A stretch of DNA of 64,000 nucleotides from an uncultured delta proteobacterium (GTDB taxonomy: Bacteria; Desulfobacterota; Binatia; UBA9968): contig CAWDPO010000003.1 in NCBI GenBank assembly GCA_963804165.1, forward strand, positions 32,001 through 96,000, given 5' to 3'. The translations under genes were made by a program, and so were the position numbers. The notes beneath the pieces were generated by a model that saw only the letters and a program-made list of their open reading frames with translations, had not been told where the DNA came from and searched no databases. Below, piece after piece: positions 1 through 64,000 of this stretch (within the stretch, counting starts at the first letter, position 1; every line of letters begins with the position of its first letter).

Positions 1-2221
1 AAACCCCCGCGTCGACGTGTCTCCCGGCGCTCCAGTGGCGATCTTCTACACGTCGGGGTCCACGGGGCAGCCGAAAGGAGTCGTCCAGAATCATCGGAGT
101 GTGCTGCACCGCGTTATGGTCGATACCAACAACTTTCACATCAGCCGCGAGGATCGATTGTCCCTTCTCAGTTCTCCCAGCTATAGCGTTTCGTTGCGCA
201 ATTTATTTGGCGGATTGCTTAATGGAGCCACTGTTTGTCCCTTCGATGCCTCCGGCGACGGTTTGCGCCAGCTGAAATCATGGTTGATTCGGGAATCCAT
301 CACTGTCTACTTTTCGGTTCCCACGGTTTTCCGTCAATTTGTCGAGAATATTCGTGAGAATACCGAGTTCAGTTCCCTCAGGCTGATCTACTTAGCCGGA
401 GAATCTTTGACGAAGGAGGATGTGAATCTTTATAAAAAGTATTTTCCTGAAGCGATTCTGGTAAACTCACTGGCTTCGAACGAAGCGGGAATATTCCGGC
501 AATACTTCATGGATAAGAATACAGTGATATCCGAAGGCCGCATTCCAGCCGGATACGCGGTGGAGGGGAAGGAAATCATTGTCATAAGCGAAAATGGTGA
601 GCAGGTCGGGACGGGCGACGTCGGTGAAATCTGCGTTCGGAGTCGTTATCTCTCACCGGGATACTGGAGAAACCCCGATGTGACCAAGGTCGTTTTCGAG
701 CCCGATCCGGACGACCCGGATATGCGACTCTATCATACGGGAGACGTCGGTTACTTCTGCGAAAATGATTGTCTGATCCATCTTGGCCGCAAAGGCTCGC
801 GCGTGAAAATCCGCGGTTCGCGAGTTGAACTGGAAGAGGTCGAAGCCGCGCTGCGTCAGGTTCCCGCTGTTCGGGACGTTGTCGTTGATACGTTGAAAGG
901 GGATTTCGAAGCGGATCGGTTGGTTGCATATATCGTCTCGGTTCAAGGTCAAGCGCCGACCATCACGGAATTGCGTGATGAACTTAAGCGGAAGCTGCCG
1001 CCTTACATGATTCCATCCAGTTTTGTGTTTCTCGGCAGCCTTCCGCTCACGCCCAACGGAAAGATTGACCGTCAAGCGCTTCCTAAACCGGACAGCTCCC
1101 GTCCTGAGCTCAAAGCTCGATATGTTCCTCCAAGAACGGCCGACGAGGAGCAGCTCGTCGAGATTTGGTCCAAGGTTTTGTCAATCGATCCAGTAGGCGT
1201 GCAAGATAATTTTTTCGATCTGGGGGGAAATTCCTTATTTGCTACGGTTTTGGTGGGGCAAATCAACCGGGCGCTTGGAGCGAATTTGACGATATCTAGT
1301 TTCTATCAGGCGCCGACGGTAGAGCAGCTGGTGAAAGTTTTGAGTCAGGAATTGGCGACGTTCTCGTGGAGCTCGTTATTTCCTCTCCAGCTTCATGGCG
1401 TCAAAGATCCCTTTTTCTGGATTCACGGCCAGGCAAGCGACGGTGTTTTGCCGGGGTATCTCGGGGCGGATCAGCCCGTCTACGGGATGACCCATCAAAG
1501 CTCAGATGGAAGGCCGGCGCCCCATACGACGGTCGAAGCGATCGCGGCGCACTATCTCGATGAAATTCGTTCGGTACGGCCGCGGGGCCCTTATTTGCTG
1601 GGCGGTTACTGTTTCGGAGGCATCGTCGCCTATGAGATGGCCCAGCAGTTAACAAAACAAAAAGAAGTTACCTCGCTGGTCGTTCTGTTGGATCCTCCGG
1701 TGTTGAATAATTACCATGCGGGGTCCATCGACTCCCAAGCAAGTGGAGGGTGGATTCGAGCTGCTTTGAGTCGACAACTCAAAGTTCTCCAATCCAAAGA
1801 CAGAGAAGGTTTGCCGGTCAGAGCGAAGCGTGCCATCGAGCAATTCGCCACCTCGATAAAAAAACAGGCTGTAAGAATCGGCGGGAAAGTCATCATCAGA
1901 TCGTCTTTAACGTTCGGTTATCCTATCCCTCTCAAACTGCGTGGTCCGTACATACTGGAGGTTTATAGCCGCGCCATAGCGCAGTACTCTCCGAGCAAAT
2001 ATTCCGGTCGAGTGGTCCTCTTTAAGGCGGCCGACGACGATCGGGATACCCGGCACTGGGCACATCTTGCCCCGAAGGCTTTGGAGCAGCATGTCATCCC
2101 CGGTAACCACGACGACATCCTAAAGGATCCGTACGTAAAGACTTGGGCGGAAAAATTAAGGAGCTATCTCGACGAGAAATCGCCCGCCGGATCCGAAGTA
2201 GAGCCCCTGAACTTCAGCTGA
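1..2221 (+). CDS. NRPS-like protein, A-T(PCP)-TE C-terminal part (5' end probably outside window)
   Basis: A3 YTSGSTGQPKG, A7 YHTGD, A8 GRKGSRVKIRGSRVELEEVE, A10 NGKIDR; PCP FFDLGGNSL; TE GYCFGG and GNHDDI. Confidence 0.9.
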   Translation, partial: NPRVDVSPGAPVAIFYTSGSTGQPKGVVQNHRSVLHRVMVDTNNFHISREDRLSLLSSPSYSVSLRNLFGGLLNGATVCPFDASGDGLRQLKSWLIRESITVYFSVPTVFRQFVENIRENTEFSSLRLIYLAGESLTKEDVNLYKKYFPEAILVNSLASNEAGIFRQYFMDKNTVISEGRIPAGYAVEGKEIIVISENGEQVGTGDVGEICVRSRYLSPGYWRNPDVTKVVFEPDPDDPDMRLYHTGDVGYFCENDCLIHLGRKGSRVKIRGSRVELEEVEAALRQVPAVRDVVVDTLKGDFEADRLVAYIVSVQGQAPTITELRDELKRKLPPYMIPSSFVFLGSLPLTPNGKIDRQALPKPDSSRPELKARYVPPRTADEEQLVEIWSKVLSIDPVGVQDNFFDLGGNSLFATVLVGQINRALGANLTISSFYQAPTVEQLVKVLSQELATFSWSSLFPLQLHGVKDPFFWIHGQASDGVLPGYLGADQPVYGMTHQSSDGRPAPHTTVEAIAAHYLDEIRSVRPRGPYLLGGYCFGGIVAYEMAQQLTKQKEVTSLVVLLDPPVLNNYHAGSIDSQASGGWIRAALSRQLKVLQSKDREGLPVRAKRAIEQFATSIKKQAVRIGGKVIIRSSLTFGYPIPLKLRGPYILEVYSRAIAQYSPSKYSGRVVLFKAADDDRDTRHWAHLAPKALEQHVIPGNHDDILKDPYVKTWAEKLRSYLDEKSPAGSEVEPLNFS

Positions 2222-2384
2222 TTCGCGGGCGGGCAGGGATTGTTTTTTGTGGGGGGGACGTCTTCATCTATGCCTTTCATGAAAATTTGACTTACACTTT
2301 GGGGTATGAACAAGTAAGCCCAAGTAGATTTAATGTCTCTATCGGGATGGTTGAAATCCCTCGCCTTCAGGCGAAGTGAAAGTT

Positions 2385-2471
2385 CGTCATGCCGGCGAAC
2401 GCCGGCATCCAGGTTCGTTTTGCGGTTCAAGTTCCAGAACCGTCTGGATTCCGGCTTCCGCCGGAATGACG
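2385..2471. repeat. REP-like palindrome (CGTCATGCCGGCGAACGCCGGCATCCAG...CTGGATTCCGGCTTCCGCCGGAATGACG)
   Basis: Imperfect inverted repeat read directly in an intergenic region. Confidence 0.75.
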
Positions 2472-2716
2472 GGAACACGAGTCGACTTCCAGTCGACAAA
2501 TTCAGAACTCCTCGGCTTGGAGCCGAAAGGGTCGTTCAGTTTGTTTTCGGAGAAATGGAAATTGCGCCGGAGTGACCGGATGAGTATCGAGGTCGGAATC
2601 GAGTAATTCCGCTCGTGATCAGACTCTCAATCCATGAACGGTAATGCGCCACGTCCCGAAATGCGTCAGCCGGCAGCATGGCAAAGACCGACGCGCAATG
2701 GCTACGGAGGGTATTG

Positions 2717-3502
2717 ATGTCCGACAAAAACCAATCCTACGATATGTTGCTGAAGCTGGTGAAGACACGCCATAGCGTACGCAAATTCAAGCCTGATCCG
2801 ATTCCCGACGACACCATCGAAAAAATCCTGGAAGTCGCGCGCTGGGCGATGTCCGGCGCGAACTCGCAGCCTTGGGAGTTCATCGTTGTGACCGATCCGA
2901 AAATAAAGAAAGAGCTGCGCGATGCTTATTCAGAATACAATACGGACTTGATTTTTTGGATGGAGCAGCAGCGCGAGTACAGCCTGCGCCACCCCTCCTA
3001 TCAGGTCAAAAATGATCCGCACGAATCGCTCCGCTTCAACAAGGCGAAGGCGAATTGGCACGAAGCGCCGGCGGTGATCGTCGTGTTGGGCGATGGCCGG
3101 CGGCAATGGGGCACGGTCATGGGGGCGCATACTTTCGGCCGCGATCAGTCGCACTTGACCGACGGCCTGGCCAACGCTTGCTTCTTGCTGCATCTCGCGA
3201 TCGCCTCACTCGGGCTCACCTCGGAGTGGGTCTCCATCCATATCGAAGAGCCGCACAAGCGGATTCTCGGTGTGCCTGACCTGCTGAAACTTTACTTGAT
3301 CATTCCCATCGGCTACCCCGATGTTTCGAGCCGCGGCGACGGCGTGCGCCGGCCGCTAAAAGATATTGTTCACCGCGACCGTTACGATATGAGTAAGTAC
3401 ATGTCCAACGAAGATGTGATCAAGTATCTCTATTCGCTGCGCGAGGCGACCGTTCCGATCCATTCCGCGTCACGCTCGGTGATCGCGGACGACAAAAAAT
3501 AG
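2717..3502 (+). CDS. Nitroreductase family flavoprotein (paralogue 1)
   Basis: RHSVRKF and AMSGANSQPWEF motifs, C-terminal IPIGYP; GGAGG RBS before ATG 2717. Confidence 0.85.
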   Translation: MSDKNQSYDMLLKLVKTRHSVRKFKPDPIPDDTIEKILEVARWAMSGANSQPWEFIVVTDPKIKKELRDAYSEYNTDLIFWMEQQREYSLRHPSYQVKNDPHESLRFNKAKANWHEAPAVIVVLGDGRRQWGTVMGAHTFGRDQSHLTDGLANACFLLHLAIASLGLTSEWVSIHIEEPHKRILGVPDLLKLYLIIPIGYPDVSSRGDGVRRPLKDIVHRDRYDMSKYMSNEDVIKYLYSLREATVPIHSASRSVIADDKK

Positions 3503-3690
3503 ATGTCACTCTTCGCCCAAATCTCCTCTGATCCCTCCCTTCGACTACGCTCAGGGCATGCTTTTTCAAAGAGGAGAAACTTGTCTGTCAAGATCGCATC
3601 TCCCTTTAACATTAACAAAGGGAGATCAAGGGGGGATTTGCCAACGAGCAAAACTCTAGGACCATTTCTAGCAACTTGGACAGCATTGAT

Positions 3691-5352
3691 ATGTCTCTAG
3701 CGTCCGTCCATCCGATCACCGTCGAAGTCGTGCGTAACGGTCTGGCGCATATCGCCAACGAGATGGCCACCGTGCTGCGCAAGACTTCCTATAACATGAT
3801 GATTTACGAGGTGCGCGACTACTGCGTCGGCATCGTGGACCCGCAAGGAAATATTCTCTCGCAAAACTTCGGCGCGCTGCCGATCTTTCTCGCCGATCTC
3901 GGTCCCGCCATCGTCGACGGCGTGCGCATGCACGGCCGGGACGGCTTCAAACCCGGCGACGTACTGCTCATGAATCACCCGTACGTTTGCGGCCAGCATT
4001 TAAATAATGTCGTGGTCTACACGCCGTTCTTTCACGACGGCGAGCTGGTGGCGTTTCTCGCGGTGCGCGCGCACTGGATCGACATCGGTGGTACACGCGT
4101 CGGATTTGGTTTCAGCGGCACACGGGAGGTTTACGAAGAGGGCCTGCAGTTTCGCTCGCTGAAGCTATATCGCGGCGACCAGCCGAACCAGGATATTTTT
4201 CAGATCATCACCGACAACGTGCGCTTTGCCGAATCTTGTCTCGGCGATCTGCGCGCCCAGATCGCGGCTTGCCGTATCGGCGACCGCGGTCTGGGCGCGC
4301 TGGTGCAGCGTTACGGATTGGAAACCTTCCTGCGCTGTGTACGAACGATCTGGTATCAGTCGGAGGCGCTGGCGCGGGAACGTCTCGCGCGGATCAAGCC
4401 GGGGAAGTACGAAGCCGAAGCGCTGTTCGACAGCGATGGGGTTGATTTGAATCGGGCGGTACCGCTCAAGGTGAAAGTCGAAGTCTCCGACGGCGAGATG
4501 AGCATCGATTTTTCCGAGATCAGCGAGCAGGTGCCGGGGTCGATCAATTCAGGAGAATCCGGCGCGGTGGCGGCGGCGCGCGTTGCGTTTAAATCGCTCG
4601 TGGCGCCATATTCGCCGATCGACGAGGGCTGCTTTCGCCCGCTGAAAATAGTCATTCCACCTGGAAAAATACTGAGCGCCACGCCGCCCGCGCCGGTCGG
4701 CAACTGGAGCCGTACCTTGCCGACGGTGATCGACCTGATTCTCAAAGCCTTGGCTCCGGCGATGCCGGATAAAATCGCCGCGGGTCACAAAGGCGACATG
4801 GGCGGCTACGCATTTTTCGGCACCGATCCCAAGACGGGAAGACGATTCCTCTGCCAGACGATCATGGGTGGCGGTTGGGGCGGGCGCGCTCATGAAGACG
4901 GTGAGAACGCCACCGTATCGATGTGCCAGGGCGACGTGCAAAACGCGCCGGTGGAATTGCAAGAGATCTACTATCCCGTGCTCATTGAACAGCAGCGCTT
5001 ACGCGAAGGCAGCGGCGGCGCTGGGAAATTTCGCGGTGGCTTGGGGATCGAGATCACCGTGCGCGTGTTGTGCGACGCGTTCACGAACATCAACGTCGAG
5101 CGCCAGCGCGCCGCGCCGTGGGGGTTGTTCGACGGCGAAGACGGCGCGACGGCAAAGGCGCTGGTCAAGCAGTCGCCTGAAGATCCGGGAACATGGCTGA
5201 CCAAGAAGCCGAACTATCCGCTGAAGAAAGACGGCAGCGTTACGTTTTTTACCGCCGGCGGCGGCGGTTATGGCGTGGTGAAAGAGCGGGCGTGCGAGCT
5301 CATTGAACGGGACCGCAGGCTGGGTTACGTTTCGGAAACAGATAGGGGCTAA
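3691..5352 (+). CDS. Hydantoinase B/5-oxoprolinase family subunit (paralogue 1)
   Basis: NHPY..GQHLNN, AHWIDIGG, EEGL, SGGAGKFRGGLG, TAGGGGYG. Confidence 0.9.
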   Translation: MSLASVHPITVEVVRNGLAHIANEMATVLRKTSYNMMIYEVRDYCVGIVDPQGNILSQNFGALPIFLADLGPAIVDGVRMHGRDGFKPGDVLLMNHPYVCGQHLNNVVVYTPFFHDGELVAFLAVRAHWIDIGGTRVGFGFSGTREVYEEGLQFRSLKLYRGDQPNQDIFQIITDNVRFAESCLGDLRAQIAACRIGDRGLGALVQRYGLETFLRCVRTIWYQSEALARERLARIKPGKYEAEALFDSDGVDLNRAVPLKVKVEVSDGEMSIDFSEISEQVPGSINSGESGAVAAARVAFKSLVAPYSPIDEGCFRPLKIVIPPGKILSATPPAPVGNWSRTLPTVIDLILKALAPAMPDKIAAGHKGDMGGYAFFGTDPKTGRRFLCQTIMGGGWGGRAHEDGENATVSMCQGDVQNAPVELQEIYYPVLIEQQRLREGSGGAGKFRGGLGIEITVRVLCDAFTNINVERQRAAPWGLFDGEDGATAKALVKQSPEDPGTWLTKKPNYPLKKDGSVTFFTAGGGGYGVVKERACELIERDRRLGYVSETDRG

Positions 5353-5435
5353 AGGTTTTTGGGCGGCGCAGCCTGTAAACGAGAGAAATAGTTTTTCACC
5401 ACAGCCTCTGCACAAGGAAGAGACCGCGTCACTGA

Positions 5436-5514
5436 GTCATCCTGAGCCGATAGGCGGATCTCGCCTTCATACGTGATGGAAGATACGAGATGCTTCGCTG
5501 CGCTCAGCATGACA
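5436..5514. repeat. REP-like palindrome GTCATCCTGAG...GATCTC...GAGATGCTTCG...CTCAGCATGAC
   Basis: Inverted repeat; near-identical copy at 17474-17556 and a half copy near 26900. Confidence 0.75.
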
Positions 5515-5619
5515 CCTATGGGTTTATGTCTCATTGTAGTACGTGGCGGGAAGGATTCTCGGTTGGGCTCGAATTAAAACCGCTGACAGCGGAGCTTAGG
5601 CGCCCGCAGAAGAGTCGAG

Positions 5620-6723
5620 GTGATTATGGACGGTAAGCAAGAATTCGAAAGACGGATAGTTCGTGTGCGCGAAGCCATGCGCGACAAAGGCTTGCAAGCT
5701 TTGCTGGTTTACGATTCAGGGCGGCATAATTTTTTGCGCATGAATTATGTCGCTTATCTGACGGACTTTATCAGCGTCGGACCGGAAACGCTGGTCGTCC
5801 TTCCTTTGGAAGATGCGCCGGTGCTCTATCTCTCGCCCGTTTGGGATATACCGCGGGCGCAGGAAGAATCATGGGTGTCCGACGTTCGTCCGTTCAACCA
5901 GCTCTGGTCGCGGCTGCCGAATCTGACGGGCAAAACCGGACTCATCGGCCGGGAAGCGATGCACGTCAATTTGCACGACGAAATTACCAAATCCCTCGGA
6001 CAAACTCCGGTCAACGCCAAGGACATCATCGAGAACATGGCACGCTGCAAAAGCGATTTCGAACTCGCTCGGCTGCGGCGCGCGGCTGGGATCGCCGACG
6101 CCGGTGTTACGGCGCTTCACGAAGACGCGCATCCGGGCTTGAGAGAGTACGAACTCGCCGCGATCGTCGAATACCGCATGCGCTCGCTCGGCGCCGAGGA
6201 CAATTTCGGCATGGTCGTTGCCAACCATCATAACCAGGCGCTTCATCCCGCAACCGACCGGATCGTGCAATCGGGCGATATCATCATCGGCGAGATCACG
6301 CCGTGCATCGGTGGATTGTTCGTACAAATCTGCCGGACGATGGTGCTGGGCGAGCCGGCGCCGGCGGTCCACGAAAAATACGCCATTCTCAAAAAGGGAA
6401 TGCGACTTGGCATGGATTCGGCGAAAACCGGCGCGCCGGCGAGCGAAGTCGCCGCGGCGATCAACGGCACATTCATCGAGTCAGGCTACGAAAAATATTG
6501 CCGGCCGCCGTTCATGCGCGTGCGCGGTCATGGCCTCGGCTGCGGTTCGTTCGCGCCCGGAAGCTTGGAAGACGGCAACCAGACTAAACTCGAAGAGGGC
6601 ATGACGTTCATCATTCACCCCAATCAGTATCTTCCGGAGACCGGCTATTTAACCCTGGGTGACACGGTAGTGATGACGAAAACGAAAGCGGAATCGCTGA
6701 TGAATTCGTCATGGGATATCTAA
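5620..6723 (+). CDS. M24 (Xaa-Pro peptidase/creatinase fold) protein with non-canonical metal ligands
   Basis: Creatinase-N-like N-terminus, KSDFEL, ICRT, GHGLG, EEGMTF. Confidence 0.8.
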   Translation: MIMDGKQEFERRIVRVREAMRDKGLQALLVYDSGRHNFLRMNYVAYLTDFISVGPETLVVLPLEDAPVLYLSPVWDIPRAQEESWVSDVRPFNQLWSRLPNLTGKTGLIGREAMHVNLHDEITKSLGQTPVNAKDIIENMARCKSDFELARLRRAAGIADAGVTALHEDAHPGLREYELAAIVEYRMRSLGAEDNFGMVVANHHNQALHPATDRIVQSGDIIIGEITPCIGGLFVQICRTMVLGEPAPAVHEKYAILKKGMRLGMDSAKTGAPASEVAAAINGTFIESGYEKYCRPPFMRVRGHGLGCGSFAPGSLEDGNQTKLEEGMTFIIHPNQYLPETGYLTLGDTVVMTKTKAESLMNSSWDI

Positions 6724-6740
6724 TTAAAGATTGAGACGTT

Positions 6741-6830
6741 ATGAATTTAACAGCTGGAACGATTGGAACGGCTGAAACCACTGGAACTTTTTTGTTCCAA
6801 ACGTTCCACTAATTCCAAACGTTTCAAAAG
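6741..6830. repeat. Short-unit (TGGAAC/GTTCCA) imperfect hairpin array
   Basis: ctggaacgattggaacggctgaaaccactggaact followed by gttccaaacgttccactaattccaaacgtttcaaa. Confidence 0.55.
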
Positions 6831-6855
6831 GTTTCGGGCGCAGCAAGGTGATTAT

Positions 6856-8017
6856 ATGATATTTGGTCGCCATTCCGTTCTGAAAAGAGGTTGTTCTACT
6901 TGGGACCCCGAGCAAGTGCCGCAAGCGGAGTTTCAGGTGCGTCTCGACGCCGTGCGCAAGGAGATGGCGCGGCGCGAATTCGACGCGCTGGTGATTTACG
7001 GCGACAATTATTCGTTCGCGGATCTTTGTTATCTTACCAATTATTTTCCCAAAGTGCGCGGCGGCATCGCGGTGGTGCCGCGCGGCGGCGCGATTTCGCT
7101 TCTGCTCAATATTGGTAGCCGCGACGTGCCGTTCGCGAAGACGTTGACTTGGGTCGAGGACGTGCGCGCGTCGAACCAAGTCGGCGCCGACGGCGCGAAA
7201 CTGCTCAAAGAAAAGGGATTGGAGAAAGCGACGATCGGCCTAATGGATTCCGGCCTCGGTTTTCCGCTGCCGCAGTTGGAAGAAATGAAGGGCGCGTTGC
7301 CGAACGTGAACTGGCAAGCTTGCGATGCGATGATCGTGCCGCAGCGTTTGGTAAAGACTGTGCGGGAGCTCGACGCGATGCGGGAAGCGGGCCGGTTGCT
7401 GCACGAGATCTGCAAAGAAGCGGAGAAATTCATCAAACCCGGAAGAAAAGAATACGAGATTGTCGCCGACATCGATCGGCTCGCGCGCGACAAGGGCGCC
7501 GAGGATATTCGTATTCTCGCAGGCGAACGGCGCTTGAATCCGCCGAGCTTCAAGCAGTCGGCAAATCTTGGCAATCACTGGGCGGTTTACTTGGCGGTGC
7601 AGCACGAACGTTATTGGGCCGAGGCGGGCCGGACTTTTATTTTGTCGGGGGATACGAAGCTGCAAGACGCCTACGGGAAAGCGCAAGAGCTCGTTGCTCA
7701 GATGGCGGGACAGCTCAAACCCGGCGGCGTGGTGGCGGCGATCGATGTGACCGCGCGCCGCGCGCTCGGAGAGTTCTACGCCACCGCATCGATCTACGGC
7801 CTCGCCAACGGCATCGGTCTCAATCAATGGGAAGCGCCGTTTTTGAATGAAAACGACGCCCGTCAAGTCGGTGCCGCGTCGGTGGGCGCGACGATTTTGA
7901 ACGAGAACATGACGCTGGCGCTGCGCGTGACGTTTGAGTCCGAAGGGAAGATTGATTTTGTTCGGCGACAGTTTCCAAGTGACGGCTAGCGGGGCGCGGT
8001 CGTTGCTCAGTGATTAA
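6856..8017 (+). CDS. Second M24/creatinase-fold protein, degenerate active site; frameshift near 7950
   Basis: KTVRELDAMR, GRKEYEI, AGRT, NGIGL. The other frame continues LILFGDSFQVTASGARSLLSD* to 8017. Confidence 0.7.
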
Positions 8018-8050
8018 ATGTCAGGTTCATCGGCGGGGTTCCTTCCGATT

Positions 8051-8150
8051 CCTTCCCCCTCGATGGGGGAAGGTCAGGATGGGGGTGCTGCGCACATCAT
8101 TGCAATGGTTGGGCACCCCCACTCTAACTCTCCCCCGTCGAGGGGGAGAG
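8051..8150. repeat. Palindromic repeat CCTTCCCCCTCGATGGGGGAAGG...CACCCC...CTCTCCCCC..GGGGGAGAG
   Basis: Nested hairpins; related copies at about 11784-11868 and 57555-57605. Confidence 0.65.
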
Positions 8151-8235
8151 AATTAGAGGGATGTTCGGAAACTATCAGCGCATACGTTCGTGAAAACGGG
8201 AAGGGTAGTTTAGTTAGAGAGAATCGAAAGCCCTC

Positions 8236-10271
8236 GTGAGAATTGCGGTCGATATAGGCGGAACATTTACCGACTTGGTGGCGGTCGACGACGACGGGGA
8301 AGTGTTTCGCAGCAAATCGTTGACGACTCCGGACGATTTGGCGCGAGGCATCAACGATTGCTTGCGCGGGGCGAACGTCGACGTCGCCGGCGCGAATTCT
8401 TCGTGCACGGTTCCACGGTGACGATCAACGCCGTGATCGAGCGCAAGGGCGCGCGCACGGGATTGATCACGACCAAAGGCTTTCGCGACGTGTACGAGAT
8501 CGGCCGCGGCAATCGGCCGGAGGGCTACAATCTTTTTTTTAAGCGACCGGTTCCGTTGGTGCCGCGCGATCTGCGCCTGGAAGTAGACGAGCGGCTCTAC
8601 GCGACCGGAGAGGTGCTCAGACCGCTCGACGAAAAATCCGCGACAGCGACGATCAACGCGCTCAAGGCGGCGAGCGTGGAAAGCGTCGCGGTTTGCTTGC
8701 TGCACGCGTACGCGAATGCCGCTCATGAACAGCGCCTTGGCGAGCTTCTGCGCCAGCAGTTTCCAGCGGCCTACGTTTCGTTGTCGCATGAAATCCTGCG
8801 CGAGTTCCGCGAGTATGAGCGGACGTCGACGACGGCCTTGAACTCCTACGTCGGGCCGCTCGTCAGCCGCTATCTTGTCTCATTGGAAAAGATGCTTGGC
8901 GATGCCGGTTTCCGCGGCACGTTTCGGGTCATGCAATCCAACGGCGGCGTGATGTCGGCGGAGACGGCGAAGAAAATGCCGGTGACGATGATGGAGTCCG
9001 GGCCCGTAGCGGGGGTGATCGCGGCGGCGCATCTCGGCGAATCGCTCGACTGCCGACATATTATTTCTTTCGACATGGGCGGCACGACGGCGAAATCGAG
9101 TTTGATCAAAGATTTTCACCCCGAAGTCACGAGCAGCTATTACGTTGGCGGTTACGTTTCCGGCCATCCGATGATGTTGCCGGTGGTCGATATCGTCGAG
9201 GTGGGCAACGGCGGCGGCAGCATCGCATGGATCGATGCCGCCGGCGGACTCAAAGTCGGACCGCAGAGCGCCGGCGCCGAACCGGGGCCGGCGTGCTACG
9301 GCAAAGGCGGCACCGAGCCGACAGTGACCGATGCCAATCTCATCGCCGGACGCATCGATCCGGAATATTTTCTCGGCAGCGGCATCCGCTTGCAGCGCGA
9401 CAAAGCCGCGGAGGCGATAACGGAAAAAATCGGTAAACCCCTCGGTTTGTGTCTCGATGAAGCCGCGCTGGGAATATTGACGATCGCCAACTTCAACATG
9501 TCGCTGTCCGTTCGCGCGGTGTCGGTCGAAAAGGGCTACGATCCGCGCGACTGCGCGCTGGTGCCGAGCGGCGGCGGCGGCGCGCTGCACGCGATAGCGA
9601 TCGCACGCGAACTGTCCGTGCCGCGGGTGATCATTCCTCCTATGCCCGCCCATTTTTCCGCGCTCGGCATGTTGATAGCGGACTTGAAGCACGACTACGT
9701 GCAAACTTTCGTGCGCGAGTTGGCGGAAACAACCGGCGCGCAGATCGCCGATGCTTTCGCCGCGTTGGAAAAATCGGCGACCGATACGCTGCGCGAGGAA
9801 GGCGCCCAGGCGGAGCAGATCCTGCTGCGCCGTTTTCTCGACATGCGCTATCGCGGTCAGGAATACACCTTGCCGGTTCCGGTGACGGAGGACTTGCGCA
9901 CGCTGAACGATTTCAGCGCGATTCGCGCGCGCTTCGATCAGCTCCATCAAGAACATTACGGTCATTCGGCACCCAAGGAGCCGGTGATGATGGTGAATCT
10001 CCGTCTTTCAGCACTCGCCAGATTGGAGAATAAATTGCCGCTGTCTTCTGCATCGCGCAGCGAGGATCGCGGCGAGCGCGGGCGGCGGCCGGTGATTTTC
10101 GAGAGCAAACCGGTGGATTGTCCGATCTATCTGCGTAGCGGATTCAAAAAAGACGACCGTCTCGACGGGCCGGCGGTGATCGAAGAGGTCGGCGCGACGA
10201 TACTTGTCTACCCCGGCGATAAAATGCAGGTGAACGAGTTCGGCCACCTGGTGATCGACGTGGCGGATTGA
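8236..10271 (+). CDS. Hydantoinase A/5-oxoprolinase ATP-binding subunit; frameshift near 8400
   Basis: DIGGTFTD in ORF 8236; HGST, ESGP, DMGGTT and GPQSAGAEPGP in ORF 8358-10271. Confidence 0.88.
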
Positions 10272-10382
10272 ATTTCGTCGTCCGAATTACCCTTGGTAGG
10301 GGCAGGCCCCGTGCCTGCCGTCGTCAAAGGGCAACCACAGGGGGTTGCCCCTACGTTGAATCCAAACCCTATTGAAAAACCG

Positions 10383-11753
10383 ATGTCTGAAGAAACTTTC
10401 AGCGAGAAGCTGGCCGGCTACCTTTCGCCACTTCGTTTCGACCAAATTCCCGCCGACGTCGTTGCCGCCGCTAGACTTCATATTCTCGATTCGCTCGGTT
10501 GTTTGCTAGCTGGTTCGCGTCTTGAAGCGGGCAAGTTGGCTTATGATCTGGCTGTAGCGACGAGCGGCGCGGCGGCCAATTCAACTTCAACCCTCTTTGG
10601 AACCGTGCGGCGAGTATCTTATCTGGATGCCGTACAGGCGATGGCCGTTGCGGCTCACTGCGGCGAGATGGATGATATTCACTCGGGTGCGGGAACTTGT
10701 GTCGGCGCGATGATCGTGCCCACGCTCATCGCGATGGCAGAGAATCATGGCGGAACTGGGAAAAGATTTATCGAGGCCGCCGTGAGCGGCTACGAAACCA
10801 TGATCCGAGTCGGACTGAGCATCGACGCGCCGAAATTGTTCGCGCGCGGCTGGTGGCCGAGCACGATCTGCGGCGCGTTCGGCGTCGCCGCCGCCGGCGC
10901 CAAGTTTTTGAATTGGACTACTGACAAAATGGCCAATGCCCTCGGTATCGCCGCGCTTCATAGCGGCGGGATGATCACGGGCGGCGGCGAAGGCGCGACG
11001 GCGCGCCACTTGGCTTTTGGGCATGCTGCTCAAAACGGTATTCATTCATTGTTGGCGGCACAGCAGGGATTCAGCGGACCGAAGCGCGCGTTCGAAGACC
11101 CGCGCGGTTTCTGCCTGACGCTCTGTGCTGCGCCGAAATGGGAAAACTTGCACGCCTTCGATTCGTTTCATCTGCCTGAGACAGCGTTCAAACCCTATCC
11201 CTGCGCCCGCCAATTGCACGCGGGTGTCGAAGCGCTGTTGAAGATCACCGGCCAGTATTCGCCGATGCCAGCAAAGATTGAGCAGATTGAATTGTTCCTG
11301 CCAACGCAGAACGCCGCCATGATGAATCGTCCGTCGATTACCTCGAGCCACGCAGCGACGGTGGGCAGCGGTCAGTACGTAATGGCGGTGACCACGCTGC
11401 GCGGTAAAATTGACTTGTTGTCATTCGAGGAAGAATATCTGAGCAGCGCTCAAGTGCGGACTCTGATGGCGAAAGTCGAAGTGAACGCAAGCACGGATCT
11501 CGATCGCCATTATCCAAAGTATTGGCCCGGACGGGTCACGTTGAGACTCATCGGCGGTGAAACCTATTCCGAGGAAGTAATTATCCCGAAAGGCGAGAGC
11601 GGGAATCCGATGACGCAGAGTGAAGTGGAGCAGAAGTTTTTGTCGCTGGCTGCGCCAGTGGTGGGGGATGAGAAAGCGCGGACCGTGGTCAACGAGGTTT
11701 ATTCGCTCGGTTTGAGAGACTCGTTGGGGCCACTGCTCGCGACGCTCAAGTGA
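10383..11753 (+). CDS. MmgE/PrpD family protein
   Basis: ILDSLG, EMDDIH, GYE, FKPYPC, PKGE..NPM. Confidence 0.85.
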   Translation: MSEETFSEKLAGYLSPLRFDQIPADVVAAARLHILDSLGCLLAGSRLEAGKLAYDLAVATSGAAANSTSTLFGTVRRVSYLDAVQAMAVAAHCGEMDDIHSGAGTCVGAMIVPTLIAMAENHGGTGKRFIEAAVSGYETMIRVGLSIDAPKLFARGWWPSTICGAFGVAAAGAKFLNWTTDKMANALGIAALHSGGMITGGGEGATARHLAFGHAAQNGIHSLLAAQQGFSGPKRAFEDPRGFCLTLCAAPKWENLHAFDSFHLPETAFKPYPCARQLHAGVEALLKITGQYSPMPAKIEQIELFLPTQNAAMMNRPSITSSHAATVGSGQYVMAVTTLRGKIDLLSFEEEYLSSAQVRTLMAKVEVNASTDLDRHYPKYWPGRVTLRLIGGETYSEEVIIPKGESGNPMTQSEVEQKFLSLAAPVVGDEKARTVVNEVYSLGLRDSLGPLLATLK

Positions 11754-11783
11754 TATGGTTACAATCCCTGGCAGGTCCAAATT

Positions 11784-11868
11784 CCTTCTCCCTCTGGGAG
11801 AAGGTCAGGATGAGGGCGTCTTAAGGTTTTACCCTCACCCTTCCCTCTCCCACTTCGTGGGCGAGGGT
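11784..11868. repeat. Palindromic repeat (CCTTCTCCCTCTGGGAGAAGG...CCCTCACCCTTCCCTCTCCC)
   Basis: Same family as 8051-8150. Confidence 0.65.
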
Positions 11869-11962
11869 AAATATCTGGCACGATTGAACGCTCAGAGACT
11901 CGTGAGATATAAGTGACGAATTAGCCAATTGATGAATTTCCTTTTAGGTTGGAGGTCCCAAT

Positions 11963-12745
11963 ATGACCGCAGATTCAACTCCCGGTTACGATCTTCTCTA
12001 CGACATCATTCGCCGCCGCGCCAGTGTGCGAAAACTGAAACCGGACCCTATTCCCGAGGAATATATCCAGAAGATTCTCGAAGCGGGCCGCTGGGCGATG
12101 TCGGGTGCCAACTCGCAACCGTGGGAATATATCGTCGTCAAAGATCCGAAAGTGAAAAAGGATCTCTTTCGCTGCTACTCGGAAGACAACACGGATTTCA
12201 TCTATTGGATGGAGCAACAGCGCGTGTTCGAGTTGCGCCATCCGGCGTATCAAATGACAGCGGACGAGGCGGTCGAGCGACAGCGGCGCGGCGCGGGCTG
12301 GTCGGAAGCGCCGGCGCTGATCGTCGTCGTCGGCGACGGGCGGCGTCAGTGGGGCACGGTGCAAGGCGCGCACACGTTCGGTCGCGATCAGTCGCACCTC
12401 ACCGACGGTTTGGCGAATACCTGCACGTTTATGCATCTAGCGGCGGTCTCGCTGGGGCTGGCGACGCAATGGGTGACGATCCACGTTCAGGAGCCGTTCA
12501 AGAAAGTACTCGGCGTACCGGATCTGATGATGCTGTATCTGATCATTCCCATCGGCTATCCTGCGGTGCAACCGTCGGAAGGTGTGCGCCGGCCGCTCGA
12601 AGAAATCGTCCACCACGATCATTACGAACAAGAGAAATTCATGAGCAACGAGCGCGTGATTCAATTCCTCTACGAGCTGCGCGGCAAGACTTTGCAGACG
12701 TATCGGCAGTCTTATGTGGGGAAGGAAGAGCCGAAGAAGACGTAA
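11963..12745 (+). CDS. Nitroreductase family flavoprotein (paralogue 2)
   Basis: Close paralogue of 2717-3502 (AMSGANSQPWE, GDGRRQWGTV, HTFGRDQSHLTDGLAN shared). Confidence 0.85.
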   Translation: MTADSTPGYDLLYDIIRRRASVRKLKPDPIPEEYIQKILEAGRWAMSGANSQPWEYIVVKDPKVKKDLFRCYSEDNTDFIYWMEQQRVFELRHPAYQMTADEAVERQRRGAGWSEAPALIVVVGDGRRQWGTVQGAHTFGRDQSHLTDGLANTCTFMHLAAVSLGLATQWVTIHVQEPFKKVLGVPDLMMLYLIIPIGYPAVQPSEGVRRPLEEIVHHDHYEQEKFMSNERVIQFLYELRGKTLQTYRQSYVGKEEPKKT

Positions 12746-12773
12746 GGCGTCAGGCGATAGTCGGAAGGTAGGC

Positions 12774-12887
12774 GTTCAAGTCGTTCAAATCGTTCAAGCA
12801 GTTCAAATCGTCAAAGAGACTCCTCGGCCCCCGTTAGACGGCTTGAACGGAGCGCAGCGATTGAACGTTTTGAACGGCTTGAACGCC
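12774..12887. repeat. GTTCAA/TTGAAC 9-bp-period hairpin array
   Basis: gttcaagtc-gttcaaatc-gttcaagca-gttcaaatc ... ttgaacgga..ttgaacgtt-ttgaacggc-ttgaacg. Confidence 0.7.
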
Positions 12888-12900
12888 CGTAAATAAACCT

Positions 12901-14583
12901 ATGTCCGTAGACCCAATCACTGTAGAAATCATTCGCTGCGCGCTGAAGGCTGCCGCTAACGAGATGTCGGTGGTGCTCAAGCGCACGGCGTATAACATGA
13001 TGATTTACGAAGTGCAGGACTACTGCGTCAGCATCGTCGATCATGAAGGCCGGACGATGTCGCAGAACGAAGGCGCGTTGCCGATTTTTCTCGCCGATCT
13101 TGGCGTCGCCGTGCAGGATGGCGTGGAAGTCTACGGCTTGGACAATATTCGTCCCGGCGACGTGTTTCTGGTCAACCATCCGGAGATCTGCGGCCAGCAT
13201 CTCAACAATATGGTCGTCTATACGCCGTTTTTCTGGGACGGCAAGCTGCTTGGCTTTCTCGCAGTGCGGGCGCATTGGATCGACGTCGGCGGCGGCAGCA
13301 CCGGTTTCGGTTCGAGCAACACCCGCGACGTTTACGAAGAAGGATTGCAGGTGCGCTCGGTGAAGATTTACAACGAGGGCCGGCCGAACACTGAAGTGTT
13401 GCGTCTCATCGAGGACAACATTCGCTTTCCCGAATCTTCGTTCGGCGATCTGCGCGCGCAGATCGCTTGTTGCCGCACCGGCGAAGAGCGGCTCAATCAG
13501 ATTTGTCGCAAGTACGGCGGTGGAGTTTTTATCGAGGCCGTCGAGACAATTTGGGATCACACGGACAAGCTCGTGCGCGAATCGGTGCGCACGATCCCTG
13601 ACGGCGATTACGAAGCCTCGTCCTTCCTCGACGACGACGGCAGAGTGATGAACAAGACGATTCCCATTAAAGTGAAGATCACCGTGCGCGGCGACGAGCT
13701 GACCGTCGATTTTTCCGATGTCGCCGATCAAGTGCCGGGCTTCATCAACTGCGGCTCGTCCGGCGGCATGGCGGCGGCACGGGTCGCGTTCAAGGCGTTG
13801 ACATCGCCGCACCGCGAAGTCAACGAAGGCTCGTTTCGCGCGCTAAAGGTTATTCTTCCGCCGGGCAAATTATTGAGTGCGCGCCGTCCCGCGCCCATCG
13901 GCGGCTGGAGCCTGTCGCTGCCGACGGTGCTCGACACGATCTTGCGCGCGTTGGCGCCGGCGCTGCCGGAGCATATTCCCGCGGCCCACAAAGGCGATAT
14001 GGGCGGCTACGCGATTTTCGGCATGAATCCCAAAACCGGACGGCGCTACGTCTGCCAGAATATTATTGGCGGCGGTTGGGGCGGGCGGCCGTTCGAGGAC
14101 GGCGTTTCCGCCGCTGTGTCGATGTGCCAGGGCGACGTAAAAAATACGCCGATCGAATTGCAAGAACTCTATTATCCGCTCATATACGAATGCCATGCTT
14201 TCAGGCCCGACAGCGGCGGCTCCGGCAAATATCGCGGCGGCATCGGCGTCGAAGTTAAAGTAAAGCCTCTCACGGATTTTTATCTGAGCCGCAACACGGA
14301 TCGAATCAAATGCCCGCCGTGGGGTTTACTCGGCGGAGGCCAGGGAGCTGTGAACGAAACCATCATTCAGCGCAACGGCTCAGAGGAGAAGCTGCCGGGG
14401 AAATTCAGCCATTTGCTCGTGCACCCGGGTGAAACGGTGATTTTTCTCACCGCAGGAGGCGGCGGCTATGGCGAGCCGACCGAGCGCGATGCCGAGGCGG
14501 TAAAGCAAGACGTTGAACTCGGTTACGTTTCCGCAGCGCAAGCCAAGCAACAGTACTCGAAGGGCACTTCGAGTCGATTGTGA
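12901..14583 (+). CDS. Hydantoinase B/5-oxoprolinase family subunit (paralogue 2)
   Basis: Same motifs as 3691-5352; clear paralogue. Confidence 0.9.
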   Translation: MSVDPITVEIIRCALKAAANEMSVVLKRTAYNMMIYEVQDYCVSIVDHEGRTMSQNEGALPIFLADLGVAVQDGVEVYGLDNIRPGDVFLVNHPEICGQHLNNMVVYTPFFWDGKLLGFLAVRAHWIDVGGGSTGFGSSNTRDVYEEGLQVRSVKIYNEGRPNTEVLRLIEDNIRFPESSFGDLRAQIACCRTGEERLNQICRKYGGGVFIEAVETIWDHTDKLVRESVRTIPDGDYEASSFLDDDGRVMNKTIPIKVKITVRGDELTVDFSDVADQVPGFINCGSSGGMAAARVAFKALTSPHREVNEGSFRALKVILPPGKLLSARRPAPIGGWSLSLPTVLDTILRALAPALPEHIPAAHKGDMGGYAIFGMNPKTGRRYVCQNIIGGGWGGRPFEDGVSAAVSMCQGDVKNTPIELQELYYPLIYECHAFRPDSGGSGKYRGGIGVEVKVKPLTDFYLSRNTDRIKCPPWGLLGGGQGAVNETIIQRNGSEEKLPGKFSHLLVHPGETVIFLTAGGGGYGEPTERDAEAVKQDVELGYVSAAQAKQQYSKGTSSRL

Positions 14584-14649
14584 ATCGCCTCCAGGGCGGG
14601 TCTGATCCTCGGATTGGCGCACCTCACGCAACCTGCGTCGTCAAGAGAT

Positions 14650-16170
14650 CTACGAAGAGCTTGCAACACCTGCGTTTTTCATTCGCCCGATCACGCTGTG
14701 ATGCCATCCGTAGGCGAAATAGACCGCGAATCCCACAAGTAGCCAAACGATGAGCCGCAGCCAATTCTCCACGGGCAGAGAGAACATCAACAAGGAGCAG
14801 GAAGCGATTCCGAGCAGCGGGATCAGCGGCACGAGAGGACAACGGAAGGGCCGAGGCAAGTCCGGATCGGATCGGCGCATGATCAGCACGGAGGCGCAGA
14901 CGATCACGAACGCCAGCAGTGTTCCGATATTCACCAGCTCAGCGAGGATGCGGAGCGGTAACAGCGCGCCCATCAGTCCGACGACGCTGCCGGTCAATAG
15001 GGTTGACTTCCACGGCGTGCGAAAGCGTGGGTGCACTGAACCAAAAAAACTCGTCGGCAGAAGGCCGTCGCGCGCCATCACCAGCATGATGCGCGGCTGG
15101 CTCAGCAGGAGCACCATTAAAACCGAAGTGATGCCGGTCAAAGCGCCAAGCGAAATCAGCGCATGAGCCCAGGGTAGACCGACGTGGCTGAAGGCTTTGG
15201 CGATAGGGGCGTCGATATCGATTTGCTGATAGGGCACCATGCCGGTCACGACCGCAGCGACGGCGATGTAGAGGATCGTGCAAAGCATGAGCGATCCGAT
15301 GATGCCGATGGGGACGTCGCGGCTCGGATGGCGTGCTTCTTCCGCGTGAGTCGACACCGAATCGAAGCCGATGTAGGCGTAAAACACGATGGCGGCTCCG
15401 GCCATCATGCCAAGCGGCTCGCCGCCAGCGCCATGTTGTCCCATGACCGTGCTGCCAAATAAGCTGATGCCGGTGTACCCATAGGGAGCGAAAGGCTGCC
15501 AATTGCGTGGATCGACGTAAAACACGCCGATGGCGATAATCAACAGCACCACGGCGAGCTTGATCAGGACCATGAAAAAGTTAAACGCGGCGCTCTGGCG
15601 AATACCAGTGATCAGAATGACGGTGAGCAAAGCCGTAATCAGCAGCGCAGGCATGTCGACGACGGCGCCGGTGGAGATAAATGCTCCGGTGGCAGGATTG
15701 AAATCGAAAGGCGCGTTGGTAAGAGCCGCCGGGAGTTTGATGCCGAGTAGACGGAGAAAGTCCACGAAATAGTGTGACCAGCCGTGGGCGACGCTCGCCG
15801 CTCCCACGCCGTACTCGAGTAGCAAGTCCCAGCCGATAATCCAAGCGAACAGTTCGCCCAGAGTCGCGTAGGCGTAGGTGTACGCGGATCCCGCTACCGG
15901 CACCATCGAGGCGAATTCAGCATAGCAGAGAGCGGCGAAGGCGCAGGCGGAGCCGGCGATGACAAACGACAGCATGGTCGCCGGGCCGGCTTTGTCTTTG
16001 GCGACGACACCGATGATGACGAAAATTCCAGCCCCGATGATCGCGCCGACTCCAAGGCTCGTCAGCTGGAGCGGTCCGAGCACAGGCCGCAGACGATCCC
16101 CGCCACCGGCTTCCTTCAGCAACAGACTGGTCGGCTTTTTTGCTAGCGATGAAGTATGCCTGGCTGTCAT
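14650..16170 (-). CDS. APC-superfamily amino acid permease
   Basis: GAIIGAGIF, CYAEFASMVPVAGSAYTY, YIGFD; many TM helices. Confidence 0.92.
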   Translation of the reverse strand: MTARHTSSLAKKPTSLLLKEAGGGDRLRPVLGPLQLTSLGVGAIIGAGIFVIIGVVAKDKAGPATMLSFVIAGSACAFAALCYAEFASMVPVAGSAYTYAYATLGELFAWIIGWDLLLEYGVGAASVAHGWSHYFVDFLRLLGIKLPAALTNAPFDFNPATGAFISTGAVVDMPALLITALLTVILITGIRQSAAFNFFMVLIKLAVVLLIIAIGVFYVDPRNWQPFAPYGYTGISLFGSTVMGQHGAGGEPLGMMAGAAIVFYAYIGFDSVSTHAEEARHPSRDVPIGIIGSLMLCTILYIAVAAVVTGMVPYQQIDIDAPIAKAFSHVGLPWAHALISLGALTGITSVLMVLLLSQPRIMLVMARDGLLPTSFFGSVHPRFRTPWKSTLLTGSVVGLMGALLPLRILAELVNIGTLLAFVIVCASVLIMRRSDPDLPRPFRCPLVPLIPLLGIASCSLLMFSLPVENWLRLIVWLLVGFAVYFAYGWHHSVIGRMKNAGVASSS

Positions 16171-16441
16171 GCATCAGGCAGATACAGTGCGCGCGAGGGC
16201 AATGCAAGATTCATTGGATGACCAGGCGGTGAGATTTTTTAAAGGCGTCACATTGTCGACGATGGTTGCGAAACCATCCGGATTCCCGCTTGAAGCCTGC
16301 GATGATGACGGGCTAAGGAGAATCGCCGCGCTTGACGCTGCGGGTTCATCCTTCTACTATCCGGGCAATTTCGCTGTGAAGGTCGGGCTGATTCTCATTT
16401 AGTCATTGACGATCCGTTTTGGGCGAGATCAGAGGAAACAT

Positions 16442-17410
16442 ATGCAAGCTTCGCTGAAAACAATTCTCACGCTAACAGTCGTTTGGTTCCTCATTCAGAC
16501 CGGCGCGACGCAGGCCCGCGAAGCGGTCATCGGCTACTCCGGTCGAACCATCGCCGAGATGCCCTTCGCGTGGGCCAGTCGAAAAGGATTTTTCAAGGAA
16601 GCGAACCTCGACGTGAAGATGATCTACATGTCCACCAGCATCGCCGCCAAAGGACTGATGAGCGGCGACGTCGATTATTCCACCGCCATGGGCGGCACGC
16701 TGCGCGCCGCGATCGCCGGCGCGCCGCTGATCGGCATCTACTCGATGTTTAAAGCGCAGATGTATCTGGTCGCGCAACCGCGCTTCAAACAGGTGACCGA
16801 CTTGAAAGGAAAAACCGTCGGCATCAGCGTCTTCGGCGGCGCCTACGATCTGGTCGCCCGGACGATTCTCAAACACCATGGACTCGATCCGGAGAAGCAG
16901 GTGACCCTCTTGCAGATCGGCGACAGCCGCACGCTCTATAGCGCGCTGGCGGCGGGCACTATTGACAGCGCCATCCTCGGTCCGCCCTACGACATCAAAG
17001 CCGAGCTGGAGGGCAACAATCGTTTGTTCGACTCATCGGAGATCTTCGACATGCCGTTCTCCGGCCTGGCGACGAGCAAGAAGAAACTGCAGCAAGACCG
17101 CGCCGAGGTGAAGGCGATCGTGCGCGGCCTGGAGCGCATCCGCCGCCACATCGCGGCGAACCGCACCGAAGCGGAAGCGTTCGTCAAGCAATTTTTGAAT
17201 CTGAACGACAAGGAAGCGCGCCTGTCGGTGGCGCAGATGGTGAAATCCTTTCGCGACACCGGCCGCACGACGGACGAAGCGGTGGTGGATTTCATCGAGA
17301 CGACGCTGCGCAGCACGAAGCAGAAAGTCGGCAACATCAAGCCCAATGACATCGTCGACTGGAGCGTGACGACCGAAGTGGTTCGAGAGCTGGATAGAGA
17401 AAAAAAATAA
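16442..17410 (+). CDS. ABC transporter substrate-binding protein (NMT1/SsuA-like)
   Basis: Signal peptide, KGFFKEANLDV, DLKGKTVGIS, HGLDP. Confidence 0.85.
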   Translation: MQASLKTILTLTVVWFLIQTGATQAREAVIGYSGRTIAEMPFAWASRKGFFKEANLDVKMIYMSTSIAAKGLMSGDVDYSTAMGGTLRAAIAGAPLIGIYSMFKAQMYLVAQPRFKQVTDLKGKTVGISVFGGAYDLVARTILKHHGLDPEKQVTLLQIGDSRTLYSALAAGTIDSAILGPPYDIKAELEGNNRLFDSSEIFDMPFSGLATSKKKLQQDRAEVKAIVRGLERIRRHIAANRTEAEAFVKQFLNLNDKEARLSVAQMVKSFRDTGRTTDEAVVDFIETTLRSTKQKVGNIKPNDIVDWSVTTEVVRELDREKK

Positions 17411-17473
17411 TCGATATCTCACCACGAAGGGTACACCTCCACCTTCGTCCTTCGCGACGAGCCTGTGTTCCAG

Positions 17474-17556
17474 TGTCATCCTGAGGCGCTAGCCGAAGGA
17501 TCTCGCCTTCATAGGTGGAAGAAATGCGAGATTCTTCGCTGACGCTCAGAATGACA
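17474..17556. repeat. REP-like palindrome TGTCATCCTGAG...CTCAGAATGACA
   Basis: Copy of 5436-5514. Confidence 0.75.
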
Positions 17557-17698
17557 TCAACGCGACGTTCGCGATTGCGAACACTTCGGAGGGAAAACGG
17601 GTCGGGAGATTCAACCACAACGTAGACAGGTGACAAAATGAATTGCTTTCCTCCGATGACGAGGGGGAAAGAGGGAAGTTGATCCCTTGGAGGACTTT

Positions 17699-18595
17699 AT
17701 GAATGGGATGCACCTGACGGTTATTGGCCTCGCCGCTGCGGCGCTCCTGGGCTTGCACGGAGACGCGGGATCGTTGTTCCTGGTTATGGCATCCGCGGCA
17801 CAAACTGCTAGCCCGCGGTTCGCGGGATACGCGGATCTGCCGGGCGTGCGCCTCTGGTACACGGACAGCGGCGGCAGCGGCGTGCCGCTCGTACTGCTCC
17901 ACGCCAACACCGGCACTGCCGACAGCTGGCAGCACAATATTCCGGGCTTGGTCGAGGCGGGATATCGAGTTATCGCTTTCGATCGGCGCGGATGGGGCCG
18001 CAGCACTGCGAATCCGGACAGCGGTCCTCAGCCCGGCACCATCGCGGAAGATCTGCAAGCTCTGGCGGAATATCTGAAAATCGACCGATTTCATCTCGTC
18101 GGCGTGGCGGGCGGCGGCTTCGCGGCGTACGACTACGTTCTCTGGCATCCGGAGCGGCTGCGCAGTCTGGTCGTCGCCGCCAGCGGCGGCGCCATCACCG
18201 ACGAAGAAATGCGCAAGCTGCGCCAGAAGACGGCGCTTCCCGGGTTTGCGAGCTGGCCGCCGGAGTTTCGCGAAGTGAGCATGGGCTACATGGCGACCAA
18301 CCCCGAGGGTCTGCAACGCTGGCTGGAGATTCACCACAACTCGCGGCAGGAGGGCGCGCCGGCGCAGGGCCAACACACGACGATCACCTACGAGAAGCTC
18401 TCGACGATTCGCGTGCCGACGCTTTTGATGCCCGGAGATCAGGACCTGCAGACGCCGCCCTGGGTCATGCGCCGCCAGCTCGCCAATATTCCCGGCGCCC
18501 AGTTCATCGTGCTGCCCGAGGCCGCTCACTCGATCAACTGGGAGCAGCCCGAGGCCTTCAACCGCAACGTCATCGAGTTCATCCACAAGCATTAG
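17699..18595 (+). CDS. Alpha/beta hydrolase with Ala at the nucleophile position (GVAGG)
   Basis: LLHAN, FDRRGWG, GDQD, AAHS; N-terminal hydrophobic stretch; GGAGG RBS. Confidence 0.8.
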   Translation: MNGMHLTVIGLAAAALLGLHGDAGSLFLVMASAAQTASPRFAGYADLPGVRLWYTDSGGSGVPLVLLHANTGTADSWQHNIPGLVEAGYRVIAFDRRGWGRSTANPDSGPQPGTIAEDLQALAEYLKIDRFHLVGVAGGGFAAYDYVLWHPERLRSLVVAASGGAITDEEMRKLRQKTALPGFASWPPEFREVSMGYMATNPEGLQRWLEIHHNSRQEGAPAQGQHTTITYEKLSTIRVPTLLMPGDQDLQTPPWVMRRQLANIPGAQFIVLPEAAHSINWEQPEAFNRNVIEFIHKH

Positions 18596-18640
18596 CCGCT
18601 GACCTGACCCGTGGCGCATGACACGGGGAAGTCACACAGC

Positions 18641-19696
18641 CTACGGGAGCGGCAAGGCGTCCGCGCCGGAGAGCTTGTTAAACAGTTCGACAACTTCTGG
18701 GTCGCGCGGTAAGTCGCGAACTGCTTTCTCGAGTTCTTCCGGCGGCAACGGCGTGGGCTCCTCGCCGACAAGCTTTTTAAATTCCGCGTAGAATTCAGGG
18801 TCGGCAAAAGTCTTGCGCATGGCTTCCCGCAGGATCCGGACCCTATCGGGGGGCGTTCCCGGAGGAAGGATGAAAGGAGTTCCCGCGCTGACAAAGGCCC
18901 TTTGCATGGCAAGAAGTTTTCGGTCCTTCTCCGATTTCGTAAACCGTTCGATATCGGGCAGCTTGGCGAAGATCGCATGCGGGTGTCTTCGCCCCTTTGG
19001 AACTTCGTTGACGACATGAAAATCCATCAGTTTCTTCTCGATCCAGTCAGGCGCTTCTCGTACCAGAGTGGCCTGGATGGTCCACCTGGCATCGAGCTCG
19101 CCTTGCATTAACGCGACATTGACTTCGTTACCTTGGGCGAATCCGGTAACGAACCTTGGCTCTTTCATGCCGATCATATACGCGAGGATTCGGCCGATGT
19201 TATAGAGGTTATGCCCCACAGACTGAGCGCCGATACGCACGCCCGAGGCGCTGCGAAGCTTCTCCATGCTATCCAGGCGTGCCTCCTTACGGCTCAAAAA
19301 AATGTAAGGTTCGCCGCTGGTCGGAGATCCAAGATAGTTTAGTTTGTCGATGTCATAGAGAACCCCGGTCGAGCCAAGCACTGCCGCCGGCACAAAGCTC
19401 GAGAGCATAACGCCCAGGGTCAGCCCGTCCGGTCGAGCCCTGTAGATATAGTTTCCAGCCTTTCGCGATCCACCGCCCGGCATGTACTCGATGATGAAGG
19501 TCGGTCTTCCCGGTATGTGTTTCCGGAGTACAGCAGCCGTCGCTCTGAAGCGCAAATCCACCGTGCCTCCAGGTCCGCCCCCGTAGACAACATTGATGGT
19601 CTTGCCTTGATAGAAGTTAGACTGAGAGAATCCGTGTCCGGGAAGCCCGAAGCCCAACAGCATGGCCAAGATGATCCTGACAACCAGTTTTTTCAC
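18641..19696 (-). CDS. Tripartite tricarboxylate transporter (TctC/Bug) family binding protein
   Basis: FYQGKTI, PGGTVD, HIPG.P, MPGGG, PDGLTL, PPGTP. Confidence 0.85.
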   Translation of the reverse strand: MKKLVVRIILAMLLGFGLPGHGFSQSNFYQGKTINVVYGGGPGGTVDLRFRATAAVLRKHIPGRPTFIIEYMPGGGSRKAGNYIYRARPDGLTLGVMLSSFVPAAVLGSTGVLYDIDKLNYLGSPTSGEPYIFLSRKEARLDSMEKLRSASGVRIGAQSVGHNLYNIGRILAYMIGMKEPRFVTGFAQGNEVNVALMQGELDARWTIQATLVREAPDWIEKKLMDFHVVNEVPKGRRHPHAIFAKLPDIERFTKSEKDRKLLAMQRAFVSAGTPFILPPGTPPDRVRILREAMRKTFADPEFYAEFKKLVGEEPTPLPPEELEKAVRDLPRDPEVVELFNKLSGADALPLP

Positions 19697-20306
19697 GGCA
19701 ACCTCCTGCGCGATTTCAGCGAGGATCACGACACAATCGTACGAGTGATCTCCCGGATGTCGATTTCGCCGTCACCGAAACTTGCATCGGCTAAGCGCAT
19801 CCAAAGGGAATTTTTGATTTAGTGGCTCAAGCAATGGCTCTTTGGTCTCATGAATGTCGACCGAGATGAACGATAGGAATTTGTTTTTGAGTTACAGCCG
19901 TCGACAAGGCTAGTTCTCTCCGCAATTTCCAGGGGAGAATTTCCGATAATCGGATCTTAATGTCAATCTTGGTATGTTTACTTGCCAAAACACTGAGAAC
20001 ACGTTCAGATTTCGTTGAGCGATCTTTCTTACGCACGCCCACTCCCGCGAAGCGCTGGCAAAATCTATTGATTCGTCTTCTGCCTTCGAGCGATAGTTGC
20101 GGATTTGCGCAATTGAGCAAACGTGCAATTTATTTTGGTGAGTTTGTGCCGCCGGCGAGACTCAGGGCATGCTTTTTCAAAGAGGGGTGAGAATCGTATG
20201 GAGAAATTCTCCCTTTGAATCGCTAAGGGTTCATTCCCCGCAGCTTGCTACGTGAAATGGATCGTCAATCCTAAGTCCGTCATTCCCGCATGCTTTAAGC
20301 GGGAAT

Positions 20307-20510
20307 CTAGTGTCCTGTCTCAGAAGTTCGCGACATAATTCTCGCGTCATTCCGTCGGAAAATCTCCCCTTCCCCTCTTTGGCAAAGAGGGGTGAGAATC
20401 GCACGGAGAAAATTCCCCGTTTGAAAAAGGGGGACAAAGGGGGATTTGAGTTCGACTTCAGCTGTTGCCATCGTTTGGACTTTTAAACGAACTTCCGAGA
20501 CGCATACTAG
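20307..20510. mobile_element. MITE of about 204 bp, CTAG-flanked, TIR CTAGTRT..GTCTCRGAAGTTCG
   Basis: Left ctagtgtcctgtctcagaagttcg, right cgaacttccgagacgcatactag. Inverted second copy at 31207-32835 and degenerate copy near 60850-61010. Confidence 0.8.
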
Positions 20511-20551
20511 CTTAAGCCGCCAGCCATGAGGGCCGGTAAGCATCGAGCCTC

Positions 20552-21496
20552 TTATTTCTTTTGTGTGCGCGCGAGAGCCTGCAAGAACTCGCGTGCGAAC
20601 TCGGCGGGTTGAGTCAGAAAACCGACGTGACCGCCGGGCAGCTCGATTAATTCCCGACCGAGCTTCTTTCCCAGTTCCACGTTTACTTCATAGGTTGGAT
20701 GGCCGCGCGATTCCCGCCCGGCTATCAGCATGATCCGATCGGCATGCGCTTTGAGCGCGTCAATGTCGAGGCCGACTGCCGGATACTGGCGCAGCTCGTG
20801 CTCAAACCAGTAGGTGGCATTGGCAAGAATATATTCGCTGTTCTTGGGGTCCGTCGCACGGGCCATGAGCTGCCGGTCTGACTCCGCGAATGTTTGCTCG
20901 CGGAACTTCTTCAGCGCCGGCTCTATCCCGGATTGGCGATAGAGGCTGTAAACATCAAGGAAGAAGTCGATCCACTTCTGTCCATCGGTCAATAGCCTCA
21001 TCGCCGGCGGCTCGTGCGGAACGAGCGTGCGAACCACGGAAGGGTGGCGAATGAGGACTTCCAAGGCAACGATGGCTCCGGAGCTGCCGCCGAAGACGAT
21101 CGCGGGCTCGTCGCTCAAGTGCTCGATCAAACGCCGCACATCATCGGCATCAGTCGCGAGCCGACGATCGTAGTCCTGCGGCCCATCGAGTCGGCTCCGG
21201 GAAAAGCCGCGTCGATCGTAGATGACAACGGTGTAGTGCGCGGCCAGATGCTCCGTCACGCGTTTGAAGCTGTCGGCCGTGCCACTAGCCCCCGGAACCA
21301 TCAGCATGACCGGGCCGCTGCCGTGGGTCTCATAATAGAGACGAGCGCCAGGAACTTGGAGAATACTCGTTTGGATCTTGTGCTGCGGATAAGTCCGAGT
21401 GATCGCGCCGCACCGCGCGGCCAGCGGCAGAACGGCCATCGCGGCAAGCCCGCGGCAGAATGAGCGTCGTGTAAAGAATAATGGCTGCGTCGTCAC
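20552..21496 (-). CDS. Alpha/beta hydrolase
   Basis: YDRRGFSRS, GGSSGA, HEPP, PGGHVGF; possible Tat-like leader TRRSFC. Confidence 0.8.
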   Translation of the reverse strand: MTTQPLFFTRRSFCRGLAAMAVLPLAARCGAITRTYPQHKIQTSILQVPGARLYYETHGSGPVMLMVPGASGTADSFKRVTEHLAAHYTVVIYDRRGFSRSRLDGPQDYDRRLATDADDVRRLIEHLSDEPAIVFGGSSGAIVALEVLIRHPSVVRTLVPHEPPAMRLLTDGQKWIDFFLDVYSLYRQSGIEPALKKFREQTFAESDRQLMARATDPKNSEYILANATYWFEHELRQYPAVGLDIDALKAHADRIMLIAGRESRGHPTYEVNVELGKKLGRELIELPGGHVGFLTQPAEFAREFLQALARTQKK

Positions 21497-21525
21497 GCTT
21501 CTCTCTCCTATTTGGGATAATCGAG

Positions 21526-22066
21526 TTAGTGGGGCGGCGCCGCAGGGATCGGATGCGATTCTTTGCGCCGCTCGTGCTGCTTACGGGTTCCGTACCAAGT
21601 CATGCCCCACGGCTTGTACACCGACAGCGTCGTGGTCACGAGCAACACCAGCAGGCCAACCCCGGCGTGGAGGAGTTCGCCCCGCAGGCCGCCGAGATTG
21701 GCACTGTCCGTCTCTGCCGCTATGCCAGCAAAGTAGCTCACCGTCGGCATGTGCAGCAGCAAGATGATGGTGGCAAAGATGGTGATCAGGAGTTTCACCA
21801 GGACCCAATAGTGCCGGAACAAGCCCCACGGCGTGCCCAGTGACAGGATAAGTCCGGTAAGCAGTGAGGCGAGGCTCAACGGGACGATGACGAACCAGCC
21901 GATCAACTCCATCGCGATCCAGGCGGCACGCACCATCTGAGCATCCTGGCTGGTCAGAGCGGCGACGGCGAGAGCTAGGTAAGGCAACGACCGCGCCGAG
22001 CCAGCCGACCGAGGAAGTGACATGCGCGGTGAGCACGAACTTGCGGAGGCCGGGTGTCATGGTCAT
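21526..22066 (-). CDS. DUF2269-like membrane protein; frameshift near 21985
   Basis: LTAHVTSSVGWLG in one frame joins LSLGTPWGLFRHYWVLVKL...LSVYKPWG in another. Confidence 0.65.
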
Positions 22067-22072
22067 GGCTGC

Positions 22073-22261
22073 TTACACGCCGTGTTCTATGGGTAGTGTG
22101 AGGCCACCTAGGCCGAGTATGGCCACCAAATGCCGATAGGCCCGATGAGGTGCAGAATGACAAACAGCAGGATCAGGACGATGAACGATGATCCCAAATA
22201 CTTTCACCCAGCGTGGTGTGCTGGGGGTCGATCCGCGGTCGGGCACGTGGGTTTGTGACAT
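22073..22261 (-). CDS. Small membrane protein (frameshifted)
   Basis: GGAGA RBS, TPRWVKVFGII then a hydrophobic stretch in the shifted frame. Confidence 0.4.
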   Translation of the reverse strand: MSQTHVPDRGSTPSTPRWVKVFGIIVHRPDPAVCHSAPHRAYRHLVAILGLGGLTLPIEHGV

Positions 22262-22316
22262 GGTTGTTTCTCCCAGGATAATTTGACAGGTTCCACGCAG
22301 AGACTACGGCGTTTCG

Positions 22317-22383
22317 CAAATGAACATCAATAATCAAAGCGCGGGATTTGTTCATTTGTGAACAGTGTGAGCGAATTGTTCAG
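22317..22383. promoter_or_regulatory. Two TGAACA...TGTTCA inverted repeats, candidate TetR operators
   Basis: caaatgaaca-N-tgttcatttg and tgaaca-gtgtgagcgaat-tgttca between divergent tetR and target genes. Confidence 0.55.
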
Positions 22384-22426
22384 AAACCTCACTCTCGACA
22401 CTCCGCTCAACTGACGAGGATGGTTC

Positions 22427-23020
22427 ATGACGAAGACTGACCGCGGGTACAGCGTACGCGCGAACTGCTGGAAAGGCGCTGATCGAACTGATCGGCGAGC
22501 GTGGATATGATGCGATCACGATTCAGGACATCGTGGATCGCGCCAACGTCGGGCGGACCACCTTCTATCTGCACTACAGCGGCAAAGAGAATTATTCATG
22601 AGCTGCCACGCAGGCATCGTCAGCAAGTTCCATTTCGGCCGACTCCACCCCCTCTCCCGAGAAGAACTGCTGTCGCCTGAAGCGCCACCGGGGATGATAG
22701 CGGCATACCGGCATCTTCAAGATGCGCGGGCGCTCTTGTATCCGATTTTTCAGGGCAAGGATAGTCTGCTGATCCTGCGGCGAATCCGTGACTGGAGCGC
22801 ACAGGAAATCAAAGCCAGCCTGCGTGCCGCCTTTGCCGAAGGCGACAGCACGATCCCGTTCGACGTGCTGGCGAACTATCTGGCGGGGGCGCAGATCGCG
22901 CTGGTGCAATGGTGGCTGGAGAAGCGCCAACCCCACACACCCGAAAACCTAGCGCAGACGTTCCACCGCTTGCAGCGCGCGGCCATCCGCGATGCGTTTC
23001 GGCTAAGAGATGGTGAGTAG
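22427..23020 (+). CDS. TetR/AcrR family regulator with several frameshifts in the 5' part
   Basis: HTH GYDAITIQDIVDRANVGRTTFYLHY readable at about 22500-22580; C-terminal ORF 22598-23020. Confidence 0.75.
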
Positions 23021-23355
23021 GCACGTTTGACGCCGTGTTTTGCAATGCCGTCATAATGCATCTGGACTTGAGCATTGGTTTGGGCTGATGATCAGTGCAA
23101 ACATGACATCTGGACCAGCAATTCAGGAGTGAGCTTTGAAACAACGGGCGGATGGAGCGATTCAATGGCTCCTCGAAGGCGACCCTGCCGTTCGGTTGTG
23201 ACTTCGGTTTGTCCGCTGCTAACCGCCACGCGCGACGCGGATCAAATGAGCGGTCGATGGATTGCGGTGATTGAGGACTGCGAAGAGTCGCAATTGTATT
23301 TTGTGTCGTGGTAACGAAACAGTTCTACAGGCATTCAAATGAGGGAGGTACAGCG

Positions 23356-24244
23356 ATGAAACGGGACCTGGTTGGCTATGGCAAGAACCCACCCCGAGTG
23401 GAATGGCCCGGCGGCTCTCAAATTGCCGTCTCACTGGTCGTCAACTACGAGGAGGGTTCCGAGCTCACGCCTGTGTACGGAGATAAAAGACACGAGACCA
23501 ACGGAGAAATACCCTCGCGCAAGCCGCCCGAAGCGCGCAGTCTGCAGACGGAAACCCAGTGGGAATACGGTGGGCGAGCCGGCGTTTGGCGACTGTTGCG
23601 CCTGCTCGAGGAGTACCAAGTCAAAGCGACCTTCTTTGCGTGTGGCATGGCATTGGAGCAAAACCCGCCCGCTCGGCCGTGAGATTGCTGCTCGTGGCCA
23701 CGATGTTTGCGGACACGGGTTGCGTTGGGCGGAGCAATGGCATCTTGACCGCGCCAGCGAAAAGGAAAGCATTCACCAAGCCGCGACATTGATCGAGAAG
23801 ATGACAGGCCGCAGGCCGCTGGGCTGGTTTACGAAGTCCGGGCCCAGCCTCAACACGCGCGAGATTTTGGCGGAGGAAGGCTTTCTGTATGATTGCGACG
23901 GTATCAACGACGATCTGCCCTACTACACGGAGGTGAAAGGGAAACCTTGGCTGGTGGTTCCCTATGCTTTCGACAGCAACGACGGCAAATACTGGCGCGG
24001 CGGTTGGAGCAACGGCGAGCAATTTTTCAGCTACTTAAAGGATAGCTTCGATATGCTCTACAAGGAAGGCGCCACTCATCCCAAGATGTTGTCGATCGGC
24101 TTGCACTCGCGCGTGTCCGGGCGTCCAGGGCGAGCGATGGCTGTGGCGCGATTCATCGAGTATGCGAAAGGCTTTCCCAAGGTCTGGTTCGCCGGCCGCG
24201 ATGAGATCGCCCGCTGGTGGCTGGAACGATGTCCGCGGGCTTAA
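23356..24244 (+). CDS. Polysaccharide deacetylase family, PuuE (allantoinase)-like; frameshift near 23665
   Basis: RDLVGYG..PP..WPGG, VVNYEEG, EYGGRAGVWR, GHGLRW, DDLPY, MLSIGLH.R.SGRPGR. Confidence 0.85.
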
Positions 24245-24287
24245 AAAAGGTCGCATCGCGGGAGAAACTAAGGAAAGGGAAATAAGC

Positions 24288-25061
24288 ATGCGGATCATGT
24301 TTCTCACTCATCTGCCGGAGAACCCCAAGGCGAAAGAAAGATATGCCAAGATCCAGGCCCAACTCAACGGTTACGCCTCCGCGGGCACTCAAGTCGAGTT
24401 GTGCTTTCCGGACGATTATCCGGGGGCGAAGCTTTCCGTGAGTCTCAGCGCGCGCAACGAGGTGCCGGGAATTTATCACGTGCTGCAAACGCCGGCGATT
24501 ATCCGAAAAATCGTTTGGGCCGAGAAGAACGGTTACGATGCCGTGGTTCAGAGCAATACATTTGACCCTGGTGTGGAGGCGGCTCGTCAGGCGGTGCGCA
24601 TTCCGGTCATCGGCGTGTTTCGCACGGCGCTTCACGCGGCTTCCATTCTTTCCAACTCGATCGCGATCATCGCGCCCCTCGAGGAGCACATCGCCTACGC
24701 ATGGCAGATCGTTCACGCCTACGGGATGCAGGGCTTTGTCAAAGACATCAGCGCGATCGGCCTCTACGACGAAACTGCGGAGAAGCGAATCGACGAGATC
24801 TTTGCGCGCGCCGTTGAAATCATGCGCGCCACCATCAAGAAGACCGGCGCAGGCTGCATCATTCCTCTTGGCGGCGCGGTTGTTCCAACCCTTGTCTCTC
24901 CGAAGGATTTAGAACGGGAAGTGGGCGTGCCGGTCCTGAACACAAAAGCGATCGGCATTCGATTTGCCGAGATGTGCGTTCAGCTGGGCATGACCCAAAG
25001 CGCTGTGAATTATCCGCTCGCGCAACTTCGTTACGAAGATTTCACAGCGTTCGCCAAGTAA
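24288..25061 (+). CDS. Asp/Glu/hydantoin racemase family protein lacking catalytic Cys
   Basis: AEKNGYDAVV..FDPGVEAAR..VRIPVIG; GVPV. Confidence 0.75.
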   Translation: MRIMFLTHLPENPKAKERYAKIQAQLNGYASAGTQVELCFPDDYPGAKLSVSLSARNEVPGIYHVLQTPAIIRKIVWAEKNGYDAVVQSNTFDPGVEAARQAVRIPVIGVFRTALHAASILSNSIAIIAPLEEHIAYAWQIVHAYGMQGFVKDISAIGLYDETAEKRIDEIFARAVEIMRATIKKTGAGCIIPLGGAVVPTLVSPKDLEREVGVPVLNTKAIGIRFAEMCVQLGMTQSAVNYPLAQLRYEDFTAFAK

Positions 25062-25080
25062 AAGCCCTGTCTAACAGGGT

Positions 25081-25153
25081 GTTCAAAGTTCAAGGTTCCA
25101 AGTTCAACGTTTCATTCGATCGTACCTTGAACATTGAACTTTGAACCTTGAAC
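25081..25153. repeat. GTTCAA/TTGAAC 7-bp-period hairpin array between convergent genes
   Basis: gttcaaa-gttcaag-gttccaa-gttcaac ... ttgaaca-ttgaact-ttgaacc-ttgaact. Confidence 0.7.
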
Positions 25154-25209
25154 TGCACTCGCTTCGAACGGGTGCTAATCGTTGTGTGCCGGCGACCCGT
25201 CACACCCAT

Positions 25210-26610
25210 CTACGTTAGCGCCGGGCGCTGGTAGCGCCACGGCGTTGCTTGCTCGTAGGTGTGCGATATGCGCAGGATCGTTGCTTCATCGAAAGGCTTG
25301 CCGACGACTTGCATGGCGAGCGGCAAACCCATCTGATCAAATCCGATGCAGATGGAAATAGCAGGATTGCCGGTCACGTTGAAGACTGCGGTCAGGTTTG
25401 GCCGCTGAAAAAAATGGGTCGATTTGTCCTCGCTCATTTTCGGCGCCGGACCATAGGTGCAAAGCGTCACCATGGCGTCGTAGTTGGCGAATAGGGTCTG
25501 CATCTCGGCGACGAGTTTGGCGCGCTGACGCTGCGCCTGGATGTAATCCACCGCGCGGATCAGGCCGCCCGGGAGAGCGCGAAAGCGCAAGTTAGCGCCG
25601 TAATCTTCATATCTTTCGATCAAGTCTTTTTCGTGGACGGCAAAGAATTCCGCCTCGGCGATAATCACTTTACAGTCGTCGTACTCCTCCAGTTCTCGGA
25701 GTTTCACGTCCTCGAACACCGCGCCGAGTTTCGTGAGTTCTTGCAACGCGGCTTCGAATGCGCGCCGCGTTTCGTCTTCGGGAGGTAGATGCGGTTCATA
25801 GAAGTGACGGATAACACCGATGCGCACTCCGCGAATTCCATCGTTCAACGCCGTGGTGTAGTCGGGCACTGGAAGATTGGCGCTGCCGGGATCGTTCGGG
25901 TCATAGCCGGCAATCGCCTGAAGCATGATCGCGCAGTCCTCCGCAGTCCAAGCCATCGGCCCGCAGTGATCGAGGGAGAAAGAATAAGGGATGACGCCTC
26001 TTCGGCTGACCCTTCCATAGGTCGGCATGAGCCCGGCGATGCCGCAGAAGGAAGCCGGGTTGCGAATCGATCCGCCGGTGTCTGTTCCCAATGCGCCCAT
26101 CACCAGCCCTGCAGCCACCGCTGCCCCCGAGCCCGTGCTCGAGCCGCCCGTGAATCCATGCTCGGGATTCCATGGGTTTCGTACGGCCGGCCAAGCCTGG
26201 TCGGTAGAGGGACTGCCATGGGCAAACTCCAGGCAACCAAGCTTACCCAATAGGACGCAGCCGGCTTCTTTGAGGCGGCTGAAGACCGTCGCGTCTTCGG
26301 CTGGAATATGATCGATGAGAACCTTGGAATGGGCCGTAGTGCGTATGCCGGCAGTTTCGATCAGATCTTTCAGACCGATCGGTATGCCATGCATCGGACC
26401 CCGATAGCGACCGGCGGCAATTTCCGTTTCGGCCGCCTTGGCTTGGCGCAGTGCTTCTTCGCGAGTCACCAAAATGAAACTATGAATACGAGAGTCGATG
26501 GCCTCTATGCGGTGCAGGAAAGCGTTGGTCAATTCCACCGGCGACAATCGTTGGGATTTCAACAGCAGCCCGGCTTCGGCGATGGATAGATAGCAGAGTT
26601 CACCAGACAT
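25210..26610 (-). CDS. Amidase signature family enzyme (GatA/AtzE-like)
   Basis: GLKD, GGSSTGS, GTDTGGSIRNPA (Lys-cisSer-Ser triad intact). Confidence 0.92.
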   Translation of the reverse strand: MSGELCYLSIAEAGLLLKSQRLSPVELTNAFLHRIEAIDSRIHSFILVTREEALRQAKAAETEIAAGRYRGPMHGIPIGLKDLIETAGIRTTAHSKVLIDHIPAEDATVFSRLKEAGCVLLGKLGCLEFAHGSPSTDQAWPAVRNPWNPEHGFTGGSSTGSGAAVAAGLVMGALGTDTGGSIRNPASFCGIAGLMPTYGRVSRRGVIPYSFSLDHCGPMAWTAEDCAIMLQAIAGYDPNDPGSANLPVPDYTTALNDGIRGVRIGVIRHFYEPHLPPEDETRRAFEAALQELTKLGAVFEDVKLRELEEYDDCKVIIAEAEFFAVHEKDLIERYEDYGANLRFRALPGGLIRAVDYIQAQRQRAKLVAEMQTLFANYDAMVTLCTYGPAPKMSEDKSTHFFQRPNLTAVFNVTGNPAISICIGFDQMGLPLAMQVVGKPFDEATILRISHTYEQATPWRYQRPALT

Positions 26611-26619
26611 GGTGAGATT

Positions 26620-26811
26620 CTACCTCCGAATAAAAGCACTCGCCGGTTCGTCGGCGCGCTTGAGATCCTTGCGCAGCCGGCCTGCCGCCGCCTCAAGTCT
26701 TGCGACCACGGCACAACACACCTCCAACTGCTCAGCCGGGAGCGTAAAACCGGCGCGCTTGAGCATCAGGGCGACGTCCTGTTCCGTTGGTTGATGAGTT
26801 TTATCTGCCAT
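26620..26811 (-). CDS. Small GatC/AtzG-like accessory protein
   Basis: 63 aa helical protein ending EPASAF, 9 bp upstream of the amidase, with RBS. Confidence 0.55.
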   Translation of the reverse strand: MADKTHQPTEQDVALMLKRAGFTLPAEQLEVCCAVVARLEAAAGRLRKDLKRADEPASAFIRR

Positions 26812-26992
26812 GGTTCATCTCCTTCGGACCTGTGGCCAATTGCGGGGGCATAAAGAAAAAGGTTCTTTACTTTGCTTAGAATGACACTTGAGGTTGCGTT
26901 GTCATCCTGAACGAAGTGAAGGATCTCGTTTAAGTGAATCATCACAGTTCTTGTTACCGGTCCCTGTTGCTAGCGAAATCATTTCAGCAGGT

Positions 26993-28387
26993 TCAACGTA
27001 AAGCGGATAGGCCACAGTCGAAGCCATCGGGTTTCAGATCGGGATGATCTTTGAAGTAACGGATCCAGATTTCCCGGCTCACGCGATCCGCTTCACGAAT
27101 GACCTCTTCTTCGTCCATCGAGAGCACTGTGCCATCCCGCAGCAGCCAGCGTCCGTCGACCATCACGGATTCCACGTCGCGGGCCTGCCCTTGGTAGACG
27201 AAAACGGCGACGGGACGTAATGTCGGGACCAGATGAGCGTGTTTAGTACTGACGACGATGAAGTCGGCCTTGCTCCCGACTTGCAGGATTCCACAGCCCT
27301 TTAAGTTCAAGGCACGGTAGCCGTTAACCGTACCCCAGAGCATTGCTTCCTCGGGCCTCGGGCGCTCACTCTCGTTCAGACGCAACCGCTCGATCAACAC
27401 CGCGCTGCGCAGTACCTGCACCATGTCCTCGGTGAATTCGTCTGTGCCCAGAGCGATCCTGCAACCGGCGGCCTCCAAGTCTGTAATCCGCGGAGTGTTG
27501 CCCGAACGTGCTGCGACCACCGGATTGAAGCTGACTGAAGCTTTCGAAACCCCAAGAATCTTTTCTTCTTCCGGCGTCATGCAACGGCAATGAGCCGCAA
27601 CCAGCCGCTCATGGAGAAATCCATGGCGGGCCAAATATTCGGTGGGTAGCATTCCGTAGCTGCTCTTGATCACTTCGACTTCGCCCCAATATTGATTCAG
27701 GTGGATGGTGGCGATGGTGTCGAGTTTTTCCTGCAAGTCGCGCAGCCCGCGCAAAAGCTCAGAAGAAACCATGTCCGGAGCGTGAGCGGCAACCGCGACC
27801 GTGACGCGGCCGTTTTCCGCGCCGTGCCACTTGGCGTGAAGATCAGCGATTCGCTGTAGGCCCTTGTCGGCGAGTTTCGGATCGGCTTCGAAGACGCCCG
27901 GCTCGCCGACCCGAGCTCCTTTGGCGCGGTCCGATACTTGTTCAGCCAAGACAAGGCGGAGTCCGGTCGAGACGATGGCTTCGGCGTAGTCCTCAATGTT
28001 GTTTGTGATATCCATGGCGGCAGTGGTGCCGCTGCGCAGAGCTTCGAGCGCCGCAAGGCGGGCCATGGCGGCGCGCTGGTCCGGTCTCAGCGATGGAAAT
28101 GGAACCCGGCCTTTGCGAGTAAACGGAGGCCGGTTCGGCGCGCTTTGATCTTCGGAGATTCCACGCGCAAGGATTCTAACGAAGTGCGTGTGACAGTTGG
28201 CGAAACCAGGCATGACCAGCTTGCCGCGTCCATCGATGCTCTCTGCATTGGGAAAGCGCGCCATGACTTCGTGGGTCGGGCCCATGGCTGCGATCAAGTC
28301 GTTTTCAATGGCAAGGGCGGCATCGAAGTGAACGGATGGGTCGCGCTCGCCGGTTACGACCGTGGTGTGGTGAATGATAGTGGTCAT
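26993..28387 (-). CDS. Metal-dependent amidohydrolase (SsnA/TrzA/AtzA-like)
   Basis: PGFANCHTH, HAPD, IHLNQ, AAHC, LGTD. Confidence 0.88.
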   Translation of the reverse strand: MTTIIHHTTVVTGERDPSVHFDAALAIENDLIAAMGPTHEVMARFPNAESIDGRGKLVMPGFANCHTHFVRILARGISEDQSAPNRPPFTRKGRVPFPSLRPDQRAAMARLAALEALRSGTTAAMDITNNIEDYAEAIVSTGLRLVLAEQVSDRAKGARVGEPGVFEADPKLADKGLQRIADLHAKWHGAENGRVTVAVAAHAPDMVSSELLRGLRDLQEKLDTIATIHLNQYWGEVEVIKSSYGMLPTEYLARHGFLHERLVAAHCRCMTPEEEKILGVSKASVSFNPVVAARSGNTPRITDLEAAGCRIALGTDEFTEDMVQVLRSAVLIERLRLNESERPRPEEAMLWGTVNGYRALNLKGCGILQVGSKADFIVVSTKHAHLVPTLRPVAVFVYQGQARDVESVMVDGRWLLRDGTVLSMDEEEVIREADRVSREIWIRYFKDHPDLKPDGFDCGLSALR

Positions 28388-28396
28388 GGACAGCGA

Positions 28397-29413
28397 TCAG
28401 CGCACGTTGAAGATCTCTTGATACAGTTTTATGACCTCGGAGAAATTTTCATACTCGCCGGGATTTTCGACGATCCGCTTGTATCCCCCGAACAATCGCG
28501 CGGGCTGCGGTTTGACATCTTCACGGACCGGTATGCGGCTCAAGCCAACCAGTTGTTTTTGTCCCTCTTCGGAAAGCACGAAGTCGACGAAGAGTTTGGC
28601 CGCGTTGGGATGCGCAGACTTGGCTCCAAGCAACAGAGGATTGATCTGCGTTGAAACCGGCTCCAGAGGAATCCAGTCGATGGGCGCGCCCTCCGAAGCC
28701 GCCCGCTGAATAATCGGCGCGAAGGAAATAATCAGCGGGAATTCTCCGGCAGCGGCAAGCTGGACTCTGTTGGTGTCGCCGCGCATGACGGATGGCTGCT
28801 GGGCCGCTAGACTTTTGAAATAAGCAACAGCTTTGTCCTTGCCCCAGGCGGTAATAAGGCCGGCAAGCAAGTTATAAGAAGTGTTGTCGACGGAGATTTT
28901 TTGCCCTTTCCATTTAGGATTGAGGAGCTCCTCATAGGTCTTGGGCACCTCGTCTTTTTTGACCCACTTGGTGTTGTATCCCAAAGTGTAAGGATTAACG
29001 TAATACCCGGTCCAGTAGCCGTTCTTGTCGAAAAGATCCGCGGGGATTTTTTTGGTCTCAGGAGAGCGATAAGACGCCAGGAGCTTTCTCTTCATCAAGG
29101 GCAGAAACATATCCCCTCGAGTAAGGAGCACATCCCATAGGTGCCTGCCGGCGCGATCCTCCGTGAAGATTTTGTTGAGCATCGCGTCGCCGCCAGTGCG
29201 AAAGAGATCCACCTCGATGAAAGGATATTTCTTTTGAAAGGCATCCACGACCTGCTTGCTCTGGCTTAAAGTCATCGTCGTCCAATGGACTAGACGCTTT
29301 TCCTTTTTTGCGCCTTCAATCAGCGCCGAATCCAACCCTCCCTGCGGCCAGCCAGCAGCGGGGAACAAGCCTGAAAACAAGATGACCAGAAAGGATCGCG
29401 CCAACGTCTTCAT
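28397..29413 (-). CDS. Extracellular solute-binding protein (SBP_bac_6/AfuA-like)
   Basis: GAKKE, FQKKYP, YNT, PKTYEELLNPKWKG, HPNAAKLFVDF. Confidence 0.85.
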   Translation of the reverse strand: MKTLARSFLVILFSGLFPAAGWPQGGLDSALIEGAKKEKRLVHWTTMTLSQSKQVVDAFQKKYPFIEVDLFRTGGDAMLNKIFTEDRAGRHLWDVLLTRGDMFLPLMKRKLLASYRSPETKKIPADLFDKNGYWTGYYVNPYTLGYNTKWVKKDEVPKTYEELLNPKWKGQKISVDNTSYNLLAGLITAWGKDKAVAYFKSLAAQQPSVMRGDTNRVQLAAAGEFPLIISFAPIIQRAASEGAPIDWIPLEPVSTQINPLLLGAKSAHPNAAKLFVDFVLSEEGQKQLVGLSRIPVREDVKPQPARLFGGYKRIVENPGEYENFSEVIKLYQEIFNVR

Positions 29414-29784
29414 CGAGTTTCTCCCGACGTCATTCGGCCCTTGTTTTATACAAATTCAGTCGCCAATTCTGGCTGCCAGTCGCCCGAGCGTTCCACTTAC
29501 GAGCCAGCGGTCGTTAAATCTCCCTATAGTACAGGCGCAGCGCCAAAGCCAAGCTCCGGGGGAGTCCTTTAAATTCTGTCTCTTAGTTTTCCACCAACGC
29601 CGTTTTTTGCGTGCTGAAAACCTTGTCGCGTTCGTTAGACATGCTGAGTCGGATCGAGTACATCGAAGGCGTGAGAGATTTGCAGCCCTTTTAGAAATGC
29701 GCCGGGCGAGCGCAAGCGATTGAGAAAACGAAAACGGGAAACGTTCCCGGCTTTCCGTCTCGGAGCTTCTCCCACATTGCCCAC

Positions 29785-30220
29785 ATGAGTAAAACGAGGT
29801 GGATTGTCTTTGCTGGGTTTGTTGCGACTTTTCTTGTCGCCATATACTGGCACTATTTTAGCCGCGCAAGCATCCCGCATGAGGCCATCCAGCTCCATCT
29901 TAGACTAACGGCTGCCAGTATTTACGAATTTCACAAAGTGACCGGCCGTTGGCCGACGGTGACCGATGATCTTGCCTCGACCTCGCTTCCACAAACCAGC
30001 CCGTACTGGCGGACCTTGATCGATAATGGTTCGGTGGCAATCGTCTGGCACAACGACCTCAAGCCCGATCCCAAAGACAATGCGTCTTTGGTGCTGACGT
30101 ACAACAACGCGGGCTTGTTCTCGAAGTTACGGACGGGTTTGGGTATGCTGGGGCGATTTGCGGACGGAGTACGTGAAGGAAGAGGTGCTGCGCTCGAAGC
30201 TCAAGAGTCAGTCGCGCTAA
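29785..30220 (+). CDS. Hypothetical membrane-anchored protein; frameshift near 30135
   Basis: N-terminal TM helix; shifted frame gives RVWVCWGDLRTEYVKEE...* at 30220. Confidence 0.45.
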
Positions 30221-30403
30221 CCGGTGCACCCGTCCCAACTAGACCAAGATCGCACGGGAATAGTAGTGTGTTCAGACAAATCGCTGTTGATCCGCGCGAC
30301 GGCGACGAATACAGTCGGCCGCAGCTGCAAAGACTACGGAGCGTTCGCTCTGCCGCTTTCACCGATGAACTGGCCAAACAATTTTTTTTGACGGAGGGTC
30401 AGC

Positions 30404-31159
30404 ATGGAAAAGCTAATGCCGAAATTTCGCTTCGGTCACATCGATCCAGCCGCCGTCGAGGCGCGCAGGGCGAGACGCGGGCCCGGTTACGAGTTTTATC
30501 AGATCGTCCCGACCAATATCATGTTGGTGACCGCCGTTCTGGGCATAAGGGACTTTACCCGCGAGGCGGTCGAGGCCGCGATCCCCAACTACTGGAATTG
30601 CGTCGAGGCATTGGCGGAAGAAAAAGTCGATGTTTTTGTCCTGGGGGGTACTCCCGTATCGGCGCAGTTGGGACGAACTCGGGTGGTGCGACTGCTAAAG
30701 GAGGCGGAGGACAAAACCGGCATACGCGGCGACGCGCCGCTGGAAGCGGCGATTGCGGCGATGAAGCATCTGGGATTGAAAAAGATTGCCGTGGGCGGAC
30801 GCTGGACCGATGAATTCAATCAGGCCGTCATCCGTTATTTGAACGAAGGCGGGATCGATGTTGTCGGCATCACCAAACGCGGCCAATCGGGCAAGGAGGC
30901 TTTTGCCATGTCGTTGGAGCAAGGCCTAAAGCTGGCGTTGGAGGTTGGTCGTGAGGCGGCGCGCATGGCTCCCGATGCCGAGGCAATTTTGGTTCCCGGC
31001 GGAGCCACCATGAGCCTCCATGTCATACCGGCGATCGAGGAGGAATTCGGCAAACCGACATTTACCAGAACGAGCGCCGAGGTGTGGCGCAACCTAGTTC
31101 ATCCCGGAATTATTCCGCCGGTAACCGGGTGGGGGCAGCTGCTGGCCTCCAGCAAATAG
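30404..31159 (+). CDS. Arylmalonate decarboxylase/maleate isomerase-like protein (Cys-less)
   Basis: YEFYQIVP, AMKHLGLKKIAV, IEEEFGKP, GWGQLL. Confidence 0.75.
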   Translation: MEKLMPKFRFGHIDPAAVEARRARRGPGYEFYQIVPTNIMLVTAVLGIRDFTREAVEAAIPNYWNCVEALAEEKVDVFVLGGTPVSAQLGRTRVVRLLKEAEDKTGIRGDAPLEAAIAAMKHLGLKKIAVGGRWTDEFNQAVIRYLNEGGIDVVGITKRGQSGKEAFAMSLEQGLKLALEVGREAARMAPDAEAILVPGGATMSLHVIPAIEEEFGKPTFTRTSAEVWRNLVHPGIIPPVTGWGQLLASSK

Positions 31160-31292
31160 TGATAGGCGCGACCTGAGAATCGGCGCGCACACTATCGAGC
31201 TGACCGCTAGTGTGGCGTCTCAGAAGTTCGTCTAAAAAGTCCAAACGATGGCAGCCTCTGAAGTTGAACTCAAATCCCCCTTTGTCCCCCTT

Positions 31293-32712
31293 TGTATAGA
31301 CCGGAGACATAGGTAACAGGTGTACTGGAGACATGGGTAACACTTTTGAAGTAGCCAAAGGCATAGTTCTCCCTGAATCGGAAAGGGGGAAGAGATTATG
31401 TCTTGGGGAGTGGTTAGCCTCATGTCTTTGCGCCAAGAATTTGTGGGATTGGCGGAGGGAAAAGCGGTGAGTTTCACTCAACTGTGCCAGCGTTACGGCA
31501 TTAGCCGAAAGACCGGCTACAAGTGGCTGGGTCGTTATCGCAAACAAGGAGCGCAAGGTCTGGCCGATCATTCGCGCCGGCCCAAGAAAAGTCCCAACCA
31601 ATTGCTCCAGGCCACAGAACAACCGCTTTTGAGATTGCGTGAGAGCTACCCGAGCTGGGGAGCGCGTAAGATCCGGCGTCTTTTGAAAAATCAAGGTCAA
31701 ACCCAGGTGCCGGCGTGTAGTACGATTACCGCTGTGTTTCATCGCCACGGCCTGATCGACTCCAGCAGTCAAGCCGCCAAGCCTAACTGGCAACGCTTCG
31801 AGCGTGAGGTGCCCAATAGTCTTTGGCAGATGGATTTCAAAGGACCGCTGCCCACCGTGCGCGGGCCGGCCCATGCGCTCACCGTCTTGGATGATCACTC
31901 GCGCTTTAGTTTGCGTCTTAAGGCTTTGCCTAACCAGAACCGAGAATGTGTTCAACACGCGTTGACCGAAACCTTCCGCCGCTACGGGCTTCCCAACTCG
32001 ATGCTCATGGACAATGGCCCGCCGTGGGTCAACGATCCGGTTTACATCTATACCGGCTTACGGTGTGGCTGCTTCGCTTGCGGATCTCGGTGAGTCATAG
32101 CCGACCGTACCATCCTCAGACCATGGGTAAAGACGAACGGTTTCACGGCACGCTTAGCCGCGAGCTTCTCGCTAAACGACAATGGCAAGACATCCCCGAT
32201 CTCCAAGGAGCCTTTGACCCGTTCCGCCACCAGTACAATTTCATTCGTCCCCACGACTCTTTGGGACTGCAAGTGCCGGCCTCTCGCTATCAAATGAGTT
32301 TGCGCTCGTTTCCAGAGAGCTTGCCGCCCATCGAGTATGACCCGGGAGTCATGGTGCGCAGAGTGCAACAAAAAGGAGAGATCTCGTTTAAAGGGAGAAC
32401 TTTGAAAGTGGGTCAAGCTTTCTCGGTTATCCGTCGGGCTTAAACCGACCTCTACCGATGGACTCTTTGATGTGGTGTTCTGTCATCACACGATTCGCCA
32501 GATCAATCTGAAAGAGCTTGAGACTGCGGATCTCCGTTCTTGAATGACGATGATGAAAAACGGCTTCACTTTGGCTTATAACCAACGATCGCGATCGGGT
32601 TGGACTCTGAGTATCCCTCTCCAAACCACCTCCGAGCCCAATCCGATCCACCACCATGAAAACTGTTACCTATGTCCCCGGTACGTTTGTTACCCTTGTC
32701 CCCAGTCTGTAT
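31293..32712 (+). mobile_element. IS481-family insertion sequence
   Basis: Left end TGTATAGACCGGAGACATAGGTAACA with an internal repeat; right end TGTTACCCTTGTCCCCAGTCTGTA; CCCTT flanking duplication. Confidence 0.85.
31398..32543 (+). pseudogene. IS481 transposase (frameshifts near 32058 and 32425)
   Basis: HTH GISRKTGYKW, WQMDFKG, LDDHSR, DNG, HPQTMGKDERFH. Confidence 0.85.
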
Positions 32713-32831
32713 CCCTTTTTCAAAGGGGATTTTTCTCCGTGCGATTCTCACCCCTCTTTGCCAAAGAGGGGAAGGGGAGATTTCCGACGGAATGACGCGA
32801 GAATTATGTCGCGAACTTCTGGGACAGGACA

Positions 32832-33914
32832 CTAGTCTCCGACGAGCTTTTTCACTCGTTCGATTACTTCCGCAGGTTGATTCATCACTCTTTCGGTAAG
32901 AGCCTGGAGGTCTTCACCCGAGGCGGGTTCAATTTCCAATTTCGCTTGTTTCGCCTCGGCCACGAGTTGCGGATCTTTGAGCGCCCTTGAGTAGGCCTCA
33001 CGCAAGGTTTTCACTCGATCCGCAGGAACCACCGGAGGTGCCACCATGGGACGGCCGTATTCGTTGCCGGCGAGTATCACCTGCGCGACTCTGCGACTGA
33101 CATCGGCGGTTTTGTATCGATCCATAAGTTCTCCGAGCGTGGGAACTTCGGCCATTCTGGGATCTCTTGTATGACCGCTCTGCGCCAGGTGACGATCAAA
33201 ACCCTTTTTGTGCCATGCGATAAAAGGCTCACGGCTGAAATGGCCGGTGACGATCATGCCGCGGCAAATGACCTCGCCTTTCTCCATCGCCAGATCGATG
33301 GCATTGCCGCTTTGATAACCGACGACTAGATTGAATTTAGCTTTGAGCGTTTCCTCGAATATTTTTGCCAGCAAGTAAGTGCCGTCGGTGGACCCGGTCG
33401 CGCCGCATCTAAGAGGCTCGCTCGATTTCACAACATCGTCGAAGGATTTATAAGGCGCGTCGGAACGGACAAAAAACATCACCTCGGTTTTTTCCATGGT
33501 GCCGATCCAGTTGAATTTTCTGAGATCGAATTTGACCTCTTCGAGACCGGTGAGCTGCTGCATGTAGCGGTGCGCCTGAAACATCCCCAACGTAAGTCCG
33601 TCCGCCTTGGTCATGCCGTAGAGGTAATTCGTCGCCGCGAGCCCGCCCGCGCCCGGCATATTCTGAACGATCATATTCGGATTGCCGGCAATGTGCTTCG
33701 GCATATGCTTGGCCAATAGCCGAGCCCAGAGGTCGTAAAGACCGCCGCTGTCGCTGCCGACGACGATCCGAATCGTCTTGCCTTGGTAAAAAGACGGACT
33801 CTGCGCATAGGCAAGCCCGGCAACCCGTTCCCGATTGCCCTGAAGCAAAGGCCCGATCGAAGCGCTCCACACCGCCAGCCAAATGAGCGCAAAAAGTGGA
33901 AGTGTTTTTCTCAT
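32832..33914 (-). CDS. TctC/Bug family binding protein
   Basis: FYQGKTIRIVVG, GGLYD, QNMPGAG, DGLTLG. Confidence 0.85.
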   Translation of the reverse strand: MRKTLPLFALIWLAVWSASIGPLLQGNRERVAGLAYAQSPSFYQGKTIRIVVGSDSGGLYDLWARLLAKHMPKHIAGNPNMIVQNMPGAGGLAATNYLYGMTKADGLTLGMFQAHRYMQQLTGLEEVKFDLRKFNWIGTMEKTEVMFFVRSDAPYKSFDDVVKSSEPLRCGATGSTDGTYLLAKIFEETLKAKFNLVVGYQSGNAIDLAMEKGEVICRGMIVTGHFSREPFIAWHKKGFDRHLAQSGHTRDPRMAEVPTLGELMDRYKTADVSRRVAQVILAGNEYGRPMVAPPVVPADRVKTLREAYSRALKDPQLVAEAKQAKLEIEPASGEDLQALTERVMNQPAEVIERVKKLVGD

Positions 33915-34176
33915 GTGCAACTCGCCGGCGTGCCTATACGAACGCGCGCCGAACCGGGCGCCTGGCCTCTGTCAGAAACTCTCTGAACGCGGGCCTCGCC
34001 GGCTATCGTTTAGATTCCGAAGCTAAAGAGTAGTACATAAACTCCGCCGCAAAAACCAGCAACTTTAGGCAAACGAAAAACCTCGGAATCGCTTCTCTCA
34101 CGGCGGTTTGACAGGTAGAAACATAGGTGTAATGAGTTAGCCAATATCTAAACTATCTTTACAGGAGGGCGGATTG

Positions 34177-34587
34177 ATGGAAAAGGAAACAGCTTCGACG
34201 ACGAAGAGCGATCCGATTATTATCGAGCAAGCGGGCATGCGCATGACCGTCGCGCACCGACAAGGCCTCGGCGGCACCGATGAAGGGCTGACGTTCGACA
34301 TCACGACCGTGGGCTCGGAGGACGAGGGAAAAAGAATTTTGCGCTTCGATTGCTTTTACAAAAACCCCCATTATCACGTCGGCGCCTCCGGCGGCGAACA
34401 GGCGGCTCACAAGATGAAAGACGAGGGCGTGGAAGACCCGGTCCGCTGGACTTTGGATCAGCTCAAGACTCGGTTTCCCGCGATGGTCAGACAAGCCGGC
34501 TACGAGGAAATCGCCGGGAGGATCGACCAGCAAGCGATTACCGATCAGCTCACCCAGTTGGAGCGGGAAATAATCGCCAAATATTAA
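34177..34587 (+). CDS. Hypothetical protein (LRFDCF..NPHYH motif)
   Basis: AGGAGG RBS, clean ORF. Confidence 0.6.
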   Translation: MEKETASTTKSDPIIIEQAGMRMTVAHRQGLGGTDEGLTFDITTVGSEDEGKRILRFDCFYKNPHYHVGASGGEQAAHKMKDEGVEDPVRWTLDQLKTRFPAMVRQAGYEEIAGRIDQQAITDQLTQLEREIIAKY

Positions 34588-34764
34588 TCGGTGTCGGGCT
34601 GCAGCGGTGAGTCGGCAGTGATTTTCAGATGAGAGGCCGCCTGGATCTAACTAGATAAACGTCGGAGAACAGACGGTCTAGCGGTTAAAAAAAACCTCTA
34701 AACGAATTCGCGCGAGCGATTGAGCGCAAGCCTGCTTGACTGACCACGTGGAGGAGATTGTTTT

Positions 34765-35175
34765 ATGAAGATCGACGGCGCGTGCCATTGCGGCTACATC
34801 ACCTACGTCGCGGAAGTCGATCCCGACAAGGCCGGGCTATGCCATTGCACGGATTGTCAGACCTTATCGGGGTCCGCCTTTCGCATGAGTGTCCCCGCGG
34901 CAAAGGATGCGTTTAGCTTGCGCAGCGGACAACCAAAGATCTATGTAAAGACCGCCGAAAGCGGCGCCAAACGCGCCCAAGCGTTCTGCCCCGAGTGCGG
35001 CACGGCGATCTATGCGGCAGCTGTAACAGACCCACAGGTATTCAATCTCCGAATAGGCACAGCGCGGCAGCGAGCCGAGCTCCGGCCAAAGTCACAAGGC
35101 TGGTGTCGATCCGCGCACGACTGGGTTATGGATCTGCAGTCCATAAAACAGTTCGACAAGCAACGGTCCGGTTAG
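34765..35175 (+). CDS. GFA/CENP-V family Zn protein
   Basis: GACHCG, CHCTDCQ, FCPECG. Confidence 0.9.
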   Translation: MKIDGACHCGYITYVAEVDPDKAGLCHCTDCQTLSGSAFRMSVPAAKDAFSLRSGQPKIYVKTAESGAKRAQAFCPECGTAIYAAAVTDPQVFNLRIGTARQRAELRPKSQGWCRSAHDWVMDLQSIKQFDKQRSG

Positions 35176-35394
35176 ACCAAGCTGGACAAATAAAAAGAGA
35201 AAACAGTAGCAGCTTTTCTGTTGTTGGTTTTTTCTAAAACCATGCGACGAAAATAAAATAATCAAAGCCTGGAATACTACTACCTGCGCTTTTTGCGTCT
35301 GAGCCGCTCGTCAGACTGAAAGAGAGTGAAACTCTGTAAAGAATGTTAGGACATTCATGTATGCAAGCCTGACTCTAAAAGCTCCCCCCGTGTA

Positions 35395-35906
35395 TTGCTC
35401 ATTAAGCCCGACAACACTTGCCTTGAAGTCGATCGCTTTCACGACAAGTTTCTGACGTATGACGACGAAGATCTCTCGAGGTGGTTTGGCCTGGGACTCG
35501 CCGAAATTGCCGTCGATGAGTTTCTACCGCCGGTGGCATATTATCTCAGGCCGATGGACGTTGGCTGGGCCGTCGACATCCTGCGCCGCGGTGCTGATGA
35601 GTGCAAAGTAAGAGAGATCCGTAGACCAAAGCTCTATGAAGCCCTCGACTTCCTCGAGCAGTCGATCGAGCCGGCATGGCTCATCAAACGATATCGGCGC
35701 GAGCTCAGAGGGGACCGGCGAAACGATCGGGAAAAAACAGAGCTCCGCGAAGCGCTGCGGGTCGCGACCCGGGGAATTCAGCAGGCATGTATCGTTCTCC
35801 TCGTGGACAAAATGAATGAGCTCGCCGCTGGCTTCCGAGAGAACAAGGCCGGATCGATAAACTGCGCCGGCAACTCGATATAGCGCGCCGGCCGGTTCTG
35901 CGCTGA
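35395..35906 (+). CDS. Hypothetical protein (start uncertain; frameshift near 35850)
   Basis: Protein-like ORF with no recognised family. Confidence 0.35.
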
Positions 35907-36440
35907 CTAGCCTTCGATCTCTCGCACACGGCCGGCGATAAAGAAAAGATGGCTAGAAATCAGTCGTTTGACCGCATTCACGGCAAGGGGGCATTGCACC
36001 GGCTACGCTCGATGCTCGATGATCCAAGGTTTCGCTTACCAGCAAATCGGTAGGAGTTTTGTTTGCTTTGTGATCCTATCAGGGGACCGGTGGACCCCCC
36101 CAGAGCCGGAGCTGAGGGCAACGGTCTTCATTCAGTAGCCAATTCCGACAATTTAACCTGATCCGTTCAGCCAGCTGCGTTTTGCAGGCGTATTTGCCGT
36201 CTAGTTTAGGAGCATTACGCTCTCACGCGTTGGTCTATTTCCTCGCTAGTTCTCAGATCCTCTTTTCACAAATCACGGTACGGAGGTTGCTGAAAGTCCC
36301 CTCGCCGCGGACGGGGAAACCACAACTCGATTCTACACCTCGTCAATCTCTTACCTCCGCACTAGCTGCATTTTACTGTCAGCTAGAAAATAGGGGCGCC
36401 GTTCCGCTCGTCTTGAGCTGTTCCGCGCTGGATTGCTCCC

Positions 36441-36674
36441 ATGAAGGTTTGGATCGAAATACCGATCGATCAGTACGATCAACTGCGCCAAGCGTGTGAC
36501 GAACACTCTGACGAGTTTCGGATTCTAATGGCTGCCTGTGTCGTGAAACGCCGGACTGACGGAAAATCCCAGCGCATAGTGGAAATCCTGTGCGACACTG
36601 AGGATGTAAAAAAAATATTTGAGCTCGCAAAACGGCTTTCCCCGGATGTAGCCAAGGCGTTGGTTCTACTCTGA
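36441..36674 (+). CDS. Small hypothetical protein
   Basis: 77 aa ATG ORF with protein-like composition. Confidence 0.4.
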   Translation: MKVWIEIPIDQYDQLRQACDEHSDEFRILMAACVVKRRTDGKSQRIVEILCDTEDVKKIFELAKRLSPDVAKALVLL

Positions 36675-36904
36675 ACCGGGACATGCGGAGAGTCTTTGCC
36701 ATCGGCTGGTTCTTTTGCTTTACGACCTTCTCCTAGCCGCCGTGATCCTGGTACTGGTCCTGCTTGTATACAAGTGGACTCAGCGATGAACCTCCAGAAC
36801 CGGAGACATTGGTGCAAGCGCGGGCTTAACTCTTGTCAGTCGCCTCACCGTAATCATAGAGGGGTCGTGAAACCCAAACAAAAAGAGACTTTCGGCTTAT
36901 GCAG

Positions 36905-37261
36905 ATGATTCCATATTTGGTCTGGGGGGCGAAGGCTGTCCTTGGCGTGTTGGTGACTATCGCGGGCGTCTCATCTGATAATCATGCAGTCGGTCTGGTC
37001 TTAGCTTCGGTGGGGGCAATTCTTGTTTTCCGGATGCTTGCGAAGACCCGCGTGAAAGGGACGTTCATCTGTCCGCGTTGCTCCAAACGGATCAAGCTCG
37101 GGACGGCTGAATGCCCGCATTGCAGCGCCCGTCTTATCCTCCGACTCAAGTCGACATTCTATGACCGCAGTGCGAGGGAATTTACTGGCCGACACGGTCA
37201 ATCATCGACACCGCGAGTACGGCTCGTGGGCCGACAAAGATCCGGGAGCGATCGAAGGTAG
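36905..37261 (+). CDS. Hypothetical membrane protein with Zn-ribbon
   Basis: Two TM segments then CPRC-x9-CPHC. Confidence 0.4.
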   Translation: MIPYLVWGAKAVLGVLVTIAGVSSDNHAVGLVLASVGAILVFRMLAKTRVKGTFICPRCSKRIKLGTAECPHCSARLILRLKSTFYDRSAREFTGRHGQSSTPRVRLVGRQRSGSDRR

Positions 37262-37263
37262 TT

Positions 37264-38236
37264 TCATTTATCCGGCTCCCGGACGACTTCCTCGGCGCGT
37301 TTATCGTCGCGCAATCCGCTAAAGCTCCCATGCCGAAGATGACCGTCCGGAGTCCATTCGGCAAATTCGATCTGCACCACAAGCTTGAGTTTTAACCACT
37401 GGCAGTTTTTCATATCTTCCTTCGTCAGCGCCCATTGGGTTCGTTTCTTCTCTGGTAAATTGGCAAAAGGGCAGGCGTCGGTTTTCAACGGCCGCATCTT
37501 ATCCATGATCTCTCTTCGGACATGCGGAACAAAACCGGCACGCACTTTTCCCGCATAAAGCAGCTCTTTTCCACTGAAATATCCGATGATGATCGCGTCG
37601 AAGGGATTGCCCGGCGTATAGCCGCCGATCACGAACTCCTGCCCTTTGTTGATCTTGTATTTAAGCCATGCACCACTGCGCTTGCCCGACTCATAAAATG
37701 AGTCCTGGCGTTTGGCGAGGACGCCCTCGAAAGCAAGCCCTGCCGCCGCATCTATCAAATCAGTGGCGGGTGCCGAGATGGCTTGCGAAATGTCGACAAC
37801 CGACGATGCTTTCGAATACGACGCAAACCGTCGGTGAGAGCATGACGCCTTTTTAAGAGGCTCTCGTTCATCATGTTGCGGCCGGATAATACAAGAACAT
37901 CAAAAATGTAAAAGCGAATGGCGGAAGCCTGAGAGCGATGATGCTGGAGCAAATTGAATGAGATTCGCCCTTCGGAGTCGATGGCTACGATCTCGCCGTC
38001 GACGAGCGTGTCGGCCGGGAGAGCTTCACACGCTTTGGCGATCGCGGGGAATTGAGACGTGAAATCGTTGTCTCTGCGTGACCATAGGCTCACGACTCCC
38101 GCGCCTTTCCCCGCGAGGCACCGATAGCCGTCAAACTTGATTTCGTAGAGCCAGTCCTCGCCCTCAGGGAGCTTGCGACCGCGAGCGCATACATCGGCTC
38201 AATGAAGGCAAGTTTGGCCGGCGGGGACTTCGGCAT
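37264..38236 (-). pseudogene. ligD: ATP-dependent DNA ligase (LigD ligase domain), two or more frameshifts
   Basis: FIEPM, WLYEIKFDGYR, DGEIV, FDVL, EGVLAKR, WLKYK, EFVIGGYT, LRHGSF.GLRDDK across frames. Confidence 0.8.
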
Positions 38237-38552
38237 TCATAAATCGTAACGGCTGCGGACTGGTGTTGCTAGGGACAGCGCACACGCGCGGATCACCTTT
38301 GTCATGATCACGCCAAATATGGCATTTAATGTCATAAAATTGACTAAATTGGCGGAATCGATTTAGCGCATTCCATAGCCTATGTCAGCAATTTTAAAGG
38401 GGATTGTGGCCAAGTGGGACGTGGCCTTGGCATTGCTCTATGCAAGCCCGAGCCTAAAACTATGTAGTGAGGACAAACCGATGACCCGTAGCAGTTGGAA
38501 CAGTTGCAATAAACCGCGCCGCTGGAAGCGTTATCAACCAGGAAGACAACGT

Positions 38553-38921
38553 ATGCAATTCCTGCATAAAACGCATCGAATAATCTCTAGCCAGTTCAAG
38601 AAAACATTGATTCTCCTGCAGCAACTAACGCTAGCAGGGATGGTGGCAGTCCTGCTGCTTCCTATGAGTGCCATTGGTCAGAGCATTCCACCACGCGAAG
38701 GCGACCTCGACACGACCTTCGGGGACAACGGCAGGGTGTTCACTGACTTTAGCGAGCGCAGCGACGGCGCGCGTGATCGGGTGGCTCCGGAGGGAGTCAC
38801 GTTCGTGACGACCAATCTGGTGATTCGCGACGCGCGGGAGTCCAGCCAAGTCGAGGCTTCGTGGAAAAAATTCGACACCAAGTATAGCGCTGACGATCAA
38901 TTGCGCTGCATCAGCACATAG
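38553..38921 (+). pseudogene. Chimeric remnant: signal peptide + delta-60-like repeat start fused to a fragment of an AMDase-like gene
   Basis: GDLDTTFGDNG followed in frame by RVAPEGVTFVTTNLVIRDARESSQVEASW, which matches 40964-41066. Confidence 0.55.
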
Positions 38922-39559
38922 CGATGACCCGAAAAGAAGCGAGAAATCCACGCCCATTGAATGACTTCGAAACCTTCGGCATGGCCGACCGTCTGGATTT
39001 CGTCGAATGTCAAAGTCCATTTCGCTCGTTTGTCGTGAAATCGCCTGCCAAATTCGTGCATCCGATTCTTGACGGAGCCGGCGTCGAAGTAGGTAAACAT
39101 TGCCCATTTTCGGCTGACGCGCAGGACCTCCCGTAAGTGTTGCAAGCGTTGTTCGTGCTCCCTGATATGATGTGAGAGTCTCACGGAAAGCACGAACTCG
39201 AAGGCGCCGCCGGCAAATGGCAGAGCGAGAGCCGTCGCGCGCACGTAGTTTTGCGATAGCTCCAGCCCGTAACGGCGACCATGAATTCGCCGCGCGGTTG
39301 CGAGCAAGGGAAAACTCCAATCCCCCTCCACCACGGGTATTCCCAGCTCGCGAACGATCGAATACAGACGTCCGTATCCGCACGGCAGGTCGAGCGCCAA
39401 ACCGTTGCGGTCTATCGGCGAGACCGAACGGAGAAAGCGCCGGATCAAACGCTGCTCATGCCAGTTGTTGACACGTTCCGTCCAGCGGCGTTCGAATTTA
39501 TGAAGATAATCATCTGCCCCCTCCGCGCTGTTATAACGAGCGAGTATGTTTTCATCCAT
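38897..39559 (-). CDS. Class I SAM-dependent methyltransferase
   Basis: ALDLPCGYGR, ALPFAGGAFEFV, RLSHHI, LREVLRVS. Confidence 0.85.
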   Translation of the reverse strand: MDENILARYNSAEGADDYLHKFERRWTERVNNWHEQRLIRRFLRSVSPIDRNGLALDLPCGYGRLYSIVRELGIPVVEGDWSFPLLATARRIHGRRYGLELSQNYVRATALALPFAGGAFEFVLSVRLSHHIREHEQRLQHLREVLRVSRKWAMFTYFDAGSVKNRMHEFGRRFHDKRAKWTLTFDEIQTVGHAEGFEVIQWAWISRFFSGHRYVLMQRN

Positions 39560-40505
39560 ATGTGATTTCCGCGAGGATCAAGAAACGGATGACTTGGCTG
39601 GCTTTCCCGATTAAGGGGCGTTTGATGTTGTTTACCCATCGCGAGATCAAAGTCCGATTCTGCTTGACGCGCATTTGCCGCCGCGCATGACGCCTGACAT
39701 TTTTCGCAGGCATGCCCAGAGGATCCGGCAAATAGGTCTGGTAAAATGACTCTATTGCCGTATTCGATAGCGAGGCAGGGACATTGGCGAAGAGAACGCC
39801 GAGATCCCTCGCTTGTGCCCAATGGACAAGCAGCCGCCACTTGAGAGTTCGAGCATAAGGAATATCGATCAAGAATAATTCATCGGCTCGATCCAGGCCA
39901 CTACGAAGCAGAATGTTTTTTGACTTAGCCGTAAACAGAAAGAAATGCGCCTGGTGCAGACGACGGAACATCCGCCCCAGTTGGGTAAAAACCTGCTCTA
40001 CTCTTTTCGCATCGATCTTTTTCTGAAGTTCTAGTTCGGTATACCACTGCGATAGATTGATCGAGTCATCGACAAATCGAGTAATGATAAAACAGGATCG
40101 CACCAAGCCGAGCGAGTCTCGCTCTACACCATAGCCAACCGCGTGCGCCGCACCTATTCCCAATCCGTTCAGATACCGAAGACTGTCAAATTCCCGCTCA
40201 GCTTTTGAAATTTGAAATCCGGTCCGAATCCGTGGCAAAAAAGGATATCTGTAGATTTTAAGAACAAAGGACGAGACCCCGTCGTAGGGCGAGCCTTGGC
40301 GCGGGCGTTGAATAATTGTGACGAGGGTTCTTCGCTCTCGCTTCAAGGAACTCCCAAGCGCATTCAAAAAAGCGCCGTAATGAGGAAACTCAGCGACTGG
40401 GAAGTAACTCGCAAACGCATCGACGATCTGGTGGCGCGAACGAGGCAACATCATCGATCCAAAGGCAGTGAAAGGATACGACAGTATCACTGCTAGGGTT
40501 TTCAT
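39552..40505 (-). CDS. Kdo/WaaP/InaA-like sugar (LPS) kinase family protein
   Basis: VLKIY, AEREF..L, LH...KNILL, LID, RDL; overlaps the methyltransferase start. Confidence 0.65.
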   Translation of the reverse strand: MKTLAVILSYPFTAFGSMMLPRSRHQIVDAFASYFPVAEFPHYGAFLNALGSSLKRERRTLVTIIQRPRQGSPYDGVSSFVLKIYRYPFLPRIRTGFQISKAEREFDSLRYLNGLGIGAAHAVGYGVERDSLGLVRSCFIITRFVDDSINLSQWYTELELQKKIDAKRVEQVFTQLGRMFRRLHQAHFFLFTAKSKNILLRSGLDRADELFLIDIPYARTLKWRLLVHWAQARDLGVLFANVPASLSNTAIESFYQTYLPDPLGMPAKNVRRHARRQMRVKQNRTLISRWVNNIKRPLIGKASQVIRFLILAEITYG

Positions 40506-40817
40506 TTATCGATCACCCCGGCGGATCCTGACTATAACACACGCCATGCTACCCTGTTTACGCTAAAACCAAATGAAGTGTCAATTATATATAAACACGC
40601 TGTTGAAAAACGAATTCCCGTGTTTCGATTGCTGCTCAGGGTGAGCGGTTAAGCCACAAGCTGTTCGTCGTGAGACTGTCAAGTATGAACGGCGAACGCT
40701 ATCTAGCTGTTACCGTCCACTCGTCATTCTACATCAGGTATCAGCAGTTTGATGACCGCACGCCGTCCGGCCCATGTTCTAATTGACAGTCTCTTTAAGC
40801 ATGCAGAACAGTTAAAG

Positions 40818-40880
40818 TTGACAGCAAGCGCATCAACGAATAATTTCGGTGCAGAAGAATTAACGTTCACACCGGCAAAA
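40818..40880 (+). promoter_or_regulatory. Conserved sigma70 promoter + operator motif, copy A
   Basis: TTGACA-N17-TAATTT-CGGTGCAGAA...GTTCACACCGGCAAA. Confidence 0.7.
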
Positions 40881-40890
40881 TGGAGGGGTG

Positions 40891-41622
40891 ATGTACGGAT
40901 GGCGTGCCCGCATCGGCAATATTTCACCGACGGCTTGTGCGGAGATATTGCCGTATGAGTTTTATCGGGTGGCTCCCGAGGGAGTCACTTTCGTGTCGAC
41001 CAATCTGGTGATACGCGACGCGCGGGAGTCCAGCCAGGTGGAGGCTTCGTGGCAGAAATTCGACACTGCGTTTGAAGACCTTTTGCACACGCGGGTGGAC
41101 CATATCACTCTCAGCGGCGCGCCGATGGTCTTGGCCAACGGCGTCGAGCGGCACCGGGAGCTTTTGCAGAATTTCAGAAACCGCTATCCGGTACCCGTCG
41201 GGACCAGCCCGCAGTCGTTTGCCGACGCGCTAAAATATCTCGGCGCTGTCAAGTTGGCGGTTGCGACGTCGTTCATTCCTGCTCATAACGAATTGGTGAG
41301 GGCATTCTTGGCTTCGGAAGGGTTCGAAGTGTTAGGCATCGAATCGCTGGACACGGGCATGACGTCGCTGGAAAAAGCGATGCTTTCGCCGACGCAAGTG
41401 TTTCGCCATGTGCGCGCGGTCGGGAGAAAGTATCCAGCCTGCGATGCGGTGCTGATCACCTCGTCGGCGTGGCCGACGTTGACGGTGATCCAAGCACTCG
41501 AAGACGATCTGGGCAAGCCGGTGGTGAGCAGCTCCATGGGCCAGATCTGGTGGCCGCTGAAGGAGCTCGGGATAAGAGCGGATATTAAGGGGTACGGCAA
41601 ACTTCTTGGGACGCTGTCCTGA
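40891..41622 (+). CDS. Arylmalonate decarboxylase/maleate isomerase-like protein (catalytic Cys absent)
   Basis: YGWRARIG, YEFYRVAPEGV, ALKYLGAVKLAV, LEDDLGKPVVSS, GYGKLL. Confidence 0.8.
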   Translation: MYGWRARIGNISPTACAEILPYEFYRVAPEGVTFVSTNLVIRDARESSQVEASWQKFDTAFEDLLHTRVDHITLSGAPMVLANGVERHRELLQNFRNRYPVPVGTSPQSFADALKYLGAVKLAVATSFIPAHNELVRAFLASEGFEVLGIESLDTGMTSLEKAMLSPTQVFRHVRAVGRKYPACDAVLITSSAWPTLTVIQALEDDLGKPVVSSSMGQIWWPLKELGIRADIKGYGKLLGTLS

Positions 41623-41635
41623 TGGAGGTCGTGTC

Positions 41636-42652
41636 ATGAGGAACCACGGCAGCATCCATCTGTTCATTGCCGGGATGATCGTTGGGTTTCTTGATTGTCA
41701 TGCTCCAAACATGTTGGCGGCGCAGGCAAAACCGCTCATCAAAGTCGTCGCCGGCTATGGTTCCACGGACGGCGCCATCGCGCCCTTGTGGTTTGCCAAG
41801 GAAACTAGACTATTCGAAAAGCGCGGCCTCGATGTGCGACTCGTCGGCATGGGGACTGGCGCGGTATCCTTGCGCGCCCTGATCGCCAACGATTTGGAAA
41901 TCGCGTCGCTCTCGGCTTCCGGCCTGGTGCAAGCCGCGCTGCAGGGCGCCGACACGGTCATTCTTTCCGCCGCCATCGACGGCTTTGTCTTCAAAGTTTT
42001 CGGCGCGCCGGAAATTTCCAGTCCGGCGCAGCTCAAAGGCAAGACACTGGGCGTCAGCCGCTACGGCGCCACGTCGGATTTCGCCGTCCGGCTGGCGCTA
42101 AAAAAATGGGGTCTGAATCCTGAACGTGACATTAGCATTCTGCAAATCGGCACAACCCAGGACACGCTCCGCGCCATGCAGACGAAAAGGCTCGACTCCG
42201 GCGTGCTGAGCGGAACGGCGTCGCTGATGGCGCGCAAGGCGGGATTCCGCGAGCTGGGAGATCTGGCGGAACTGGGACTGCACTATCCGATGGCGCCCAT
42301 CGGCACGACGAAATCTTATCTAAAGAAAAACGAAGCGCTCGTGAAGGAATTCATGCTTGCCTATATCGAAGCGATCCGCGATTTCAAGCGCAACAAAGAA
42401 GCCGCGCTCAGGGTTTTGAAAAAATACACGCGCAACGACGATCCCGAGGTGTTGGAAGATAGCTACACTAATTACGCCAACAAGTATTTGGCTTTGCCGA
42501 TTCCAACCGCCGACGGGATACGGACGATACTGGCGGAACTCTCAGCCACGGTACCGGCGGCGAAGAACGCCGATCCGGAACAATTCGTCGCCTACAAGAT
42601 CGCGCGGGAGATCGAAGCGAGCGGGTTTGTCAAGCGGCTTTACGAAAAGTAA
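41636..42652 (+). CDS. ABC substrate-binding protein (NMT1/SsuA-like)
   Basis: LFEKRGLDV, LKGKTLGVSRYGATSD, WGLNP. Confidence 0.85.
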   Translation: MRNHGSIHLFIAGMIVGFLDCHAPNMLAAQAKPLIKVVAGYGSTDGAIAPLWFAKETRLFEKRGLDVRLVGMGTGAVSLRALIANDLEIASLSASGLVQAALQGADTVILSAAIDGFVFKVFGAPEISSPAQLKGKTLGVSRYGATSDFAVRLALKKWGLNPERDISILQIGTTQDTLRAMQTKRLDSGVLSGTASLMARKAGFRELGDLAELGLHYPMAPIGTTKSYLKKNEALVKEFMLAYIEAIRDFKRNKEAALRVLKKYTRNDDPEVLEDSYTNYANKYLALPIPTADGIRTILAELSATVPAAKNADPEQFVAYKIAREIEASGFVKRLYEK

Positions 42653-42683
42653 CAGGCTGTTGAAAAAGGCCCACCTGCTTCGT

Positions 42684-44338
42684 CAGACTGTGTGAAAACT
42701 CCGTTTAGAACCATAGTGACAGAGAATATTGTTCATAAATGGATCGTTCGAATGTAGAATCATCCAACGTTGAGATCAAGGGGATGTTGGATGGGATACA
42801 TTGAGGGAGAAGATCGTAAGCAGACGGTGTTGTTTCCAGAGGTGCTGGACGACTACATCAGTGAGGAAAATCCGGTTCGGTTCATCGATGTATTTATCGA
42901 AGGACTGGACCTTTCGGGGATGGGATTTCAAAAGGCGATCCCGAAGGATACGGGACGGCCGCCGTATGATCCAGGAGATCTTTTACGGCTGTATGTGTAC
43001 GGGTATCTGAATCGGACGCGCTCGAGTCGGCGGTTAGAAACCGAAGCCGGGCGCAACGTGGAGGTGATGTGGCTGATGCGCAAGCTTAGGCCGGACTTTA
43101 AGACGATCGCGGACTTTCGCAAGGATAATGCTCAAGGGATCAAGAAGGTATGTCGAGAGTTCACGCTGTGGTGTAAGCGGCTAGAGCTGTTTGGGAGCGA
43201 GTTGGTGGCCATCGACGGCAGCAAATTTGGAGCGGTTAATAGTCCCAAGCGCAACTTCACAGAAAAAAAGCTTAGGCGGATGATAAAAGAGATCGACGGT
43301 AAGATCGATCAGTATCTTAAGCAATTGGATCAACAGGATAAGCAGGAAGCCGGGCAACGGGGTGTGAGCCCAGAACAGCTCAAGGAGAAGATCGAACAAT
43401 ACAAGGAGCGCCGAGCGCAGTATGAGCAGTTGAAGACCGATCTGGAAGGCAGTGCAGAGAGTCAAATATCATTGACAGATCCGCAGAGCCGCTCGATGCG
43501 TGTAGGGCACGGGGTGGAGGTCAGCTACAACGTGCAGATCGTGGTGGATCACAAGCACAAGTTGGTGGTGGAGCACGAGGTGACCAATGAAGTCACCGAC
43601 CAGGGGCAACTGTCCACGATGGCAAAGAAGGCCCAAGAGACGCTCGGCGTACAGAGTCTAGAGGTAGTGGCCGACCGGGGTTACTACAACGGGGAAGAAC
43701 TGAAAGTCTGCGAGCAGTCCGGGATGACGGTTTACGTGCCTAAGCCCAATAATTCATCGAACCTTAAGCGTGGACTGTTTACTAAAGAGGACTTTATCTA
43801 TGAGCCACAAAAGGACTGCTACAGGTGTCCTGCGGGAAAAGAGCTAAGCTACCGCTTTGACAGTGTGGAACAGGGTCGGGCGGTGCACTCCTACGAGATC
43901 TATGGCTGTAACAGCTGTGAGTTAAAGTCAAAGTGTAGCATCAACAAGAGAGGAAGACGGCGGATCACACGCTGGGTCGATGAAGCGATTTTGGAAGCGA
44001 TGGCCCGGCGAATGACGGAGCATCCCGAGAAGGCAGAGTTACGCAAGTGTCTAGTGGAGCATCCTTTTGGCACCATCAAACGGGCCATGAACCAGGGTTA
44101 CTTTCTGATGCGGGGATTAAGCAAGGTCGGAGCCGAGACGAGTCTGACAATACTGGCATACAACCTCAGGCGAGTGATGAATATTCTCGGAGTAAGGAAA
44201 ATGATGGAGGCCGTTATCTAAGAAGACGGGATCCTCAGCTGAGGAGTCGCGGTTTTAAAGGTGACAGGCGAATTCAATGAGCCGCTCAATCGTCGCCCAC
44301 GCATACGCCGAAAGCTCAAAGAGTTTTCACACAGTCTG
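42684..44338 (+). mobile_element. IS1182-family insertion sequence
   Basis: Perfect 18-bp TIR CAGACTGTGTGAAAACTC / GAGTTTTCACACAGTCTG; TCGT target duplication. Confidence 0.92.
42791..44221 (+). CDS. IS1182 family transposase (intact)
   Basis: GRPPYDP, SSRRLE, PDFKTIADFR, AIDGSKF, YNVQ, ADRGYY, VEHPFGTIK. Confidence 0.92.
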   Translation: MGYIEGEDRKQTVLFPEVLDDYISEENPVRFIDVFIEGLDLSGMGFQKAIPKDTGRPPYDPGDLLRLYVYGYLNRTRSSRRLETEAGRNVEVMWLMRKLRPDFKTIADFRKDNAQGIKKVCREFTLWCKRLELFGSELVAIDGSKFGAVNSPKRNFTEKKLRRMIKEIDGKIDQYLKQLDQQDKQEAGQRGVSPEQLKEKIEQYKERRAQYEQLKTDLEGSAESQISLTDPQSRSMRVGHGVEVSYNVQIVVDHKHKLVVEHEVTNEVTDQGQLSTMAKKAQETLGVQSLEVVADRGYYNGEELKVCEQSGMTVYVPKPNNSSNLKRGLFTKEDFIYEPQKDCYRCPAGKELSYRFDSVEQGRAVHSYEIYGCNSCELKSKCSINKRGRRRITRWVDEAILEAMARRMTEHPEKAELRKCLVEHPFGTIKRAMNQGYFLMRGLSKVGAETSLTILAYNLRRVMNILGVRKMMEAVI

Positions 44339-44492
44339 TCGTTGCGCTCGATCGATTTCGCGTCAACGTACAAGAGTACGCCCGCTCATCGATCTTCGCG
44401 CGCCTCGCATCTGAACCTTTTTGAACAGCCTGGCGTCAGATTTTTTTTCACCTCAAACGGTTATCATCCCAGAAGGGCTCGGGCTCTGCGGA

Positions 44493-44552
44493 TTGACAGC
44501 GGCGGTATCAGCGAATAGTTTCGGCGCAGAAGATCCATGTTAATGCCGAAAA
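44493..44552 (+). promoter_or_regulatory. Conserved promoter/operator motif, copy B
   Basis: TTGACA-N17-TAGTTT-CGGCGCAGAA...TGTTAATGCCGAAA. Confidence 0.7.
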
Positions 44553-44599
44553 CCTATTGCGATTCTCCTTGAAGTCTATTTCTCCATAATCGAGGAGCG

Positions 44600-45652
44600 A
44601 TGTCGATTCCAAAAATAATCTATCTTTTTAGCTTGGTCCTAATGTGGGCGGCCAACTCTTCTGCGCAGACGCCCAAACCCATGACCATCGCGGAGATCGC
44701 GACCTACATGGGGCCGGATCGCGAGCAACTGCTCTATGCCGGTGCAAAATCGGAAGGAGTGGTCACTTGGTACACGTCCCTCGCCGGCGACTCGTACAAA
44801 GCGCTGGCACGCGCTTTTGAAACGCAATATCCCGGTCTTCGCGTCGAGGCTTTTCGTTCCGGCGGCAACGAGCTCGTGGCGCGAATGTTCGAAGAAGCGA
44901 AGGCGCGCCGGCCGACTTTCGATGGCTTGGAAACCACTTACGATTTCATGATGGTTTCACGGGCGAACAACCTGACCCGCCCGTACAACTCGCCGCTACT
45001 CGCAGCTTACCCGAGCGAAGCGAAAGAGAAAGCGGACAAAGGCCTCATCTTTTGGACGATTTTTCGCGAGTCCTACATGGGCTTTGGCTACAACAAAAAC
45101 CAAGTCTCCTCTGACGCCGTACCGAAAGGCTTCGACGGCTTGCTGCATCCGCAACTCAGGGGGAAGATGGCGATCACGCTCAACGAAAGTTCGGCGCGCA
45201 TGATCGGTGCGATGATCAAGATCAAAGGCGAAGCGTTCGTCAAGAAACTCAAAGCGCAAGACATCCAGGTTTACACCGTGAGCAGCGCCGCACTGGTGGA
45301 TCTCATGGCGTCGGGCGAGCTCGGCGCGTCGCTGCACATCTATCGCAATCATGCGATGGTTTCGGCCGAACGGGGCTCGCCGGTCGGCTGGAGGCCGATG
45401 GAGCTGGTGCCGACCAATTCAGGCTGTATCGCTCTCGCCGCCCAGCCGCCCCATCCGCACGCGGCGGCGTTGTTCAACGATTTTCTGCTCAGTCCCGCGG
45501 CGCGCAAAATCCTCGATAAATTCCAGTACGGCCATCCGTCGAACGAGCTGCCGTTTCAGCGCTGGTATCCCGGCTTCGGCCGTTCCCTGGAACAGTTCGA
45601 GCGCGATAGCGAAAAATGGGCACGTCTCGCCAAGGAGATCAGCCGGCGCTGA
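44600..45652 (+). CDS. Extracellular solute-binding protein (SBP_bac_6-like)
   Basis: Signal peptide, GAKSEG, WYTS, YN, PHPHAAALF. Confidence 0.85.
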   Translation: MSIPKIIYLFSLVLMWAANSSAQTPKPMTIAEIATYMGPDREQLLYAGAKSEGVVTWYTSLAGDSYKALARAFETQYPGLRVEAFRSGGNELVARMFEEAKARRPTFDGLETTYDFMMVSRANNLTRPYNSPLLAAYPSEAKEKADKGLIFWTIFRESYMGFGYNKNQVSSDAVPKGFDGLLHPQLRGKMAITLNESSARMIGAMIKIKGEAFVKKLKAQDIQVYTVSSAALVDLMASGELGASLHIYRNHAMVSAERGSPVGWRPMELVPTNSGCIALAAQPPHPHAAALFNDFLLSPAARKILDKFQYGHPSNELPFQRWYPGFGRSLEQFERDSEKWARLAKEISRR

Positions 45653-45667
45653 CTTGCTCGGTTCAAG

Positions 45668-45728
45668 TTGACAGCAACCGCGCCAGCGCATAGTTTCGGC
45701 GCAGAAGAGTAGTGTTCGCGCCGGCAAA
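45668..45728 (+). promoter_or_regulatory. Conserved promoter/operator motif, copy C
   Basis: TTGACA-N17-TAGTTT-CGGCGCAGAA...TGTTCGCGCCGGCAAA. Confidence 0.7.
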
Positions 45729-45744
45729 CCTATTCGCAAAATTT

Positions 45745-46799
45745 ATGACTGCGATTCGTCTTGGGCCGCATCTTTATCCGCCGCCGCTTTGTTTTGATGG
45801 CCGCAGTTTGCTGATTGCGGCGCTTGTCTTAATTTTTCTTAGTGCTCATGCTGCAAGCGCGTTAGCGGCGCAGGCAAAACCGCTCGTCAAAGTCGTCACC
45901 GGCTATGGTTCTGCCGACGGCGGGGTCGCGCTATTAGGGTTTGCCAAAGAAACCAAACTATTCGAGAAGCGCGGCCTCGATGTGGTGCTCGTCGGCATGG
46001 GCACCGGATCGGTCTCATTGCGGGCGCTGATTGCCAAAGATCTGGAAATTTCCTCGCTCTCCGGTTCCGGCTTGGTGCAAGCCGCATTGCAGGGGGCCGA
46101 CACAGTCATGATTTCCGCCGCTATCAACGGATTTGTTTTCAAGGTTTTCGGCGCGCCGGAAATTTCCAGCCCGGCGCAACTCAAAGGCAAAAAATTGGGC
46201 GTCAGCCGCTACGGCGCCACGTCGGATTTCGCCGTCCGGCTGGCGCTAAAAAAATGGGGTCTGAATCCCGAGCGCGACGTCAATATTCTGCAAATCGGCA
46301 CGACCCAGGACACGGTCCGCGCCATGCAGACCAAAATGCTCGACGCCGGGGTGCTGAGCGGCACCTCGTCGCTGATCGCGCGCAAAGCGGGATTCCGCGA
46401 ACTGGGAGACCTCGCCGATCTGGGGCTGGATTATCCGACGTCGGCCATCGGCACGACGAAATCCTATCTCCAGAAGAACGAAGGGATCGTGAAAGAATTC
46501 ATGCTCGCCTACATCGAAGCGATCCACGATTTCAAGCGCAATAAAGAAGCCGCGCTGACGGTGTTGAAGAAATATGCGCGCAACGACGACCGCGAGGTGT
46601 TGGAGGATAGCTACAGTAATTCCGCAGGCAAGTATCTGGCTTTGCCGATTCCGACAATCGAGGGGATTCGGACGATACTGACGGAACTTTCAACACGGTA
46701 CCGGCGGCGAAGAACGCCGATCCGGAGCAATTCGTCTCGTACAAGATCGCGCGGGAGATCGAAGCGAGCGGGTTTGTTAAACGGCTCTACGAGAAGTAA
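45745..46799 (+). CDS. ABC substrate-binding protein, close paralogue of 41636-42652; frameshift near 46693
   Basis: Long near-identical DNA stretches; shifted frame restores VPAAKNADPEQF...RLYEK*. Confidence 0.82.
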
Positions 46800-46801
46800 A
46801 G

Positions 46802-47023
46802 TAGGCTGTTGAAAAAGGTTCATCTGCTTCGTCAGACTGTGTGAAAACACCGTCATGGTCGTAAGCTCACCACGAACGGTGGGGACAGGAATTAACTTAT
46901 CCGTTCGCCCTGAGCGTCGAGGACCAGTACCACGGTGTACTGCGTTAGTAAGTGGCCTGCCACTAGCACAGTCGAAGGATCGATTCTCTCGCGCCTCGCA
47001 TCTGAACCTTTTTGAACAGCCTG
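46802..47023. mobile_element. Second copy of the CAGGCTG MITE carrying an IS1182-type end (46833-46848) and other repeat debris
   Basis: aggctgttgaaaaagg..ctgcttcgt|cagactgtgtgaaaac ... gcgcctcgcatctgaacctttttgaacagcctg. Confidence 0.7.
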
Positions 47024-47138
47024 GTGTGAGGATTTTTCAATACACTGTTTACAAACCACTCTTGCCATTGTAAAAGCGCCCAACAACATGACTGGCAAAT
47101 CGTAATGACCGAGGTGTTGTCCGGCGATGGAGGCTAGC

Positions 47139-48212
47139 ATGACGCTTATCAGGCTATTTTCGCGGATTGCGTGCGTATTGGGTTTTTGCTTGTTCGCTTT
47201 GTCGGCGTGGGCTGCAGATTATCCTGCTCCGAATCAAGGTGAGTGGATAGTGCGGGACTTTCGCTTCCACACAGGCGAGGTGTTGCCCGAGTTGAAGTTG
47301 TATTATACGACCGTCGGTGCGCCGTCTGGGGAGCCCGTGCTGATCCTGCATGGATCGACGGGAGCGGGGACAAACATGCTCAACGCTGCCTTCGCCGGGG
47401 AACTTTTCGGGCCGGGACAGCCGCTTGATGCCAATCGCTACTTCATCATCTTGCCGGACGCCCTCGGCGCGGGAAAATCGTCCAAGCCGTCCGATGGCTT
47501 GCGCACGCGCTTCCCGAAATACACCTACGACGACATCGTGCAGGCGCAATATCGATTGGTGACCGAACATCTCGGCGTGCGCCGTCTGCGTCTGGTTCTA
47601 GGAAATTCCGCGGGCGGGATGCAAACGTGGCTGTGGGGCGTGACCTATCCAGACTTTGTGGACGCGCTGCTCCCGCTCGCAGCGCAGCCGGTCGAAGTTG
47701 CGGGACGGAACTGGATAACGCGCCGCATGCTCATCGATTCGATCCGCAACGACCCGGAGTGGAATGGCGGCAACTACACGAAACAGCCGCGCAGCCTGCA
47801 GGCAGCCCAGGTGTACTTCAGTATGGCGACCAGCGGAGGCACGCAGGCGATTTACAAGGCGGCGCCGACGCAGGAAAAGGCCGATCAACTCATCGATCAA
47901 CGCATGAAGGAGACTCGATCTGCCGATGCGAATGATGTTATCTATCAGTACGAAGCTTCCCGCGGCTATAATCCCGCGCCTAAACTGGAGAGCATCAAAG
48001 CTCGACTTCTTGCCATCAATTCAGCGGACGACGAGCGTAATCCTCCCGAGCTAGGAATCCTGGAACGGGAAATCAAGCGCGTTAAACAGAGCCGCTACGT
48101 GCTCATCCCCGGCAGCGAGGAAACGCGCGGCCACGGAACAACCGGGATGGCGAAGTTGTGGAAGCCTTATCTCGCGGAGTTGATGCAACCCGCCGTCCAA
48201 GCGGCAAAATAA
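47139..48212 (+). CDS. Secreted alpha/beta hydrolase, homoserine O-acetyltransferase-like
   Basis: Signal peptide, LHG, SKPSDG, GNSAGG, NSADD, GHGT. Confidence 0.85.
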   Translation: MTLIRLFSRIACVLGFCLFALSAWAADYPAPNQGEWIVRDFRFHTGEVLPELKLYYTTVGAPSGEPVLILHGSTGAGTNMLNAAFAGELFGPGQPLDANRYFIILPDALGAGKSSKPSDGLRTRFPKYTYDDIVQAQYRLVTEHLGVRRLRLVLGNSAGGMQTWLWGVTYPDFVDALLPLAAQPVEVAGRNWITRRMLIDSIRNDPEWNGGNYTKQPRSLQAAQVYFSMATSGGTQAIYKAAPTQEKADQLIDQRMKETRSADANDVIYQYEASRGYNPAPKLESIKARLLAINSADDERNPPELGILEREIKRVKQSRYVLIPGSEETRGHGTTGMAKLWKPYLAELMQPAVQAAK

Positions 48213-48437
48213 TCTCGTCGGTCCCCGATATACTCGTTTCTCTCGGGCACAAGGGCAGCCTTTTTTCCCAATTCGTGATCGTCGCGATCGGGGTCATGAT
48301 CGAGGCTGGATCTATTGCACGCCGTGAAAGCTTTCCGGAAGGGGGTTGTTAATCCGTTACGGATCTCGCAAAAGCTTCAGTAAATCCGCTCGCAGGCGTT
48401 GGTTCTCCGTGAACAGCGGGCTCGCTGCTGTTTCATG

Positions 48438-48497
48438 TTGACAGCAAGCGCGTCAACGCATACTTTCGACACAGAACAACAATGTCTACGCCGGCAC
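48438..48497 (+). promoter_or_regulatory. Conserved promoter/operator motif, copy D
   Basis: TTGACA-N17-TACTTT-CGACACAGAA...TGTCTACGCCGGCA. Confidence 0.65.
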
Positions 48498-48522
48498 ACT
48501 TGCCGGCGGTACAGGAGGCGCA

Positions 48523-50205
48523 ATGCCATACGACCTGATTCTCAAGAACGGCAAAGTGATTGACGGTTCCGGGCTGCCAGGCTTTCACGGCGACGTCGCC
48601 GTCAGCGGCGGGCGGATCGTCGAGATTGGCAAGGTGAGTGGAGAGGCGCGCCAGGTGCTGAATGCCGATGGCTTGGTGGTCGCTCCCGGTATCATCGACA
48701 ACCACACGCACTACGATGCCCAGGTCACCTGGGATCCGCTCTGTACCTACTCTTGCTATCACGGCATTACCACGGTCGTCATGGGCAACTGTTCTCTGGC
48801 GATGGCTCCGGCGCATAAGGAAGATCGTGAGATGCTTTCGGGGGTCTTGTCGCACGTGGAGGCGATTCCGTTGGAAGCGATCCAGGCGGGGGTCAAGTGG
48901 TCCTGGGAAACAATTCCCGAGTATCTCAACGCCCTGGACCAACGGTTAGGCATAAACGTCGCCGCCCTGATCGGCCACTCGGCGGTGCGTCGCTACGTGA
49001 TGGGCGAAGCGTCGCAGGAACGGCACGCGACCAATGATGAGGTAACAGCGATGAAGGCGATCGTCCGCGAAGGCTTAGAGGCCGGCGCCGTGGGCATTTC
49101 CTTCGAGCGCAATCTGCGCCATTTCGATTGGAATGGCCGGCTGGCGCCGACCAATCTCGCTTCGGATGAAGAGATTTTCGCCGTCGCGGGCGTGGCCGAC
49201 GAGGTGGGGCGCGGCGTGATCCAGTTTGGCGGTGACCGCAGTATCAGCACGAAGCTAGCCAAGGCCAGCCGCCGGCCGGTTTTCTACGGCAACATTACCC
49301 AGCAGGCGGTGGCGCCGGACAAGTGGCGTAAGCAGTTAGGAGAAGCCGAGAGCTTGATGCGGCAGGGACATCGCGGCTACCAGTTTGTCATGCCGCGGCC
49401 CGGCGACCTGCGTTACACGCTGAGGACCGCGCAACACTTCGACGCCATGGCTACCTGGAAAAACGTCATGTTGCTGCCTCACAACCTGCGCACACAAGCC
49501 TTCCGCGACCCGGAGACGCGCGCCAAATTGCATCGGGAGGCCGTCGAGACGCCGATGGATACCAACCGCGCCGGCGATTTTACGCGCCGATGGGATTTGC
49601 AGTTTGTATTCAAGCCGGCGCTGGCGAAGAACCAGCACCTCACGGGCAAGAGCGTGGCCGAGATCGCGCGAGAACAAAATAAAGATGTGCTCGACGCGTT
49701 CCTCGACCTGGCGCTGGAAGAAAATCTGGAAACCGAATTCGAACGGCGCGAAGTCAATAGCGACCAAGCGGCCATGACAGCTTTGCTCACCAGTCCGTAC
49801 ACCGTCATCGGGCAGTCGGACGGCGGCGCGCACGTGGTTTTTCGCACCGACTATAGTTATTCCACCTATCTGCTGTCGCACTGGGTGCGCGAGAAAGAAA
49901 TCATGTCACTGGAGGACGCCATCCGAAAGCTCACCTTCGTGCCGGCATCGCTCTTCGGGTTTTCCGACCGTGGACTGGTGCGGCCCGGCATGGCGGCAGA
50001 TCTGATGGTGTTCGATCCTGCGACCATCAGCCCGCTGGAACCGGGCGAGGCGCACGATTTGCCGGGCGGAGCCAAGCGCCGCAAACAACTCGCTCGGGGA
50101 ATCGAGTGGACCGTGGTGAACGGGCAAGTGCTGATGGAAAAGGGCGAGCACACCGGCGTTTATCCCGGCAAGGTGGCGCGCAGCAGCGGCGCCGCACAAC
50201 AATAG
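48523..50205 (+). CDS. N-acyl-D-amino-acid deacylase family amidohydrolase
   Basis: IDNHTHYD, MGNC, SDGGAH, GMAAD, VNG. Confidence 0.9.
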   Translation: MPYDLILKNGKVIDGSGLPGFHGDVAVSGGRIVEIGKVSGEARQVLNADGLVVAPGIIDNHTHYDAQVTWDPLCTYSCYHGITTVVMGNCSLAMAPAHKEDREMLSGVLSHVEAIPLEAIQAGVKWSWETIPEYLNALDQRLGINVAALIGHSAVRRYVMGEASQERHATNDEVTAMKAIVREGLEAGAVGISFERNLRHFDWNGRLAPTNLASDEEIFAVAGVADEVGRGVIQFGGDRSISTKLAKASRRPVFYGNITQQAVAPDKWRKQLGEAESLMRQGHRGYQFVMPRPGDLRYTLRTAQHFDAMATWKNVMLLPHNLRTQAFRDPETRAKLHREAVETPMDTNRAGDFTRRWDLQFVFKPALAKNQHLTGKSVAEIAREQNKDVLDAFLDLALEENLETEFERREVNSDQAAMTALLTSPYTVIGQSDGGAHVVFRTDYSYSTYLLSHWVREKEIMSLEDAIRKLTFVPASLFGFSDRGLVRPGMAADLMVFDPATISPLEPGEAHDLPGGAKRRKQLARGIEWTVVNGQVLMEKGEHTGVYPGKVARSSGAAQQ

Positions 50206-50242
50206 CCGCAAGCAGGGTGGTCATTTTTGAATCAGCGCGGGT

Positions 50243-50446
50243 CTCATTTCCCGCAGCTTGCTGCGTAGAGAACTCTTCCAGACATCTTCACGTCCGTCAT
50301 TCCCGAATGCTTCTATCGGCGGTTCGACTGAGCTCACCACAGGCGAGAGCAGAATGGACCCCCGATTAAAACATTCGGGGGTGACGCCTCTGGGATGAAT
50401 GCTCGTCACTACTGATACCCCGCAGTTTGCTGCGGGGTAGTTCATT
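50243..50446. repeat. Composite palindromic element (CCCGCAGCTTGCTGCG ends, internal GTCATTCCCGAATG...CATTCGGGGGTGAC)
   Basis: Ends with ATACCCCGCAGTTTGCTGCGGGGTAG hairpin; related partial copy at 20230-20306. Confidence 0.65.
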
Positions 50447-50629
50447 CACTGCGGCTCTTATTCCGCTCAGCTTGCTGCGAATTCACCACGAAGAACAGCG
50501 CGTAGCAGGGGCGTAACCGAAAACTGGAAGATCTCCTGCGCAAAGGTCGGATGAGAGGAAGTGAATTCGTTTGAATACTGTTATTGTTCTTCCGAACCTG
50601 CCGTGCTTTGCGTTCCCACGGCGACAGCG

Positions 50630-52432
50630 TTACTTTCCGAGTTTCTTTTCCTCCGCTAACCACTTGGCAAAGACGCGGAGCGATACGCTGTTGGACGTCC
50701 CGCCGTCGGGGGGGCCATTGTAGACCGTGATCTTGACGGTGCGGTCGCCGTAGATGCCGGGATGCTGCTCGGGGCCGGGATAGGCAAAGCGGTGCGGCGC
50801 GGCGCGGGCGACGACGTTGGCGGGCACGCGCGCTTTGAGCGTGCGAATGTCGACGAACGTCGTCGGTATCGGCAGGTCGTCGACGCGGACAATCGAGTTG
50901 GTGATAAATCCGCCGCCTTCGACGGTGACCTCGAAGGCCGCGGTGCCCTCGGCGACCGTGTTGGGCGTGATCGCGCTCAGTTCGGGCGCGGGCGTGCTCG
51001 GGATCGCGCCGCGGACTTCGACCTTGGCGGTGTAGTGCGGTGTGTAGCCCAGCTCGACGAAGCGGCCGCCTTTCATCACCCGTTCGATCTTACGGGTGTT
51101 CTCGATATTCGCCAGCGGACTGGCTGAGAGGATGACCAGATCGGCGTTGACGCCCTCGCCGACAAATCCGACGGGCGGCTTGGCGGGGGATTTCTTTCTC
51201 GCCGTGAGCATTTCGGCGCCCCACAAGCTCATGGCCTGCAGCGCCTGCATCGGCGTCAGGCCGGCTTCCACCAACATCGCCATCTCCATGTGCACGCTCA
51301 AACCGCAGGTGCCGATCGATGGATCGTCGGTGCCGCCGATGATCTTGCCGCCGAGCTCGACCCAGCGCTTGATGAATTCCTGGGAGAAGCGGAAGGCATC
51401 TTTGAATTCCTGCAGGTCCTTGGGCGCTAAGTTAGCCAGCGGTACAGGATTTTCATAACGGCTCGAAAAGGTCCGCACGGCGCGGAACTTCAAGAGCAGG
51501 CTATCGGCGAGATTGCGCGGATAGTAGGTCATCAGCGCGGCGTCGCGATAGACCTCATAAACGTCGTTTTCATGCTTGCGCGCGAGACGGCTCTGGGAGC
51601 CCAGCTCGTAAACCAGCGTGGGATTGAGATAGGCGCCGCGGCCGATCGATTCTTTGATCAGTAGATCGACGCGCGTTTTGTCTCTTAAGAACGTGCCCCA
51701 GTGCAGATGCTTGCCGGTCTGAAAGCCGTGCTGCTCCTCGGGCGTCATCAATGCCTGGGCGTAGCCCCACAGATGTTCGATGCCGTCTTGGCCGGCGCGG
51801 TTTGACGCCGGCGCATCTTCGGTGTGGCCGAAGACAAACAAGCCGGCCTCATGCATCAGCTCCGCCGCCCAGTGATAGGCTTGTTTGTTGCGCTCATTGT
51901 AGGAGGGCAGCACGGCGAAGTCCGGTTTCTTGGCGATCCACTCGTTGAACTGCTCGCGCACCTGCTCGCGGGTCATATTCGGCGCCAGCGGAAAGCGATC
52001 GGCGATGCCGAAAAAGCGCGGCGAGCGCACGGCGGGCTGTTGTGAAGCGCGCGCCAATTCGACGGTGTTGCCGTTCGTACCCCAGGGGTTGAGAATGAAA
52101 ATGCTCGTGACGCCATGGTTCAAGTACAGCTCACCGCAAAAGGCGCGGCTGTGAGTGTGGCTGTCGACCAGTCCTGGGATGACGAACTTGCCGGCGAGAT
52201 TGATGACGTTGGCGTTGGCCGGGTAACTCGTCCCTTTGCCGCCCGCGGCAGTGATCTTGTCGCCCTCGATGATGATCACCGAGTCGGGGATGGCCGCTCT
52301 CCCGGTGCCGTCGATCAACGTCGCGCCCGTCAAGACCGTCGTCGTGCTCTGCTGCGACAGGCCGTCGTGGTGCGGCGAGGCGAGAACCAGCAAAGTGACG
52401 ATGGCGATAATCAGCGGTAGTCTACTAGCCAT
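50630..52432 (-). CDS. Secreted amidohydrolase with C-terminal IPT/TIG-like domain
   Basis: Signal peptide, PGLVDSHTH, GHTE, IEHL, GGTD; C-terminal P.LSAITP..V..G....VTVEGGGF...V.NGPPDGGTSN. Confidence 0.8.
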   Translation of the reverse strand: MASRLPLIIAIVTLLVLASPHHDGLSQQSTTTVLTGATLIDGTGRAAIPDSVIIIEGDKITAAGGKGTSYPANANVINLAGKFVIPGLVDSHTHSRAFCGELYLNHGVTSIFILNPWGTNGNTVELARASQQPAVRSPRFFGIADRFPLAPNMTREQVREQFNEWIAKKPDFAVLPSYNERNKQAYHWAAELMHEAGLFVFGHTEDAPASNRAGQDGIEHLWGYAQALMTPEEQHGFQTGKHLHWGTFLRDKTRVDLLIKESIGRGAYLNPTLVYELGSQSRLARKHENDVYEVYRDAALMTYYPRNLADSLLLKFRAVRTFSSRYENPVPLANLAPKDLQEFKDAFRFSQEFIKRWVELGGKIIGGTDDPSIGTCGLSVHMEMAMLVEAGLTPMQALQAMSLWGAEMLTARKKSPAKPPVGFVGEGVNADLVILSASPLANIENTRKIERVMKGGRFVELGYTPHYTAKVEVRGAIPSTPAPELSAITPNTVAEGTAAFEVTVEGGGFITNSIVRVDDLPIPTTFVDIRTLKARVPANVVARAAPHRFAYPGPEQHPGIYGDRTVKITVYNGPPDGGTSNSVSLRVFAKWLAEEKKLGK

Positions 52433-52602
52433 TTTCCACCTCGGAGATCGGATTCCTTCCAAGGCCAAGCGCGTCAAGTTGAATCGGTCTTTTCTGCGAC
52501 CGTTATGTCTCTTCGGCTTTGCTCAGGACATGCTTTGCGCGAAATTTTCCGAGACGTTGCTGTGATTCGCAGCGCCAGGTTTTCGCGTCAAGCGAACGCG
52601 TC

Positions 52603-53580
52603 CTATTTGCAAAGCGCGCGAGCAACTTCGACGATGCGCTCCGCCGTCGGCGTTACGTAATCTTCCAGCGGCACTGCGAAGGGGACGGGCACGTGCGGGA
52701 TCGTCACGCGCTTAATCGGCGCGCGCAAATATCCAAACGCCTCGTCGGCCATGATCGCGGCGAGTCCCGATGCGACGCTGCAATTGTCGTGGCTCTCGTC
52801 GGTGACGACGAGCCGGCCGGTTTTTTTCACCGAGGTGATCAGCGTTTCTTTGTCTAATGGCTCTAACGTCCGCGGATCGACGACTTCCGCGGAAATTCCT
52901 TCCTTCGCCAACGTTTCCGCAGCGGCGAGGGCGCGCGGACCTTGAACGCCGGTGGCGATAATGGTCAGGTCGCGGCCTTCGCGTTTCACTTCGGCCTTGC
53001 CGAAGGGAATTTCATATTCGCCGTCGGGCACCGAGCCGCGCAGGTTCATCAGTCTTTCGTGAGCAAAAAAGATCGTCGGATCCTGACTCTTTAACAGCGC
53101 GGTACGCAACAAGCCTTTGGCATCGGCCGGGCTGGACGGCATGGCGACCTGCAGTCCCGGTGTGTTCCAATACCAGGGCTGCGGGCTTCCCGAATGTTGC
53201 ACGCCGCCGCCGCCGCGAATGCCGTAGCGCATGAAATAGGTCACCGGCACGTTGGTTTGGCCGCCGGAGTTTGAATACGCAATGGCGGCTTCGTTGACGA
53301 TCTGCGGAATTGCTTCGTAGGAAAAAGTCGCCGTGCCGATATCGACCAGCGGTCTCAGGCCCGCCATCGCCGCGCCCGCTGCGATGCCGCAGTAGCCAAG
53401 CTCGGCGATCGGCGGAGACTTCATACGGCTTGCAAACTTCTGACGTAGACGCGCGAATTGTGCCTGAGCGGGACCCGACCCGACCAAGCCGCCGCCGATC
53501 AATACCACGCGGCGATCTTGCTCAAGAACCTCGCCGAGCGCGCTCACCAAAGCTTCACCGAAAGTCATTTCTTGTGGCAT
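52603..53580 (-). CDS. 2-oxoacid/acetoin dehydrogenase E1 beta-like subunit
   Basis: PIAE, GLRP, QHS, TPGL, DAKGLL, KTGRLVV. Confidence 0.9.
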   Translation of the reverse strand: MPQEMTFGEALVSALGEVLEQDRRVVLIGGGLVGSGPAQAQFARLRQKFASRMKSPPIAELGYCGIAAGAAMAGLRPLVDIGTATFSYEAIPQIVNEAAIAYSNSGGQTNVPVTYFMRYGIRGGGGVQHSGSPQPWYWNTPGLQVAMPSSPADAKGLLRTALLKSQDPTIFFAHERLMNLRGSVPDGEYEIPFGKAEVKREGRDLTIIATGVQGPRALAAAETLAKEGISAEVVDPRTLEPLDKETLITSVKKTGRLVVTDESHDNCSVASGLAAIMADEAFGYLRAPIKRVTIPHVPVPFAVPLEDYVTPTAERIVEVARALCK

Positions 53581-53583
53581 GGC

Positions 53584-54606
53584 TCAATTACCTCTTCCCG
53601 CGTAGGCAAACTTGACCGCCGCTTTAGGATCAGGGAGCGGGCTTTCCAAGGCGAAGCGCGCGGCCTGGTCGGCTTGCTTTCGAACTTCCTCATCGAGCCG
53701 TTCAATTTCTTCACGGCTGACTCCGGCGCTTTTCACCAGCTCGCGCGCATAGATAAAAATCGGATCTCCTTCGGCATACCAGGAGCGGACGTTTTCGGAG
53801 ACCGGGCTGGGATCCCACGCCCATTGGATATCAGTTTTGCCGGCGACGAGCTTTGGATAGGTGGTGTCGTTGCCCGGCCAGGGATGAGTTTGCGCTTCGA
53901 CGAAAAATGGCCCTTCGCCGGCGCGAATGCGCTGGACGAGCTCGCTTGTGGTTTTATACATCGCGCCCACGTCGCCGCCGTCGACGACAGTGGTTTCGAC
54001 GTTGAGCGCGCGCGGAACGTTGGACAACTCCTTGGCGCTGTGGCTCGCGCCGGTGTGCCCGGCGCGCCGGTAATTATTTTCCATCAGGAAGATCAGCGGC
54101 AGCTGCCAGAGTTTCGCGATGTTCAATGCCTCGTAGAAAACGCCTTCTTCCATGGCGCCGTCTCCGAAAAAGACCACCGACACCGCGCCAGTTTGCTGCA
54201 CCTGCGAGGCGAACGCCGTCCCGGCGGCGAGCGCGAGACATCCACCCACGATGGCCGAGGTGTGAACGATTTTCAGATCAGGCGCAGCGACGTGAAACGT
54301 TCCCGCGCGACCGCGGCAGTAGCCGGTATCGCGCCCGATGATCTCCGCCAGAACTTTGCCTGGATCGCCGCCTTTGGCGATCACGTGGCCGTGATTTCGG
54401 TGCGTGCTGAATACATAGTCCTCCTTCGCCAGGGCTTCGCATACTCCGACGCCGGTGGCCTCCTGACCGATGTAGACATGAAAGTGACCGCGAATGAGAC
54501 CCTCGTAGTCTTCATTGAACCGAATGACATGCTCTTCGGCGCGCCGGATCATCAGCATCTTTTGCAGGACGTCAAGCTGCTTGTCTCGGGACATTTCAGG
54601 TAGCAT
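53584..54606 (-). CDS. 2-oxoacid/acetoin dehydrogenase E1 alpha-like subunit
   Basis: HVYIGQEA, STHRNHGH, TPP motif GDGA...ENN. Confidence 0.9.
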   Translation of the reverse strand: MLPEMSRDKQLDVLQKMLMIRRAEEHVIRFNEDYEGLIRGHFHVYIGQEATGVGVCEALAKEDYVFSTHRNHGHVIAKGGDPGKVLAEIIGRDTGYCRGRAGTFHVAAPDLKIVHTSAIVGGCLALAAGTAFASQVQQTGAVSVVFFGDGAMEEGVFYEALNIAKLWQLPLIFLMENNYRRAGHTGASHSAKELSNVPRALNVETTVVDGGDVGAMYKTTSELVQRIRAGEGPFFVEAQTHPWPGNDTTYPKLVAGKTDIQWAWDPSPVSENVRSWYAEGDPIFIYARELVKSAGVSREEIERLDEEVRKQADQAARFALESPLPDPKAAVKFAYAGRGN

Positions 54607-54705
54607 TTGTTTCCTCCCTCTGTTTCGTGTTCTCATCAATTGCGACGGGTCATCGACAATCAAACGTGGCGCGATGACCGGGCGCCGAGCGACCGCGTCG
54701 AATCC

Positions 54706-55134
54706 TCAGCTGGTAATGTAGCGCTCCAGCTGCTCGATAATAAATTTTTGATCGTCGATAATCGACTTCACCAGATCGCCGATGGAGATGATGCCGACCA
54801 ATTTTCCTTCTTCGATGACGGGCAGATGGCGCACGCGCTTGTCCGTCATGATGGCCATGCATTCCTCGATCGGTTGGTCCAAATGGGTGCACGCGACGTG
54901 AGTCGTCATGATTTCCTTGACCTTGGTCGTCGGAGAGGCGCGGCCCTGAAGAATGACTTTACGGGCGTAGTCGCGCTCGGAGATGATGCCGACGAGTTTT
55001 GGCCCGTCCGCGACCAGTAGGGCGCCGACTTCTTTTTCCGCCATGCGCCCCAGGGCTTCGAATACCGAGGCGTTGAGCTCTATGGTCCATACCTCGCGCC
55101 CTTTAACGGCTAGGATGTCTCTGACCGTCTTCAT
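54706..55134 (-). CDS. CBS-domain pair protein
   Basis: VGALLV, GIISERDY, RHLPV, GIISIGDLV. Confidence 0.9.
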   Translation of the reverse strand: MKTVRDILAVKGREVWTIELNASVFEALGRMAEKEVGALLVADGPKLVGIISERDYARKVILQGRASPTTKVKEIMTTHVACTHLDQPIEECMAIMTDKRVRHLPVIEEGKLVGIISIGDLVKSIIDDQKFIIEQLERYITS

Positions 55135-55302
55135 GGGAGACCTCCCTATGTGAAGTACAAATGCAGCCCGATGAGACTTATATAACCAATTCACTATTCA
55201 GTGAAAGGGGCGGGCCGGCATCTTCCCAATTCTATACTTGCGCCGCCTGAAGGATTCAATTAAATTTTTCGACCATCACTACAGGAGATCATTAAATCGA
55301 CT

Positions 55303-55641
55303 ATGAAGTGTCCAAAGTGCCAGACCGAAACCCTCGGTGAATTCTCAGTGCACGGAGTTGCCGTGGATCGCTGCACGTCCTGTGCCGGCCTATGGTTCGA
55401 CTCGCACGAGCTTGTCCAACTCCTCGCCGAAGAAGCGCGCCACGTCGCGTCGCTGCGCCGGGGCCATGTCAAAGAAGAGGTCGAAGGAAAAAGAGGTAAG
55501 TGTCCGCGCGAAGGATCAGAACTTCTGCGGGTCTATAGCAGTATCGAACCGTCGGTTGTTTTGGACGCCTGTCCTGACTGCCGCGGCATCTGGCTCGACG
55601 GCGGCGAATTCGACAAACTCTTCGCCGCACGCCCGCACTAG
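55303..55641 (+). CDS. Tandem zf-TFIIB domain protein
   Basis: CPKC..DRC..C.GLWFD..EL repeated as CP...DAC.DC.GIWLDGGEF. Confidence 0.85.
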   Translation: MKCPKCQTETLGEFSVHGVAVDRCTSCAGLWFDSHELVQLLAEEARHVASLRRGHVKEEVEGKRGKCPREGSELLRVYSSIEPSVVLDACPDCRGIWLDGGEFDKLFAARPH

Positions 55642-55695
55642 GCGGGTGCCCCGGGATGAAATAAAGGCGTCAGCTGCAAATCAAAGGAATGAACG

Positions 55696-56721
55696 ATGAA
55701 TGATCTCCTATCAGCACGTTGGAGCACGATCGTCCTGGCTGTACTCTGGTCGATCATGATGGCATGGAATTCCCAGAGCGCGGAACAAACACTTACCGCG
55801 AAGCCGGAAAAAACCCGCCTGGAAGTCGGCACGGCGGGCTCGGGCACCACGAGTCTGCCGCTCTTCGTTGCCCTCGAAGCCGGCTACTTTGCCAAGCGGG
55901 GTCTTAACGTCACGGTCAATCAAGTCGGCGCGACCATCGCGGTCCAGGGCGTTATTTCGGGAACCATCGATATTTATCAGGGCGGCACCGCCGCCATCGC
56001 GGCGAATTTGGCCGGCGCGGATATTATTTACGTCGCGGCGGCGGTGGACAAGAACTCGCTCAACTTGTTCGGACAAAAGGGAATCACCTCTTTCGAGAGC
56101 TTGCGCGGCAAATCGATCGCGACTACGTTTCCCGGCGCCTTCGGCGAAATCGCGATTCGCATGAGCGCCCGCAAACAAGGCATGGAGGTCGGCAAAGATT
56201 TGAAACTGCTCTATCATCGCTCGCCACCGGAGGCGCTCTCGACCTTTTTCTTGGGCAATGCCGATGCTCTCGTCATCACTCCACCGCAAACCGAGCTGGC
56301 CAAACAGCAGGGCTATCCAATCATTATCGACTACTACAAAGAAGGATTAAAAATCGTCGGTCCGGGCACTTCGGTGACGCGCGAGTTTTTACAAAAGCAT
56401 CCGAATACGATCAAGGCGTTTCTCATGAGTTATCTCGATGGTGTGAAAAGGGCCGTTGACGATGAAGAATTCGCCAAGAAGATCGAGTCGAAGTACACCA
56501 AGATTTCCGACCCTAAAATCTTGTCTGAAAACTACCAGCAAGGATTGCGGGTGTGGAACAAGGACATGACCGTGGATCCGGCGGCGATCCGGGTGGTATT
56601 GGATGAATCGTCGGATGCCAAGGCGAAAAGCGCCGACGCAAAGAAGTTTTACGACAATACTCTCATTCAGGCGGTCAACCGCGACTATGCGTCGAAGCTG
56701 TTTCCGGGGGAAGTAAAGTAA
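55696..56721 (+). CDS. ABC substrate-binding protein (NMT1/SsuA-like)
   Basis: Signal peptide, GYFAKRGLNV, LRGKSIA. Confidence 0.85.
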   Translation: MNDLLSARWSTIVLAVLWSIMMAWNSQSAEQTLTAKPEKTRLEVGTAGSGTTSLPLFVALEAGYFAKRGLNVTVNQVGATIAVQGVISGTIDIYQGGTAAIAANLAGADIIYVAAAVDKNSLNLFGQKGITSFESLRGKSIATTFPGAFGEIAIRMSARKQGMEVGKDLKLLYHRSPPEALSTFFLGNADALVITPPQTELAKQQGYPIIIDYYKEGLKIVGPGTSVTREFLQKHPNTIKAFLMSYLDGVKRAVDDEEFAKKIESKYTKISDPKILSENYQQGLRVWNKDMTVDPAAIRVVLDESSDAKAKSADAKKFYDNTLIQAVNRDYASKLFPGEVK

Positions 56722-56845
56722 ATCATAAGACGTGAGGGTGAAGGTAAGGCGTAAGGCGCAGGAAGCGCTTCACGGTCTCAAATCGTCGGCTCGGAAAGAC
56801 AAACGGGTTGATGAGAAAACTAGACTAGGTCAAACGGCGAGAAAT

Positions 56846-57511
56846 TTAGTGATGTCCCGGGCTTTCCCATACGGCCATAGCGGCGCGGCAGCACAGAACG
56901 TCTTGCTCCGGGCGGGTCGCGCCGGCGACGCCGATGGCGCCGACGATGGTGACGCCGTTGAGAATCGGCACCGCGCCGCTCACGGCCATCATCCGTCCGT
57001 GATGGGAAACCATCAGACTGCGCAGCCACGGTTGGCGCGCCTGCTGCGCCAGCTCCGCGGTCGGCACATGGAGTGCGGCGGCGGTGTAGGCTTTGTTGAA
57101 GGCTAGCTCCGTCGATCTCGGTTCCGCTTTGTCCATTTTTCCCACGGCAATGGGTGCGCCGGCTTCGTCGACGACAGCGGCGCTGACCGCGATGCCAAAC
57201 AGCTGCGCGTAATCCTGGGCGGCATGAATCATCTCCCACGCTATGTCGAATGGCACCGGTCCGACCGCTGCTTTGTTCTTGCGGAAGAAGGCTGCGTTTA
57301 CTTCGATCGATGGAACGTGCTCGGCGGGGATATCGATATCTTTGAAGATCGCGTCCACCGGGCAAACGATCTCGCATTGCTCGCAATCGATACAGACTTC
57401 AGGATCGATGTAGAACTGCGGCGCGCCGGGCGTAGTGTGAATGCACGCGACCGGGCAAACTTCGACGCAGGCGCCGTCGTTGGTGCACAGGCTGGTGATG
57501 ATGTACGGCAT
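56846..57511 (-). CDS. Ferredoxin (FdxA-like dicluster)-GlcG/HbpS fusion protein
   Basis: N-terminal CTNDGACVEVCPVAC and CIDCEQCEIVCP; C-terminal AVVDEAG, AFNKAYTAA, GAVP, VGAIGVAG..PEQD. Confidence 0.85.
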   Translation of the reverse strand: MPYIITSLCTNDGACVEVCPVACIHTTPGAPQFYIDPEVCIDCEQCEIVCPVDAIFKDIDIPAEHVPSIEVNAAFFRKNKAAVGPVPFDIAWEMIHAAQDYAQLFGIAVSAAVVDEAGAPIAVGKMDKAEPRSTELAFNKAYTAAALHVPTAELAQQARQPWLRSLMVSHHGRMMAVSGAVPILNGVTIVGAIGVAGATRPEQDVLCCRAAMAVWESPGHH

Positions 57512-57534
57512 TCAAATGTCTCCCAGAATAAATG

Positions 57535-57648
57535 AGTTCAAGGTTCAAGTTCCAGCCCCCACCTCTTTCCTCCCCCGCGTCGCGGGGGAGGATGAAGGAG
57601 GGGGATTGAACAGAGCGGAGCGGTTGAACGGCTTGAACATTTTGAACT
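57535..57648. repeat. Composite repeat (GTTCAA/TTGAAC units around a CTCCCCCGC..GCGGGGGAG hairpin)
   Basis: Read directly; lies inside the operon between two genes. Confidence 0.6.
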
Positions 57649-57656
57649 CTCTTCAG

Positions 57657-58241
57657 TTAGCCGTCCGCCGCGAGCGGCAAATCGGTGCGGATTACGTTGG
57701 CCACGTGAGCGTTGGCGCCAAACCGTGGCGTTACCAATCTTCCTTCTTTATCCAGCGTGCCGAGACCGGCTCTGGCGGCCAACTTTTCAGCATCCGCGTC
57801 CGGAGCGGCGGTAGCACGATAACCCAGCTCCCTGATCCACGCGCTCAGCACGAAGCTGATGAAAAGCCCTTTTTGCACCGGCACCTGGCCGCCGATGCCT
57901 GGTGATTCGCGTGGATCGTAATCGGCATGCACCGCGCAAATGACCGCAAACGGATAGAATTCACCGTTGCGTGTATCTTCGGGAGTCAGTCTGGCGATGC
58001 CCGTCATCTCGGCGCCGAAGTACTCCGCCATTCCTTTTAGATGACCCGAGGTGATCTCGGGGGTGTGCAGCTCGGTTTTCGTTGGAAAAACGTTGCCCTC
58101 GGGGGCGTTGCGGATCATCTCGGTGACCGTATTCGCGAGATCCGCGGCGGGTGTTTTGATGAAAAAATCCCAGTAGGGATCGTCCTTGTGAGAGTTTTTC
58201 CCGAGCCAGGGTAACTTGAGCGGACCAAGTCGCAAGGCCAC
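57657..58241 (-). CDS. Short reductive-dehalogenase/QueG-like protein lacking the Fe-S domain
   Basis: LKGMAEYFGAEMTGIA, RELGYRA, AGLG...VTPRFG, TDLPLAADG*; GTG start overlaps the upstream TAG. Confidence 0.72.
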   Translation of the reverse strand: MALRLGPLKLPWLGKNSHKDDPYWDFFIKTPAADLANTVTEMIRNAPEGNVFPTKTELHTPEITSGHLKGMAEYFGAEMTGIARLTPEDTRNGEFYPFAVICAVHADYDPRESPGIGGQVPVQKGLFISFVLSAWIRELGYRATAAPDADAEKLAARAGLGTLDKEGRLVTPRFGANAHVANVIRTDLPLAADG

Positions 58242-59581
58242 TAGGCGTCCCGTTTGACGAATCGATTCGTGTTCTCTTTGAGCGGCGCGTAGTAGCCGAC
58301 ATTTCCCGTGACGGCGCTTGCCGCACTCTTCTCGTGCGAGGCGTTACAGCCGGCGACGGTGCAAGCGTGCTCACCCGGCTTGACGCCGGAGTCGTAGCCG
58401 AGCCAGGTGACGCGGGCATTGCGCACGACGCCCCAGAAGCGGTCGTCGATCCATTTGAGAAAACGCACCAACGCCGGACGCGCGAAGTAAGGAAAAGCAT
58501 GAAGCATCGACACCGTCATCGTGTGCCACCAGACATTCGGTTTGGTAAACGGGCAGACGGTGGCGCAGGTGAGGCAGCTGCCCCAATGTTCGTGCACGTA
58601 CGGTCTGAGCTTGTAGCAAGTGAGCCAATTGATCTTGTATTTTTCGATACCGTTGAAGACCACCTTGTCGCCGAACGGAATGCTGTTGGTCGGACAAGTG
58701 TTGGCGCATTTGCGGCAAATTTTGCAAAAGTCATCGACGCCGATATCCACCGGCTCGTCTGCGACCAGCGGCAGGTCGGTTAAGATAGGGTCGGGCATAT
58801 GAATGCGGGCGCCGAAATTTTTGTTAATCACCAGTCCATTTCTGCCCAATTCGCCGATGCCTCCGGCCACGCCCGCCGCCTGCGGAGTCACTACGCCGCG
58901 GAGCGCCGTGTAGCCCAGTTCTTTGATGTAGCCTTCGAGCGCCTTCAGCACCATCACGCCTTTCATTTGCGACACGTGGTACGCGGCGTCGCCGATCTGA
59001 TGGCGGTGTGCCTGAAGTTTGTTGTAGTCCCACGCGGTCGTCGCTTGGATGACATAGGGAAACTTCCGCGCCAGATCTTCCGGCGAATTGCTTTGGAAGT
59101 CGTCCTTCGCCGTGCCGTCCTGGACGTAGCGGCCTCCGCCGGCGGCATAAAGATAAGAAGGGTGCGTCTTGGCGATGCCGACGACATCGGCTCCCATATA
59201 GAGGGCGACGGCTTTGATGTGGCGCGCCATCGCCGCGGGATCGTCCACCGCGACTTTTTGCGAATTGACTTTGCCGTTGCTCGACCGATTGATTACGTTG
59301 GTCAGAAAATGTCTGCGATCGGCGAAGTGGTTGGGAGCCGAGACGCGGGTCAAGGGATCTTTGGAGACGGTGTTGCGATACCAGTTGAACAGCGGTTTGC
59401 CGAGCTCGCCGCGCTGATTTTTCGGATGCGGCGACTGGTTCATGTCGACGTTGACATGCTCACCGACGATTTTGACCGACCGCCCAAGGTAAGGCGTCGG
59501 AAATTCTTCGCCGGCGTGTCCGCCGTTGGTGCCCGTAATTTCGCTGGGCTGTTGCGCTTTCTTCTCAACTGTCAGGGCCAT
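58241..59581 (-). CDS. Reductive dehalogenase-like (RdhA/QueG superfamily) cobalamin-[4Fe-4S]2 protein, no Tat signal
   Basis: IKAVALYMGADVVGIA, ELGY.A, GIGELGRNGLVI...FG, TDLPL..D.P.D.G, FCKICRKCANTCP, C..CLTCATVCPF, DDRFWG. Confidence 0.85.
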   Translation of the reverse strand: MALTVEKKAQQPSEITGTNGGHAGEEFPTPYLGRSVKIVGEHVNVDMNQSPHPKNQRGELGKPLFNWYRNTVSKDPLTRVSAPNHFADRRHFLTNVINRSSNGKVNSQKVAVDDPAAMARHIKAVALYMGADVVGIAKTHPSYLYAAGGGRYVQDGTAKDDFQSNSPEDLARKFPYVIQATTAWDYNKLQAHRHQIGDAAYHVSQMKGVMVLKALEGYIKELGYTALRGVVTPQAAGVAGGIGELGRNGLVINKNFGARIHMPDPILTDLPLVADEPVDIGVDDFCKICRKCANTCPTNSIPFGDKVVFNGIEKYKINWLTCYKLRPYVHEHWGSCLTCATVCPFTKPNVWWHTMTVSMLHAFPYFARPALVRFLKWIDDRFWGVVRNARVTWLGYDSGVKPGEHACTVAGCNASHEKSAASAVTGNVGYYAPLKENTNRFVKRDA

Positions 59582-59641
59582 AACACACTCCTTTTTAGAT
59601 CGGTGCGTAATCGGCTGTTCAATGGTTCAAGCCAAATAATG

Positions 59642-60040
59642 TCATGAATACGACGCCAGCGCCACTTCGGCACACTTCTGATCTTGATCGTCGGTGCCGC
59701 CCGCTACGGCAATGGCGCCGACGACGTTGCCGCCTTCGACGATCGGCAAGGCGCCGCCGCCGGGCATTATACGCCCGTTGCTGGACACCACCAGACTCTG
59801 AAACCAGGTCTGCGCCGCGACACCGGCCAACTCGTTCGTCGGTTGTTGAAAACTGGCCGCGGTGTAGGCCTTGTTGAGCGCTATTTCGACGGTGATCGGG
59901 CGCGCTTTGTCCATGCGGCCTAAAGCTATCATGCGGCCGCTCTGATCCACGACTACGGCGGTCACGGCAATATCAAGTTGGGCCGCCTGCCCGTGCGCGT
60001 TTCGAACCATCTGAATCGCCTTTTCTCCAGGGATAGCCAT
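59642..60040 (-). CDS. GlcG/HbpS (heme/corrinoid-binding, PduO-C-like) protein
   Basis: VVVDQSG, RMD, ALNKAYTAA, GGGALPI, VGAIAVAGGTDDQD. Confidence 0.88.
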   Translation of the reverse strand: MAIPGEKAIQMVRNAHGQAAQLDIAVTAVVVDQSGRMIALGRMDKARPITVEIALNKAYTAASFQQPTNELAGVAAQTWFQSLVVSSNGRIMPGGGALPIVEGGNVVGAIAVAGGTDDQDQKCAEVALASYS

Positions 60041-60258
60041 TGTCTTGTGCGATCCTCCTCGTTGCTAAGTCAGTTTCTTAGTGTATCAGAGAAGTGGGAT
60101 GAGCAGTCAAGACCTATCTTCGCTGGTGTGATCATGGATTCCGTCATCCATTCGCACTGGCCGGTGCTTCCCTGTTAGCATTGCAAGCCAGACCAAGATG
60201 TCGGGCGCCCAGTAGCTGTGGCATCTCGTGACAATAGGGCGCCCAAAGGGAGGTTATT

Positions 60259-60744
60259 GTGTATCTGCGTACGGTGATTATCGTGTCGGTACTCGGGATT
60301 CTTGTCATGTTCGCTCTTTTGAACTGGAACGCCTTTACCACGGCAATGCCCCTTTCCGTGGGATTTACCACAGTGGAAGCGCCGCTCGGGCTGTTCTTGC
60401 TCGCAGTTATCGCGCTACTCACGGTGCTGTTTCTTATTTATGTTGTTTATTTGCAGTCCTCGACGTTGGTCGAAAGCCGGCGTCAAACACGCGAGCTGCA
60501 GGTCCAACGCGAACTTGCCCAAAATGCGGAAGCATCGCGCTTCCATCAATTGAAGATCGCCGTGGAAACCGCGCTGCGCGAGCAGAACAACCAAACGCTC
60601 GAATTTAAAAACACCGTTCTCGCGCGCCTCGAAGAGCTCGAGCGCGATTTGCGTTCGACGGTGGAGCAGTCGGGCAATTCAATCGCCGCCTATCTCGGTG
60701 AAATCGAAGATCAGTTCAAACGCGTCGCCGGCGGAAATAAATAG
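60259..60744 (+). CDS. LapA-domain-like membrane protein with coiled coil
   Basis: FALLNW..., APLGLFLL, two TM helices then heptads; GGAGG RBS. Confidence 0.65.
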   Translation: MYLRTVIIVSVLGILVMFALLNWNAFTTAMPLSVGFTTVEAPLGLFLLAVIALLTVLFLIYVVYLQSSTLVESRRQTRELQVQRELAQNAEASRFHQLKIAVETALREQNNQTLEFKNTVLARLEELERDLRSTVEQSGNSIAAYLGEIEDQFKRVAGGNK

Positions 60745-60849
60745 ATTTCATTGCGGCGACTTTCGACGGTTAAGACGATGCGCGAAACCCCGCGTCATGC
60801 TTCGCTAAAATTTTACGTTCCAGTATTGGTCTATTGTGCTAATTTGTAT

Positions 60850-61010
60850 GGCGTCCAAAAGTAGTTTTGTAGAGTCCAAACAGTGGCAGCAGCTGAAAGG
60901 GGACTTTTCTCCATGCGATTCTCACCCCTCTTTCTTTGCCAAAGAAGGGAAGGGGAGATTTTAGGGCAGAATGTCGCGGCAATTCCATAGCGAACTTTAG
61001 GGACAGGGGA
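60850..61010. repeat. Degenerate copy of the CTAG MITE
   Basis: tgcgattctcacccctc...tttgccaaagaagggaaggggagatt...gcgaactttagggacagg resembles 32730-32830. Confidence 0.6.
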
Positions 61011-61043
61011 AGCAACAACGTCGACGTGAGCCGGTAATTTTTC

Positions 61044-61778
61044 ATGAACAGACTCCAAGATCAGGTCGCGATCATAACCGGCGGCAGCCGGGGAATCGGC
61101 CGCGCGGTCGCGCGGGCATTTGCCCGCGAAGGGGCACGGGTGGCGATTGCCGCGGTGGAGGATCGCAATGAACTTGAAACCGCGCGCAGGGAAATCGCAG
61201 ATCTAGGCGGCGACGTTGTTGCGACGTTGGCCGACGTGGCGCGCCGCGGCGACGTCGATCGGATGGTTCAAGCGGTCGTCGCCAAGTGGGGGAGCATCGA
61301 TGTTCTAGTCAACAACGCCGGGATCCTTCGCCTGGCGCCATTGGAACAGATTTCCGAAGAGAGGTGGGACGAGACTGTCGCCGTGCATCTGAAGGGTACG
61401 TTTAACTGTACCCAAGCGGTGTTGCCGTTCATGAAACAACAGCGCAAAGGCAAGATTATTAACATCGCGGCGCCGTCGGCGCTGCGCGGCTCGTACGGCG
61501 TGGCCGACTACGCCGCCGCCAAAGGCGGCATTATTGCGTTTACCCGCAACGCCGCCAACGAATTAAAATCCTACAACATTCAAGTCAACTGCATCTCGCC
61601 GACGGCGAATACGCGTATGACCGAGGCGTTGACCCAGTTTCGCCGCGAGCAACTCGGTGTCGCGCGGCGCGAGCGAGCCTTCGTCGCGCCCGAAGCGATC
61701 GCGCCGGCATTTATCTTCTTTGCCAGCTCCGACTCCGACTATGTTTCCGGCCAATTGCTGGAAGTGGGACGAATATGA
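61044..61778 (+). CDS. Short-chain dehydrogenase/reductase
   Basis: TGGSRGIG, NNAG, YAAAK. Confidence 0.92.
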   Translation: MNRLQDQVAIITGGSRGIGRAVARAFAREGARVAIAAVEDRNELETARREIADLGGDVVATLADVARRGDVDRMVQAVVAKWGSIDVLVNNAGILRLAPLEQISEERWDETVAVHLKGTFNCTQAVLPFMKQQRKGKIINIAAPSALRGSYGVADYAAAKGGIIAFTRNAANELKSYNIQVNCISPTANTRMTEALTQFRREQLGVARRERAFVAPEAIAPAFIFFASSDSDYVSGQLLEVGRI

Positions 61779-61829
61779 ACTGAAATCACGGACCGGCGAC
61801 GGAGTCGGAGGAACGTCCGGTCACGCGAT

Positions 61830-63095
61830 TTAGTTTTTTGCGCTCACTCGCCACACTTTGCCGGCGCCGTCGTCGGCGACGAGCAACGACCCGTCCGTCC
61901 ACTCCGCCACGCCTACCGGACGGCCATAGACTTGGCTGGCTTTCTGGTTGGCGATAAATCCCGTGAGAAAATCTTCGAGAGGGCCGCTCGGCTTGCCGTT
62001 TTGAAAAGGGACGAAGGCAACTTTGTAACCCACCAGATCGGAACGGTTCCACGAACCGTGCATGCCGATGAAGGCGCCGCCGTGATAGCGCGCCGGAAAT
62101 GATTTTCCCCGGTAGAAAGCCAAACCGAGCGGCGCCACGTGGGAGCCCAAAGCAAAATCTGGTTTGATCGTCTTGGCGACGAGATCGGGGCGCTGGCCTT
62201 TCTTGCGCGGGTCTTCGTTCTGGCCGAAATAGGCGTAGGGCCAGCCGTAAAAAGCGCCGTCGCGGACGCTCGTTAGATAGTCGGGTACGAGCTCGTCACC
62301 GAGCATGTCGCGCTCGTTGACGATCGTCCATAAAGTATTCGTCCGCGGTTCCCAGTCCATACCGACGGGATTGCGCATGCCGGCGGCGAAAACTCGCATG
62401 CCGCTGCCGTCCGGACTGACTTGCAGAATAGCGGCGCGGCGCGGGTCCTTTTCATCGACACGCTGCTCGTCGACGTTGGTCGCCGAGCCGACCGCGATGT
62501 AAATTTTCTTGCCCGAGGGATCCACGAGCACGTTTCTCGTGTAGTGGCCGCCTCCGGGCAGATCGAGGACCTTTTCGGGCTGCCGTTTAATCTGCGTATC
62601 GCCGGCGCGGTAAGGAAACACGACGAGTTCGTCCGTATTGCCGACGTAGAAGCGATTGCCGATGAGCGCCATGCCAAAGGCCATGTTCAACCGGCGCAGG
62701 AAAGACTGCCGCAGGTTGGGTTTGCCGCTTTTCGTGGTATCGCGCAGCAACACGATGCGGCTGGGAGATTGTTGCGGCAGCGATTGCATGACCAAGACAT
62801 CGCCGTTCGGCAGGACGTAGATCATCCGTGGATTGTCCAATTCGTCGGCAAAGAGGCTGACCTCAAAGTTTCCGGGGGCTATCGGCGTCTTTCCCTTCGG
62901 CCAGGGAATCACCGTAGCCGGATTCGCCACCGCGCGCGTCGCGTTGGGGGGCGGCAGCACCAACTGCTCCGACGGGCCGGTCTCGATGACCTGGCGGGAC
63001 GCCGGTTCGGCCGCGAAGAGCCGCGGCGATGAGCGAGAAGGATGATTAACCGCAAAGAACGCCAAGGTCGCAAAAACGACAGGAAAAATTTTCAT
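61830..63095 (-). CDS. Sorbosone dehydrogenase family (beta-propeller) protein
   Basis: PNGDVLV, VGNTD, GHYTRN, GMRNPVG, VNERD.LGD.LVPDY, YGWPY, HGSWNR, GRPVGV. Confidence 0.88.
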   Translation of the reverse strand: MKIFPVVFATLAFFAVNHPSRSSPRLFAAEPASRQVIETGPSEQLVLPPPNATRAVANPATVIPWPKGKTPIAPGNFEVSLFADELDNPRMIYVLPNGDVLVMQSLPQQSPSRIVLLRDTTKSGKPNLRQSFLRRLNMAFGMALIGNRFYVGNTDELVVFPYRAGDTQIKRQPEKVLDLPGGGHYTRNVLVDPSGKKIYIAVGSATNVDEQRVDEKDPRRAAILQVSPDGSGMRVFAAGMRNPVGMDWEPRTNTLWTIVNERDMLGDELVPDYLTSVRDGAFYGWPYAYFGQNEDPRKKGQRPDLVAKTIKPDFALGSHVAPLGLAFYRGKSFPARYHGGAFIGMHGSWNRSDLVGYKVAFVPFQNGKPSGPLEDFLTGFIANQKASQVYGRPVGVAEWTDGSLLVADDGAGKVWRVSAKN

Positions 63096-63143
63096 GATCT
63101 TGTTTATGCGGTTTCTGCGTCCTTTGCGGCTAAATTTGCATTG

Positions 63144-64000
63144 TTATTTCTTCGCGGTGACGCGCCAGATCTTGCCGCCGCTGTCATCGGCGACTAGAAG
63201 AGAGCCGTCGGACGCGACGGTTACGCCCACCGGACGGCCATAGGCTTCGAACTTGCTCTCATCGGCGATGAAACCGGTGAGGATATCTTCCAGCGGACCG
63301 GTGGGCTTGCCGTTTTCAAAACGGAGGAAAGCAACTTTAAAGCCGACCATCTTTGACCGGTTCCACGAGCCATGCATGCCGATGAATGCGCCGCCGCGAT
63401 ATTTCTCGGGAAATGCCTTGCCCTGGTAAAAGGCCAGACCGAGGGCGGCTACGTGGGAGCCGAGAGCGTAGTCTGGTTTGACCGCTTTGGCGACCAGGTC
63501 CGGCCGCTGGCCTTTCTTGCGCGGATCCTCGATCTGGCCGAAGTATGAATACGGCCAGCCGTAGAAGGCGCTGTCTTTTACGCTCGTCAAATAATCGGGA
63601 ACCAAATCGTCGCCGAGAAGGTCGCGCTCATTGACCACGGTCCACAGAGTCTTGGTACGCGGCTCCCAGTCCATGCCGACGGCGTTGCGCAGCCCCTTGG
63701 CGAATATTCTCATGCCGCTGCCGTCGGGATTGATCTCTAAGATTCCGGCGCGCCGCTGATCTTTCTCCCAGCCGTTTTCCTCGTCCACATTGGACGCGGA
63801 GCCGACCGCGACGTAGATTTTCTTTCCCGCCGCATCGGCGAGAAGGTTACGCGTGTAGTGGCCGCCGGCAGGAAGGTCGAGAATCTTCTCACCCTTGCCG
63901 TCAATTTTCGTTTGGCCGGCTTTGTACGGATAGCGAACCACGCCGTCGGTGTTGCCCACATAAAACCAGTTTCCGAGCGCCGCCATGCCGTGCGGCATAT
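63144..64000 (-). CDS. Sorbosone dehydrogenase family protein, tandem paralogue (5' end outside window)
   Basis: Same motifs as the adjacent gene. Confidence 0.88.
   Translation of the reverse strand, partial: MPHGMAALGNWFYVGNTDGVVRYPYKAGQTKIDGKGEKILDLPAGGHYTRNLLADAAGKKIYVAVGSASNVDEENGWEKDQRRAGILEINPDGSGMRIFAKGLRNAVGMDWEPRTKTLWTVVNERDLLGDDLVPDYLTSVKDSAFYGWPYSYFGQIEDPRKKGQRPDLVAKAVKPDYALGSHVAALGLAFYQGKAFPEKYRGGAFIGMHGSWNRSKMVGFKVAFLRFENGKPTGPLEDILTGFIADESKFEAYGRPVGVTVASDGSLLVADDSGGKIWRVTAKK

Follow-up and report, generated by a model that had tools for sequence, protein, structure and literature searches.

A conserved operon for an RdhA-like protein, a separately encoded partner resembling the vestigial RdhA domain, and a ferredoxin-GlcG fusion predicted to dock on both

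The nearest described relatives of the operon reported here are reductive dehalogenases. PceA (4uqu, 8q4h) is a homodimer with a Tat signal, an RdhB anchor, and a Y246/R305 pair, none of which was found in the present system. NpRdhA (4ras, 6zxu-6zy1), a catabolic enzyme of the "truncated" type, is cytoplasmic, has neither Tat signal nor RdhB, and needs an external ferredoxin, all of which we count as likenesses to the operon. Besides its corrinoid core and two [4Fe-4S] clusters, NpRdhA has a vestigial duplicate of the core, fused N-terminally in a chain of 700 aa; in catabolic RdhAs this domain imitates the interface at which PceA dimerizes (PMC10463259). QueG, of the same superfamily, is also cytoplasmic and uses B12 and two [4Fe-4S] clusters. 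A "simplified cytosolic" type of RdhA-like protein, short and without a fused vestigial domain, has been listed for Desulfobacterota and Chloroflexota (PMC12219181). The PF03928 (DUF336) domain family, for its part, includes the C-terminal domain of PduO (PduOC), OrfY, HbpS, and EfgA, and several of its members are associated with corrinoid enzymes (PMC4923194). A literature search found no paper that ties reductive dehalogenases to GlcG, DUF336, HbpS, or PF03928, and, as the first-pass annotation had surmised, we did not find an operon of the present layout described.

The operon lies in a window of 64,000 nucleotides (the whole stretch of DNA analyzed) from an uncultured delta proteobacterium and consists, in the list of open reading frames, of four co-oriented minus-strand genes encoding GlcG1, an RdhA-like protein, RdhS, and FdGlcG (Table 1). 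Their coordinates and their Pfam and NCBIfam assignments agree with the first-pass annotation. The TAG stop codon of the RdhA-like gene and the GTG start codon of rdhS overlap by 1 nt (TAGTG). The spacer between the genes for RdhS and FdGlcG is predicted to fold strongly (-61.1 kcal/mol, z = -7.3), but the hairpin gave no call as an intrinsic terminator and the spacer matched solely miRNA hairpins, below threshold, in Rfam. A search of Rfam for a riboswitch at the operon found none. Likewise, a consensus scan of positions 56500-60400 called no promoter, and hence a promoter based on the TTGACT sequence is not established.

Table 1. Features of the operon and the evidence for each
Feature	Coordinates	Strand	Evidence
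GlcG1, stand-alone GlcG/HbpS-like (DUF336) protein, 132 aa	59642..60040	-	PF03928, PDB relatives, synteny
RdhA-like putative catalytic subunit, 446 aa	58241..59581	-	TIGR02486, PDB profile, Foldseek, invariant Cys
RdhS, 194-aa paralogue of the RdhA core without an Fe-S domain	57657..58241	-	NpRdhA profile match, AF2 model
FdGlcG, ferredoxin-GlcG fusion, 221 aa	56846..57511	-	Fer4 families and PF03928
Ferredoxin domain of FdGlcG, about aa 1-80	57272..57511	-	7Fe-type Cys pattern
GlcG/HbpS-like domain of FdGlcG, about aa 86-216	56864..57256	-	PF03928 at residues 89-212
GC-rich hairpin in the 145-nt RdhS-FdGlcG spacer	57545..57616	-	predicted fold
Operon leader	60041..60110	-	GAGGAGG ribosome-binding site at 60054-60060; TTGACT at 60105-60110 by eye

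The proposal that the module is soluble and lacks a Tat leader, an RdhB, and a fused reductase is borne out. Neither the N-terminus of the RdhA-like protein nor the family consensus contains a twin-arginine or RRxFLK-like motif; an RdhB-like gene and a fused reductase domain are absent among the open reading frames and Pfam domains of the locus and its neighbors; and no C-terminal NAD(P)H reductase domain of the PDOR type was detected by Pfam or NCBIfam in any of the four proteins. A 161-aa membrane protein is encoded nearby (60259-60744), but it is divergently transcribed and present in only six loci, and the module contains no conserved small membrane protein that could stand in for RdhB. 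By its domains and its synteny, then, the module is distinct both from respiratory rdhAB and from the self-sufficient catabolic RdhAs.

The synteny proved to be widely conserved. In public genomes we found the core triad RdhA-RdhS-FdGlcG again at 70 loci, which fall into two classes, type 1 (the close clade, also called the soil clade) and type 2 (the Chloroflexota type). Where the contig extends far enough, RdhS is present in 41/41 loci of type 1 and 23/23 of type 2, and FdGlcG in 34/35 and 23/23, respectively, the one exception being locus L017, whose genome carries an FdGlcG of 80% identity on a different contig. The arrangement of the three genes is not due to chance. The gap between the genes for RdhA and RdhS is -4 to +5 nt in 63 of 68 loci, and in most type-1 loci FdGlcG is preceded by a hairpin-bearing spacer of 88-134 nt, so that FdGlcG is coupled more loosely than RdhS. 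No full-length RdhA-RdhS fusion was present among nine longer matches. GlcG1, however, lies upstream of RdhA in all 41 type-1 loci and in none of the 23 type-2 loci. Thus, the bracketing of the operon by two GlcG domains, described in the first-pass annotation, holds for the type-1 clade only. The genome under study also contains a paralogous RdhA-like gene, which is followed by a gene for a stand-alone 82-aa 7Fe ferredoxin.

The 446-aa protein scored 148.1 bits against the NCBIfam RDH model TIGR02486, under the cut-off of 160.35, and a more distant member, P0189, scored 160.6 bits; the family therefore straddles the cut-off. Its best profile match in the PDB was PceA (3.1e-34), followed by NpRdhA (2.2e-32) and QueG (5d6s, 6.7e-12), and its best match by single sequence and by Foldseek was NpRdhA (Foldseek 5e-16, as compared with about 1e-15 to 1e-13 for PceA, about 4e-07 for QueG, and 4e-03 for MMACHC). 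In the monomer model, which is of middling quality overall (mean pLDDT 59.5) but mostly confident over core residues 110-290, the predicted fold contains a nitroreductase-like core of the corrinoid-binding kind. Fer4 families match residues 286-345 (Fer4_7, 3.1e-07), and eight cysteines (286, 289, 292, 296, 322, 336, 339, and 343), which make up two [4Fe-4S] motifs, are invariant in 47 RdhA-like sequences. In predicted fold, cluster motifs, and size the protein is close to PceA, and by homology it would, like NpRdhA, hold a corrinoid next to two [4Fe-4S] clusters. It aligns only to residues 345-587 of NpRdhA and has no fused N-terminal vestigial core.

Could the large protein instead be a variant of QueG or some other tRNA-modifying enzyme? 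There is weak similarity to QueG, as seen in the match to 5d6s and in a score of 58.5 bits against TIGR00276, but that score is far under the cut-off of 200, and the operon occurs only sporadically (in 7/151 and 5/151 of the genomes sampled), so that we give this reading next to no credence. Indeed, the phylogeny, like the HMM searches, does not group the large protein with QueG: as a 100/100 clade, the family sits with the RdhAs, and QueG is a long outgroup. Given the score, the tree, and a genuine QueG (396.8 bits) encoded on another contig of the same genome, we rejected QueG as the identity of the protein.

The active site departs from that of known reductive dehalogenases, and the absence of the canonical catalytic tyrosine had escaped the first-pass annotation. 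In a profile alignment and in a MAFFT alignment of 34 sequences, the column of PceA Y246 and NpRdhA Y426 is occupied by Q205, and the residue in this column is Gln in type-1 proteins and Ala, Leu, or Gln in type-2 proteins. In the window protein, in PceA, and in NpRdhA (by hand count from the alignments for the latter two), the Gly of the GY motif follows this column by 18 residues, and an invariant tyrosine, Y201, is located one helical turn upstream of the column. The column of the Arg/Lys partner (PceA R305, NpRdhA K488) is an invariant histidine, H261, and that of NpRdhA R552 is an invariant arginine, R326. The family also has an invariant polar motif, AHRHxIGDxxYH, which by hand count on the alignment overlies A419, S422, and M423, active-site residues of NpRdhA (PMC7565698).

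These features bear on whether the operon simply encodes an ordinary catabolic reductive dehalogenase for halogenated phenolics, of the NpRdhA/BhbA kind, whose parts are encoded separately. NpRdhA and PceA are the nearest structures, the family groups with NpRdhA-like sequences in the tree (95/99), and R326 corresponds to the arginine that in NpRdhA binds the hydroxyl of the substrate (PMC7565698). Moreover, the family probably belongs to or overlaps the "simplified cytosolic" class, with which it shares a short chain, the lack of a fused vestigial domain, and the same two lineages. (The available portion of PMC12219181 makes no mention of partner genes, a trans-encoded vestigial subunit, a ferredoxin-GlcG fusion, or a missing Tyr, and its main text never uses the word "heme".) But Q205 and H261 replace the Tyr and the Arg/Lys partner, and the substitution K488Q abolishes the activity of NpRdhA (PMC7565698). 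Also at odds with an ordinary catabolic enzyme are the score under the TIGR02486 cut-off, the invariant motif over the active-site residues, and a sequence conservation of 50% or more between phyla, which is unusually high for an RdhA. We therefore consider this explanation possible but rather unlikely. With the canonical tyrosine missing, the chemistry may differ from that assumed in the explanation we favor below, and the Gln and His columns together with the polar motif raise the prospect that the enzyme reduces a polar organohalide or some other leaving group.

RdhS is, as had been proposed, a translationally coupled paralogue without an Fe-S domain: its gene overlaps that of the RdhA-like protein, and it scored 44.5 bits against TIGR02486 and matched no Pfam family. 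Its likeness to the fused vestigial core domain of catabolic RdhAs had gone unremarked. The RdhS profile matched both the N-terminal domain of NpRdhA (residues 63-226, 35.0 bits) and the core (344-501, 35.8 bits), and the single sequence favored the N-terminal domain (21.0 versus 16.5 bits for the core). An AF2 model of RdhS (pLDDT 85.3) has the RdhA-core fold, and its top Foldseek matches are RdhAs (TMq about 0.6). Type-2 RdhS proteins lack a stretch of 12 residues that is present in type-1 RdhS and that, by our reading of the alignment, would correspond to the GELGRNG loop of RdhA. We propose that RdhS is a trans-encoded "vestigial" subunit. It would match the second core copy of NpRdhA, with the difference that it is a separate protein encoded downstream rather than an N-terminal part of the same chain.

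FdGlcG contains Fer4 families at residues 2-56 and PF03928 at residues 89-212 (3e-28, 98.8 bits), and all of its best 120 homologues contain both PF03928 and a Fer4-type family. Its nearest NCBIfam model is FdxA_Actino (2e-19, 69.8 bits, under the cut-off of 125). The cysteines of the ferredoxin domain, C9-x5-C15-x3-C19-P and C40-x2-C43-x2-C46-x3-C50-P, form a pattern that fits a 7Fe protein with one [3Fe-4S] and one [4Fe-4S] cluster, and the type-2 homologues have the classical C-x7-C-x3-CP in the alignment.

Three-chain models place FdGlcG on RdhA plus RdhS. Scored with FdGlcG as the sole partner of the other two chains, the complex had an ipSAE of 0.72 (0.65, 0.76, and 0.72 in individual runs), as compared with 0.00 for the best of three controls; 58 of 80 solved complexes attained this mark, as did 2 of 110 mismatched pairs, a calibration that is only rough for models built, as ours were, from our own 47-row alignments and from three chains. 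Agreement between the runs extends to at least 74% of the contacts, and the partner is modeled with a pLDDT of at least 84. In the model, ferredoxin residues 20-22, 39, 41-45, and 48 contact RdhA residues 297-300, 321, 324-325, and 327-328, and residues 101, 148-153, 181-189, and 202-216 of the GlcG domain contact RdhA residues 62-74 and 87 and RdhS residues 50 and 52-54. The interface segments are invariant or almost so in both clades, and RdhA residues 47-91 are of low confidence in the monomer model. FdGlcG is thus predicted to dock on RdhA plus RdhS, with its GlcG domain serving, in the model, mainly as a docking module, which makes the suggestion of a dedicated electron-input subunit plausible. 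FdGlcG differs from PduO, OrfY, HbpS, and EfgA in that its GlcG domain shares a chain with a 7Fe-type ferredoxin and has an RdhA-like protein as its predicted partner.

GlcG1 matches PF03928 well above the gathering cut-off (1.3e-28, 100 bits versus 25) and shares 48% identity with the GlcG domain of FdGlcG. Its best relatives in the PDB are OrfY (2a2l, 3.8e-19), NahX (9jth), and PduOC (5cx7, 1.8e-11), and further solved relatives are the formaldehyde sensor EfgA (6bws, 3.9e-09), a non-tetrapyrrole member of the family, and HbpS (3fpv, 8.2e-09). The GlcG parts could themselves bind a tetrapyrrole (cobalamin or heme) and supply the RdhA-like protein with its corrinoid, shield that corrinoid, or reduce it again. 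The nearest solved relatives, OrfY and PduOC, occur in B12 contexts; PduOC binds heme, HbpS binds aquo-cobalamin (Kd 34 uM), and a complex of OrfY with the adenosyltransferase OrfW has been proposed (PMC4923194, which also upholds the facts cited on RdhA/QueG, PduO, and HbpS in the first-pass annotation). In keeping with such a role, the genome (81% complete) gave no match to CobD/CbiB or CobS, so that B12 would have to be salvaged, and it encodes a PduO-type adenosyltransferase, as befits a salvager; also, a Cys-Cys pair (207-208) is nearly invariant in the GlcG domain of FdGlcG. Against it, type-2 operons do without a stand-alone GlcG, PF03928 includes a non-tetrapyrrole sensor in EfgA, and the heme ligand of PduOC, His18, is not conserved, being Ile9 in GlcG1 and Trp92 in FdGlcG in the alignments. 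His18 is often substituted in homologues of PduOC, and such homologues may not bind heme (PMC4923194). We regard tetrapyrrole binding as a tentative, minority reading; as a chaperone or reactivase function it would be compatible with the docking role.

Alternatively, the GlcG domain might sense a small molecule or the redox state and thereby gate the delivery of electrons or the activity of the enzyme, which would be in line with the presence of EfgA and of HbpS, a redox sensor component, among the solved relatives. A sensing role has indeed been described for HbpS (PMC4923194). The conserved module, however, contains no gene for a regulator or a kinase, and in the model much of the surface of the GlcG domain is taken up by protein contacts, so that we consider a sensor improbable.

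The explanation we favor, and to which we give somewhat better than even chances, is that the genes specify a soluble corrinoid/Fe-S reductase of the RdhA branch, a heteromer in which the vestigial subunit is encoded in trans and the ferredoxin is tethered. The 446-aa subunit would be the catalytic part, with its corrinoid-binding core and two [4Fe-4S] clusters, and RdhS, probably free of cofactors, would pair with the catalytic core, acting like the fused vestigial N-terminal domain of NpRdhA or the second protomer of dimeric PceA. The GlcG domain would clamp two conserved elements, an N-terminal segment of RdhA and a loop of RdhS, holding the ferredoxin on the complex with its clusters adjoining the Fe-S domain of RdhA, from where electrons would pass to the corrinoid. 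The reductant upstream of the ferredoxin would be encoded outside the operon, near which neither the list of open reading frames nor the neighborhood survey revealed a ferredoxin reductase gene. In the soil clade, GlcG1 would be an added close paralogue of the fused GlcG domain that may fill a second, pseudo-symmetric site or pair with that domain. Gene content, conservation, homologies, and predicted folds are the observed basis of this explanation, and the docking of FdGlcG is a prediction; we infer how RdhA pairs with RdhS, that a corrinoid is present, which way electrons flow, what GlcG1 does, and what chemistry is carried out. The paralogous RdhA-like gene followed by a 7Fe ferredoxin gene speaks for the explanation. 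Weighing against it are the middling monomer model of RdhA, the missing tyrosine, the lack of a CobD/CbiB or CobS match in the genome, the lack of a ferredoxin reductase gene nearby, the looser coupling of FdGlcG, and the lack of a full-length RdhA-RdhS fusion among the nine longer matches. If the proposal is correct, the layout could show a route by which electrons enter soluble dehalogenase-like enzymes.

The four co-oriented genes of the operon have the positions and domains that the first-pass annotation had read from the sequence, as judged by an ORF list and by Pfam and NCBIfam searches (see the table). The stop codon of the RdhA-like gene and the start codon of the gene for RdhS have one base in common (TAGTG), and GlcG1 is preceded by a ribosome-binding site (GAGGAGG). 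The flanking genes are both on the opposite strand: the downstream one encodes an NMT1-type binding protein, the upstream one a membrane/coiled-coil protein of 161 aa. The transcription unit therefore comprises the four genes. GC content is unremarkable. No B12 riboswitch or other RNA element was found upstream of the operon, a σ70 promoter scan of the region called none, and terminator-like sites appeared at the operon only at chance level in our scan. The stretch at 60259–63998 of the window runs divergently from the operon. It opens with the gene for the 161-aa protein (a weak match to UPF0242) and contains an SDR-like gene (61044–61778, named by eye from its translation) and tandem genes (61830–63095 and 63144–63998) whose cluster members from the public loci match glucose/sorbosone dehydrogenase (GSDH) in Pfam. 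This upstream gene order recurs only in the closest relatives (loci L011, L025, L045, and L071).

Features of the operon, in window coordinates and in the order of transcription
Feature	Position	Strand	Description
GlcG1	59642-60040	minus	132 aa, stand-alone GlcG/HbpS protein; PF03928 (HbpS-like/DUF336), 1.3e-28 (Pfam)
RdhA-like protein	58241-59581	minus	446 aa; 4Fe-4S families at residues 286-345 (Pfam)
RdhS	57657-58241	minus	194 aa, RdhA-core paralogue; no Pfam family matched
RdhS-FdGlcG spacer	57512-57656	minus	145 nt; strong hairpin at about 57545-57616
FdGlcG	56846-57511	minus	221 aa, ferredoxin-GlcG fusion; 4Fe-4S families at residues 2-56, PF03928 at 89-212 (3e-28) (Pfam)

With NCBIfam models, the RdhA-like protein scored 148.1 bits for reductive dehalogenase (TIGR02486, cut-off 160.35) and 58.5 bits for QueG (cut-off 200). 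Used as a single query against PDB sequences, it matched NpRdhA (1.6e-29), PceA (5.2e-27), and QueG (1.1e-09); a family profile matched PceA (3.1e-34), NpRdhA (2.2e-32), a second PceA (8q4h, 1.1e-28), and QueG (6.7e-12). An AF2 monomer model (mean pLDDT 59.5, pTM 0.65), confident in its core and of low confidence at residues 1–24, 47–91, and 386–446, matched NpRdhA at 5e-16, PceA at about 1e-15 to 1e-13, and QueG at about 4e-07 in Foldseek. Eight cysteines are invariant among 47 sequences of the family, and a true QueG is encoded elsewhere in the same genome (TIGR00276, 396.8 bits). In a 34-row tree the window's family formed one clade (100/100), whose sister was a small group containing a paralogue encoded in the window's genome (99/91); the clade lay within a starred set that also contains NpRdhA-like sequences, and QueG was a long outgroup. 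The rows of this tree, which were picked by hand from the hits of a profile search of 1.84 billion representatives, from alignment A1, and from own-genome paralogues, include no named PceA or BhbA, and the NpRdhA-like rows were identified by motif only; being our own selection, they do not make a systematic phylogeny. Together, the searches, the fold, the separate QueG, and the tree place the protein on the RdhA side of the superfamily, and we rejected its assignment to QueG.

The same genome carries a second RdhA-like gene (41% identical; locus L077, G000:C45:165000-178000, at 5802–6960), apparently split by a frameshift in the assembly. A gene for a stand-alone ferredoxin (82 aa, 7Fe-type) follows it at 7077–7325, and GlcG and RdhS are missing; the RdhA-like gene is flanked by two amidohydrolase_2-like genes, a cupin-like gene, and a CoA-transferase-like gene (named by eye from translations). 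A third RdhA-like paralogue is on contig C41.

The RdhA-like protein had 498 relatives at E ≤ 0.001 (8000 candidates scored), the best 120 of which are all at least 67% identical; relatives with names are mostly labelled "reductive dehalogenase" by their sources. Scanning species-representative genomes gave 70 loci, whose ORFs we searched with the four proteins of the window; we then split the loci by a division of our own. Type 1, a close clade that includes the window, has 46 loci (RdhA scoring 700 bits or more against that of the window, plus four truncated loci placed by hand). Type 2, a Chloroflexota-type clade, has 24 loci (50–59% identity), all with Chloroflexota, Dehalococcoidia, or SAR202 titles except L051 ("uncultured bacterium"). 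Among loci with enough contig room, RdhS lay downstream of RdhA in 41 of 41 type-1 and 23 of 23 type-2 loci, and FdGlcG lay downstream in 34 of 35 and 23 of 23, the sole type-1 exception (L017) having an 80%-identical FdGlcG on another contig of the same genome. Between RdhA and RdhS, 63 of 68 loci had a gap of −4 to +5 nt (start codons picked by script). GlcG1 was upstream in all 41 type-1 loci but in none of the 23 of type 2, so that the bracketing by two GlcG domains noted in the first-pass annotation is a trait of type 1 and does not extend to type 2.

Beyond these three or four genes, a crude clustering of neighboring ORFs, disturbed by long antisense ORFs in high-GC loci, disclosed no catabolic neighborhood common to both clades. 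The neighbors checked showed no relationship from one clade to the other; they were a triple-RidA protein, 6-phosphogluconate dehydrogenase, amidohydrolase_2, NMT1-type binding proteins, GSDH, and polysaccharide deacetylase. Because no other neighbor is conserved across the clades, the conserved unit is the triad RdhA–RdhS–FdGlcG, and the stand-alone GlcG1 is an addition in one clade; its 48% identity to the fused GlcG domain makes it a close paralogue of that domain. In a subclade, the gene for the triple-RidA protein (391 aa, three RidA/L-PSP domains) immediately follows FdGlcG in the same orientation, as in L023 (8713–9885) and at the same position in seven other type-1 loci (L007, L021, L025, L026, L045, L046, and L072); the window does not contain this gene.

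The high conservation of the proteins had prompted us to consider a housekeeping role. We rejected this reading in view of the sporadic occurrence of RdhS in the genomes sampled: it turned up in 0 of 300 others belonging to the phylum of the window's genome, in 7 of 151 belonging to the class of genome G301, and in 5 of 151 belonging to the order of genome G304. The operon is a real, conserved module that is accessory and patchy in distribution. G301 (locus L022) is similar in size (7.4 Mb) and encodes an RdhA 97% identical to that of the window, whereas RdhS was missing from the one genome of the window's family among the 300; this discrepancy could stem from patchy inheritance, from gene transfer, or from an error in binning or classification.

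What is RdhS? It scored 44.5 bits with TIGR02486 (NCBIfam). Its single sequence matched both the N-terminal domain of NpRdhA (residues 76–219, 21.0 bits) and the functional core (346–501, 16.5 bits), and a profile matched the two almost equally (35.0 and 35.8 bits). A good AF2 model (pLDDT 85.3) has the RdhA core fold, with RdhAs as the first structural matches (TMq about 0.6), followed by QueG, a B12-trafficking protein, and nitroreductases; there is no Fe-S domain. A 12-residue stretch of type-1 RdhS is missing from type-2 RdhS in our alignment, and by our reading of the sequences it would correspond to the GELGRNG loop of RdhA. The profile had 708 cluster hits at E ≤ 0.001 among 1.84 billion representatives (60 at E ≤ 1e-30), of which the best were mostly stand-alone proteins of 180–215 aa; the nearest ESM Atlas clusters are unnamed proteins from Binatota and Chloroflexota. 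According to the available portion of PMC10463259, the core is duplicated in catabolic RdhAs, and the vestigial copy cannot bind cobalamin and mimics the interface of the PceA dimer. The available portion of PMC12219181 describes RdhA-like proteins of a "simplified cytosolic" type, from Desulfobacterota and Chloroflexota, in which this domain is lacking. From homology, translational coupling, and invariable adjacency, we infer that RdhS is the vestigial partner supplied in trans. No RdhA–RdhS fusion was present among nine longer hits, which is weak evidence; the two closest (403 and 469 aa) cover just 45% and 33% of the RdhS sequence and resemble read-through gene calls.

The ferredoxin part of FdGlcG is nearest in NCBIfam to FdxA_Actino (2e-19, under its cut-off). 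Its cysteine pattern (C-x5-C-x3-CP and C-x2-C-x2-C-x3-CP; type 2 has the classical C-x7-C-x3-CP) fits a 7Fe ferredoxin. The fusion is common in metagenomes: of 1400 proteins at E ≤ 0.001, the best 120 all have both PF03928 and a Fer4-type family, and source names include "ferredoxin," "heme-binding protein," and "ferredoxin--NADP+ reductase."

RdhA, RdhS, and FdGlcG were folded together in a three-chain model in which FdGlcG was scored as the partner. Docking gave an ipSAE of 0.72 (0.65, 0.76, and 0.72 in separate runs), as compared with 0.00 for the best of three controls; contacts agreed by at least 74% between runs, and partner pLDDT was at least 84. In calibration, 58 of 80 solved complexes scored this high, as did 2 of 110 mismatched pairs; the calibration is only rough for our own alignments and three chains, and the model supports binding rather than demonstrating it. 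We know of no solved RdhA–ferredoxin or RdhA–GlcG complex. In one part of the modeled interface the cluster-binding loops of the ferredoxin (residues 20–22, 39, 41–45, and 48) meet the Fe-S domain of RdhA (297–300, 321, 324–325, and 327–328). In the other part, the GlcG domain (101, 148–153, 181–189, and 202–216) meets RdhA 62–74 and 87 and RdhS 50 and 52–54. Within the contacted segments, RdhA K62, L64, N66, and N70 and RdhS G49 and P53 are invariant across both clades. RdhA 62–74 has a homologous counterpart near the N-terminus of RdhS (residues about 21–33), a possible site for GlcG1. The disorder of RdhA 47–91 in the monomer model fits a segment that would fold on its partner. Given that an RdhA-like paralogue in the same genome is followed by a ferredoxin gene with neither GlcG nor RdhS, the ferredoxin looks like a general partner of such enzymes and the GlcG domain like an add-on tether. 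FdGlcG also has a near-invariant Cys-Cys pair (residues 207–208, window about 56888–56893) in the last helix of the GlcG domain (motif QDxLCCRAA), where the model places it against RdhS Pro53; at this position GlcG1 has one Cys.

The hairpin in the spacer before FdGlcG has a folding energy of −61.1 kcal/mol (z = −7.3). Among the loci (L007–L075), 19 of 43 spacers of at least 50 nt fold with z ≤ −3 (30 mononucleotide shuffles each), and their hairpins are made of differing short repeated words (GTTCAA, GTTCCA, ATCTCAAAT...), which indicates that the structure is kept and the sequence is not. The hairpin may be an element of mRNA stability or processing that sets subunit ratios. In 16 of 62 loci (for example, L007, L010, L023, and L045), the 40 nt upstream of the FdGlcG start contain a leader motif, CGAGC-n-GCGAGG(AC), just before the start codon and including a GAGGA ribosome-binding site; the window does not have it.

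A live alternative to a purely structural tether, and one compatible with docking, is that the GlcG parts are putative cofactor-delivery proteins. The solved relatives nearest GlcG1 are OrfY (2a2l), NahX (9jth, whose literature yielded nothing useful), the PduO C-terminal domain (PduOC; 5cx7), EfgA (6bws), and HbpS (3fpv). The first-pass annotation had cited heme binding by PduOC and aquo-cobalamin binding by HbpS, and the available portion of PMC4923194 bears out both, heme being bound by PduOC through His18. That residue aligns with Ile9 in GlcG1 and Trp92 in FdGlcG, and hence the PduOC binding mode is not conserved; the replacement of the heme ligand in both GlcG parts weighs against delivery. 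In its favor, a protein that handles the cofactor would make sense where B12 is salvaged. The window's genome (81% complete) has no match to CobD/CbiB or CobS and does have a match to a PduO-type cob(I)alamin adenosyltransferase (G000:C30:65852-66361), which suggests that it salvages B12. The adenosyltransferase match is spread across three overlapping open frames, suggesting a frameshifted gene or assembly errors.

The RdhA-like protein departs from the canonical active site. In NpRdhA, Y426 donates the proton and forms a dyad with K488; the hydroxyl group of the substrate is bound by K488, R552, and S422; K488Q is inactive; and A419, S422, and M423 are active-site residues (PMC7565698, available portion). 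PceA Y246 and NpRdhA Y426 both align with Q205 of the window protein in a profile alignment (counted by hand from HMMER output), and a MAFFT alignment of diverse RdhA-like sequences (34 in all) gave the same column, where the canonical ones have G/A-Y. In the window protein (LGY), PceA, and NpRdhA alike, the Gly of the GY motif follows this column by 18 residues, with no indel; type-2 members have Ala, Leu, or Gln in the column. The invariant H261 occupies the column of PceA R305 and NpRdhA K488, and the invariant R326 aligns with NpRdhA R552. With Gln in the Tyr column and His in the Arg/Lys column, two defining catalytic residues of RdhA are missing. An invariant family motif, A191-H-R-H-x-I-G-D-x-x-Y201-H, overlies NpRdhA A419, S422, and M423 (hand count, single-sequence alignment), and its Tyr is one helical turn from the canonical Tyr column. 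A first hand alignment had equated Y201 with Y426, an assignment overturned by the profile and multiple alignments. The pocket is predicted to be polar.

Full-text searches returned no paper joining "reductive dehalogenase" with GlcG, DUF336, HbpS, or PF03928, or with Binatia, and the accessible text of papers on SAR202/Dehalococcoidia and on catabolic RdhAs contained nothing on the RdhA–RdhS–FdGlcG layout. The cytosolic RdhA-like class of "simplified" type is already in print (PMC12219181, in its available portion), and Tables S7 and S18 and Figure S21 of that paper may list these very genes, which could bear on novelty. No description of the trans-encoded vestigial subunit, the ferredoxin-GlcG tether, or the replaced catalytic pair was found in the main texts accessible to the search. 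A bolder proposal, which we consider unlikely, is that the family is a third functional branch of RdhA/QueG that carries out corrinoid-dependent reduction other than classical dehalogenation. Its active site would be built from the invariant His-Arg-His...Asp...Tyr-His motif, the enzyme would work as an obligate heterotrimer or heterotetramer, and the GlcG domain would clamp the 7Fe ferredoxin to the B12 enzyme and possibly also handle corrinoid. If true, this would be the first defined molecular role for a DUF336/GlcG domain.

What donates electrons to cytosolic RdhA-type enzymes in vivo is still an open question; for NpRdhA, in vitro reconstitution of its own ferredoxin system proved impossible, and a non-cognate one from spinach takes its place (PMC10463259, available portion). 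The operon offers a candidate cognate donor, a ferredoxin genetically fixed beside the enzyme in two phyla, whose clusters are predicted by docking to face those of the enzyme. The operon further suggests that the second, "vestigial" core need not be fused, as it is in catabolic RdhAs, and can come as a separate subunit, which would link the dimeric respiratory and monomeric catabolic architectures. Given the replaced Tyr and Arg/Lys pair, the label "reductive dehalogenase" on these widespread soil and marine genes may be wrong. Finally, the module, through its predicted complex, bears on the enzymology of B12 and RdhA and provides a testable role for a DUF336/GlcG domain, from a family whose part beside B12 enzymes has been unclear.
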